Below, in pieces: positions 1-64,000 of a DNA stretch of 64,000 nucleotides. Position 1 is the stretch's first letter; each line of letters starts with the position of its first letter. Location: assembly GCA_951406725.2 (NCBI GenBank), contig OX597823.1:54808001-54872000 (forward strand). The letters are read 5' to 3'. Source of the DNA: Octopus vulgaris. Its lineage: Eukaryota. A program made the translations under genes and the position numbers. A model generated the notes under the pieces. That model saw only the letters and a list, made by a program, of their open reading frames with translations. It had not been told where the DNA came from and ran no database searches.

Positions 1-375
1 CATTAATTCAATAGCAACTGTAACAGTAAGAAGAGCAATAACAACATAATTAACAAGCCAATGAGGGGGCTGCCACATATTTGTTTGACCTGTGTAGAAA
101 TAGCAATCAAGTAGCCCTCAACTGATATCATACCGTTTCTAGAAGTAAGAAATAAACGTAAGATAATGTAGTCCTATATATATTTTACCTTTAAAAAAAA
201 GACAGGATAGCAACAGTTAGAAAGTCTTTGATGATAGAATAGCTTGATCAAGGATGATATGAGGCTACATCATGATAATAACAACAACATTGGCAACAGC
301 CGCTGTAGTAGCAGCAGCCACATCACCTGCGGTAACAACAAAATGAGAAAAAAGAACAGTGTGCTGCCAACTTAC

Positions 376-574
376 TGAAGTCATCTGGCCATATTTCAAG
401 CAAGTATTTAAGTACATCGATATGTTTCCTGAAGTCTAAGTCAGCTGATGTCGACGGGGATGGACACAGTAGCACGGGTCCGAAACAGACAGCCACATTC
501 TCGGGGGTCATCTTGTTTAAATCACTTTTGCTGGCAACCTTCTTCAGGTGGTTCAGCACCATTGTCATCGTATC
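376..574 (-). CDS. RhoGAP100F: RhoGAP100F/Syd-1 (SYDE)-like Rho GTPase-activating protein, exon encoding the end of the RhoGAP domain
   Basis: Translates [36 protein letters not shown]...[15 protein letters not shown] (RhoGAP NKM..N.A..FGP motif); acceptor ctag|GAT at 575/574, donor |gtaag at 375; phase 0 join matches the exon at 29202-29362. Confidence 0.9.
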
Positions 575-884
575 CTAGCATGAAAGAGAACAACAGAGAC
601 ATATATATAAATACATATATACATACGTACATAAATATACATATACAAACAAATCTGGATGCATACATAGATGTATGGCTTTGTAAGACATTCCTAAGTT
701 TTGGGATTTGAGTCCTCTGGAAACAAAATATATGCACTATGATGTATGTGCATTCAGAATACACATGCAAAAATGCACACATACACTCACACATGCATGT
801 ACACACAGGCACAGACACATATACATACATAAATACACATACATAAATATATACATACATACACACACTCATATATATATATAT

Positions 885-1112
885 GGGCGGCGAGCTGGCA
901 GACACGTTAGCGCGCCGGGCGGAATGCTTAGCAGTATTTCGTCTGTCGTTACGTTCTGAGTTCAAATTCCGCCGAGGTCGACTTTGCCTTTCATCCTTTC
1001 GGGGTCGATAAATATAAGTACCAGTTTCGCACTGGGGTCGATGTAATCGACTTAATCCGTTTGTCTGTCCTTGTTTGTCCTCTCTATGTTTAGTCCCTTG
1101 TGGGCAATAAAG

Positions 1113-1115
<3 letters not shown>
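885..1115 (+). mobile_element. tRNA-derived SINE with Nin/Deu-like central domain, well preserved copy
   Basis: A box (tggcagacacg), B box (gagttcaaattcc), then gaggtcgactttgcctttcatcctttcggggtcgataaa; decayed copies near 18634, 29000, 35030, 39670, 46730, 47335, 58493 and 59670-60525. Confidence 0.8.
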
Positions 1116-1147
<32 letters not shown>

Positions 1148-1161
1148 CATATATACATATA

Positions 1162-1218
<57 letters not shown>

Positions 1219-1279
1219 CTCTACCCCTGGTATTTGAGTACTCTTTTTTCCACCTTGTTTCACATTTATGTGTTTACTC

Positions 1280-1338
<59 letters not shown>

Positions 1339-1396
1339 CGTGTGTGTATAAAACATGTTTTAAATCTCTGAGCGAGAGAATTATAGTAACTACTGA

Positions 1397-1816
1397 ATAG
1401 TAATGTTTATCTGTCAACATAACATGGCAGTCCTATGAAGGAAGATGTTACTGTTGTTTTAGTCTCAGGAAAGCACCTTTTCCAGCTGGTTATTGTCACA
1501 CGGTTTGTGTCCATATAGAGCATTGCTCCCATCTCTAGCCTTACATGATACTCACAGACTTAGTATTTGTGAGTGGAGATAGCTTTTGTCACTAGCTGGT
1601 GATTGTCTCATGCTGAGGACAGATAACATTCAGAAACCTAGGTCTGTGAGTATCACCTAAAGCTAGAGATGGGAGCGATGGCATCTCTTTCAAATACTAT
1701 GTACGGGCACAAACTGTGTGTTGATAGCTAGCTGGAAAAGATGTTTTCCTGGGGTTAAAACAGCAGCAACATCGTCCTTTATAGGACTGCCACTTTATGT
1801 TGGCATATAAACACTA

Positions 1817-1820
<4 letters not shown>
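1397..1820. repeat. Imperfect long inverted repeat (MITE-like), arms about 165-180 bp
   Basis: 1397-1563 is the diverged reverse complement of 1638-1820 (e.g. tggcagtcctat / ataggactgcca; gatactcacagac / gtctgtgagtatc). Confidence 0.85.
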
Positions 1821-1880
<60 letters not shown>

Positions 1881-1980
1881 ATATATATATATATAAGCAT
1901 ATACTCATATTTTAAAGAGACATTTAGAAACATTAACATGATGCAAGTACATTAACATTTGCACAAATACCTAAATGTAA

Positions 1981-2024
<44 letters not shown>

Positions 2025-2173
2025 ATGTAATACCGTTATGGTATTACATTGCACCTGTCTGTTTATATTAAATTTTTAGTATGCACATTAACATTTTGCT
2101 AAACGAGACGTCAATTTTTATGATAGAAATATATATACTGGCAGATGGAGTTAACCAAATTCTTGAAAGTTTA

Positions 2174-2233
2174 AGAAGTCACTACTGATGATGCCTACAG
2201 ATTAGGTGAAACTAGGCCTAATCTGGTGATTCT
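2174..2233 (+). ncRNA. Minimal type I hammerhead ribozyme in a Penelope-like terminal repeat
   Basis: Stem I agaagtcacta/tggtgattct, core CTGATGA 2185-2191, stem II gccta/taggt, GAAA 2208-2211, near-palindromic stem III actaggcctaat, AUC cleavage triplet ending at 2223. Confidence 0.7.
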
Positions 2234-2644
2234 AGAGATGGTCATAAGGCAGTTACCTCCCCTGCCAGTGTATATACACTGTGCTCTTCTTACAGTAGTA
2301 AGAGTTTTTTAACTCTTTATTTCTAGCAATGTAGGTGCTTTGGCTCCCTTAGTCATATTTAGTGATGATTAAATTTTTCTTTTATGATATTACACCGTAC
2401 ATAGCTGTTTATGGCATTTGCCATGATAGATCGCTAGTCACAACACATTCTTTATTTTTTCTCTTTATTTTCTCTCCTTATCTCTTTCTGTGTTCCTTTC
2501 TGTGGAAGAGTGTAGGTTCGAAACATTAAAGACTTTTTCACTCCCCGACCATAATACTAATACATCTGCTTGTTGTCTACACCACCTGTCTTCGTCTTTT
2601 GATTTTTTTTTGTGAATTCTCCCTATATATATATATATATATAT

Positions 2645-2833
2645 CATCATCAGCATCGTCTAACGTCTGTTTTCCACGCTAGCATGGGTTGGATGGTTCG
2701 ACCAGGGTCTTGGAAGCCAGGAAGCTGCACCAGGCTCCAGTCTGATCTGGCAGTGTTTCTACAGCTGGATGCCCTTCCTAACGCCAACCACTCCGTGAGT
2801 GTAGTGGGTGCTTTTTACGTGCCACCGGCACAG
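2645..2833 (-). mobile_element. RTE LINE 3'-end fragment or RTE-tailed short element
   Basis: Matches 26785-26985 (gagtggttggcgttaggaagggcatccagctgtagaaac...gacgttaaacgatgatg); similar copies near 6860, 8185, 9570, 12058, 37790, 40960, 49535, 54030, 58885 and 62125. Confidence 0.85.
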
Positions 2834-3278
2834 GTATCACAACTACAATTTCCATTTGATTTTTTGATGTTGATGTACTTGAGTTAATAGGTCTCCTCAA
2901 GCACAGCAGGTCGCCCTACAATCCAAGATAAGCACAGCAGGCTGTCCTGTGATCCAAGGTACTTTGGATGGGCTGGGGCTTCTATGTGAAGCTGGTGCAG
3001 GAAACAACCATTGACCATACTATTGGAAGTTGCAGTACATCACTGGTCACAGTTTTTTACATTGTTTTAGCTCTCGAATGATGCCACTCTGCTTGCTAGG
3101 TATGCAGGCCAACACTTCCCCTGATCAAAAGACTTCTGTCACAAGGTTACTTGTTTGCAACTGAGTGGGGTGGGGTACATGAAATTAAGTACTTAATTTC
3201 ATGAATACATGCTTCTTGGTCCAGGAATCTGTAAATGCAATAATCCTAACCACTAGGCCACACATCTTCACACACAGA

Positions 3279-3371
<93 letters not shown>

Positions 3372-3759
3372 TACACAGCCTTGGGCTGGCCAGTTCTTTC
3401 TGAGTGAATTTAGTAGCTTTCATCTACCAAAGCTATGTGGAGGCCAGGTGTGTGTGTGTATATATACATCTATCTGTCTGTTTGTCCATCTGTCTGTTTG
3501 TCCATCTGTCTGGCTGTCCTTCTGTATGTGTGTGTGTCTGCCTGTCTGTGTGTCTGCCTGTTTGTCTGTGTGTCTGTCTGTCAGTCCGTCCATCTGTCCA
3601 TCCATCTATCTATCGGTTTGGTGATGCAAATAGAAAAGTAGAAATAAAAGCATGAGTACATGGTTTTTAGTAATTACCAGCTGAGGTTACAGCACTAACA
3701 CATGGAACTGTTGCCCTTTAAGTCACTCTGTACGTTCTGCCAATTATTAATAATATACA

Positions 3760-3795
<36 letters not shown>

Positions 3796-3886
3796 TATAT
3801 ATGTGTATATATATATATATATGTATATATATATTGTGTGTGTTATATATATATATGTATGTATATATATATATATATATATATTG

Positions 3887-3927
<41 letters not shown>

Positions 3928-3933
3928 GTATAT

Positions 3934-4120
3934 ATTTATTTTATAGAAGGAGCTTCTACAGGACTAGAGCTGTTTCATTCAGATGAAATCTTCATGAAGA
4001 TTTCATCTGAATGAAACAGCTCTAGTCCTGTAGAAGCTTCTTCTATAAAATAAATTACTTTACTCTGCTATGTATTGAGTACCTTATTTACTGTGGTTAA
4101 CCCCGACTCAACCCGGAACC

Positions 4121-4123
<3 letters not shown>
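3934..4123 (+). mobile_element. Penelope-like repeat with a 122-bp fold-back palindrome (3934-4055), in (TA)n
   Basis: Palindrome centred at 3994/3995 with one mismatch; same family in reverse at 51287-51445; hammerhead-like remnant tgaaga-tttc..gaat-gaaacagctcta. Confidence 0.65.
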
Positions 4124-4186
<63 letters not shown>

Positions 4187-4503
4187 GTAATGATAATAAA
4201 CCTTGGATGGAATTTATAAATATTTCAATGCATCACAATATGCGTTTCCACACATCTCATGTCTCTTAAGATCACAGTCTGTATTCCTTGATGACTATAG
4301 TGTAGTCTGTAGTATCTGTGGCCATCAGGTAGGTCATCTTCATGGATTCATTTCTTCAGGTGATATAGTATCAATAGATGTTTAACTGAGGTGGTTTATC
4401 ACTTTTGATCAGGGAGAAGGTTGAGTGAGGTGTGTGTAGCCAGCATAATGGAATATGAGATTTTATATGCATAATCAAAATGTTTCCCATCAACAAATTT
4501 AAA

Positions 4504-4538
<35 letters not shown>

Positions 4539-4793
4539 CACACATGCACACACACATGTAGTCATGTATGTGTGTATATGTGTATGTTCTTGTGTTTGTG
4601 TTTGTCTTCTCACCCATTGGTTGACAACCAGTGTTTGTTGTTTGTTTATGTCTTCGTAGCTTAACAGTTTGGCAAAAGAGACCAATAGAATTAGTACTGG
4701 GCTTAAAAGAAGACGAGTACTTGAGTCAATCTTCAATGCAATGCCCCAGCATGGCCACAATCCAATAACTGAAACAAGTAGAAGATAAAAGAA

Positions 4794-4841
<48 letters not shown>

Positions 4842-6419
4842 ATAACATCCTTTTCTATGCTTGCATGAACTGGACAGAATTTGTTGAGGCAGATTCTTTT
4901 TACAGTCAGGTGCCTTTGCTGTCACTAATCCTCACCTACTTTCAAGTAAGGTGATACTTTCTGTGACCAGACATCTTTTCACATGAAGCCAAGGCAAGGA
5001 GGTAGTAACACACATGCACACACACGCACACACACACATATAAAGGGTAAAGAGCAAAGAACCCCTTTAGTCATGAATGACCATGGAATTGCACCTAGAA
5101 AGTTCCCCTCAGAGGCATAATTCTGGGTAAGGTTGTTTATGGAAGATCAACAGTGACCCATGCATATCAGCCTCCTCTCTTCCCGCAACTGACGTTATCC
5201 AAGGGAAATGCAAAGAGCAACACATCTTGGCACCAGTGACATCGCAATTCATTTCTGCAGCCGAGTCTCTTGCTCAAGAACACAACACACACAGGCTGAT
5301 CCAGCAATCAAATTCGTTATCTCATGATTTTGAGCCTAATGTTCTAACCATTGAGCCATGCACCTTCACACACACACATACATAGACATATACACAGAAA
5401 TACACGATGGGCTTCTTTTAGTTTTCAATTACAAAAATCCACTCACAAGGCTTTGCTCAACCTGGAGCAAAGGTACCATGCAGTAGGACTGAATCCAAGA
5501 CCATGTTGTTGGAAAGCAGACTTCTTACCACACAGCTATGCATGCACCTACAAAATCAGTCATGCTGGTATAATGAGATTATTCATCTTTCATTTACTGA
5601 ATTCTACTCACTAAAACTTACGCCATTAATACAAGCCCAGTTAAAAGCAAATGAATATCTTCTTTGGATAAATGCAAAGGGACACCATCTTGGGGAATAA
5701 TGTAGTAATCAAGCTGGGAAAGTCGTCTGAAATCTAATATATGGATTGCTACTATATACATCTTAATATGACAAGAAACTGTGATTCAAATATTGCAGGC
5801 TGCAAAGCTATCAAGAGAAATTTCAAGTGAATTTTGAATTGAATTAGCAGCATGGATCCATTGAGAAAGGACTCCAGATAGCCATGAAACATTTTTTATT
5901 GAACTAAATATGCACCCAGTAACCATTCTGAAACAGCTGTAGTGTTTCACTGCTTCTTCCATTTCTTTCATTTATACAACTATATATGTAGGCACACTCA
6001 TGGCTCTCTGGATCTCTGGAGCAATGATTCCCAATGTGGAGTATATGCCCCACTCTTGAGGCCTGAGAAAATTGTGGTGGGGCATGGGATCCAAATTTTT
6101 TTTGAAGGGGAGTGTGTGTGTGTGGGGAAAGGAATTGCAAAAATCTTTTTTCGCAGCAAATATGCTAAACCTATACTCAGCCAAGCCAAACTATTCTCTT
6201 CAGTCAAGCATACTGTATGAAGACTGTTTACAACAGTATAGTGCTATTCTAATGTCCTAGTGTGGATATTTTGTAAAGGAAAGTATATAATTATGAAATA
6301 TTAAATATAAAGTTGTTTCTTTCCAACTGCCAGTTGGGAATACATTTTTCTGGAAAGTTATAGTGAGGCCAAGAGGAAAATAAGTTGGGAAGCACTACTC
6401 TGAGGCAATATTAATCAAC

Positions 6420-6740
6420 AGGCTGCAAAGCTTGGAGACCAGGAATCCTCTCCAAAATGAGATGCTACTTCCTTGCATTGAGAAGTCACAACCCTAACAT
6501 TATGGACATGTGATTAGAATGTCACAGGAATGAATGGTAAGAATCAAGCCAAGCCTTAGAGACTTAGGGGTAGACCAAAACTGAGATGGTTAGATAACAT
6601 CCATAGTCTCAGTAAGTCATATTTAGGAACTCAGCTGGAAAGTCTAATGACAGTTGCTTCTGATTGGACCCTTCTGTAGGAAGTGTCTGAGGACTCTGTC
6701 CCCACAATTCTTCCAGGAATACTGAGTAACAAAGATGGAT
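6420..6740 (+). mobile_element. Decayed RTE-clade LINE 3' fragment
   Basis: Degenerate reading IEKSQ..YGHVIRMSQE..RGRPKLRWLDNI, typical of the RTE C-terminus. Confidence 0.55.
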
Positions 6741-8808
6741 GGAAAAGCAATTTGGGAAATGTTATAGACATGGGATCTCTACAAATGCTTATCATAGACG
6801 GTAAAACCTAGTATCTGTAAGTGTATGAAGAGTTTTAGTCACATATTGTTCGAAGCACCATCTGAACGTGGCTGATGCCAGCACCGCCTGACTGGCTCCC
6901 GTGTTAGTGGCATGTAAAAAGCATCCACTATGCTCTCAGGGTGGTTGGCATTAGGAAGAGCATCCAGCTGTAGAAACATTGCCAGAGCAGACTGGAGCCT
7001 GGTGCAGCCTCCTAGCTTGCCAGTCCCCAGTCAAACCATCCAACCCATACCAGCATGGAAAATGGACGTTAAACGATGAGGATGATGACGATGGTGATGT
7101 TCATAAGGATGAGCATGGAAAATATGAGGGGTTGTTTGTGTATTCTGATTTGTGTGATGACTGCAGTTTGGTACTGTTGTCATGTTTGGTACTGTTGAGA
7201 ATGTTTCTAAGCCTTCATGAGATAACAAACATCCTTTCTGATCATCAACACATTGCCACCACATTTTGAACAAATACTATCTACTAAAAAAATTGACTAG
7301 GGAGCTTCTACATGGTCACTCAGTCTGCTGGAAAGAGTAGCTACATTTTCTTCAAATCACACTAACAAATTATACAGTGTAGTCCTAGATGTACAAATGG
7401 ATAGAATGATCATAGACCAAAGGAGAGTTTGAGAAAGAGCTTGATTTTTCAGCTCAGATGCCATGACAAGTCAACGATCTAACATCATGAGATCTTGTTG
7501 CACATCTGATAAATGCGAAGAGAGGGGGGAGGGAGAGAGCGAAGGGAAGAGAGAGAGAGAGAGAGTAGTATTGTTGCTTTGGTTGTAGGCAACAAGGAAA
7601 TGAGGTGAAAGACCGATGCGATGCAGGAAATGGTTGGAGGTGAAGGTTGACAGAGGAGGAATGTGAGAAGGTCAGCGAGTAAGAAGAATGAAAGGGGATG
7701 GCTAGGGCATCTGGAATCATCAGAGAGGTAAAGTAGGAGCCAATGATATTTCATTATGCTACTTATAGTAATGAACGCTTTTGATTATAGATTTGCTAAA
7801 TTAGGATTGACCTAGGACAAGACAATAATAACAAGAGCAACAACAACAATAAAATAGATATATTGATTACACACATAAAACTGCTACAAATCCATTGGTT
7901 CAGCCACAGTAATGGCTCACCATTAGTTGAACTATCCACTCCTAGAATTAGTGAATAAACAGCTGAATATTACACAGACATTTATACCCCTTATCATAAT
8001 TCTCAGACAGAACCAAGTTGTATCTTTAAACTACAGTTATCATTTACTCCAGTGGCTCTCAACTGGGGTCCACATGACCCTTGGTGGGGTCCATGTATGA
8101 TTTTGTTGCTAAAGTTTACGAGCAATAAGTTAGTTATATTTCTACAATATATAAAAAATTTTAACAATTTTTAATAAAATTCCTGTTGGTTGTCATTCCT
8201 TAAGGTCTGTTTTCCTTCCTGGAATGGGTTGAATGGTTTGATCAGAGCTGATAAGCCAGGGAGTTGTGCCAGGTTCCAGTCTGATTTGGCCTGATTGCTA
8301 TAGCTGGATACCCTTCCTAACATCAACCACTTTAAAGTGTGTTGCTGGGTGAGTTTAGTGATGTTGGCATGAGTGCTTTTAAGTGGCGCTGGTGCAAGTA
8401 TTTAATTATAAGAATCTAATGGGAATTTTTTCAGATATCAAATGGCTTTGAGGGTCCACCCATATAAAATAGAAATCAAAGGGGATCCATGGGTAATAAA
8501 TGGTTGAGAAGTACTGATCTCAATTTCAGCCAAGTAGGTAGTTTTGTGTTAGTATGGAGCTAAGGTAAAGAGACTTGCCCAAGATACCATGCAATAAGAT
8601 TAAACCCAAAATCTTGTGATTGTTAAGTGAACTGGTGGTATGATTAAATGCACCTTGTCAATGTTGCAAAATGATTTGTAACAGGAATGATGGACAAATC
8701 AATGAAAGGGGTTGAGGTAAGATTAAAATAACTAGATGTGGCATATCAGCTGTCCTGTGTATATATATATGAGTATTGTAGTTCACTTGAAGCATTGTTA
8801 TATTGAAA

Positions 8809-9079
8809 AAGGTAAAAAGAGAGGAAATCGAAAGCTTCTAACAATGCAGAAAGTTTTATAAAACCTTTATATTTCAGGGGCAAAGGCCCATCTTCAGAAG
8901 AAAAACAGTCTGGGAAATGTCCAGGTATTGTAGGTTCTGTTAACTCTTTCAAATTTCCTACATAACTGGACATTTCCCAGATATTTTCTTCTGAAGACGG
9001 GCCTTTTTGCCTGAAATATAAATGTTTTATAAAACTTTCCACATAGTCAGAAGCATTCTACTTTCTATCTTTTTACCTT
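8809..9079. repeat. Diverged inverted repeat with a hammerhead-like motif in each arm
   Basis: Arms about 8809-8934 and 8957-9079; CTGAAGA-cgggc..tgcct-GAAA-tata at 8991-9020 (+) and mirror copy at about 8863-8903 (-). Confidence 0.7.
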
Positions 9080-9503
9080 CCTATATAAATATTTTGTTAT
9101 GAATGTAAAATTATATTCAGATAATTTCTCATTCATATGATGCAGATTTGAACACCGCTCTCTGGTTTTGCAAAACAAAATGACAAAATAATTTATTGTG
9201 ACTGTTTAAAATGTAGGCGGTATGATTTTGACATGCTTTTTATTGTGTGGGCAAACTGTAAATACTAGTATTGAACATATGGTAAGTGAGGGCCTGTTTT
9301 CCCAATTTCTATGGCGTATGTGTTCCCCAGCTGGACGGGATGCCAGTCCATCGCAGCATTACTCATTTTTGCAAGCTGAGTGGACTCGAGCAATGTGAAA
9401 TGAAGTGTTTTGCTCAAGAACACAATGTGTCGTCCGCTCCAGGAATTGAAACCACAATCTTACGATCATGATGCTGACACCCTAACCACTAAGCTACATG
9501 CCT

Positions 9504-9551
<48 letters not shown>

Positions 9552-10858
9552 TTAGTTGGTGACACTATTGGTACTGGTGCTATGTAAAAAGCACCCAGTA
9601 CACTCTGTAAAGTGGTTGGCATTAGGAAGGGCATCCAGCTGTAGAAACCATGCCAAACCAGGCAATACATGTTGGCACAGTCCTCTGCCTTGCAAGCTCC
9701 TGTCAAACCATCCATCCCATATGAGCATGGGAAACATATTAAATGATGATAATGAGGATAATGGTATATATATAAATATATGCTGTGTGTGTATATATTG
9801 TGTGTATATACATTGTGTATATATATGCATGCATGCATGCATTCTGCCTGCCTGCCTACCTGGCTACCTATGTATGTATGTATGTTTCTATCTATCTATA
9901 TTATTGACATCATAAGAATTTAGAAATTTTGAAGGAATGTGAAATAATTCTATTTTGAAATGGTGAAATTGGAAGCAGATAATGCTGTGAATAATGGGGT
10001 ATAAATGTTGGGTTAAAAAAAATCTTTGGATTAAAAAACTGAAAGACTACCAGTGTGATGGCAGCCTTTGATTTTTCATATCCAAATTGCTTTTTAATCA
10101 CATATTCACATGGTATTATTTATAGCATTATCCGCTTCCAGTTTCATCATTCCAAAACAGAATTATATTTACGTACATACACACACATCACTTATATATG
10201 TATGTATGCATGTATGCATGTATACACACACACACGATTACTTAAGACTAGTTACTTTAAGACCTTTGTATTTGAGTTAGCAAAATTAAAAAATTATACG
10301 TGTACTCTGTGCATATTCTATATTCCTCAATTTCAAATTCAAACTTATAATCCCACCAAATGTCATGAAAAAGTGATTATCTCCCTTGTACTGTTTGACT
10401 GCTAGAGTACTACACTGGTATGTGATTTAACAGAATTAAAAAAAAAAATTTATTTGTCTACTTCTGAATTGTTTCATAAAAAATAAAATATAGTAAGATA
10501 AAATTCAATAACCTGAATGGGTGATTCAGCTTTTATTTCTAGCAACAGATATTCTCCAATTTACAAGACACAATCTAACCAGTTTAGGTAGCAAACATTC
10601 AGGGATGATTATAAATGTATATCGTCCCTGTCAATATAACCACTTATTATTATAGGTGGATCCTCTATTTGACATCTGAAAGTGCATCACAAATGTGTGA
10701 GTATATATTTATGTGGGCATGGCTGTGTGATAAGAAGTTTGCTTCCCAACCACATGGTTCTGGGTTCAGTCCTGGCACCTTGGGTAAGTGTCTTCTACTA
10801 TAGCCTCAGGCCAACCAAAGATGGAAAGTGAAAGAAGTCAATCGTGTGCATGTGTGTG

Positions 10859-10893
<35 letters not shown>

Positions 10894-10990
10894 GAGTAAA
10901 CACATAAATGTGAAACATGGTGGAAAAAAGAGTACTCAAATACCAGTGGTAGAGTAATATGCTTTATTTAAAGCAGCAGAAAATTCAACA

Positions 10991-11036
10991 AAACCTGTTA
11001 CTCTGAGTTTCCCGTTGCTGTTCATCGGACAGTTTT
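10991..11036 (-). ncRNA. Hammerhead-like motif with variant core CCGATGA in a short TA-embedded repeat (10890-11045)
   Basis: Minus strand aaactgt-CCGATGA-acagcaacgg-GAAA-ctcagag-TA-acaggttt; stem II is poor; another fragment of the family at 1216-1283. Confidence 0.5.
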
Positions 11037-11061
11037 TGCTAGAATATTCTATTCTATAAAG

Positions 11062-11112
<51 letters not shown>

Positions 11113-11153
11113 TTGTGTATGTATATATATATATATATAGTCTTCCTTAAAAC

Positions 11154-11202
11154 AAATTTTGATAAGGTTCGTTTTTTCAAGAAGAACCGAAACGTAAAAT
11201 TT
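11154..11202 (+). ncRNA. Minimal hammerhead ribozyme, U3-A8 core variant
   Basis: aaatt-TTGATAA-GGTTC-(13 nt loop)-GAACC-GAAA-CGT-A-aaattt; palindromic stem III ACGT, GUA site; flanked by (TA)n. Confidence 0.6.
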
Positions 11203-11253
11203 CTAAGAAAATTAAAATTTATCTTATATAGTGGCATTTTCAAACTTCTTTTT

Positions 11254-11289
<36 letters not shown>

Positions 11290-11330
11290 CATTGTCTTAT
11301 TGGCTGAGATTATGACAGGAATGACTCAAG

Positions 11331-11601
11331 CAGTGTTTCTCAACCGTTTTTTTTTTACCTATGGACTCCTTTGATTCCTATTATACTTCAAGCCATTCAA
11401 TGTTTTAAAAAAATCCTATTATATCGTTATAATTAAATATTAGGAATTGCATAAAAATAATTATTGAAATATTTTGTGTATTGTAGAATTATAAACAAGT
11501 TATTGCTCATAGATTTTAACAACAAAAATTTAATGTCGACTCCCATAGGCCATATGGACCCTAGTTGAACATCAAGTTGAGTACAAAGTTGAGTACCACT
11601 G
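11331..11601. mobile_element. hAT (Charlie-like) non-autonomous element
   Basis: TIRs cagtgtttctcaac / gttgagtaccactg; same family at 8070-8516, about 22325 and 62499-62725. Confidence 0.7.
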
Positions 11602-12385
11602 ATCTAGAGTGTCATGTCAAGGCAACTCTCAAACATTGCCTTGGTATGTAACTCAGTCACTCTTGGAGCAAACTCACTTAATAAAAATCGTTATGTGTTG
11701 CTTTATGTATTCAGTTCTCTCTTTTTCTGTTTATGAAAAAAAATGTTCAGACACCCCCCCCCAATTCATGCATGCGTGTATTCTGGCCTAGGACATAAAT
11801 GACTAGGTATTCTTTTATTCTTTTACTTGTTTCAGTCACTTGATTGCGGCCATGCTGGAGCACCTTAAAGGGTTTTAGTCAAAGAAATCAACCCCAGGAC
11901 TTATTCTTTGCAAGCCTAGTACTTACTCTATTAGTCTCTTTTGCTGAACTGCTAAGTTAAGGGGGACACAAATACTTCAGCATTGGTTGTCAAGAGACTA
12001 TGACAGTGCAAACACAAACACACACACACACACACGCACGCACAAACATATATATATATCATCATCGTCCGCTTTCCATGCTAGCATGGGTTGGACGATT
12101 TGACTGAGGACTGGCGAACCAGATGGCTGCGTCAGGCTCCAATCTGATCTGGCAGAGTTTCTACAGCTGGATGCCCTTCATAACACCAACCACTCCGAGA
12201 GTGTAGTGGGTGCTTTTACATGCCACCGGCACGAGGGCCAGTCAGGCGGTTCTGGCAATGGCCATGCTCGAAATGGTATTTTTTACATGCCACCTGCACA
12301 GGAGTCAGTCCAGCGGCACTGGCAACAACCTCACTCACATGTTTTGTTCACGTGCCACTGGCACAACTGCCAGTAAGGCGATGCT

Positions 12386-12469
<84 letters not shown>

Positions 12470-12722
12470 CAAAATCCAAACTAGAATAGCAGCCAACAAC
12501 TGATGAAGGGTCGTTCCCTATGTAGTTTGTCTTGTTTTCCATTTGAGTCTTTTGTTGTTCGAAAAAGAGTTCATATTCCTCGTACTCATACTTCATATTT
12601 GTTTGTTGTACATGTTTCATGATGTCCTGTACCCACATATGCATATATATACATATAAATGTAAGTATGTACATATACGTATGTATATATGTGCATATAT
12701 ATATATATATATATATATGATG

Positions 12723-12807
<85 letters not shown>

Positions 12808-12928
12808 ATTTATATTATTATATACATATATGGCTGGCTTCTTTCAGTTTTCGTCTACCAAATCCACTCACAAGGATTTGGTCAGCCCGACATTATAGTA
12901 GAAGACACTTGTCCAAGTGCTATGTGGT

Positions 12929-13094
12929 CAGGGCTGGCCCAAGGTACTGGCAACTCAGGCAGTCAACCAGGATGCTATGTGCTAATGGATATCAAGGAGG
13001 GTGTAACAAAGACAAGGAAATTTCCATGACTGTCAGCTTTTACATGCCAAAGTTCTGCTTACCCTTGGCACCAGCAATTCTAGGGCCAGCCCTG
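12929..13094. mobile_element. hAT-type MITE nested in a SINE
   Basis: Perfect 12-bp TIR cagggctggccc / gggccagccctg; decayed 8-bp flanks tatgtggt / cacatggt; host SINE resumes after it. Confidence 0.75.
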
Positions 13095-13347
13095 CACATG
13101 GTGGGACTGAACGTAGGACCATGTGGCTGGTAAACAAGCTTCTCACCACACAACCATACCCGTGCCTATGTTTAGCTTTGCTTGGTGAATTTATATCCAT
13201 TGAGAATTTCTCTTATCTACTCAGATTAATGTTTGTATGGAAACTTGGCTAAAACCTTCTGCATAATAACTAATAACAGAACACATACACAACCAAATGC
13301 ACATACAAAACATAAAAAGATAATATATAAGTGTACATACATATATA

Positions 13348-13399
<52 letters not shown>

Positions 13400-13446
13400 C
13401 ATGTATATATATATAATATATGATATATATATGTATATAATATATA

Positions 13447-13486
<40 letters not shown>

Positions 13487-13757
13487 CACAGATCATTGTA
13501 ATTTGATGAAAAAGAAAGTATTCAATATTACACATCATATTTATTGATATGTTTGATATACAAACATAGACTGTTTACAGTCATATACACTTACATACTT
13601 GTATACATAAACACACATACATATGTATGTGTTTGTGTGTGTATGTGAGTATGCATGCATGCGTGTATGTGATCTTAGTGATATATTTATGTATATAAAT
13701 ATGTATAGTTACATGCACATACACATGCATAACACACACACAACACACACATATACA

Positions 13758-14035
13758 TATATACCATAACATGCATATAAATATACACATGTATCTACAC
13801 ATAAACATGGAATTCTTAGAAAATACACAGACACACACACATACATACATATGTACCATAACATGCATATAAATATACACATATATCTGTACAAATACAC
13901 GGAATTCTAAGAAAATGCACACACACAAACACACACACTCACTCATACACACATATGCACACACATATATCATAACATGCACATAAATAGACACATGTAT
14001 CTACACACAAACATGGAATTCTAAGAAAATACATG
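13758..14035. repeat. Three-copy tandem repeat, unit about 95-115 bp
   Basis: cataacatgcatataaatatacacat...aaacatggaattct..gaaaat repeated three times with CA/TA spacers. Confidence 0.75.
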
Positions 14036-14679
14036 TACGCAAACACACACTCATACACACACACATGCACACATATATACTGCCCCACACTGACATACAT
14101 ACATGCATATATACACACATATACTCATACATGGCCAATACACTGGTACACACCCATATGGATCTTTCATAAGTTAACAGCCCATTCTCTAATCTGGAAT
14201 TGTATATACAGATCTTCAATTACTGAAAGAGCTTTCAGCCTGTGTCAGTGACCAGTGTACATAGCTAATGTAAGGAAGAGAGTTCTGGAGAAAATCCCAG
14301 GAGTTACAATGCTTATACTCTTGGGTGGTCATATATATATATATAACCTTGATTGACATAGCTTCTGTTGGTTCAACTAAATGGATGTACCAACAAGATA
14401 TAACTAGTCACCATCATCATCTTGATGATGATGACAATGGTGGTGGTTGTTTTGGTGGTGATATTGATGATGATGATGAGGTGATGGTGGTGGTGGTGAT
14501 GATGATGATGGTGGTGGTAATGGTGGTGGTGGTGGTGTTGTGGTAGTGATAATGATGATTATGATGATGATGGGGGATGCTGATGTTAGTAATGATGATG
14601 ATCATCTTGGTCATCATCATCATCCTCATCACCATTGTTATCATTGTTGTTACTCTAATCATCGTCAACATTATCACAT

Positions 14680-14965
14680 GTAAGACAGAGCCAGTTATCA
14701 GCCGAAGTCTCTCATGGGGGTTGTGTTCTTCATTTCTCTTTGGTTGGAAATTACAAGAATCTGTTTTTCGTTTTCTTCTCTATCTGGTGGTTGCTATGAC
14801 AAAGAGCCTGTGTGGTGGACAAGATTGAAAAATCTGAGAACAGAACAGAACAGACACCTTTCTTTTAAGCCAAGCCCTCATTGACTTCTTCAAGTTCCAT
14901 TCAGCGAAGAAGGTTACCGTGGAGGGAGGTGTACTGCTCTCTACTGAATTTATAGGAAGCTGAAG
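14680..14965 (+). mobile_element. Decayed L1/Tx1-like LINE 3' fragment
   Basis: Degenerate QALIDFFKFHSAKKVTVEGGVLLSTEF; related fragment FINFKCLIERKVNVEEEVMLSDDF on minus strand at about 42840-43090; clade assignment from memory. Confidence 0.4.
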
Positions 14966-15204
14966 GGGAATGGGATTAACCCTTTAGCATTCAGATCATT
15001 CTGTCAAATGTAATGTTTATTTACTCTCATTGCTTTAAGTTTATCATTCACAAGCAAAACATACCCCCGTCCAATGGACGGTGCTGAGTTGTCAAACATT
15101 TAAACCAAATTTTCTCAAAACAACTTGTCTGACCGTCCCATAGGCCTCCCCTTTGAGAAATACTGATTTAACCTAAATTTGAGACACCAGCAAAAGAAGA
15201 AATA

Positions 15205-17996
15205 AAGATAGTGTGTGACACACTAATTGTACATATTAGGCAACTTGATGTAGTTGTGTGTGCTACATATCGCCCTCCAGATGCCCCAAGCCATGTGGGC
15301 AAGTTTGAAGACTGCCTTATAAAAATAGAAGTTCTAACTACATTAGAACAACACATAAGTGTACTTCTTATGGGAGACTTCAATCTGCCCAATGTCAGAT
15401 GGCCCGAGGGCCTTTCTCTCCCAGGAATGACAAGATGTGAACGAGAACAGGCGAGGTCCCTCCTGAACCTCATCAACACCCTGTACATGGAGCAGGTAAT
15501 ACTCCAACCAACCAGGGCAGGTAACACACTGGATCTCTGCTTCACAAATGACATGGATCTCATCCATAATGTGAAAGTGACACCGACACTACTCTCGGAT
15601 CACAACATGATAGAGCTGACCATGTACGGGCCAAAAGAGAGCACGGACATGCAGCCTACAAGAAACCCTCAGAATCTTTCCAGCTTGAACTACCATAAGG
15701 CAAACTGGAAACAAATTGAGAAAGAGATCCTCAAACAAAACTGGCCTAAATGTCTCTCCTCGCCAGACATCGACGTGAAACTTCAACAATTCATGTCTGT
15801 AATGCAAGCCATATGCTACAAATGTGTCCCAGAGAGAAAGGCCACTGTACACAAGAACAAAATCCTCAGAGAGAGGAAAATTTTAATGAGACGCCGTACA
15901 AAATTTTCAAATCGCCTAAACAAACAGATTGAAAGCAGTGAAAAGTCCCGCCTAAAAATAAAACTGTTGGAAATCGAAAAATGTCTGCAACTCTCCCTTG
16001 AAAAAGAAAGAGCAGACAAAGAAGCCTGGGCTATAGACAACATAAAATCTAACCCCAGAGCTTTCTACAGGTATGCCAAAGAAACAGCTATGGTGCACTG
16101 TAGAATAGGGCCACTCCTCGAAAAGGATGGCACACTTACAGGAAAACCAATGAGGGTAAGTGAAATACTGAATGAGCAATTCAAGAGTGTTTTCACTCCA
16201 CCCCTTGGGCATCTCCAAATCACCAATCCAACTGACTTTTTTACCACTGCAGATATAAAATCAGAGGCGGCGACAATAGATTACATCGATATAAAGGAAG
16301 ACGATGTAATCAAGGCTATAGATGAAATGAAAACAGACTCAGCTACTGGCCCCGATGGATTCCCGGCAATCCTCCTAAAAGCATGTAAGAGAGTCCTAGC
16401 AAGACCACTGCAGTTCCTCTTTCGAGCTTCCTTGCAGCTGGCAAACTTCCAAGAAAACTGAAGGAAGGTAAAATATGCCCCATTCATAAAGGAGGTAGCA
16501 GAGCGGAAGCCAAGAACTATAGACCTATCTCTCTGACCTCACACATCAGCAAGGTCATGGAACGAATAGTCAGAAGGAAGCTGATCACCTTCCTTGAAGA
16601 GAATGACTTGCTGCCCGACACCCAACATGGTTTCCGACCAGGGAGAAGCTGTTTAACTCAGCTCCTACAACACTATGACTGGGTGCTGAAACAGCTGCTC
16701 AACCACTCAAATGTGGAAGTGATATATCTCGACTTTGCAAAGGCCTTTGATAAAGTCGATCATGGAATGATATGTCACAAACTGCGTGATCTCAACATAG
16801 TTGGAAAACTGGGAGAATGGTTTCATGACTTTCCGAAAGATAGAAGTCAGGTGGTAGTAGCCAATGGGGCCACTTCCATTAACACGCAAATAGTGAGCGG
16901 TGTTCCACAGGGCACTGTTCTGGGACCATTACTGTTCATAATGGCCCTCTCAGACATGCCCTCAGCCACGCAGAGAGCCACGATCACAAGTTATGCAGAT
17001 GATACAAAAGTTTCACAGGCAATACAGAACCCTGAGGACACTAAACACCTGCAATGTGAGCTGGACAAAATATACAAGTGGGCCGAAAAGAATAGCATGC
17101 AGTTCAATGCTGAAAAGTTTCAAGCTCTATACTATCAGCATGCAAAACTAAATGCAATACCCAATGAATACACTGGACCCGGAGGAATAGCAATCCCAGA
17201 GGCACAATCAGTGCGTGACCTAGGTATTTACATGAGTGATGACGCGACCTTTCGTGTACATGTTGCTAAATTGGCAATGAAATGTAGACGACTGGCCGGA
17301 TGGATCCTCAGAACGTTTAGAACAAGAGAACAAGAAACCATGATGGTCCTTTGGAGGACACTTGTCCTAAGCCACTTTGATTACTGATCTCCGTTATGGT
17401 CACCATCTAGTATCAAGTTGATCACAGAGCTCGAGGCGATCCAACGTAGCTACACGAAGAAGATAGCCTCTATGCAGAATGTAAGCTACTGGGAAAGACT
17501 CAAGAGATTAAAACTATATTCCCTGGAGCGTAGGTGGGAAAGATATGCCATAATATACATCTGGAAGATCCTGGAGGGACGTGTCCTGAACTTTGGCATT
17601 GAGAGTTACGCAAATGCCAGAACTGGGCGCCACTGCGTGGTGCCTAGGACTCCAAACTTGCCATCAAGATGTAGGACAAGATTCTGTGATAGCCTGGGCT
17701 TCCGAGGCCCACAGCTCTTCAATATCCTCCCAAAGAACCTGAGAGACCTGCATGGGGTGGATGCAGATGTCTTTAAAATGAAGCTGGATCTCTTCCTGTC
17801 AGGTGTCCCAGATGAACCAACTTCACGGCAGGAGGGGCAGATGAGGGCAGCTGCATCGAACTCTCTCATGCACCAAATGGCAGTTGCTAGAAAGCTTTCG
17901 TGAAGTGAAACCAAGTAGCAACACCAAATGGCGGTGCCCCAGCATGGCCACAGCTCATAAGCTGAAACTAGAATCAATCAATCAATCAATCAATCA
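15205..17996 (+). mobile_element. CR1/L2-group non-LTR retrotransposon, 5'-truncated ORF2 (APE endonuclease and RT) with two lesions
   Basis: YRPP, MGDFNLP, LDLCFTN, SDH (APE); QHGFR, YLDFAKAFDKV, GVPQGTVLGP, YADD (RT); frameshift near 16425, premature TGA at 17385, stop 17903, (ATCA)n tail; 5' boundary uncertain. Confidence 0.92.
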
Positions 17997-18211
17997 TAGA
18001 CTTTTTCCTATTCCAAAGAAAAACAATTTTATTCACACAAATATGCAACTGAAGAGTTTAAAGTACCAGTAAAGATAAGGCTGTTGACTGGGAGAACACA
18101 AACATGGTTTAAACAGTAAGCTTGGCAGGAAAGAAACGTGCCTTTAAGCAGTACAAAAACAACAAAAAATGGAAGGTGCAGTTATGTACAGGTTAACAGA
18201 AGAAAAGCAGG

Positions 18212-18403
18212 ACAAAACGGCTTTATCGATGGCATTCTCACCTGGAATCGATTTTTGTAATTTTTTCAAGACTTATATAAACCCTGATACCGTCGGTATC
18301 TACATATCAAATTTGAACGCAATCAGATGGAGGATGCCCGAGATCCTAGAAGCCACACACACACACACACACAGACAGACAGAACGGATTTTATATAAGA
18401 GAT
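18212..18403 (+). mobile_element. Possible Helentron-associated (HINE/DINE-like) non-autonomous element end
   Basis: caaatttgaacgcaatc...(CA)n-gacagacaga...ttttatataagagat layout resembles HINE 3' ends; no diagnostic protein. Confidence 0.35.
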
Positions 18404-18845
18404 TATCTTGTAGCTTCAAGATTTTATTGATGTGATTGTTTAATTTTAAAATGACATTGTAAGGCAGGTGTGAGAGGCCAGATCTGGTTGGTGTGAACAT
18501 AAAACAGTTAGGATATTTGGGCCTTTAGCGTTTACATTATTCTGTCAATAGTAATGTTCAGTTGTTCACGTCATTAATTAATCATGCATTATCTTCTCGT
18601 TTTGAGATTTTGATGAGGTAACTATTAATTTGTAGTGAGCTGGCAGAATTGTTAGCATGCCAGACAAAATGCTTAGCACTATTTTGTCCCACTTTACATT
18701 CTGAGTTCAAATTCTGAGTACAACAAGGTTGACTTTGCTTTTTATCCTTTCATGGTCAATAAGTAGCAGTCAACTATTGGGGTTGATATAATTAACTAAC
18801 ACCCACCCCTGAAATTTCAGGCCTTGTGCAGATAGTAAAGAAGAT

Positions 18846-18923
<78 letters not shown>

Positions 18924-19659
18924 CGTTGTATATTCAATCTTCTTATCAATAACTAATATGTAGCTTCCTATCACTGTCACCCATCTATAGCCTATCCCTC
19001 CATCACCCTTTTGCTATGGTGTAGGTGTTTTGCTTGGTGATTAGGGTGTTAGACTCCTGATTGTAAGATTATGGTTTCGAATCCTGGACCAAGTGATACG
19101 TTGTGTTCTCGAGTAAAATACTTCACTTCATGTTGCTCCTGTCCATACAGCTTGCAAAAATGAGTTATCCTGTGACAGACCAGTGCCCAGTCCAAGTGGG
19201 GAATTTATATGCCATGGAAACTAGGAAACTGGCCCCTTATGAGTCAGCATGACTCAAGAAGCTAATATTTTGCCTTTTTCTATGGTTTTGTCTCTTTCAT
19301 AAGTCTTTCTCCTGTTCACCCTCTTAGTCAGGTTGTCTTGAATGAATGGAGAGACAGCATATTATGAAGGGGACCCTTTATTCATGCAGGAGACAAGACA
19401 ACCTCTCCAGTGTTAATGCTATGAAAAAAAACGCTCCTCCCTGTACAAAGAGTAAAATGGTGGGCAAATGAACAGAAAGAATGTAAGGTTGAGACAACTT
19501 TAAAACTGATGAGGGTAACAAATATAAAATGGAAACCATGCCACAAAAATGAAATTTATTAGCAAGTTGTTTGTCCCTAACTTGTTTAGGAAGGCAGAAG
19601 CTTCGAAAAAGAATTGATTTATTAACTTAGACAGTGATTTCCCCTCCAACTCTTGCCTG

Positions 19660-20612
19660 CAGGGAAAGCAAATGCTGGTAATAAAGGGCCTCTTGCTCAA
19701 AGTGAAAGGTAGACTGTGTGATGTATGTGTGCAAACAGCTAAGCTACATGGCAGTGAAACATGGGCTGTGACTGTTGAAGACGTGTATAGGCTTGAAAGA
19801 AATGGAGCTAGTATGCTCTGTTGGATGTGTAATGTCGGTGTGCATACATGATAGAATGTAAGTGCCCCGAGAGAAAAGTTGGGCATAAGAAGTATCAGAC
19901 GTGGTGTGCAAGAGAGATGACTGTACTGGTATGGTCATGTGTTGTGTATGGATGAGGATAGTTGTTTGAAGTAGTGTCACACTCTAACAGTGGAAGGAAC
20001 TTGTGGAAGAGCTAGACCCAGGAAGACATGGAATGAGGTGGTGAAGCATGACCTTTGAATGTTGGGCCTCACAGAGACAATGACAAGCAACTGAGATTTT
20101 TGAAGACATGGCCGTGATTGAGGAGACCCGGCGAGTCAAATGAGATCGTAGCCATGGCTGATGCCAGTGTCGCAAAACCAGCCTGTTTAAATATACCCTT
20201 CAATTGTGTGGCAATATGCTTTGCTTGAGAAGACCTGTTGAGTCAAGTGAAATTGTAGTCATGGCTGATGCCAGTGCCATCTGACTGGCGCCCATGCTGG
20301 TGGCACGTAAAAAGTACCATTCGAGCATGGTTGATGCCTGTGCTGCCTGACTAGCTCCCATGCTGGTGACATGTAAAAAGCACCATTCAAGCGACGTCAA
20401 TGCCAATGCCAACTGACTGTTCCCCATAGTGGTGGGACATAAAAAGCACCCACTACACTCTCAGAGTGGTTGGCATTAGGAAGGGCATCAAGCTGTAGAA
20501 ACCTTGCCAGATCTGATTGGAGTCTGGTGCAGCCTCCTGGCTTGCCAGTCCTCAATTAAACCGTCCAACCCATGCCAGCATGGAAGGCAGACATAAAATG
20601 ATGATGATGATG
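19660..20612 (+). mobile_element. Older 5'-truncated, decayed copy of the RTE family at 23695-26985
   Basis: Aligns by eye to 25690-26160 (KGLLLKVKGRLCD...LHGSETWAVT) with stops; shared 3' tail and (GAT)n. Confidence 0.85.
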
Positions 20613-20616
20613 GGAA

Positions 20617-20666
<50 letters not shown>

Positions 20667-21293
20667 ACACACGCACACACCTGTATCTATATATGTGTAT
20701 GTGTGTGTATAGTGAGAGAAAGAAAGAGAGAGACAAAGAGTGAGAATGGAGAGAATATATACACATATATACATGCATATATATTCTTTTATTCTTTTAC
20801 TTATTTCAGTCATTTGACAGTGGCCATGCTAGAGCATTGCCTTGAAGGATTTTAGTCCAACAAATTGACTATAGGACTTATTTTTTTAAAGCCGAGTACT
20901 TATTCTATTGGTTTCTTTTGCCAAACTGCTAAGTTACACGGACATGAAAACACCCACACCAGTTGTCAAGTGGTGATGGGAGGGACAAACACAGACACAA
21001 AGACACACACACATGTAGATATATACAAATATATATATATGTTCTTCTTTTTGCCTTTGTGAGTTACAAATATTGTTATCTGTGGAGACATATTTTGTAG
21101 AAAAAAGAAATAGTGGTCTTTTGGCTGCTATTTCTAAAATTTTTCGGTATGTGGTGAAGCAACTTGTTGTTAAACCCTTAATTATTGTTATAATTATATA
21201 TATATATGTTTATATATTTATACATACATACATACATACATAAAACAGACATCTTTTAGTTTCCATCAACCAAATCCAAGGCTGTGGTCAGCC

Positions 21294-21510
21294 TCTTTAC
21301 TCTTTACTATTTTACTTGTTTCAGTCATTTGACTGCGGCCATGCTGGAGCACCGCCTTTAGTTGAGCAAATTGACCCCGGGACTTATTCTTTGTAAGCCC
21401 AGTACTTATTCTATCGGTCTCTTTTGCCGAACCGCTAAGTGACGGGGACGTAAACACACCAGCATCGGTTGTCAAGCAATGCTAGGGGTACACAGACACA
21501 CAAACAAACA

Positions 21511-21545
<35 letters not shown>

Positions 21546-21711
21546 CATGACGGGCTTCTTTCAGTTTCCGTCTACCAAATCCACTCACAAGGTATTGGTC
21601 GGCCCGGGGCTATAGCAGAAGACACTTGCCCAAGATGCCACGCAGTGGGACTGAACCCGGAACCATGTGGTTGGTTAGCAAGCTACTTACCATACAGCCA
21701 CTCCTGCGCCT
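21294..21711 (-). mobile_element. tRNA-derived SINE with internal microsatellite and CR1/L2-like tail, full copy nested in an older copy
   Basis: Head gcaggagtggctgtatggtaag..gggttcagtccc; tail ggcggtgctccagcatggccgcagtcaaatgactgaaacaag; other copies about 34660-35000, 46935-47330, 51602-51955, 56168-56640. Confidence 0.85.
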
Positions 21712-21870
21712 ATAGCCTGAGGCTATAGTAGAAGACATTTGCCCAAGGTGTCATGCAGTGGCACTGAACACAGAACCATGTGTTTGGGAAGCAAGCTTCT
21801 TACCATACAGCCAGGCACATCACCACCTATACACACACACACACACACACGTGTGTGTATATATATATTA

Positions 21871-21992
21871 TTCAACAAGAATATTATTGATAGTGACTTT
21901 GAAATTTTGGTCAGTTAAGCCATTGTCAGACTGATGACAATGGCTTAACTGGCTAAAATTTTGAAATCACTATCAATAATAATCTTGTTGAA
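21871..21992. repeat. Fold-back palindrome centred on a decayed hammerhead-like core
   Basis: aagccattgtca-gactga-tgacaatggctt centre near 21930 containing CTGATGA; arms ttcaacaaga...tcttgttgaa; TA-rich flank. Confidence 0.7.
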
Positions 21993-22105
21993 GAATAATA
22001 AATTTTCTTCTACAAAAGTATAGTGTAAACCCATCAAATTAATGTAAAACTGTTTTTATTATAACTGACCATAAAAACGAACACTAACATATACATGTGT
22101 ATGTG

Positions 22106-22143
<38 letters not shown>

Positions 22144-22635
22144 TATGCACATGGATAGATTTAGTTATACATACACACACATACATATCTCTAAATATCT
22201 ATGACTCACTCTTTCTGATGACAAAGAAATGCAAGAAGTCTGTATCACACCACTTCAATATGGCAATACACTCCCATCATGCAATGCAATTACTAAAGCA
22301 ATAAAAACATAAATTTCATTTATAGCAATGGTTCTCAAGCATGGTCCATATGACCTTTGGGGGTCTACGTGACACTTGGAGTCCATACAAGATTTTGTTG
22401 TTAAAATGTATGCACAAATAATTGATTCTGCTTCTTAAATATACAAAATATTTTAAGAATTTTTCAAAACATAAGCACAGGCATGGCTGTGTAGGAAAAA
22501 GCTTGCTTCCCAACCACTTAGTTCTGAGTTCAGTCCCACTGTGTGACACCTTGGGTAAGTGTCTTCTACTATAGCCTCAAACCGACCAAAGCCTTGTGAG
22601 TGGATTTGGTAGATGGAAACTGAAAGAAACTTGTC

Positions 22636-22669
<34 letters not shown>

Positions 22670-23118
22670 CCTTGATAAATTTGATAGGTTTAGCCAGTAT
22701 AGGCCCAGGCCATGTCTAACTTAATACACCACCTGGTGAAGTCTTTTAGTCCATATATGAGGCACCATGGCTCATTCTAGCAAAGAGTTATTATTGTTGG
22801 AGACATATTCAGGTGTAGGAGGTTGGTCCGGGATATTTTGAAGAAATTTGTCCAGTGAACATTTGAATTTTATGAGATCTGTTTCTGTTTTGATGTATTT
22901 TGGCATAGTATTAAAGAGAGTTTGACCGGTTGGAGTAAAGTAATTGTGACATAATGTTGCTGTGTGTTCCGAGTTCAATTTTTGTAGTGGGCGGATAGCA
23001 TGGGGGACAAGTCTTGGACGGATTTTAAAATTGATGCTAACATCATTTGTGCAATATTGATGGAATATTTTCCACATCACACAAATGATGTAGCTCTCCT
23101 GGCGGCATTGGAGAGAGA
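22670..23118 (-). mobile_element. CR1/L2-group LINE 3' fragment
   Basis: SLQCRQESYIIC..WKI...LFNTMPK..FKCSLDKFLQNIPDQP parallels the C-terminus of the LINE at 15205-17996; tail also at 55510-55580. Confidence 0.75.
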
Positions 23119-23496
23119 CCCCAGTGCTCAGTCGGTACTTATTTTATCAATCCTAAAAGGATGAAAGGCAAAGTCAACCTATATAAGGGAAAAGTAAAAT
23201 AAACAAAGAAAATACATACTAGGTATAAAAGTAATGACTTTTTTTATAAAAGAAATATCCTCCTCAAATCATTTATTTGTATACATATATTTGTCTTTGT
23301 TTTTATAAAAACCTGTTTCTGTTACATATATATATATATATATAAATCGTTTTGGGATTTGGTTTGCAAGATTCTTTATATGAGTTCGTGTGTTGAAGCA
23401 TATTCTGCTGTGTCTGGGGAGAGTAATTTTCTTTTTGTGCCTTATAATATAACACACTCACCGGTAAAATTTCCACTTATTTCTTATCTTTATTTT

Positions 23497-23536
23497 CCTA
23501 AAATTTTCGTTGCGTCTTGCAACCTTTTCAATAGTC
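23497..23536 (-). ncRNA. Minimal hammerhead-like motif, U3-A8 variant, in repeat 23345-23562
   Basis: Minus strand gacta-TTGAAAA-g-GTTGC-aagac-GCAAC-GAAA-att-t-tagg; decayed second copy at about 43962-44001. Confidence 0.5.
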
Positions 23537-23694
23537 TTGACTCTGACCATTATTTACACTGCGTTCCTTTTTGTTTGTTTGTGCAGAAGTGTGTGGGTCA
23601 GTGTGTGCCTATGCATGCATGTACATATGTATGAGTGTATGTATATATGCATGTGTGTGTATGTATATGTGTGTATACATATGTATATATGTAT

Positions 23695-26162
23695 TCAGGA
23701 AACCAACAAGCCACCTGGTCACCTACCGATCGGGCCGGCATACTAGCCAAATCGACTACATCCTTGCCAGAAAAAGGGAAAGATGGCTGCTTAAAAATGC
23801 CAAAACCTTCCCAGGCGAAGAATGTACCCCACAACATAGACTGGTAGTTAGTGACTTTAGGATCAGGACTAAGAGGGCGACTAGAAGACGACCAACATGG
23901 AGAAGAAGGGTCTGGAAGCTTAAAGCCCCTGCGAATGGACAGAGATTTAGAGATATGTTACTTGAAGCCTTCGACGAAGTGGAAGGGGGTATAGCTACAC
24001 ATGGGGTAGAAGACAACTGGACGTTTCTGAGGGACAACCTGCTGAAAGCCGCTGACCAGATCTGTGGCTGGTGCAAAGTCCCCTTAAGACCCAAAATAAC
24101 GTGGTGGTGGAACAATATTGTTGACAGGGCTATTAGACAAAAGAAACAGGCTTGGAAGGCCTGGAAGAACGGTGGTAGCAGGGAAGGGTATCAGACTGCC
24201 AGAAGGGAAGCTAGGAGACAGGTCTATCTAGCCAGAGGGGAAGCAGATAAGAGAAAATTTGCCAATGTCCTGCGCCGTGAGGATGAAAGACTTGAGGTAT
24301 TTCGTGTTGCAAGACAGTGTGTGAGAGAGAATCGTGATGTGGTAGGAGAGAAATGTGTTCGCATGGAGGATGGTTCACTTGCGCTAAATGAGGATGCAAA
24401 GAGAGAAGCTTGGAGACGCCACTATGAAAGGTTACTGAATGAGGAAAATGAATGGGATAAAGAGAGTCTGCCGAATGTTGACCCTACAGAGGGACCAGCT
24501 ATCCGAGTTGATAGTTCCGTGGTAGCTAAGGCAATTAGAAGCATGAAGACAGGGAAAGCCCCAGGCCCATCAGGAATTACTGCAGAGATGCTCAAAATAT
24601 CTGGCAGTGTCGGCTATAACCTAGTCACCCGTATAGTCAACCAGGTGATACACGAAGGAGTCATACCCAATGACTGGTGCAGCAGCATACTAGTCAACTG
24701 CTACAAAGGTAAAGGTGATGCCCTAGATACAAATAATTACAGAGGTATCAAGCTGTTGGATCAAGTAATGAAGGTTACGGAGAGGGTCATAGCCCAACTA
24801 ATTAGAGAGAGAGTTAGTTTAGATGAGATGCAGTTTGGGTTCGTGCCAGGGAAAAGTACCACTGATGCTATATTCCTGGTAAGGCAGCTGCAGGAGAAAT
24901 ACCTAGCCAAAGATAAGCCCCTGTACCTGGCTTTCGTTGACATGGAGAAAGCTTTTGATAGGGTCCCCCGATCCCTTATCTGGTGGTCAATGAGGAAACT
25001 AGGGATAGATGAATGGCTGGTGAGGACTGTGCAAGCCATGTACAGAGATGCCGTAAGTAAGGTTAGGGTTGGCAACATGTACACAGAAGAATTCAAAGTA
25101 GAGGTTGGGGTCCACCAGGGTTCAGTACTCAGCCCCCTCCTATTTATCATAGTACTCCAGGCAATTACGGAGGAATTCAAGACAGGCTGTCCCTGGGAGC
25201 TCCTCTACGCTGACGACCTTGCTCTTATTGCTGAGTCACTATCAGAACTGGAGGAGAAGTTCCAGGTGTGGAAGGAGGGTTTAGAATCAAGGGGCCTTAG
25301 AGTCAACCTAGCTAAAACCAAAGTACTAATAAGTAGAAAGGTAGACAATCCACAAATATCTTCAGGAAGATGGCCCTGCTCGATCTGTAGAAAAGGTGTA
25401 GGTAGAAACTCTATAAGATGTACCCAGTGTAAGCTATGGACACATAAGAGGTGCAGCAATGTCAAAGGTAGGCTAACTGGGAAGATAGTTTTTGTATGTG
25501 GCAGATGCTCGGGAGCATTAACCTCCGAAAATCTGCAGAAAACAACTTCCGTCACTTTCCAGGGGGAAAAACTAGAAGTAGTTGATAGCTTCCGTTATCT
25601 AGGTGACCAAGTCAGTAGTGGGGGTGGGTGCGCTGAAAGTGTAACTGCTAGAATAAGAATAGCCTGGGCAAAGTTTAGGGAGCTCTTACCTCTGCTGGTG
25701 ACTAAAGGCCTCTCGCTCAGAGTAAAAGGCAGACTGTATGATGCGTGTGTACGAACAGCCATGCTACATGGCAGCGAAACATGGGCCGTGACTGCTGAGG
25801 ACATGCGTAAGCTCGTGAGGAATGAAGCCAGTATGCTCCGATGGATGTGTAATGTCAGTGTACATACTCGACAGAGCGTTAGCACCTTGAGAGAAATGTT
25901 GTACCTAAGAAGCATCAGTTGTGGTGTGCAAGAGAGACGATTGCGCTGGTATGGTCATGTGGCGAGAATGGATGAAGATAGGTGTGTGAGAAAGTGCCAA
26001 TCCCTAGCAGTTGAGGGAACCCGTGGAAGAGGTAGACCCAGGAAAACCTGGGACGAGGTGGTGAAGCACGACCTTCGAACTTTAGGCCTCACTGAGGAAA
26101 TGACCAGAGACCGAGACCTTTGGAAATATTCTGTACGTGAGAAGACCAGGCAGGACAAGTGA
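23695..26162 (+). CDS. RTE reverse transcriptase ORF (partial APE, RT, PHD-like finger); the first 41 or so aa of the 863-aa track ORF are microsatellite
   Basis: Motifs as above; no stop or frameshift over about 820 codons. Confidence 0.9.
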
Positions 26163-26251
26163 GCCCAGCCCACTTATGAATGCCTTTCCTCCCTTGGACA
26201 CAAAGACCGGTTGAGGCAAGCGAAGTCGATATAGAACCTCATCCGACGACA

Positions 26252-26698
26252 GACACCCATGCCAACCCCCCATGCTTGCGAAGACATGTTGGGGCAAGCG
26301 AAATCGAAATCGAAACCGAATTGAACCAGCCAGGATCCCTGGCCTGGTGGTACGTAAAAGCACTATCCGACTCGTGGCCGTGGCACGTAAAATACTCCAA
26401 TGCGACCGTACGACAGGCACCCATGCCAACCCCCTTTGCTTGTGAAGACATGTTGGGGCAAGCGAAATCGAAATCGAATTGAACCAGCCAGGATCCCTGG
26501 TCTGATGGTACGTAAAAAGCACTATCCGACTCGTGGCCGTGGCACGTAAAATACTCCAATGCGACCGTACGACAGGCACCCTTGCCAACCCCCTTTGCTT
26601 GTGAAGACATGTTGGGGCAAGCGAAATCGAAATCGAATTGAACCAGCCAGGATCCCTGGTCTGGTGGTACGTAAAAAGCACTATCCGACTCGTGGCCG
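26252..26698 (+). repeat. Tandem repeat, about 160-bp unit, 2.8 copies, in the RTE 3' UTR
   Basis: gaagacatgttggggcaagcgaaatcgaaatcgaa..ttgaaccagccaggatccctgg..gcactatccgactcgtggccg occurs three times, nearly identical. Confidence 0.9.
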
Positions 26699-27496
26699 AT
26701 GCCAGCACCGCCTCGACTGGCTTCCGTGCCGGTGGCACATAAAATACACCAATCTGACCGTGGCCGTTGCCAGCCCCGCCTGGCACCTGTGCAGGTGGCA
26801 CGTAAAAAGCACCCACTACACTCACGGAGTGGTTGGCGTTAGGAAGGGCATCCAGCTGTAGAAACATTGCCAAATTTAGACTGGAGCCTGGTGCAGCCTT
26901 CTGGCTTCCCAGAACCCCGGTCGAACCGTCCAACCCATGCTAGCATGGAGAACGGACGTTAAACGACGATGATGATGATGATGATGTGTGTGCATCTGTA
27001 TGTATGTATTCTGCATATTCATGTCTGTGTTTGTGTATTTTCTATGTATGTGTGAGCATGTGTTCCGAGTATAATATTGTGTTTGGCACCTTAAAGCCCC
27101 TGCTGATCCCTAATAATTTTTAACAGAGACATAAACTCAGAAAATTAACTCTTTCGTTACTATATTTCTGTCTGTTTTTTTTTTTTAATTAATTGTGAAT
27201 ATAATTCTTTTATTTTTTTACTTGTTTCAGTCATATTACTGTGGCCATACTGGACCACTGCCTTGAAGGTTTATTTTTGTTTTTTAATCCAACAAATCGA
27301 CACTAGAACTTGTTTCTTAAGCCTAATACTTATTCTATCATCCCCTTTGATGGATTGCTAAGTTACAGGGGTATAAACACACCAACACTCACTGTCAAGT
27401 GGTAATGGGGTGACAAACAGACACAAAACATACACACACACGCATACATACATACATACATATATACATACATACATACATACATACATACATACA

Positions 27497-27528
<32 letters not shown>

Positions 27529-27531
<3 letters not shown>

Positions 27532-27782
27532 CATAGTGGGGCAGGCCGGTTTATGTGTTACCCTGGATTTCTTGCTCATAAGGAGTTTAGCCTTATGGCA
27601 TATCTTCAGACCCCAAAAGCTGCTGGCCTGAGACCTCTTTAAAATATTATGATATTTAAGATATTTTAAAGAGATCTCAGGTCAGCAGTGTTTGGGCTCT
27701 GAAGATAGGCTGTAAGGCTAAACCCCTTATGAGTGAGAGACCCAGGGTAACCCCATAAACCGGCCTACCACACTATGATATT
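27529..27782. repeat. Diverged fold-back element with partial hammerhead-like core in both arms
   Basis: atatcatagtg..ggccggtttat / ataaaccggcc..cactatgatat; CTGAAGA-hairpin-(t)AAAC in each arm, G12 missing. Confidence 0.7.
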
Positions 27783-27968
27783 AACTGCTCTACATCTTAG
27801 AGTGTACCTCTCCCCTGGATTTACGTATTTCTACAAGTGATCCTATTCATATATATATATATAAGTTCAGCAAAAATTTAGATTCAGATGAATATGCTAC
27901 TTAAGTTAAAGGCACCAGAATTTGATATGGTATTATCCATATAAATCAAATGGGGTGATTATAATCAC

Positions 27969-28056
27969 TGTGGCTGAAGAGTGCTCTACATTTTAAAACT
28001 GATGTAATACTTACATTGTTTAATTAAATGAAGTAGCATGAAACGATTGTACTACA
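27969..28056 (+). ncRNA. Type I hammerhead ribozyme with long loop 2
   Basis: Stem I tgtgg/ctaca, CTGAAGA 27974-27980, stem II gtgct/agcat around about 49 nt, GAAA 28040-28043, stem III acgattgt, GUA site at 28051. Confidence 0.65.
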
Positions 28057-28091
28057 CTACCTTTGGATATCCTTGTTGCTTATTTTGATTA

Positions 28092-28124
<33 letters not shown>

Positions 28125-28128
<4 letters not shown>

Positions 28129-28692
28129 AAACAAGTCAAAATAGAAAATGCTAAAATAATTTTATAAAGAACATTTCAGTACCGGTTTCGGTCATTTTGA
28201 GACCTTTTCAACTGTAACGATTAAATAATTAAATTTGGAAAAATTAAAAGGAAAGTTTTTTTAAAGGAATATTTGTATAGTGTTCAAATATAAGTGGCAT
28301 TCTGCCTTTCTCTGTCTCCCTTGTTTGCACTTGTGTGTTCGAGGCCGTTGTGAATTCACAACGGCCAAACTCATGTATATTTGTATAGTGTTCAAATATA
28401 AGTGGCATTCTGCCTTTCTCTGTCTCCCTTGTTTGCACTTGTGTGTTCGAGGCCGTTGTGAATTCACAACGGCCTCGAACACACAAGTGCAAACAAGGGA
28501 GACAGAGAAAGGCAGAATGCCACTTATATTTGAACACTATACAAATATTCCTTTAAAAAAACTTTCCTTTTAATTTTTCCAAATTTAATTATTTAATCGT
28601 TACAGTTGAAAAGGTCTCAAAATGACCGAAACCGGTACTGAAATGTTCTTTATAAAATTATTTTAGCATTTTCTATTTTGACTTGTTTTTTC
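28125..28692. repeat. Large apparently perfect palindrome with an internal 108-bp duplication, Penelope-like fold-back
   Basis: Outer arms are exact reverse complements as far as I can read; gaattc centres at 28352 and 28460; flanked by (TA)n. Confidence 0.9.
28601..28642 (+). ncRNA. Minimal hammerhead ribozyme, U3-A8 variant (mirror copy 28175-28216 on minus strand)
   Basis: tacag-TTGAAAA-GGTC-tcaaaat-GACC-GAAA-CCGGT-A-ctgaa; palindromic stem III ACCGGT, GUA site at 28637. Confidence 0.65.
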
Positions 28693-28727
28693 ATATATAT
28701 CAACTCGTGTGTTCCTTTTCACCCTTA

Positions 28728-28758
<31 letters not shown>

Positions 28759-29201
28759 GACAGGCTTCTTTAAGTTTCTGTCTACCAAATCCACTCACAA
28801 GGTTTTGGTTGGCCCAAGGCTACAGTAGAAGACACTTGCCCAACTTTATCATTATTAAACTATATCAGGAATATAAATTAGCATGAAACTAATGTGAGTG
28901 GTTTTAATTTAGATCAGATTGAAATAAGAATCTTGTATCAAAGAACCTGGTGCAGTTTCAGGTAGATTGGTAGGAGTTGATCAGGTAGATTGGTAGAACA
29001 CTAGTTGATCAAACTGACCCTAGTATTTGACTGTTACTTTATTTTATGGACCCAGAAGGATAAAGGGCAAAGTTGACCGTGACATGATTTGAGCTCTGAA
29101 TGTAAGGGGCTATAATTAAAACCACAAGCCATTTTGTTCTGCTACTCAACCGATTATGAAATCTCTGCAAAATTAATATAAAATAAAAAAAAAAGTGTTA
29201 C

Positions 29202-29362
29202 CTGATTAGCCTTGGGTAAACATTCTAAAATACTAAGCATGAGTTTGGCACTTCCATCAGGGTCTCCTGGAAGACGCACGGTAAGAGCGTCCAACAACAT
29301 TTGATACAACACATTAGTAAATAGTGGTTCTGGAAGTTCCCTTAGATAATCCTTTAGAACTC
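29202..29362 (-). CDS. RhoGAP100F: RhoGAP100F/Syd-1-like RhoGAP, internal exon (not in ORF track)
   Basis: ctttccag|GA GTT CTA AAG... gives (G)VLKDYLRELPEPLFTNVLYQMLLDALTVRLPGDPDGSAKLMLSILECLPKANQ|gtaac; LKDYLRELPEPL is the RhoGAP core and LP.DP.G.AKLMLSIL.CLP.AN resembles Drosophila RhoGAP100F as I recall it. Confidence 0.9.
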
Positions 29363-30120
29363 CTGGAAAGAGAAGAAAAGAAACAAATAAATATAAGTAT
29401 ACAGATTAAGGATCATTCTTTTACCTTTTTAGGCTTTGTGTGTGTGTGTGTGTGTGTGTGCGTGTAACAGCTTCTTTCAAAATTTCCAAGTCTGGTGGGA
29501 GAATATTATCCTCACAATGAAGAATGGGCATGAATTCTTGTAATAGAGAGGACACTACAAACAAAAGATGTCAAAATGTTGGTGTAAAACCAGGTGAGGG
29601 ATTAAGAGTACCACTTAAGATGAGGGACATTCTCTAAGATAGGCTTCCATAGAAGTTAATCTTTATTATTATTAATTATCCTGTATATTACTGTCTCAAT
29701 TACATGGATATGGTTTCCATGGTGTATAAGTGACTGAGGTCTCAACATTCTCTCTGGATGCCAGTCCATCATTGGGGTACTTATTTACAGTTGAGTGAAC
29801 TGGAGCAACTTGAAGTAAAGGGTTTAGCTCCAGAACACAATGTACCAACTAAGGCAGAAATGTTTGCTGTTTTCTTTTGTATTTTACCTTAGAACTGCCA
29901 GTGTCATGTGGTCAATAAAAGAAATTATTACTGATTTTTTCCTTCTTCAGCAGTTTCATACAAATTTCATATGGCATCATCTTGGACACCTCTGTGTTCC
30001 TAAGGCATACCATTCAGAAAGTCCTGCAGGCTGCAGTTTGCCCATGACTAGTTTATAAATTTACTTTATTAGTACTGACCTGGGGCAAAACAACACAACA
30101 GCAAAGAACTGCCAATTATA

Positions 30121-31041
30121 TTGGGTCATCCCATAAATAATGCATTTTTAAAAATATTTCTTTTATTTTTCAAAATTAAGATAAACAAAGTTCTTTTTTA
30201 ATCTAAAATATACTCTCCTTCATTTTCTACAATGCTCTTCGATCTATCTGGTAGACTTGTAAGGCCCCTCTTCCAAAATTCACTTGTGCGTGACGAAAAA
30301 TACTCCACCAGTATTGTTCAGGCCTTGTCTACAGAATTCATATTTTTTCCATCCAAATGATTCTGAAGACTGCAGAATAAATGATAATCAGATGGAGCAA
30401 TGACTGGCGAATATGGTAGATGGGGCATCGTTTCCTATTCAAACTGCTCCAGCCTTTAGAATGTCATCCTCACTGTATGTGGCTGAGCATTATCCTGATA
30501 GAACACATTTTGTCTTGAAACTAAAGATGGTCATTTTCTGATGGCATGAAGGTGTTGATGGATGATTGAATGACCAAACCCAAGCTTTACTACTTCCTCA
30601 ATAGTTATGATAGGGTTTTGTTCCATCAGGGTTTGCAGGACATCTTCGTCAAGCTCTACAGATCTTCCAAGACGAGGCTTATCTTCTAGACTGTAGTTTC
30701 CAGCTTGGAATTTCTGGAACCACCATTGACACTGGCTTGTACTTACTGTCTGATTTCCATGTACTGCATTAATATTCCTTGCACTTTCCATTGTGTTGTT
30801 GCCTTTATCGAATTCACTAAGTAAAATATGTCGAATATGCTCCTTTGTCACTTCCATTATAGCTTTGAAAAAATAACTGTTAAAATAGAACTGCACTTTT
30901 CAAAACTTGCACTAAGAATAAGGTCAAGGTAAAATTACTACCTGCTTTTATAGCAAGTTGATGCAGGTAGTTTATCCCATCCCCCTCTGACTTTTAGTTC
31001 ATGCAATTGAAAAAACTACATTATTTCATGGGATGACCCAA
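30121..31041 (-). mobile_element. mariner transposon, internally deleted and decayed
   Basis: TIRs ttgggtcatcccat / atgggatgacccaa with TA flanks; MEVTKEHIRHILL..WFQKFQAGNYSLEDKPRLGR (HTH) and decayed YSP..APSDYHL. Confidence 0.9.
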
Positions 31042-31509
31042 TATATTGGGATGCGATTCAAATTCAGTTGGTTGTACTTGTTTTACTATAAAATTCGATA
31101 TCTTGTTTTGTCTTTTCTCATTCACTTGCGTCAGTCATTGAACTCTGGCCAAGCTGAAGCACTGCCTTGAAGGATTAGTCAAAGAAATCAACCTAAACAT
31201 TTATTTTTTCTTTTAAAGCCTGGTACTTATTCTATCGGTTTCTTTTTGCCAAACCACTAAATCGTAGGGACATAAACAAACCAATACCGGTTTCAAGCAG
31301 TGGAGGGGACAAACAGAGACACTAAGATACTCCATTTGTTGTCTTTTCACCTCATCTTTGTGTTTTCTTCATTTTGGAACTACACACACACACACATATG
31401 TATATGTATGTATATGTATATATATATATATATATACAATAAGAGGCTTCCAAATAAGAAAGCGTTGTGCTAGAAAGAGCAGTAGAAATCTCAAGACCAC
31501 ATATATATA

Positions 31510-31583
<74 letters not shown>

Positions 31584-32518
31584 GGCTTCCTTCAATTTCC
31601 ATCTACCAAATCCTTTCACAAGGTTTATTTATTTTTGGATTATATATGTATGGCAAATATCTTTCAGTTTCTGTCTACCATATCCACCCACAAAGCTTCG
31701 GGTTGACCCAGGGCTATAGTTGAAGACACTTGCCCAGGGTGTTGGCACAGTGGAACTGAAACTGGGACCATGTGGTTGAGAAGCAAAGTTTTTACCATAC
31801 AGCCCATGTCTTCGACAGCTGATGGAAATCAGTCAACCAAAGTACATTTTATCAAAAATAGTTGACAGGAAAAAGAATAAGCAAAAAAAGAAAATGCAAT
31901 TGATCAGTATTGATTGATCAAAGTAACAGTTGCTCAAAAGAACAAACATTAAAATAAGGTTACAGTGTCACATTTTACTGAGATAACTTTCTTATTAAGA
32001 ATGCAAAAACCTATGTAGTTTTACGTGTGTGTTTGAGCGAGTGAGTGTGTGCGCGCGTGCACATGTGTGTGTGTGTGAGTAAGTGTGTGTGTGTGAGTGT
32101 ATGTGTGTGAGTGAGTGTATACGTGTGAGTGAGTGTGTGTGTGTGTGAGTGTATGTGTGCGAGTGTATGTGTGTGTGTGTTTGTGTTAGTGTGTGCCCAT
32201 GTCTGTCACGTCTATATTTTAGGCTGTAAATGTAAATATGAAAGGCACTCACTCACACACACACACACACACACACACGGACACAGAAACACACGCACTC
32301 TTTTATATCTGTGTATTTCTTTTACTTAACTTAGTCAAATCAAACTCACTATTTATTTCTAAGTTTGGTAACTTATTCCATTGGTGTCCTTTTGCCAAAC
32401 TACTAGCTTACAGGGGTACGAACAAGCCAGTGCTGCTTGTTAAGTGGTAAAAGACAAACATAAAGACGGGTGCACAAATACACACTCATGCATAGACAAA
32501 CATATATAAGCATGTTCG

Positions 32519-32550
<32 letters not shown>

Positions 32551-32635
32551 TGCAGTAGAGTCCACTCGAACAGACAGCCATGTTAAAGTGGCTATGAATA
32601 TTACTTGTATATATATATATATATTCAAATATATG

Positions 32636-32669
<34 letters not shown>

Positions 32670-32689
32670 TGTATGTATGTATATGTATG

Positions 32690-32748
<59 letters not shown>

Positions 32749-32749
32749 A

Positions 32750-33310
32750 CAGGGTTATTTAAAAGAATGAACTGATTTCATTACCCAATATTTTATAAGG
32801 AAAAGAAATAGAAAACTCCATCTAAGTCGCAAGTATTTACTCATAACTAACTTATATTTCCTGTCTTACAAGTGTTCAATGTGGCCACCATCTGCAGCAT
32901 GGGTAACAGCTATGCGATAAGAGAATTCCTCCCAAACGCCTATCAGCATATCACGATCCACTGAGTTGATCGCTGTTGTTATTCGATGTTTAAGGTCATC
33001 GAGGTTAGTGGGTAGTGGTGGAACATAAACACAATCTTTTACATATTCCCACAAGAAAAAAATCTTAAACATCGAATAACAACAGCGATCAACTCAGTGG
33101 ATCGTGATATGCTGATATGCGTCTGGGAGGAATTCTCTTATCATATTGATGTTGCCCGTGCTGCAGGTGGTGGCCACATTGAACATTTCTAAGACAGGAA
33201 ATAAAAGATCGTTGTGAGTAAATACTTGTGACTTAGCTGGAGTTTTCTATTGTTTTTCCTTATTAAGACAGTGCATAATGAAATCGGTTCATTCGTTTTG
33301 AATAACCCTG
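32750..33310. mobile_element. Tc1/mariner fold-back element made of two 3' ends
   Basis: TIRs cagggttattt / aataaccctg in (TA)n; transposase C-terminus LKHRITTAINSVDRDML..GGHIEH present on both strands. Confidence 0.85.
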
Positions 33311-33330
33311 TATATATCATATATATATAC

Positions 33331-33362
<32 letters not shown>

Positions 33363-33408
33363 CATCATCATCATCATCATCATTTAACGTTGATGATAAT
33401 ATTCATAT

Positions 33409-33507
<99 letters not shown>

Positions 33508-34502
33508 AGTGTGTGTGTGTGTGTGTTTGTATGTGTGTATATAAATACATGTCTGTCTATGTATATATATATATATATATATATATACATAGATATATAT
33601 GTGTTTGCGCATGAGTGTATGTTTGTGTGCTCATCTCTGTGTTTGTCTCTTACCACTGGACAACCGGTACTGGCTTGTTTGTATGCCTGTAAACTAGCAG
33701 TTTGGCAAAAATGTTAAATATTGTGCTTTACAATGCCTTCCATGTAGATAGATAGATAGATAGATAGATAGGCTTCTGTGCACTATCTGTCTCCCATATT
33801 CCCTCACAAAGGCAATGGCTGACCTTAGGCTATAGTAGAAGACACTGGCTCAAAGTATCTTCATTAACCATACACCCACTATCTATAACATGGCATTACA
33901 TATGGTTTAATATTTTAGAATAAAGGATAAAGATCCTTCCCAAGTCATATAGAGGAATAGTGTCAGTTTCCTGGTTTCCATATATTCCATATATTCTCAA
34001 CCTGGATGGGATACTAGTCAGTTGGTGGATTACTCACTTTTGCTAGCAGAGTGGACTGGAGCAATGTGAAATGAAATGATTTATTCAAGAACACAACACA
34101 TCACCTGGTCCAGGAATTGAAACCACCAAGTTATGATCATGATTCCAACACCCTAACCACTAAGCCATGTATTTGTGCTTGTGCCTCAAATTAATATTTT
34201 AGTAATTAGAAAAATAAGTCAGTAAAAAGATGACTCTATTACCTTTTTTTTCTTAACCCATTTTCTATATTTTGTATATTTACTTATAATTCAATTATTT
34301 ACTGGTTTGAGCAGCTGTTACTTTGAGGAGTTATTTATTCAAGTAACTGCTTTTCATCATCGTTTTTTCTTTTTTTTATCATCTATTTTCGATAAATTGA
34401 CATCTAACCATGAAATTTGACCTCATGCTGTTGTCAGAAACTAATTTTACATAAAAGATAAAAAGAAAATGCATCATGAGGTAAACACATACACACACAC
34501 AC

Positions 34503-34565
<63 letters not shown>

Positions 34566-35218
34566 CTTGCACATGCACACACATAAAATTTTTACATTTG
34601 GTTGAGATGCTTGACACTTCTCCCTCGCAACTATCTTTTATTTTATATCTTATACATTTTTCATTCATTTGATTGTGGCTATGCTGGAGCACTGCCTTGA
34701 AGGCCTTTTAGTTGAACAAATCTTCCCCAACACTTATTTTCCATTTTTTAAGTCTGGTAATTATTCTATTAGTCTCTTTTTACCAAACTGCTAAGTTATG
34801 GGGACATAAACACACCAACATTGGTTATTGAATGGTGGAGGGGTACAAACACGGACACCAAGACACACAGACACACACATATACATAATGGGTTTCTTTC
34901 AGTTTCCATCTACCAAATCCACTCATAAGGCTTTGGTTGGTCCAAGGCTATAGTAGAAGACACTTGCCCAAGGTGCTATGCCACATGGTTGGGAAGCAAT
35001 AATAATAATAATAATAATAATAAAGTCAATGATTTAGGGGGAGGGGATAAGTCAGTCAGATCGGCTCCAGTACTCAACTGGTACTTATTTTATTGACCTT
35101 AAAAAGATGAAAGATTAAGTCGACCTCATCAGAATTTGAACTCAGAACATGAAGACGAACAAAATGCCACTAAGCATTTTACCAGTTGTGCTAACGATTC
35201 TCCCAGCTCACTGCTTTA

Positions 35219-35231
35219 GATGATTATAATG

Positions 35232-35263
<32 letters not shown>

Positions 35264-35339
35264 GATGATGATGATAATAATGATGATGATAATAATGATG
35301 ATAATAATAATGATAATAGTGATGATCATGATGATCATG

Positions 35340-35400
<61 letters not shown>

Positions 35401-35419
35401 TAATAACAACAACAACAAC

Positions 35420-35463
<44 letters not shown>

Positions 35464-35470
35464 TAATGCA
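35219..35470. repeat. Compound (TGA)n/(TAA)n/(CAA)n microsatellite
   Basis: Direct reading. Confidence 0.95.
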
Positions 35471-35539
35471 CTGATGCAGTATCATGCAGTGGCTTTCGTA
35501 GCTTCTGATCTTAACTGATTGGCAGTGTTATTGTTCAAA

Positions 35540-37301
35540 TTGTTCAAAAATAATCCAAAGGAGACAATGGGGAAAATGTTGCTCCTGATGAAAATTAAGC
35601 CAAGGAGTTCTGAAGTAGATTATGGGGAAACAATATGGTGTATAAAAGGGATGCAATGTGGATAGGAACTATCAAGACAGAATTACAAGGAGGAAAGGAA
35701 CAAAGGAATATTGTCGTAAGCATGGGTGATGTGAAAGAACAAGTAATTGCACTAATACCCATAACACTAACACTTAGGAAAGTTAAGATGGGTTACTGAT
35801 GTGGGAAGAAAGGCCCATCACTGAACCATCTTCTGTTTATGGATGACCTGAAATTGTTTGGGAAATCTGAAAAACAGATAGAGTCCCTAACTAAAACAGT
35901 CTAGAAGTGTAGTTGGAACATCGGTATGGAATTTGGGATCACCAAATACTCAGTACTTAATATGAAAAGAGGGAAGAAAGCAGCCTGCAGAGGATTGTGG
36001 TTACCATCAGGAGAGACCATGAGTGAACCCAACAGTAGTGGGTATAGATATTTAGGGATTTTGGAGCTGGATGACATTCTACATAAAGACATGAACGTCA
36101 AGATCAGTGAAGCATATCAAAAAAGGGTGAAGATGGTGTTGAAATCCAACCTGAATGCCTAAAATTTGATTACCGCAATGAATATCTGGGCAGTTGTGGT
36201 GGTCAGACATAGTGTATTCATCCTCAAATGGACTAAGGAGGAAATGTGAACACTGGATAGAAGGATGAGAAAGATGATGATACTGCATGGGGTGCTACAC
36301 CCTAAAGCAAACATAAACAGATTGTATATGAAAAGAAAGAATGGCAACAGAGGACTAATTAGTATAGACCATCGTATAGGGAGTGAAAAGAGAACGCTTG
36401 CCGAGTATTTGATAAATAGTGATAAAAACCTGATGCAATATGCCGTGAAAGCTATGTGAGAAAATGAAGATGAAATGATGGGCAAGGTAGAATTTAACCA
36501 GAGAGCTGAGGAGAAGAGAAAAGAAGACCTTCTTGAAATGAGAATGCATGGACAGTTTGAAAGGAATACACAAGATGTTAAGGATAATACAGCATCATGC
36601 TACCAATTCAATGAAGTATAGCATCTATAAAACTTCTGACATCCAGAAATGCAGAATCTGTGGAAAGAGTGTGGAAAATGTATCCCACTTGGTAAGTGGA
36701 TGTGAGAGTCTTGCACCAAAAAATACAAATGTCACCATGATAAAGTGTGTGTGTATCTTCATTGGATCTTATGCCGTAAATACCAATATGAAGTATCAGA
36801 GAACTGGTATGAACATGTACCAAGTAAAGTTATGCAGGAGGATGGAAAAGTAACACTACTCTGGGACTATGATTTTCAGACGGATCATGTAATTGAACAC
36901 CGTTGACTGGATATTGTCATATTGAATAAGAGACACAAATACTGTCAGATCATTGATGTAGCCATACCAAATGACATGAATGTTGGAAGTAAAGAGGTTG
37001 AAAAAATCACCAAGTACTCCGAATTGAAAGTGGAAATGGCAAGAGGGTCATGTAAAAGTGATAGCAGTGGTGATCAGAGCATTGAGCTCAATCCCATTGA
37101 AACTTCAAGACTTCTTAAGGCAACTGGAAATTCCATGCAAGATTGACATCTTACAAAAAGCACCGTATTGGGCACGGTGCACATCTTAAGGAAAGTATTA
37201 TCTGTCTGAGGTCCTTGTTGTGACTTGACAAATGACTAAAGACTCCGGTGAATTTTTACCTACTCTGTGTTACGAAGGAATAATAATAATTAATAATAAT
37301 A
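35540..37301 (+). mobile_element. Decayed R4/Dong-like RLE-type non-LTR retrotransposon
   Basis: LNHLLFMDDLKLFGK (RT), YRYLGILE, CRICGKSVENVSHLVSGC (CCHC), DIVI..IIDVAIP (restriction-like endonuclease), (TAA)n tail; many stops and frameshifts. Confidence 0.85.
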
Positions 37302-38356
37302 AACTGTGTAGAATATTCGAATGCATGCTAAGTGAGAAGATGAAATTGCAAGAATGTGGGCAATGATAAGAGTAACTGTTACCCCAATATTAGTAGGGGC
37401 ACCTGGAGCACTAACAACCAAGTTCAAGAAATATGTCAGAGAAACTGGAATCGGTAGGAGGGTAGAATATTCTAAAAAAACTGCTCTGTTTGTAGCAGCA
37501 AGGATTTTGAGATTGGTTCTTGGGTGTGAAGTATCTTTCATATTTAACATCTGAGTACCAAGTCTTATAATTTGTAGAAAGAGACCCTCTGAGACCTTTG
37601 ATGACAGGATCCTGTATGCTCTCACAGAATTAACCAGAGCAAGTAAGATGGAGAATTCTGAGAAGTAAAATTTAATAATGATAATAATAATGATAATATT
37701 AATGAGGAGGAGGATGACAATAATGATGATGATAATTTCTAATGAAACAATTTGTCAATGCCAACAGCTCCAAAACGAAGTGCCATTAACTAGAAGTGGA
37801 TGGAACTCATGGAAGAGGGAGACCCATGAAGATATGGGATGAGGTACTGAAGAATGATCTCAGAATGCTGAGCCTTTCGGACAAGATGACAAAGGACTGA
37901 GATACCTGACACCTTGCAGTACTCAAGAAGACATGTCCTCCACAGTAGAGGTATTAAGGCTACATTCCCTGGTGAAGAGAATTTGCCTGCAAGAGTCCTG
38001 TGCTGGTGCCATGTAAAAAGCATTCATGCCAGTACCATGTAGAAGCACTCATGTCAGTGGCGCATTAAAAGTATGATGAAGACACTGTTAAGTGGCTGGT
38101 GTTAGGAAGGGCATCCAGTTGTAGAAACCAAATCAGACTGGAGCCTGGTGCTGCTTCCCAGCTTGCCAGCTCTGATCAAACTCTCTAACCCATGCCAGCA
38201 TGGAAAACAGACGTTAAAGGATGGTGATGATGATGATGATGATGATGATGGTGATGAGGATAAACGGGTGAAATACAAAGTTGTATCAAGTGGAAATTGA
38301 ACTTAGAACATAAAGAGCCTGAATAAATACAGCAAGGCATTTTGTCTGGTGTTCTA

Positions 38357-39640
38357 TTAGGTTGTCAAGAAAGTTCTTGCGGAATTTTTAATTTTGGTTT
38401 TAAATGATGTATTTTGAAATTAATTTTCGTTAAATTACTTTGACTTTATATATCATTTTAAAGCCCGTTTTTCACTCTGTCTAATCGTTTTACTCTTTTT
38501 CTTTTTGAATAATTAGGCCATTTTGTCCGGAACGTTGAATACAACATGGAAAAAAAGCAAATTTGCACAATTTTCTTATTCCAGTTCAAGCTAGGTCGAA
38601 AAGCTGCTGAAACAGCTTGTGATATCAACGATGCATTTGACCCAAGAAACCACTAATGAATGTACAACACAATGGTCATTCAAGAAATTTCGTAGCGGTG
38701 ACAAGAGTCTTGTAGATGATAAGCGTAGTGGTTGGCCATCGGACGTTGACAACGATCAACTAAGAGCCTTAGTTGAAGCTAATCCACACACAACTGTTTG
38801 AGAGCATGTTTCTGAATTAGACATAACATATATGACAATTTCCAACCTCTTGAAAGAGAATGGAAAAACAAAAATACTTGAGAAATGGGTACTGCACAAA
38901 TTGAACGACAATAAAAAAAAAGCCGTTTTGCAGTGTTGTCTACCCTTCTTTTAATGCAACAAGAACGACCCATTTCTCGACTGGATTGTGACTTGCAAGG
39001 AAAAGTAGATTCTCTATGATAACCGGCAACACTCAGCTCAGTGGTTGGATGCTGACGAAGTTCCACGGCACTTCCCAAAGCCAAAGTTGCACCAAAAGAA
39101 GGTCATGGTGACTGGTGGTCTGTGGCTGGTCTCATCCATCACAGCTTTTTGGATCCAGGCAAAACCATTACAGCGGAGAAATACTGTCAGCAAATGGATG
39201 AAATGCATCAGAAACTCTGACAACAACAGCCAGCATTGGTCAATAGAAAAGGACCAATTCTTCTCCATGAAAATGCTCGGCTACATGTCACACAACTGAC
39301 CCTGCAGTAGTTGAATGAATTGGGCTATGAAACTCTGCCTCATCTGCCATACTCACCAGACCTCTCGCCTACCGACTACCACTTTTTCAAGCATCTCGAC
39401 ATCTTCCTGCATGAGAAATGCTTCAAAATCCAAGACAATGCCAAACATGCCTTCAACGGCTTCTTCACCACCAGAGCGCAGGATTTTTTACACTACTGGC
39501 ATAAATAAACTTGTTTCATGTTGGCAAAAATGTGTTGTTTCTGATGGTGTTTATTTCGATTAATAAAGTTTTGTTTGAGCCGAGATAAGTGCATCTGAAT
39601 TTAAAGGTTAAAAGCCGCAATAACTTTCTTGACAACCTAA
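38357..39640 (+). mobile_element. Full-length (1284 bp) mariner transposon with pseudogenised transposase (about 38546-39563)
   Basis: TIRs ttaggttgtcaagaaagtt / aactttcttgacaacctaa, TA duplication; WVLHKL, PKPKLHQKKVMVT, YSPDLSPTDYHFFKHL. Confidence 0.93.
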
Positions 39641-40416
39641 TAATAATTCTGTAACACCACCAGCTAATAATGGTCTCAAATGTTTGCACAGGGCCAACAT
39701 TTTTGAGGGTGGGGATATATCATTTAGATCAACTCTGGTGCTCAACTGGTACTTATTTTATTCACTCCGAAAGGATGAAAGGCAAAGTTGACCTTGATGG
39801 AATTTGAACTCAGAACAATGACAGAACAAATGCCACTAAGCATTTTGCCCAGCATGGTAATCATTTTGCCAGCTTGCCACCTTAGGATTTTGCCGAACAT
39901 GCTAATATTTCTGCCAGCTCACTGCCCCAATCCACCAACTAATAATAATAATGATAATAATCATAGCATGGCTCACGCTCATTCCAGAAAATAGTTCTGC
40001 TAGGCATACCTCACAATCTAAACAAGACACTTTCAATTCAATAGCACAACTGTCATTGCACATATTCAAATATTCTACACAATTATCACCTTATAATATA
40101 ACACAATCCACACGGAACATAATCTATAGAATCAGCACCCAGAAAAATAATGCAGCATATTCTTGCATAATCAACACCTGATATTATAACACATCCTACA
40201 TATCACCAACAACTCACATAAATCATATTCTGTACACAATTGCCACCTGAAAATATAACACAACCCAAATGGCATATATTCTTTATATTCTGCATAATCA
40301 TCACACAACGCTAAAACATGTAACACAACTGAAACAGCAGATATGAAATACAGTCATAAACCAATGAAATAGCAGAACTCACATACCGCGTATCTGTGCA
40401 AAAGAAGAAGCACTAA

Positions 40417-40779
40417 CCCTTTGAGTGCAGAAAGCAGATATATTTGCTCGTAATTTTATTACCGTTAAATGCAGAAAGTATTTTTACTCTACAGCTTTGA
40501 AAAAAAATTCTCCTTATGCTGTGAGAAGCAGAGACACTCGGGTGACACTTTTTATGAAAGGCAATTATTCAGATTTAAAAAACTTTTTCACATATTTCAT
40601 CAAATATTTCTTCATAAAGCAAGAATCAAATATTTTTAGTGGTGGATATGAAAGCCATATCTAAAGAAGATACTGAAAAAAGTATTGCTGAAGTAGAAAA
40701 TATCAATTCAAATTTTTTTGGTGGATAATTAAACATCATTACAGGAATGACTATGAAATTTAATTATGCAGTCAAAGGG
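40417..40779. mobile_element. piggyBac-like MITE
   Basis: Termini ccctttgagtgca / tgcagtcaaaggg with ctaa / ttaa flanks. Confidence 0.6.
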
Positions 40780-41526
40780 TTAAAATAACAGAAGCAAGCA
40801 ATAAAACAGATCTTACAATAAAATAAAACTGATGTAGTACACAATCTAATTCTACATCTCCAAAAGACAAAGCTGCGCAAGTGTCTTAGCAGCAACACTG
40901 AACTTCATGTGGTGCCGGTGTAGAAATGTGCATAAAATTGTTGAGAATATCATCATCACTGTCACCATCACCATCATCATCATGACCATTTAATGTCCAT
41001 TTTCCATGCTGGCATGGGTTGGATAGCTTGACAAGAGCTGGAAAGCCAAAGAACTGCACCAGGTTCCACTCGTCTGTTTCAGCATGGTTTCCATGGCCAG
41101 ATGCCCTTCTTAATACCAACCACTTTATAGAGTGTGCTGAGTGACTTTTACATGGCACCAGTATAGGCACTTTGCATGTGGCACCAGCATGGATGCTTTC
41201 TACGTGGCACCAGCATGGGTGCTTTTTACATGGAACCAGTGGGAGTGTATATTACTTTTACATGGCATTTCTAATTTAGGTGCAAGGCCAGCAATTTTAG
41301 GTGGAATGGTTTGTTGATATCAAAGTACCAGTCTAGACCCTGGCACTAGACTGATCGCTGATCATGTATGGAAAAATGGAGACCATCTCCCCTTGTGGGA
41401 TGAAATTAAAATAATAGACAGAGAGCACCACTGGAAAATACAAAAACTAAAAGAAGCAGCACATATGCTAGGACATAACAACTTCCTAAGCAGACTGAGT
41501 GCAGATATGAGCAGCAAATTGCCCAC

Positions 41527-41600
41527 GGGCATATGGCATAGTGGTTAAGAGTGCGGGCTACTAACCCCAAGATTCCGAGTTCGATTCTAAGCAGTAACCT
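41527..41600 (+). promoter_or_regulatory. tRNA-derived Pol III internal promoter (not an intact tRNA)
   Basis: A box tggcatagtgg 41534-41544, anticodon-like arm ggg-ctactaa-ccc, B box gagttcgattc 41577-41587; acceptor stem does not pair well. Confidence 0.7.
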
Positions 41601-41666
41601 GAACAATAATAATAATAACATTGAAAATATCATAAGAACGAGAACCCAGGTTCAAAATTTCCCCAT

Positions 41667-41710
41667 GACACCTGAAGAAGGCTGGAGGGTATATCAGCCG
41701 AAACGTGTTA
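41667..41710 (+). ncRNA. Minimal hammerhead ribozyme, cleavage-site region slightly damaged
   Basis: gacac-CTGAAGA-a-GGCTG-gagggtatat-CAGCC-GAAA-cgtgtt; stem III and stem I' overlap, suggesting a small deletion in this copy. Confidence 0.6.
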
Positions 41711-41771
41711 GCAACAAACAAGATGGGGACAAACATCTGTTGAATGTAAATAATGTAAATAATGTAAGTAA

Positions 41772-42750
41772 TAGACTGATACTTTGTTTTACAAACCCTG
41801 GAGGAACAAAAGGCAGAGTGATCTTAGAATGATTCGAACCCAGCATGTAAAGAACTAGCAAAAATATTGCTAGGCACTGTTGCCTATGTGTTAATGGTTC
41901 AGTCAATTCATTGCTTTAATCGTTTCTAATTTTGGAACAAGATCAGTAATTTTGAGGGAAGAATTAGTTAATAACATTAAGTGCACTACTCAAATGATAC
42001 TTCATTTTTTTTTTATCCTGAGAGGATGAAAAGCAAAACTGACTTTGGCTTGATTTGAACTCAGAACAAACAGCTGGAAAAAAGATGGGAAAGCATTTTG
42101 TCTGATGCTCTAATGTTTCTGCCAATCCATCACCCTTAATATTGGTTTCATATTTTGGCACAAGACCAGCATTTTATCGGGGGTGGGCGCAAGTCAGTTA
42201 CATCGACCCCAAGGCTTAAATAGTACTTACTTTATCAATCCTGAAAGGATGAAAGGCAAAGTTGACCCCAACAATATTTGAACTCAGAACTTAAAGTTGA
42301 AAGAAATGCCACTAAGTATTTTCTCTGGTTTGGTCACAGCTCTGCCGGCTCGCCATCTTCATCACCCTTAATGTTTGGACCTAACATAAGTAGAAGGTCA
42401 GAAATTTGGGGTTAAGGAAAGCTAGTTAAACTAATCTCAGATGTTGTGTGGCACTCGTTATTTTATTGACCCAGAAAGATTGAAAGTGCAAAGATGAACT
42501 TGGCAGGATTTGAACTCACAACATAACACTGCAACTATTGTGCCAATCCAATACTCTTATTATCTATCAATAATTGTTTCTAATCTAGGCACAAGGCTTG
42601 AAAGATTTGTGGAGAAAAAGAATGGGTTATATTAACCCCAGTACTTGATTGTACCATATTTTATTAATCCTTGAGAGATAAAAGGTAAAGTTGATCTCTG
42701 CAGGATCTGAACTGAAAACATAAAGACCTGTAACTAAATACTACAAGAAC
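41772..42750 (-). mobile_element. Head-to-tail cluster of about five decayed Nin-domain SINEs
   Basis: Variants of gaaaggatgaaaggcaaagttgac..atttgaactcagaac recur about every 220-240 bp. Confidence 0.75.
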
Positions 42751-43864
42751 GAGTGAGAAGACATTGCAGAATCAATTATGAGAAAAACTCTTTATAGAGA
42801 ACAAAAGTATACCAAAGGAATGAAAAGAAACATCTGAATAGGGTACTGTCACCTAGGGCCTATCAAGGAATCCCTAGAGATCAAAGAAATCCTGACTGCC
42901 AAGGGCAAATGCTCTCTCTCTCTGCTGTGTTCTCTGGTTTAATGGTATCTCTTGAGAGTAGGCCCACTTGAGGCATTCTCACTACACTTACCAACTTCCC
43001 AGCAAAATCATCAGAGAGCATCACCTCCTCCTCCACATTTACTTTCCTCTCTATGAGGCACTTGAAGTTAATGAAGGTTTTCAGCCCTTTTAATATTGTT
43101 TACTGAACTGTCACTTTCTCCAGAGTTACGAGATAAAGGAAAATGTCTTTCAGTTTTTGGCTTAAGGAAATTGAAAGAGCAATCTTCAAAATGGATTTAA
43201 CTGACAACTTGAAGCATTCTTGAAGCAACAGTAACTTCAACATAATTCTGCAAATCAGTAATGCTCGAACACTGAATGAGTATCTGCAGAATGTTTTCCT
43301 CTCCCTGCATGCATCTTTGAACGTGTACTTTTCTCTATATGGGTACTCTTCTCTTCCAGGTTGCAAGTAAGGTGCATTTCATCAAACTGCAATGTGAATC
43401 TGTCCCACATTAGCTTCAGTAGGTATCCAATTTCATTGCATCTCTAACATCAATGTAGTTAAGTGGTCGATGTACATTATTCTGATGCAAGTGGTTATTG
43501 TACACTATTCTTTCGAAAGTATAACATCTGATATATAATATCTATTGTTCAGCATGATAGCAGTGACCAGTTATAAAGGCACAAAATCACAAATAAGTTA
43601 AATAGGCATAAGGGTATCATTGCTTGAATAAACTCAAATACTTGATTGTAATTTGTTTGATAGTCCCTGGAAAATGAATAATGATTCATAATATTATTTA
43701 TGATCTAGTTATATTACTATTTATAATATTATTTATAATATAATTCATGAGATGAAGTAGTGGGAATATAGCCCTGTCACAGTAGTAGAAAATAAAGACA
43801 TCATCATTCTTTGAAACTTTAGAATTCAAACTGATCCATTTATTCAGGTTATAAACTAGATATT

Positions 43865-44144
43865 CTGTTGTGTCTGGGGAGAATCATTTTCTTTTTGTGC
43901 CTTATAATGTAACACACGCACCAGTAAAATTTTCACTTTTTTCTTATTTTTATTTTTATTTTCCTAAAATTTCGCTGTGTCTTGCAACCTTTTCAATAGT
44001 CTTGACTCTGTCCATTATTTACACTGTGTGAGTGTGTTACATTATAAGGCATAAAAAGAAAATGACTCTCTCCAGACACAACAGAATATGCTTCAACACA
44101 CAAACTCATCTTGTAAAGTATCTTGCAAACCAAATCCAAAAACG
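43865..44144. mobile_element. Penelope-like short insertion with partial inversion
   Basis: 12-bp TSD aaactagatatt at 43853-43864 and 44145-44156; same family as 23345-23562; interrupts a decayed RLE-LINE fragment (about 43750-44450). Confidence 0.75.
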
Positions 44145-44464
44145 AAACTAGATATTGTTGGGTGAAAATCACATTTACAAAACATGTTTGCTCACAGTTA
44201 TGACAAACCTAGCTGACTGCAGTACCTCTGTGAAAATGCTTGAAAAATTAAATAAATTCAAGGATCTTGAAATACATCTTAAAAATGCAGCATCTTAGAA
44301 TGACAGCTGTACCTGTGATAGTTAGAGCTCTGGAGATAATACCAAAAAGTACTCTTAAATGTTATAGCCAAGTATCAAGAAACCCAAAAGTAACAGAACA
44401 ACAAAAAATTGTACTCCTCCATCCAGAGTAAAACACTGTCACCATGATTGTCATATCTGTGAGC

Positions 44465-45310
44465 AAACTTTCTTGAAATGAGAATGCATGGACAGTTTCA
44501 AAGAAATACACAAGATGTTAAGGATAATACAGCAGTGTGGACATGGCTTGAGTGAGGTGATTTGAAGCATACCATCAAAAACTTGATCCTTGCTGCAAAA
44601 GACCAGGCTCTCGCTACCAGTTCAATGAAGTATCACATCTATAAAACTTCTGACACTCAGAAATGAAGAATCTGTAGAAAAAGTGTGGAAAATGTAACCC
44701 ACTTGGTAAGTGGAGGTGAGGGCCTTGCACAAAAAGAATACAAATGTCGCCACGATAAAGTGTGTGTGTATCTTCATTGGCTCTTATGCTGTAAATACCA
44801 ATATGAAATATCAGAGAACTGGTATGAGTATGTACCAAGTAAAGTTATGCAGGAGGATGGAATAGTAACGATACTCTGGGACTATGATTTTCAGATGGAT
44901 CAACACCGTTGACTGGATATTGTCATATTGAATAAGAGACACAAATACTGTCAGATCATTGATGTAGCCATAGTAAATGACAGGAATGTTGTGAGTAAAG
45001 AGGTTGAAAAAATCACCAAGTACTCCAAATTGAAAGTGGAAATGGCAAGACTGTATGGAATGCAAGAGTGTAATGTAAAAGTGATACCAGGGGTGTTCGG
45101 AGCATTGGACTCAATCCCATTGAAACTTCAAGACTTCTTAAGGCAACTGGAAATTCCATGCAAGATTGACTTCTTACAAAAAGCACTGTATTGGGCACGG
45201 TGCACATCTTAAGGAAAGTATTATCTATCTAAGGTCCTTGTGACTTGACAAATGACTAAAGATTCCGGTGCATTTTTACCTACACTGTTACGAAGGAATA
45301 ATAATACTAA
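44465..45310 (+). mobile_element. Second, shorter copy of the R4/Dong-like LINE
   Basis: Closely matches 36525-37301 (CRHDKVCVYLHWLLC, IIDVAIVND, same 3' UTR and TAA tail). Confidence 0.88.
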
Positions 45311-47612
45311 TAATTATGATGATGATGACAATGATAATGATAATGCTGATGGTGATGATAACAATAGAACAATCATCAAACACGACATACACTTGATGCA
45401 ATAAGCACCTAATAATCTAAAACAATACAACTCCTGCAACATATATTATACAATATGAAAATTCTATAAAATAGCACAACTTACATTACTCACACCACAC
45501 ACAATGGAACAAGCACTCATATAACATGAACCAAGTCCTCAAAAAATATCCTCACTAATACAGTACACCAACAGGAGGAATCTAAGCTCTATTCTCCTCC
45601 ATGCAATATTCACAGAATTAAGAATACATTACTGCACACACTTCAGGAACACAGAGGGACACCAGGAAGTACTATAGAAATTTGCATGGAATAGCTGAAG
45701 AAAAAAAAAATAATGCTACTTTCTTTTCCTGACTGCAAGAGTTCAAGACATTGACAGTACTATGACATAATACAAAAGAAAAGAAATAAAGTGTGGGGAA
45801 TTTACACCAAGAAAATATGTGATGTCGACAAACTTGTATTGATGATTTTTGGTAGAAAAACTAAAACTATTAATCATCATCATTTAATGTCCACTTATAT
45901 GCGCTTGCTTGGGTCAGATGGGACTTGTTGAGGTAGATTTTCTATGACTTGATGTCAATCCTGTTGCCAAATCACACTTGTTTCCAAGCCAGGTAATATT
46001 TCCCTATAGTTAATCATGTTTTTCCATGGAAGACTGGAAACAAACATAGAAATTCCCACCAACAGATTCATCTAGTAACACATAAATAGACATATGGACA
46101 GACTTCTGGGAAAACACATGACGCACATGGACTATTATCCATGGGAAGGGATGAGGATACTCAGAGAGAGTTCTATGAAACATGTGGAGAAATACCAAAA
46201 GGAATGCATCAAGAGACATGGAAAGAAGCATGGAAATACATGGAGTAATTTTTATAGGAAACATGCCAGGAGACTCATGGGGAGATCCTTAGCAATACAG
46301 AGAGTAACAGTTGGAAAGTTTTACATGGAGAGAAACACCCAAACATGGGAACACAAAGGAAGACACGTGAGAATGAGAGATACATAAAAGAACATGTAGA
46401 GAGAGACAAATGAAGTTTACATATGAAAATTTGTTTTGAGCTGAATTGTTATATATGTAGAAATCAATGTGGAAACATGTGGCAAAGAAGAGTCTCATGT
46501 CAAAACTAATATGTTGTCATAAAAGTTTAGAATGATAAGCATTATTCTTGCCAAAATGCGTCTTCTAAAATAGTCTTGTCTGCCAGTAGACATATTAAAC
46601 TAAACTGTCATTAAAATCAGGATTAACTTGGTTGAATATAATATTTGTTCTGAGAGAAAACAAATAACATCTTCATTTTCATAATTTGACTGGCATTCCA
46701 GCTGTGTCTATTCCACCTTACTATTTTTACCATAAAATTGTTAGAGAGTCGGGTAAAGTATCTGCAGTATTTAGTTATGTGTGCTTACTTTCAGAGTTCA
46801 AATCTCACCAAATCTGCCTTTCATTCTTTCAGGATTGATCAGTTAAATGCTGGTAGTGTTTTGATATCTTGACCCATATGGTGGTAAACTAGTGGAATTG
46901 TTAACACACTGGGCAAAATGCTTAGTGGTGTTTCATCTCTCTTTTACTCTTTTACTTGTTTCAGTCATTTGACTGTGGCCATGCTGGAGCATGCCTTTAG
47001 TCGAGCAAATCAACACCAGGACTTATTCTTTGTAAGCCTAGTACTTATTCTATCAGTCCCTTTTGCTGAACTGCTAAGTTACAGGGACGTAAACACACCA
47101 GCATTGGTTGTCAAGCGATGTTGGGGGGGACAAATACAGACTTACAAACATACATACACACATACATATATATATATATATATGGGCTTCTTTTAGTCTC
47201 CGTCTAACAAATCCACTTTGGTCAGCCTGAGGTTATAGAAGAAGACACTTGCCCAAGGTGCCACACACTGGGACTGAACCTGGAACCATGTGGTTGGTAA
47301 GCAAGCTACTTATAACACAGCCACTCCTGTCCAGGTTCTGATTTCAAATTCTGTTGAGGTCGACTTTGCCTTTCATCCTTTCAGGGTCGATAGAATAAAT
47401 ATCAGTTGAATTGATGTAACTGACTTGTCCCCTTCCTGAAATTGCTAGCCTTGTGCCGAAATCTGAAACCAATATTCTTATTTTACAAAGCATGCATGGG
47501 CAACATTTTTTAAGAAGTAGGCTGCATGAGACATGACTCATCATCAAATGGGCTGCACTGCTAAAAAGAGTCCAAGGTGCGCCATTTAGAAAGTCCCACA
47601 GGCCACAATGTG

Positions 47613-48095
47613 GAGGCATATGGCTTAGTGGTTAGAGTGTTGGACTCATAATTGTAACATTGTGGGTTCATCTCCTGGACCAGGAAATGCATTGTGTTCT
47701 TGAGCAAAACACTTCACTTCACATTGCTCCAGTCTACTCAGCTGACAAAAATGAGTAATCTTGCAACAAACCGGTGTCTTATCCAAGTAGGGAATTTATA
47801 TGCCATGCCATGAAACCAGGAAACCAGCCCCTATGAGTCAGCATGACTCGAGAAGGTAAATTTACCTTTTTGTGGTGGTGTGTAGCTTAGTGGTTAGAGT
47901 GCTGGACTCATGATCATAGGATTGTGGTTTTGATTCCAAGACTGGGTGATGTGTTGTGTTCTTGAGCAAAACACTTCATTTCACATTATCCTAGTCCACT
48001 CAGCTGGCAAAAAATGAGTAACCCTGCAATGCTATGAAATCAGGAAACCGGCCCTTATGAGTCAGCAAAACTCAGAAGATAACTTTATCTTTTAA
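47613..48095 (+). mobile_element. Two tandem copies of a third tRNA-derived SINE family
   Basis: tggcttagtggttagagtg..ttgtgttcttgagcaaaacacttcatttcac..; other copies near 9285, 19020, 33930, 61860 and 63490. Confidence 0.8.
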
Positions 48096-48894
48096 TCTAA
48101 CAGGCCACAATTTGTCCATGATTGCTATAATGAATAAAGTAAATGGAATTATAATAGGAGAATAAGAATATCTGGAACTGAATTTTCCATTGTATTCTTG
48201 GATTTTCTATATATATCTTATCATTGATCTTTACTTGTTTCAGTCATTAGACTGTGACCATGCTGGGGCACTGCTTTGAAGAATATTAGTTGAGCAAATC
48301 AACCACGGTACCTTTTTTTTTTTAAAGCTTGGTAACATATTCTATGGGTATCATTTACTGAACTGCTAAGTTACTGGGACTTAAACACACCAACACCAGT
48401 TGTCAAGAGATAGTGGAGGACATACACAGACACACACACACACACACACACACGCAGAAAATATAATTTTTCACCTGTAATATAAATCCACAATTCTTCC
48501 ACCTGTAACTAGTTTGATAAGAGTGAATGAAAGAAACTTTAGGCCCTTGAATCACTCTGTTGCTTCAACTAAATATTGATGAATACAAACACACACGCAC
48601 ACACACACCACACACACATATATAAATGTATGGGTTTTCAACTCTTATTTTTAAACAATATAGGTGCTACCTGGCACCCTTAGTCATAATTAGTGACAAT
48701 TCAAGTTTTCCTTTTTGGTTTTATATTGCGTATAACTGCCTTTGTTATATATATATATGTATACACACACACACACACAACAGGTTTTCGTTCAGTTTCT
48801 GTCAACCAAAACCACATACAAGGCTTTGACCAGCCTGTGGCTATAGTAGAAGACACTTGCCCAAAGTGCCAAACAGTGGGATTGGAACCATCAC

Positions 48895-49114
48895 TCTGAA
48901 AGCAAGGATTATGGCAGCATTCACCAACTTAAACAAGGAGACTGTCCAGAAGAGTTGCAGGAGATTCTGAAATCATGTGGACACCGTAGTTAAAGGCAAA
49001 GGCGATTTTATTGAATAAATTTACACTTTAGTATTTCAAGATATTTTAATGTAATTTTGGTAAATATATGTTAAAATGAGATGTCAGTGTTATTTGCATT
49101 TTTGTGTAATTTCG

Positions 49115-49115
<1 letters not shown>
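48895..49115 (+). mobile_element. Tc1/mariner transposase C-terminal fragment
   Basis: LKARIMAAFTNLNKETVQKSCRRF*NHVDTVVKGKGDFIE*. Confidence 0.7.
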
Positions 49116-49160
<45 letters not shown>

Positions 49161-49168
<8 letters not shown>

Positions 49169-49393
49169 CCCGAAAGTAGGATTACAGTTACCACATAGGC
49201 ACTTTAAACTTTTATAACATTTTATTTTATTTAAATTTCTATCTTAGAAACTGAAAAGGGAGCTTGATAAAATTAACTAAATTACCATAGAATAATGGTT
49301 TCATAAATTTTTTTATAATTAGGACCTAAACTTTTAATAAATGATTGCGAAAGAGATAGTTGAACAACTGTAGACCTACTTTGGGCCACGCTG
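49161..49393. mobile_element. Tc1/mariner-type MITE in (TA)n
   Basis: TIRs agggtagcccgaaagtaggattacagtt / aactgtagacctactttgggccacgctg. Confidence 0.75.
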
Positions 49394-49439
49394 TATATAT
49401 ATATGCATATATATATGTATATATATATATATGCATATA

Positions 49440-49538
<99 letters not shown>

Positions 49539-49914
49539 TCATCATCATCATCATCATCGTTTAGTGTCCGTTTTCCATGCTAGCATGGGTTGGACGGTTC
49601 TACTGGGGTCTGTGAAGCCAGAAGGCTTCATCAGGCCCAGACAAATCTGGCAGTGTTTCTACGGCTGGATGCCCTTCCTAACGCCAACCACTCCGAGAGT
49701 GTAGTGGGTGCTTTTTACGTGCCACCCATATATATATATATATATATGCATACATATTAATATATATATGTGTGTGTGTGTGTGTGTGCATTAATATTAA
49801 TACACACACATATATGTATACATACCTATCTATATTAACAGATAATAAATCAAATGGAACGCACCTGGTATATATATATATGCACACACACACACATATC
49901 TATATACATTCATA

Positions 49915-49962
<48 letters not shown>

Positions 49963-50375
49963 GGGTGTGAAATCACTTGCTTTATAGGTTTGTATATACG
50001 TTAGCAAATTCAACATGAACTGCATAAAGGACTCAATACTGGAGTACCGACTTCACTCAAAATATTATTTACCATCAATGGAGACTGTCTACTTTGATGT
50101 TCTGCTGATACTAACTTCTCAAAACCGTGTTCAGTAAGAAGAACTGCCAATTTAATTGAACATAATACACCACCAACTTGATTCCACACAAGATATAAAG
50201 CGTTCCTCCCTTCATCCCCCTCCACCACTCATGTATTTATGTTCTACTTACATCTGTTTGATTTTGTTCTTGTGATCTTTATTCTTTAATTCTTCACTTT
50301 ACTTCTTCAATTGATTGCCGTTATTTTGTATGTGTATATATAGAAAAATATTTCAAATACATATGGGTCTGTCTG

Positions 50376-50450
<75 letters not shown>

Positions 50451-50453
50451 CTT

Positions 50454-50490
<37 letters not shown>

Positions 50491-50541
50491 CTTTCTCTCT
50501 CTCTCTTTTTATGTATGCCCGCATGCCTGTATGTATGTATG

Positions 50542-50572
<31 letters not shown>

Positions 50573-51246
50573 GTATGTATGTATGTATGTATGTATGTAT
50601 GTATGTATGTATGTATGTATGTATGAATCTCTTTTTCTGTCTCTGTCTGTCTCTCTGTCTCTGTCTGTCTCTGTCTGTCTCTCTTTGTCACTGTCTATCT
50701 GCCAGCCTGTCACTATATATGTAGATGTATATACCTATACATATTTAGAAAATATATGCATATATGCACACACATACATACACACACACACACAGATACA
50801 TGTGTGTGTGTGTGTGCATGTATTTTTTCGTCTAAGTATTCATATATATTTGTAAATAATATGTATTTCTATAAATCGTATATTTATACAGATACTTTTT
50901 ATGTTTCTAGATGTTTGTGTACACTTTTGTAAGAACAGGATTTTTTTTTTTAAAGACAACATCAGACTTGTAAGACTTGACATTATGTTCTAAATTACTA
51001 TTAACTAGTGAACTCATACCATAAAAAATGATGACAGCTTTATTAATTATAGACAATGTGTCACATTATGAAAAGAAAAGTTTCTTTTCACTATCATGTT
51101 TGTTACTAATACATATACATTGTATATATCACATGGCTTATTTTTAAAAACAAAAAGGAAAAGCCAGCTAATACAAACAAAATGCCAAAAGTGCTTACAT
51201 TCATATAGATATACATATAAATGAAGAAATAAATAGAAACACGCAC

Positions 51247-51286
<40 letters not shown>

Positions 51287-51291
<5 letters not shown>

Positions 51292-51490
51292 GGTCCCGGG
51301 TTGATTCGGGTTAACCACAGTAAGGTACTCAATACATAGCAGAGTAAAATTAATTTATTATATAGAAGGATCTTCTACAGGTTTTCCACTAGCATGTTAC
51401 TGTTTCATTCAAGAGAAATCTTCAGGAAGCTTCCTGAAGATTTCTGGGTGAATGCCAACACAGGTGCTAGACCTGCGAAGCCTCGCTTCT
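51287..51490 (-). mobile_element. Penelope-like repeat (family of 3934-4123) with a 32-bp palindrome over the hammerhead-like core
   Basis: agaaatcttcaggaagcttcctgaagatttct at 51414-51445; minus strand CTGAAGA-tttc-tctt-gaat-GAAA-cagta; (TA)n on both sides. Confidence 0.6.
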
Positions 51491-51493
51491 ATA

Positions 51494-51603
<110 letters not shown>

Positions 51604-52199
51604 TGCAGGAGTGGGTGTGTGGTAAGTAGATTGTTTACCAACCACATGGTTCCGGGTTCAGTCCCACTGCATGGTATCTTGGGCAAGTGTCTTCTCCTAT
51701 AGCCTCGTGATGGAAACTGAAAGAAGCCCATTGTATATATGTATATATATATGTGTGTGTGTATGTTTGTGTATCTGTCCGCCTAGCATTGCTTGACAAC
51801 CAATGCTGGTGTGTTTATGTCCCTGTCAATTAGCGGTTCGGCAAAAGAGACCAATAGAATAAGGCTTACAAAGAATAAGTCCTGGGGTTGATTTGCTTGA
51901 CTAAAGGCGGTGCTCCAGTATGGCCACAGTCTGAAACAAGTAAAGGAGAGTAAAGATTCTATATCTGTGTGTTTGTGTGTGTGTGTGCGTGCATGCAGGC
52001 ATAGCTATGCACAGATACAGATGCAGTTGTGTGCATAAGAAGTCTGCTTCCAAACTACATGGTTTGGGGTTCAGTCCCACTGCATGGCACCTTGAGCAAA
52101 AGTTTTCTACTATAGACTGTCCAAAGCCTTGTGAGTGGATTTCGTAGTCTAACAGAGGATCAGTGATTATTTAGCCTGGCCTTAAATGGACCCACTGTT

Positions 52200-52550
52200 G
52201 CCCCAGTATATTGTGTTGTGGTATGACACCACCATTGCTTTGTAGATCCTAGCCTCTGTGTCGTATTGACCATTTACTGAGTGGTCACTATTAACCCTAC
52301 ATGGCCTTGGGGCATTCACAAATATTTGTTGATGCTAGGCACATGGATGATCAAGATCTTTAAGTTATGCCTACTGAATAGTCTTCTATACATATGGTCC
52401 TTTGTAAAATGCTTATCCACTAATCTAAAGAAAGCCCAGCCAATGCAGCTTTTCACATTAGGTGAAAGATGTAGAACAAACCAGAGCACTTTATGGTGGC
52501 ACGTTCTCTTGTGGCCCAATCTTCTAAGTTCTTTTACAGGGTTTAGAAAA
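52200..52550 (-). mobile_element. Decayed Penelope-like element ORF fragment (RT to endonuclease linker)
   Basis: VLWFVLHLSPNVKSCIGWAFFRLVDKHFTKDHMYRRLFSRHNLKI resembles the PLE motif WFNPPFS.NVKTNIG..F..L.DKHF. Confidence 0.65.
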
Positions 52551-52665
52551 ACTGAAGGATTTTATGCAATAAGAGTGTGAATCTGAGAGGGAATTTTGTT
52601 GAATAAAATCATGATCCTCTTGCATTTTCTTTTACCCAGTGCTAGGAACTTTTCAACACCCTCTT

Positions 52666-52721
<56 letters not shown>

Positions 52722-53510
52722 ATTCGTTTAGAGGAGTGGTTACAAAGTGGGGTGGAAAGTTCCAATGGGGCATTGAAGAAAAATGGGGTGATAATGGGGT
52801 AGTGATTCATGTAAAAAGTGGGGCAATAATGGGATAGCATTTCATGTAAAAACAGCAAAATAATGGGTTCATTAGGCTAAGTTTATTTGTGAAATACTGT
52901 TACTTTGAATTTGCTTCAGAAAGAGGTCTATGTTTGTGATGGTTAGTTGGGGCAGGGGAGCCAGGAATGTGGCCTGGGTGTCAAGGGGGTGGCAACCTGA
53001 AAACGATTTGGGGAATCACTGGTTTAGAGTATCTTTATATCTCTTTCTCATTTGGTATTTAGGAGCTGTCTCCAGTTCTTGAATAGCAAAAACAATAGCA
53101 TTCTAGGTGAGATAGGATGTACTTATAGGCAGTTCCATGAGAAGCTACAATTCCCGTCAATGTTGGTAGCATTCTTTAACTAGTAGCCCATGTATCCATG
53201 CATATAACTTTCTGTTGGACTGATAAATATTTCTCATCAAATCTCTGTCTGCCTATATGTGTGTGTATGTACGTATGTGTGTATGCAGTTATGTGTATGT
53301 ATGCATGTGTGTATATATATGTATGTATGTCTATGAAATTCACACATACACATGAAATATTAGTTGGTTCTGGAATATAGAAGAAATCACTTGTCCAAGG
53401 AGCTGTGTAGTGGGACTGAACTTAAAACCACAAGGTAGTGATATGAACTTCTTAATCACTGAGCCATACATGCATAGGCACACTCACACATATATACTCA
53501 TACATACACA

Positions 53511-53652
53511 CAGTGCTAGATTTAGGACAAATGAAGCCCTATGCTAATTAAGTTATGAGGGCCCTTACTCAGACAGGGCCCCATTATGAGGCCCCTGGTT
53601 AATGGGGTCCTGTGCTTAAACACACTTAAGCACAATGGTAATTCTAGCACTA
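53511..53652. mobile_element. Possible hAT-type MITE
   Basis: Termini cagtgctagattt / aattctagcacta; TSD not resolvable in microsatellite. Confidence 0.45.
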
Positions 53653-55258
53653 TACACATACATACACACATGTGCGCATGCATGCACACACACACACAAA
53701 CACAAGCATGCACAAATAAGCACACACACATAACTCATCGACACACACATATGCATGTGCATGCACACACTTATACATGCATGTCCATCTACTTGACAAA
53801 CTTGCAAAATGAATTTTTTTTAAATGAGGAGATTTTAACCCAAACAAAGAATTTAACTTAATACCACAAGGCATTTTAACCATCCTGTGTCCTTGCTCTT
53901 CTATAAAGTTACTAATTTGCTTATCATCTTCTGAGTTCAAATCCTGATGGATCTGAGTTTGTATTTTCTCTATCTCTCTCTCTCTCTCTTGGAGAGAGGT
54001 TTATATCAGGAAAATAAGTTCCATACCATGGAACACATGGAAGTGAGAAACCCAGTAAGACATTGGATGAAGTACTGAAGAACAGCTTCAGGGAGCTGAA
54101 CCTTTCAAGTGAGATGACAAAGGACTGAGATTCCTGGTGCCTGGCCATACTCAAGAAGATCTGTGCTCATTAGCAGAAGTGTTAAGATCAATCTTTCTGA
54201 TAGTGTAAAGCATTCATGATGGTACCACATAAAAGCGCCCATGTGGTGCCATGTAAAAGTACTTGTGTGTGCTGACATATAAAAGCATCCATGTAATGTC
54301 ATGTAAAAATGCCCATGTGGTGCCACATGTGGTGCTATGTAAAAGTGCCTTTGTGGAATCACATAAAAGCACTTGTGCTGGTGCCACATAGAAGCACCCA
54401 GTGCATTCTGTAAAGTGGTTGGTATTAGGAAGGCTATCCAGCCATAGAAACCATGCCAAATCAGACTGGAATCTGGAGCAGACCCCACCTAGTTTGCCAG
54501 TTCTGATCACACCATCCCACCCATGCCAGCATGGAGAATGGATGTTAAATGATGATGATGATTATACCACATAAATTTTTGATTTATTGAGATAATCTTT
54601 GGTTCCAGATGATGCATCATAATTACCAAATGACAATTAAAACCAGCTTGATTCAAAATGAAAAGTTAATCTCAGGTGGAGCTCATCTTAATTACTGTCT
54701 GTTAATTATAATGCAACCTCTAGAGGTGGAAATAGTTTTAATAAATCAAGTCTTTTTTGTTTTTCAGCTTTTAAACCAGCCATATCCGGTCAAAATGTCT
54801 TATTTGTTTTATGTTCAAACAGGCCAGATCCAGCCTCTCACACCTACTTTACAATGTCAGTCTAAATATAAACAATCGAATCATCAAAATCGCAAAGCTA
54901 CAAGATCATATATGATTAATTCAAAATAACGTGAATAAATAAGCATTACATTGGGTAGAAAAATCCAAATGCTAAAGGGTTAATATACCAGTAATTATTT
55001 GTTATTCAAATACACGCATTATTCAAATACATGCCACTGATCACTTCAAGTTATTTCTCTTAGCTCATTTTTGTATATATAAATATAAGCACATCTCTCT
55101 CTTTACTCTTTTACTCTTTTACTTGTTTCAGTCATTTGACTGTGGCCATCCTGGAGCACCGCTTTTAGTCAAGCAAATCGACCCCAGGACTTATTCTTTG
55201 TAAGCCTAGTACTTATTCTATTGGTCTCTTTTACCGAACCGCTAAGTCACGGGGATAC

Positions 55259-55487
55259 AGTGTACATTTAAACATATAAGAGATGGCCATAACAGGCCAG
55301 CTGACTCGCTAGAAATAGTAGTTAAACTACAAACCACTAACAGTTGTAATTCTGAAAGGGAATGAAAAAAAGTTTTTTTTTCATTCTCTTTCAGAATTAC
55401 AACTATTAGTGGTTTGTAGTTTAACTACTCTTTCTAGCAACTCAGATGTCCTGTTATGGCCATCTCTTATGTGTTTAAATGTACACT
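55259..55487. repeat. Near spacerless palindrome, arms about 114 bp
   Basis: agtgtacatttaaaca..gaatgaaaaaaa-g-tttttttttcattc..tgtttaaatgtacact; a second palindrome follows at 55582-55676. Confidence 0.88.
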
Positions 55488-55736
55488 ATATATAAATATA
55501 TATATATAAACTTAGATAAACTTAGATATGTTTTGACCAAAGATTGGTCCAGGCCATGTCTAACTTAATAGCACCACCTGATATATATAAAAGTAAATAA
55601 ATGGCACAACGAAGCACCGATATTTACTGGAAAATATTGGTGCTTTGTTGTGCCATTTATTTACTTTTATATGTATAATTTTACCCTCATGGGCTATCCT
55701 TTACTGGAAAGCAATACTCTCGTATTGCATTACTAT

Positions 55737-55782
<46 letters not shown>

Positions 55783-56336
55783 TTCATCTTGGTAATTACA
55801 TCATAATATGCATTTAAAAGCTTCTCTACAGTTAACAGTTACTATATGCCATCATACAGTAGGGATATTCCTTAAGCTGGTTATGCATGTGGAATCTTGT
55901 TAGTATATAGAATTTGTGTAATAATTTATATAATAAGATGGAATGACAGGCTTTAATTACAAGTTACATTTGTTTCCTGTGCAGTGGTAACAGCATTACT
56001 ATTATATTAATTATTTTACAAATAATTACATAAAATAATTTCATAGCTAAATAAAATTCAGCAGCAGCAGCTGTGTAGCAGCACTTTATCTGCTTTAAAA
56101 GCAATACTGGATCATGTTCAATTTTCCTTCTTTTTAGATATTGATGATGATGGCGATGATATATATAGAGGTGTAGGTGTGGCTGTGTGGTAAGAAGCTT
56201 GCTTCTCAACCACATGGTTCCAGGTTCAGCCCCACTGTGTGGCACCTTGGGCAAGTGTCTTTTTCTATAGCCTCAGGCTGACCAAAGCCTTGTGAGTGGA
56301 TTTGGGAGATGGAAACTGAAAGAAACCTGTCGTATA

Positions 56337-56369
<33 letters not shown>

Positions 56370-57520
56370 GTGCATGCGTGTGTGTGTTTGTGTATGTGTG
56401 TGTGTATATATTTATGTGTGCATGTCTTTGTGTCTATGTTTGTCCCCCATCATTGCTTGGCAACCAATGTTGTTGTGTTTATGTCCCCATAACTTAGTAA
56501 TTCAGCAAAAGAGACTGACAGAATAAGTACTAGGCTTACAAAGAATAAGTCTTGGAGGTAGATTTCTTTGACTAAAAAACTCTTTAAGGCAATGCTCCAG
56601 CATGGCTGCAGTCAAATGACTGAAACAAGTAAAAGAATAAAATAATATGTATGATGTGCTTCCATCCAGTTTCCACAACCAAATTCACTTAAAAAGTTGA
56701 AGACACTTGCTCAAGGTACTGTGCAGTGGGACTGAACCCAAAACCATGTGGTTTCACAGCAAGCATCTTAAGCACACCACCATAAAGGCACGAAATATTA
56801 CTCAACGCATCATTTCCCAACTCTATTACAGATGTTGCTGTTATTGTTGTTCCTAGGTCAATCCTCATCAAGCAATTCCTTTGTCTTTTTTTTTTTTCAT
56901 CCTAAGATGTGAAATAACTGAACTCCTGCTGCTGTTTCTAGGAGATCAAGTAACCATATACAGGAGATCTCCTTCAGAACTGGTATCAAAATATGTGTGG
57001 TCATATGCTTAAATTAGAAATCAATAACAGCTTCACTTCACTGGTTACTTGCAAGAGCTGTGCGATAAATTGTTTTCCAATACATGATATGACACTGATC
57101 ATATGCTATCTTCATAGTGTTATCCCAGGCGATCTTCACAGTTTGATGGGAATAGATGTGTGATAAAGTGTATGCAATGCTTCAGACTGATAATTCACTT
57201 TATCTTCGCAACATACTCGGAAGTAAATTGAAATATAGAAATTTGAAATATGTTACATACACACATGCACATGTGTGTATGCATGTATGTATGTATGTAT
57301 GTATGTATGCATATGTAAATATGCAAATATATATTCATGTGTATATATATCTATATCTATCTATCTATCTATCTATATCCATCTATCTATATATATACAC
57401 ACACATCTATATAAATATAAACATAAACACACACATATATATATATGTAAATATATATATATACATACATACACACACACTCCTACACACACACACACAC
57501 ACATATACATGCACACACAT

Positions 57521-57910
57521 ACATGGTGCGATGGATAAATTGTTGCCATTTTATATTGTTAATTTCATGCATGCACATTGTTTGTTTTTGATTTTGCCGA
57601 TTACGCAGCATAGTAGGGTCAGTTGGATACCGTCTAAGAAATTCAGCACCATGATATAATTTACTCTACCAGAAATCTGGAAACGACATGCTGTATGGCT
57701 TAGCATTCATGCTGGAAGCTCCAATATGAACAGATGGTGAACACACAGAACAACTGTTGCCTTGCCGTGTCCCCAAAACATGTACCGAGAGTGATAAGAA
57801 TTAAACATCCAGTCAACATCACGGTGTTTGGAGTGATCACTAGTGATGGTGATGTTGTGCCTCCATTTATCTTCCCACATGACCTCAGATTCAACATGGA
57901 GACCCACATC
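57521..57910 (+). mobile_element. Tc1/mariner (maT/DD37D-like) 5' end with deleted transposase
   Basis: Terminus acatggtgcgatggataaatt; PKHVPRVIRIKHPVNITVFGVITSDGDVVPPFIFPHDLRFNME. Confidence 0.65.
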
Positions 57911-58007
57911 ATATATCATCATCATCATCATCATCATCATTTAACGTCCGCTTTCCATGTTAAATGATGATGATGATGATGATATATGATGTGGGTCTCC
58001 ATGTTGA

Positions 58008-58038
<31 letters not shown>

Positions 58039-58173
58039 GACACACATGTATATATACATGCAAATATACATAACACAGATACATATATATAAATACATTT
58101 ATATAAAAATATACATGTATGTATATGCATATATCTATATATCTATATATATATATATATATGGTATGTATAA

Positions 58174-58204
<31 letters not shown>

Positions 58205-58750
58205 TATGCATGTACTTATTGGCTTTTGGCCAAATTTGGAATTATTTTTAAATTGTTAGTGCTGTAAATATTTATCTATTGCTCAATCACAACTGCTTTC
58301 TCATCTTCCTTACATCTCTTCCTCTCTTTCTCTCCTTCTTCTTCTTACTGTCTTATGCATTCTCTTACCTCATCATGTTTGTGTAGGTGTATATGTATGT
58401 GTATATATATATATATATATATATGTATATGTGTGTGTATGTGTGTTTGTGTGTGTGTGTGTGTGTGTGTATGCGTGTGCATGTACAAATATTCTTTTCT
58501 ACTCTAGGCACAAGGCCCGAAATTTTTGTGGGGGAGGTCAGTCGATTAGATTGATCCCCAGTACGCAACTGGTATTTAATTTATCGACGCCGAAAGGATG
58601 AATGGCAAAGTCGACCTCAGCGGAATTTGAACTCAGAATGTAGTGGTAGATGAAAAACATGTACAAATATTAACTGAAGAATACACACATACACATACAT
58701 TGATATATGCCAACACATATACATACACAAATATTTACATATACATATGT

Positions 58751-58800
<50 letters not shown>

Positions 58801-61800
58801 TACACAAAGCACATGCATATATATCCACACATATCCATATGTGTAAACATTTACATAGAGAATTACAGTCACAATAATACACATATTGGTGCCACATAAA
58901 AAAAGCATTGGTCCTGGTGCCATGTAAAAAGCACTGGTGCTGGTACTATATAAAAAGGCACTGGTGCTGGTGTCACATAAAAAAATATCAGTACTAATGT
59001 AAAAAGCATCCATTACACTTGATAAAGCAGTTGACATTTGGAAGGGCATCCAGCTGTAGGAACTAAGCCAAAATAGACAATGGAGCATGGTATGGCTTTC
59101 AGTCTTAGCAGCTCCCATAAACTGTCCAACTCATGCCAGCATGGAAAATGAATGTTAAATGATGACGATGACGATGATGATGATGACAATGATTGGAAAA
59201 AAAACTTCCTTCATATTTCAACACATCATCATTAAGAATCTCACCTGTATTATTGATTCTGTTATGAGTTGGTAATATCTCAAGAATTAAGGCAATTGGA
59301 ATTATCAAGTCTATAGTGACTGACATAAAGATGAACTCAGCTCTGCCCAAGCTATTTTGTTTTCTAATCATTTGGTCTTATTTTCAACCTGGTTGTGTGT
59401 GGTACCTTGTGTAAGTGTCTACTGTAGGTCTGGACTGAAGAAAGCGTTGTGAGGAGGTTTGGCTGATGGAAACTGGAAGAATCCCTCATGTAAGCATATG
59501 TATATGTGTGTGTGTGTATATATATATATATATACATATGCTTTAGGGCCTCCTTTCAAAGGATAGGGGCCAGACGTATATGGATCACCTCTTTCCAAAG
59601 GTAGAAATGAGCGTGTGTAGGGCCAACGCCACTACCCAGGGAAAAAGTATGACTACAGATGCATCAATGACTGCTGAGGTCAACTTTGCCTTCCATCATT
59701 TTAAGGTTGATAAAATGAGTACTATTTGAGTATTGGGGTGGATGTAGTCGACTAGACCCTGCCAACAAATTTTCAGGCCTTGTGCTTAAAATAGAAAGGG
59801 TTATTATTGTTGTTGTTGTTGTGGTGGTGGTGTTGATGGTAAATTGGCAGAATTGTTAGAGCGTTATATATAATGCTCTGCTGTATTTCTTCAGATGCTT
59901 TACATTCTGTGTTCAAATACTACTGTGGTCACCTTTGCTTTTCAATTTTAAGAAATTGATAAAATCATGTACCAGTCAAATGCTGGGGGTTGATGGTATC
60001 AACTCAGACTCACTTCACATTCTTTTCAAACATGTCTTACATTTGTTTGGGAAATACAAGATGATATTAAAACAAGACAGTAGTAATTACCTTTCCTCTA
60101 TAGGCACAAGGCCTCAGATTTTGGTCAAGAGGACAAGTTGATGACATCAACTGCTGTGCTGAACTGGAAATTATTTTATTGACCCCAAAATGGAAGAAAA
60201 GCAAAGTTGACCTTGCTGAAATTTGAACTCAGATCATAATTACAGATGAAATGCCACTAAGAATTTTGTTTGATGTGCTAATGTTTTTGCCAGCTTGCTG
60301 CCTTAACAGGCTTCTTGTAATAATTGTTTTTACTATAGGCACAAAGCCTGAAACTTGGCGGGAGGGGGTAAGCTGATAACATCAACCCTAATGCTTAACT
60401 GATACTTAATTTACGGAACTTGAAAGATAAAAAGCAAGGTTGACCTAGGTGGAATTTGAACTCAGAAAGTAAGGATGAGTGAAATGCTGCGAAGCATGTT
60501 TATGATTCTGCCAGCTTGCCACCTTAACAGGTCTGTAGTTATGATAGCATGATAATTAATGCAGGTATGGTTATGCGTTTAAGATGTTTGTTTTGCAAGC
60601 AGGCATGTAGTTTTAAGGTTCAATTCTAATATATGGCACCTTCAGCAAACACCAGGCCAATCGTAAATATTGTCTGCGATTTTTTTAAGGCTTCTTTCGT
60701 GGCAATACATACTTTTTAACACTTTTTAAGGCTAAATTATTAATAACAATATACCGTATTTACTGGCCTATTGGGTGCCCCTTTGCAGCTGAAGCTCCCC
60801 CTGATTAGGATAGCTGCACATCTCGTTGCTTGATTGCTTTAGATGCAAGTATGCTATATCTTGTATCTCTTATTCCTGCTTTCAATCAAAGCATGCTAAT
60901 TAGTATAGCGACATCTATGTATATTTCATACATGTACACACACACACACTCTCTCTCTCTTTCTCTCTCTCTACACACACTCTCTCTCTTTCTCTCTCTC
61001 TATACACACACACTCACACACAGTGTATTACTCCAGTATTACTTGGACTAGTGATGATAGATCAAAAATATATATAACATGAGACTGAACGTTAATTTTA
61101 CACCAGCGCTTTTTTTTAAATCATCGCTACATTTGATCATACACATTGTTTATTTCAACAGGATAATTTTTAAGGTCATGAACCAATATAGCCACATTGA
61201 AATTAAGTTACTTGCTGGTCCATCCCTACTCTCTATCTCTCTTTTATTATTGTTGTATGGATTGCTGTATCAAGTGGTAATACAAACTAAATTTTTCAAA
61301 ACCATGATTATTTTTTAATCTCTGCTCAATTTCCCATTTGTATTATGTGCATATTAGAATGCTAAGAAGATTTTTTGTAGGTTTTTTGGGGTAAAACTGC
61401 ATCCAATAGCTATATTGAATGTTTTGTTGAGTGTTGTGTTTTTCGCAGCATGTTATTAAAGCCCTAAGAAGCTGCCCAAATGCCCTACACCTTCTAAGGC
61501 TTCTGGCAGTGAGCCTAAGCTATAGTAAAAGACATTTGCCCAAGGTGATATGCTGTGGGAATAAACCTGGAACTATGTGGTTGTGAAGCAAGCTTCTTAC
61601 CACACAGCCAATCCTGCACCTTCTTATGTAACTTTGCTTATGTTTGTGAGTAGGAAAGTTGGCCCTTAATAAACCCCTTTTACTTCTGGAAAGAGGTGGT
61701 CCATATTAATCTGGTTTCTATCTCTTGACCTGTCCAAAATGTGACACTCTACCAGGAGTTTGTAACTCCACTATCATAGCCCTCAGTTATCATACCAAGA

Positions 61801-62498
61801 TAAAGACTGGGCTTTGTGAGCACAACTAATGTATATAGTTACTGAGAATCTCAGTTATGAATGGCTGGCCCTTTGAATTACAGGTACCCCTCATTTCTGC
61901 CAGCTGAGTGGACTTGAGCAATGTGAAATAAAGTGTCTTGCTCAAGGACACAACATATGCTGCTGGGAATTGAACTCATGACTTTATGATCATGAGCTGA
62001 ACAGTTGTAAACTGCTCACATTAGTAAAGTCTAATCTGTTGTAAACGTCTGGATCAGATCCACTCATAATTATTTCCCTCCTGATTGGTCACAGTACACT
62101 TAAAAACAATCATGGGTACTCCATCCTGTGCCATTGGCATGTAAAAGGCACTTTTCAAACTTTGGGCCTCACAGAAGCAGTGACAGGTGGCTGAGACCTT
62201 TGGTGATATACCATGCTTGAAAAGACTGGTCAAGTCAAGTGAGATCATAGTTGTGGCCGATGCTGGTGTTTCATAACTGGCACCTGTGCCAGTGGTGCAT
62301 AAAAATCACCCACTACACTCTTAGAGTGGTTGGTGTTGTGAAGGGCATCCAGCTGAAAAACCATGCCAAATCAGATTGAAATCTGGTGCACCTCTCCAAC
62401 TGTCTAACCCATGCCAGCATGGAAAACAGACGTTAAATGATGATGATGATAATCCATTGCTTTTGCATTCACTTTCTCAATGCTGGTATCGTTAAAAG

Positions 62499-62725
62499 CA
62501 GTGGTTCTCAACCACTTTTGTCTATGGACCCTTTTGATTCCTATTTTACTCATAGCTATTCAACATTTAAAAAAAAATTTATTACATTTTTACAATTAAA
62601 TATCATTAGCAATTGTATAAATAAAAATTGTAAAAATATTTTTGTGCTTTGTAGAAGTACAATCAGTTTGTTGCAGATAAACTTTAACAACAAAATCTTA
62701 CGTGGACCCCAGTTGAGAACCACTG
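62499..62725. mobile_element. hAT (Charlie-like) MITE
   Basis: TIRs cagtggttctcaac / gttgagaaccactg; 8-bp TSD gttaaaag / gtttaaag (7 of 8). Confidence 0.85.
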
Positions 62726-62738
62726 GTTTAAAGTTTAA

Positions 62739-62949
62739 CCCTTTAGCATTTAAACTGGCCATGTCTGGTCAAATAATCCAGCTGTTTTATCTCCAAAATG
62801 GCCAGATTCAGCCTCTCACACCTACTCTACGATATCATTATAAAAATAAACAATCACATCTTTGAAATCTCAAGGTAATGCATGATTAATTGAAAACAAT
62901 ATGAATAAATAAGCATTGTATTCAACCGAATAATCTGAATGCTAAAGGA
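62739..62949. mobile_element. TTAA-flanked piggyBac-like MITE
   Basis: ttaa-ccctttagcatt ... aatgctaaagg; family also at about 54770-54983 and in pieces at 14976 and 18400-18620. Confidence 0.65.
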
Positions 62950-63873
62950 TTTGACCAAACTTCTTGATGTTGCATTTTATAACTGCATAACACCAACTTT
63001 TTGTTTTCAAGTCATGTACTTTATTCCCTCCATCACAAGTTCCAGCCCTTGTCGCATAGTGGGTTGTGTGCATCAATGACCCTGAAAAGTATGCTAGTGG
63101 AGTGCAGGCTCTTGGTAGGGCCTCTCATGCTAGACCCAGGGCTAAATAACCACAAAAAGAGAGATTGTTACCACTAACATATGTCTTCTTTCTTCTTTAA
63201 GCCCAAAGGATAGAGCCCACACTAATACTGAACCACCTCTTTCCAGAGATAAAAATTGGATTGCATAGGGCCAGCACCATTACCTAATAAAAAGCAAAGT
63301 CACAGATGCTTTGAACACAATCCCAAACCAACAAGATCTGGGAAAGGAAGGCTTTTCTCAAGGAAACATTGGCAGGGCTGAAAAAAAAAATGCAGGGATC
63401 CAATTGGGGAGAAGTAGAAAAGACAGCCCAGAGTTAAGAACAGTGAAAAAAAAGTTGTTGATGGCCTATGCTCTATAGGGAGTGAAGAAAAAAAAATGGC
63501 AAAGGTACCTTCTCGAGTCATACTGACTCATAAGGGTTCAGTTACCCACCTGGACAGGGAGCTAGTCTGTTGCAGGATTATTCATTTTTGGCAGCTGAGT
63601 TGACAGGAACAATGTGAAATGTGGTGTTTTGCTCAAGAACACAATGTGTCACCCGGTCCAGGAATTGAAACCACAGTCTTATGAACATGAGTCCAACACC
63701 CTAACCACTAAACCATCTATGCAGCTCCACATAGGGAGTGAAGAGTTTAAGTAGGTAAATTTTATTAATTGTCTTTACTATGCTGAACTGCCAAACCACC
63801 AGACATTTTGTTCATGCAAAGACATCATTGCTACATAAACACATAGCTATCAAAGTAGTGTCAATATAAACAT

Positions 63874-63978
<105 letters not shown>

Positions 63979-64000
63979 TGCAGTAGGCTTCTGTAGAATT

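Follow-up and report, generated by a model that had tools for sequence, protein, structure and literature searches.

It is held that coding retrotransposons use Pol II and that only the non-coding SINEs and TRIMs use Pol III (PMC10886601). The accessible part of that paper describes the TRIMp3 elements Cassandra, Helenus and Ajax. These LTR elements are non-coding, measure 311-1,263 bp and possess PBS and PPT; a Pol III promoter derived from a small RNA lies inside their terminal repeat and makes the template RNA, and their autonomous partners are expected to use Pol II. In Schistosoma, the SINE-like SM-alpha and Sj-alpha repeats were described, in the available text of PMC6765202, as non-coding tandem repeats with a Pol III promoter followed by a hammerhead, which are processed by cleavage. 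Poseidon_Ac of the green anole has a single ORF for a reverse transcriptase (RT) together with a C-terminal GIY-YIG endonuclease, which overlaps a hammerhead, and it occurs in partial tandems and inverted copies with two 3' ends ~30 nt apart, the hammerhead being dispensable for insertion (PMC11167929, as far as accessible). tRNA-derived SINEs, among them OR2 of octopus, possess a tRNA head with A and B boxes and form copies of ~270 nt beginning at this head. The octopus SINEs OK, OR1 and OR2 are presumably of tRNA-Arg origin; OR2 has been named a CORE-SINE in the part of PMC4758252 that is available.

In the following, one copy from a 64-kb stretch of Octopus vulgaris DNA, referred to as the window, and the family to which this copy belongs are described. 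The features listed above for Poseidon_Ac are also those of the octopus element, with the dispensability of the hammerhead being predicted in octopus. The accessible text of PMC11167929 contains no mention of a tRNA-derived head or a Pol III promoter, whereas the octopus copies mostly start at such a head and their unit is free of runs of four T (T4). The TRIMp3 elements carry their promoter in a comparable position, but in octopus the head belongs to a protein-coding, non-LTR element with truncated, inverted pseudo-LTRs and not two true LTRs. The order of Pol III promoter and hammerhead is that of SM-alpha and Sj-alpha, but the octopus element bears an ORF and its copies run past the cut. A place in the retrozyme/SM-alpha class was rejected, since the copies are dispersed and extend beyond the cut. 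The short octopus copies resemble tRNA-derived SINEs in their head and length, but they have the tail of a Penelope-like element instead of a LINE tail and form no separate lineage, the comparison with OK, OR1 and OR2 being one of descriptions. The class of tRNA-derived SINEs was also rejected, the head being native to an ORF-bearing element and its variants being common to short and long copies. As predicted here, the promoter works like those of TRIMp3 elements and SINEs, but the element is neither of these and is a member of the EN+ Penelope-like elements. In open-access text, copying from Pol III transcripts was found described for non-coding elements only, and no description of a Penelope element with a tRNA-type or Pol III promoter was found; Repbase or supplementary repeat libraries (e.g., PMC13282606) may already contain the family.

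The copy in the window

The sequence at 41356-41771 of the window is a truncated copy of a Penelope/Poseidon-type retroelement. Its features are as follows; the head coordinates used below take the head's first G, at window position 41527, as 0.

41347..41355, plus strand: left target-site duplication (TSD) TAGACTGAT, exact; its final 2 nt also fit the element
41356..41516, plus strand: 3' end of the Penelope-like ORF (C-terminus of the GIY-YIG endonuclease), 5'-truncated; 56% identity to residues 782-835 of homologue P0003; contiguous with the RT in long copies L009 and L243
41516..41517, plus strand: junction at which ~66 bp (ORF stop and linker) are missing; a similar, non-identical junction exists at L004 = L084
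41520..41531, plus strand: mini-hairpin TGCCC-AC-GGGCA, where the RNA 5' end is inferred and where the cDNA of other copies snaps back
41527..41599, plus strand: tRNA-derived head, closest to tRNA-Arg (49/73 letters identical to a genomic tRNA-Arg), no cloverleaf
41534-41544, plus strand: A box TGGCATAGTGG, inside the head
41579-41587, plus strand: B box GTTCGATTC, inside the head
41603..41619, plus strand: (AAT)n microsatellite, variable in length; copy ends form their second cluster here (17/89 loci)
41638..41640, plus strand: position of the family ORF start codon; ATG in the majority, ACG in the window copy
41667..41709, plus strand: minimal type I hammerhead, in the reading frame of the ORF; lacks 3 nt at the cleavage triplet in the window copy
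41710..41771, plus strand: 3' part of the terminal repeat, as far as the tail-less start site of reverse transcription (about +235); in the family, 3' ends lie at +228..236 and +258..261
41772..41780, plus strand: right TSD TAGACTGAT, exact

The initial annotation had taken this sequence as a 416-bp mobile unit which was bracketed by a 9-bp TSD and had been inserted in one piece. This was borne out: the only two exact matches to TAGACTGAT in the 64-kb window are those at 41347-41355 and 41772-41780, and the interrupted repeat continues beyond the right TSD. When the flanks were joined and aligned to four neighbouring copies of this repeat, ~60% identity was obtained across the junction, with scores of 73-100 as compared to shuffle means of 28-30 (sd about 5). 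Long TSDs are atypical of the family, since no match of >=8 nt was found in 9/9 non-inverted copies checked.

The interrupted repeat (41267-41346 and 41781-41865) is old and ~170 bp in length. Further copies are located at 41915-42075, 42135-42310, 42370-42530 and 42565-42735, giving at least 5 copies within 1.5 kb. The sequence just upstream, 41001-41240, is a different abundant repeat, which matches the window at no fewer than 12 additional places.

A GIY-YIG-like C-terminus had been assigned to the left part of the unit, and the peptide of 41348-41530 confirmed it by 56% identity over 54 aa to the C-terminus of P0003, a full-length homologue of 847 aa (E 3e-21); Pfam gave no match for the endonuclease fragment of the window copy taken alone. 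The endonuclease end is fused to position -10 of the head via the microhomology CAT(A), and among 25 matches a similar junction was identified at one other locus (L004 = L084). This junction is compatible with a template jump at the RNA 5' end, and equally with a simple deletion. The A box, the B box and the hammerhead core were all recovered where the initial annotation had placed them, and its statement that no T4 run separates promoter and ribozyme holds for the whole of 41527-41771.

The family, its ORF and its tRNA-derived head

A genome search gave 7,817 first-look candidates, 40 of which were scored. The majority sequence derived from the fetched loci, with a depth of <12 in 5% of its columns, contains 835 open codons with YVDD at 535 and YxGET at 737. 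Its ORF begins with an ATG ~110 nt downstream of the head, passes through the hammerhead and the tail, and stops 29 nt before the next head. The unit is ordered as head, AAT repeat, ATG, in-frame hammerhead, tail, 835-codon RT-endonuclease ORF and head again, with the second head located where the promoter of a downstream tandem copy would be, as had been proposed. The frame spanning the hammerhead is also that of the N-terminus of P0003, and an intron after the hammerhead was dropped as an explanation, the reading frame being open straight through.

The RVT_1 profile matched at E 2.7e-6 with 27.7 bits, slightly below its cut-off of 29.6, and 2,914 protein homologues at E<=1e-20 were obtained among 7,990 scored; among solved structures, only weak RT matches were found for the family protein. 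RT and endonuclease are joined in the long copies L009 and L243. A terminal repeat with its tail continues into the beginning of the ORF in 7/52 long loci, and 56/89 hammerhead-anchored loci are inverted pairs. The 3' ends at +228..236 and +258..261, ~30 nt apart, usually occur once each per inverted pair, and loose ends of the family in RNA-seq are 31 nt apart. The family thereby combines RT plus C-terminal GIY-YIG domain in one ORF, partial tandems (pseudo-LTRs), inverted truncated copies, a one-sided tail of 30-40 bp and a minimal hammerhead in the repeat. By domain order and anatomy it is an EN+ Penelope-like element of the Penelope/Poseidon type, as judged from sequence, and its anatomy matches that given in the accessible part of PMC8557442. 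A search for a head-less sister family in the Octopus vulgaris genome returned this family alone.

The genome holds roughly 25,000 terminal-repeat arms of the family. Raw exact matches (3,455 for hammerhead, 624 for head, 492 for linker, 400 for endonuclease and 6,485 for tail) are misleading because the head is CpG-rich, and the counts were hence calibrated, giving ~28,000 tails, 23,000 hammerheads, 14,000 heads, 1,700 linkers and 1,700 endonucleases, the calibrated head count being noisy (7/162). Within 40 nt, the number of arms drops from ~14,000 at the head to ~1,700 at the linker, and it is still ~1,700 at the endonuclease.

The tRNA-type head is a fixed, native part of the terminal repeat of the family. 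All 30 linker-anchored loci run on into the head, which supports the initial annotation in assigning the head to this element instead of an independent SINE insertion. Among 30 head-anchored loci, no other shared body was found behind the head; the AAT repeat is the break point of several of these loci, and one breaks within the head. The proposed capture of a tRNA head stands in that the head sits in a Penelope-like element, but the capture is one of the whole family and not of the window copy.

The closest tRNA was a genomic tRNA-Arg, the best of 35 sequences from 8 isotypes, an incomplete isotype set. From the T of the A box to the G of the B box, 45 nt are counted, which is tRNA spacing as in type 2 Pol III transcription units, and the boxes of the family majority are TGGCGTAGTGG and GTTCGATTC. 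Neither head nor hammerhead was called by ARAGORN or by Rfam at E<=5; the head was identified by alignment, and the hammerhead by the layout of minimal hammerheads and alignment. On folding, head and hammerhead gave z-scores between -1.7 and +1.6 (+0.4 for the head), which is unremarkable.

Part of the B box is missing from some ORF-linked copies (L243, L251); in L243, the loss lies between two GATTCC repeats. Close to the B box, two CpG positions are changed in 27/94 long copies as compared to 13 and 18 of 133 short copies (uncorrected). Breaks are frequent at the internal (AAT)n tract, where other repeats have also entered (L156, L164, L170).

Copy ends, terminator runs and the polymerase

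For 51/89 hammerhead-anchored loci the 5' end was located at -25..+20 of the head, for 17 at the AAT repeat and for 13 further upstream. This set consists of the first 90 hammerhead matches listed on contig 1, all new loci, minus L048, which is the second arm of L047. It includes the five near-identical duplicated loci L092-L096, all of them long, and L045, which was mis-called as long of AAT; the count of 51/89 is conservative because these were kept. The end rate was 0.052/nt at -11..+5 and 0.0009-0.0015/nt in three other intervals, a 35-60-fold local excess. In a finer pass over 194 loci, from which L048, L093-L096 and L335 were dropped, the head was present in 105, with 94 ends at -9..+12 and the other 11 upstream of -23, the interval -10..-23 being free of ends. 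The modal end is -7 (21/105 loci), and 20 of these 21 are preceded by the snap-back A. This mode represents snap-back on TGCCC-AC-GGGCA, and the true RNA end is therefore placed somewhere in -12..-4. A Pol III start is spaced 18-20 nt before the A box, by which the start would be at -12, a pyrimidine-purine step. Taken together with the terminator runs considered below, we give roughly two chances in three to the prediction that the RNA starts at the head and is made by Pol III, and the element is likely to be copied from Pol III transcripts, as far as this can be read from its genomic copies.

The majority unit of 2,644 nt contains no T4 run (A4 31, C4 8, G4 0). Shuffling of synonymous codons in the ORF gave an expectation of 2.9 T4 runs (P 0.028), and a second null, in which Phe codons were drawn like other C/T boxes, one of 4.5 (P 0.006). 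With an earlier majority version, P was 0.003 for a mononucleotide and 0.07 for a dinucleotide shuffle, and an earlier test over 584 codons gave P 0.15. As controls, 80 metagenome loci were used, 23 of which have an open RT frame of >=550 codons. All 23 homologous ORFs of other organisms contain T4 runs (4-22, median 4.9 per kb), with 274 observed and 246 expected in sum, and the seven of similar T content have 4-9 each, the unit being a majority sequence and the controls single copies. Decayed natural copies of the family have a mean of 0.5 T4 per kb (32 stretches) as compared to the median of 4.9 in the homologues. Within 500 nt behind the ORF, A and B boxes were found in none of the 23 homologous ORFs. 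The T4 statistic is modest and G4 runs are absent as well, which counts against the Pol III reading.

An RNA starting at the head could also be made by Pol II, from an internal TATA-less promoter overlapping the head, with the tRNA boxes as a relic or helper. An internal, LINE-like promoter in the repeat is described for Drosophila Penelope in the accessible text of PMC2377424, and a capped RNA would account for translation of the ORF from the ATG ~110 nt downstream. This explanation predicts neither that A and B boxes spaced as in a tRNA are found intact directly at the start nor that T4 runs are lost specifically in the family, and we consider it unlikely.

It is more improbable still that the head is inert and dates from an old insertion into the 3' UTR, the pile-up being made only by snap-back of the mini-hairpin on a longer RNA and the ends being blurred by later centre deletions. 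The snap-back letter in 20/21 ends at -7 and the abundance of inverted pairs (56/89 loci) speak for such a trap, and since the modal end is itself the snap-back hairpin, a hairpin effect contributes to the pile-up. However, ~80% of the copies reaching the head stop there, whereas other hairpins, of the same energy, at -135, -205, -215 and +28 catch few ends or none: at most 3/60 ends were placed 10 nt or less from the stronger hairpin at -205, and 0/27 at -135. Non-inverted copies (L040, L116, L117, L123, L149 and L150) also end at -7..+4, and the absence of T4 would be left unexplained.

That the short copies are a separate non-autonomous SINE lineage moved by the Penelope protein, with ORF-linked copies such as that of the window as chimaeras, is largely refuted: the short copies outnumber the long ones ~8 to 1, are slightly younger (median divergence 4.1% as compared to 5.1%) and are enriched in one subfamily (39/115 as compared to 8/74 long, p 0.0003), and the window-copy junction resembles a template jump, but short (133) and long (94) arms have a common majority sequence with both subfamily haplotypes in each class, no variant is private to the short copies, and the passage from linker into head is native in 30/30 loci.

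Further observations bear on transcription by Pol III. Of the full-ORF loci with an upstream repeat, 0/7 reach back to the head, their ends being at 75-204, which counts against it, as does the length of a 2.9-kb transcript, since mobile elements known to use Pol III reach no more than 1,263 bp in the accessible part of PMC10886601. The route from a Pol III RNA to the protein is unexplained, which is a further point against it. In three RNA-seq runs and one contig set, unstranded coverage follows genomic copy number with both strands alike, as expected for passive read-through; no start peak was seen at the head, the query copy having a damaged B box.

The hammerhead and a proposed copying route

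The hammerhead consists of helix I (GACAC/GTGTT), the CTGAAGA core, helix II (GGCTG/CAGCC) and GAAA. With a helix I of 5 bp, an unpaired base before helix II and a palindromic ACGT helix III, the layout is that of the minimal form in the available text of PMC4209133, a form which presumably requires a dimer or protein. In the family majority the NUH site is intact, with GUU as the predicted cleavage triplet. An RNA of ~180 nt with a self-cleaved 3' end had been suggested. As the mobile form, such an RNA was not supported; copies end 55-60 and 85 nt past the cut, so that cleavage does not set their 3' end, and these ends are the signature of Penelope tails.

The cleavage region of the window copy had been called damaged, and 3 nt are indeed gone from the triplet, but this is a recurrent event of the whole family. 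The in-frame 3-nt loss (at window 41704-41705) was found in 332 exact matches as compared to 2,686 for the intact form, 11% of arms, and the gap frequency at the triplet is ~20% in sampled arms, with a median of 1.5%. That the loss marks a subfamily was rejected (p 0.18-0.48). Of 32 inverted pairs in which one arm was anchored on the loss, 22 have an intact other arm, 8 the same loss there and 2 another deletion, and the loss hits either arm. From the lack of subfamily linkage and the discordance of arms it follows that the loss arises anew per arm; the discordance also hints at separate copying of the two arms from RNA. The loss is possibly a scar of hammerhead cleavage in vivo, as its position suggests; slippage at the GU microhomology, during or after insertion, yields identical letters. 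Among 50 tail-anchored arms, only three have their start 1-2 nt away from the cut, where a palindrome is located.

Two other loci with hammerheads or hammerhead-like motifs were observed. L335 (G000:C2:2733500-2736800) is a near-identical, retrozyme-like head-to-tail array of ~215-bp units, comprising AAT repeat, hammerhead and tail without the tRNA head, with the 3-nt loss in most units. In L006, another repeat family lies upstream of the family copy and carries, at ~930-990, a further hammerhead-like motif (CTGATGA...GAAA), its helix II being a different one.

For the copying route, we propose that Pol III would start about 4-12 nt upstream of the head and that the protein of the element would prime reverse transcription internally at the tail sites; for Poseidon_Ac, internal priming at two tail sites was shown in vitro, according to the accessible text of PMC11167929. 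Priming in the first repeat would lead to run-off at the RNA 5' end after ~270 nt, often with snap-back, and could account for the abundance of SINE-like and inverted copies. If a read-through RNA were primed in its second repeat instead, the rarer ORF-bearing copies would result, for which a terminator-free ORF would be needed. Hammerhead cleavage would be dispensable for insertion; occasional cleavage, followed by a cDNA jump across the cut with re-annealing by GU on the 5' fragment, may cause the 3-nt loss. The protein would be translated from the Pol III RNA itself or from a separate Pol II RNA.

The full proposal is that of an autonomous coding retrotransposon which switched to Pol III, with a captured tRNA promoter, a terminator-free RNA of ~2.9 kb, an ORF purged of T4, SINE-like terminal-repeat copies flooding the genome and a 3-nt scar recording cleavage in vivo. 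In this combination it is held tentatively, at somewhat less than even odds.

In-cell cutting by these minimal hammerheads was undetectable in RNA-seq in the part of PMC11167929 that is available, and the recurrent loss at the cut site may be genomic evidence on such cutting. A start at the head would also give a sharp start site for the poorly known expression cycle of Penelope elements. If true, a Pol III start together with a T4-free ORF in a coding element would break the division between Pol II and Pol III, and it would show one way in which SINE-like families arise directly from their own autonomous parent.
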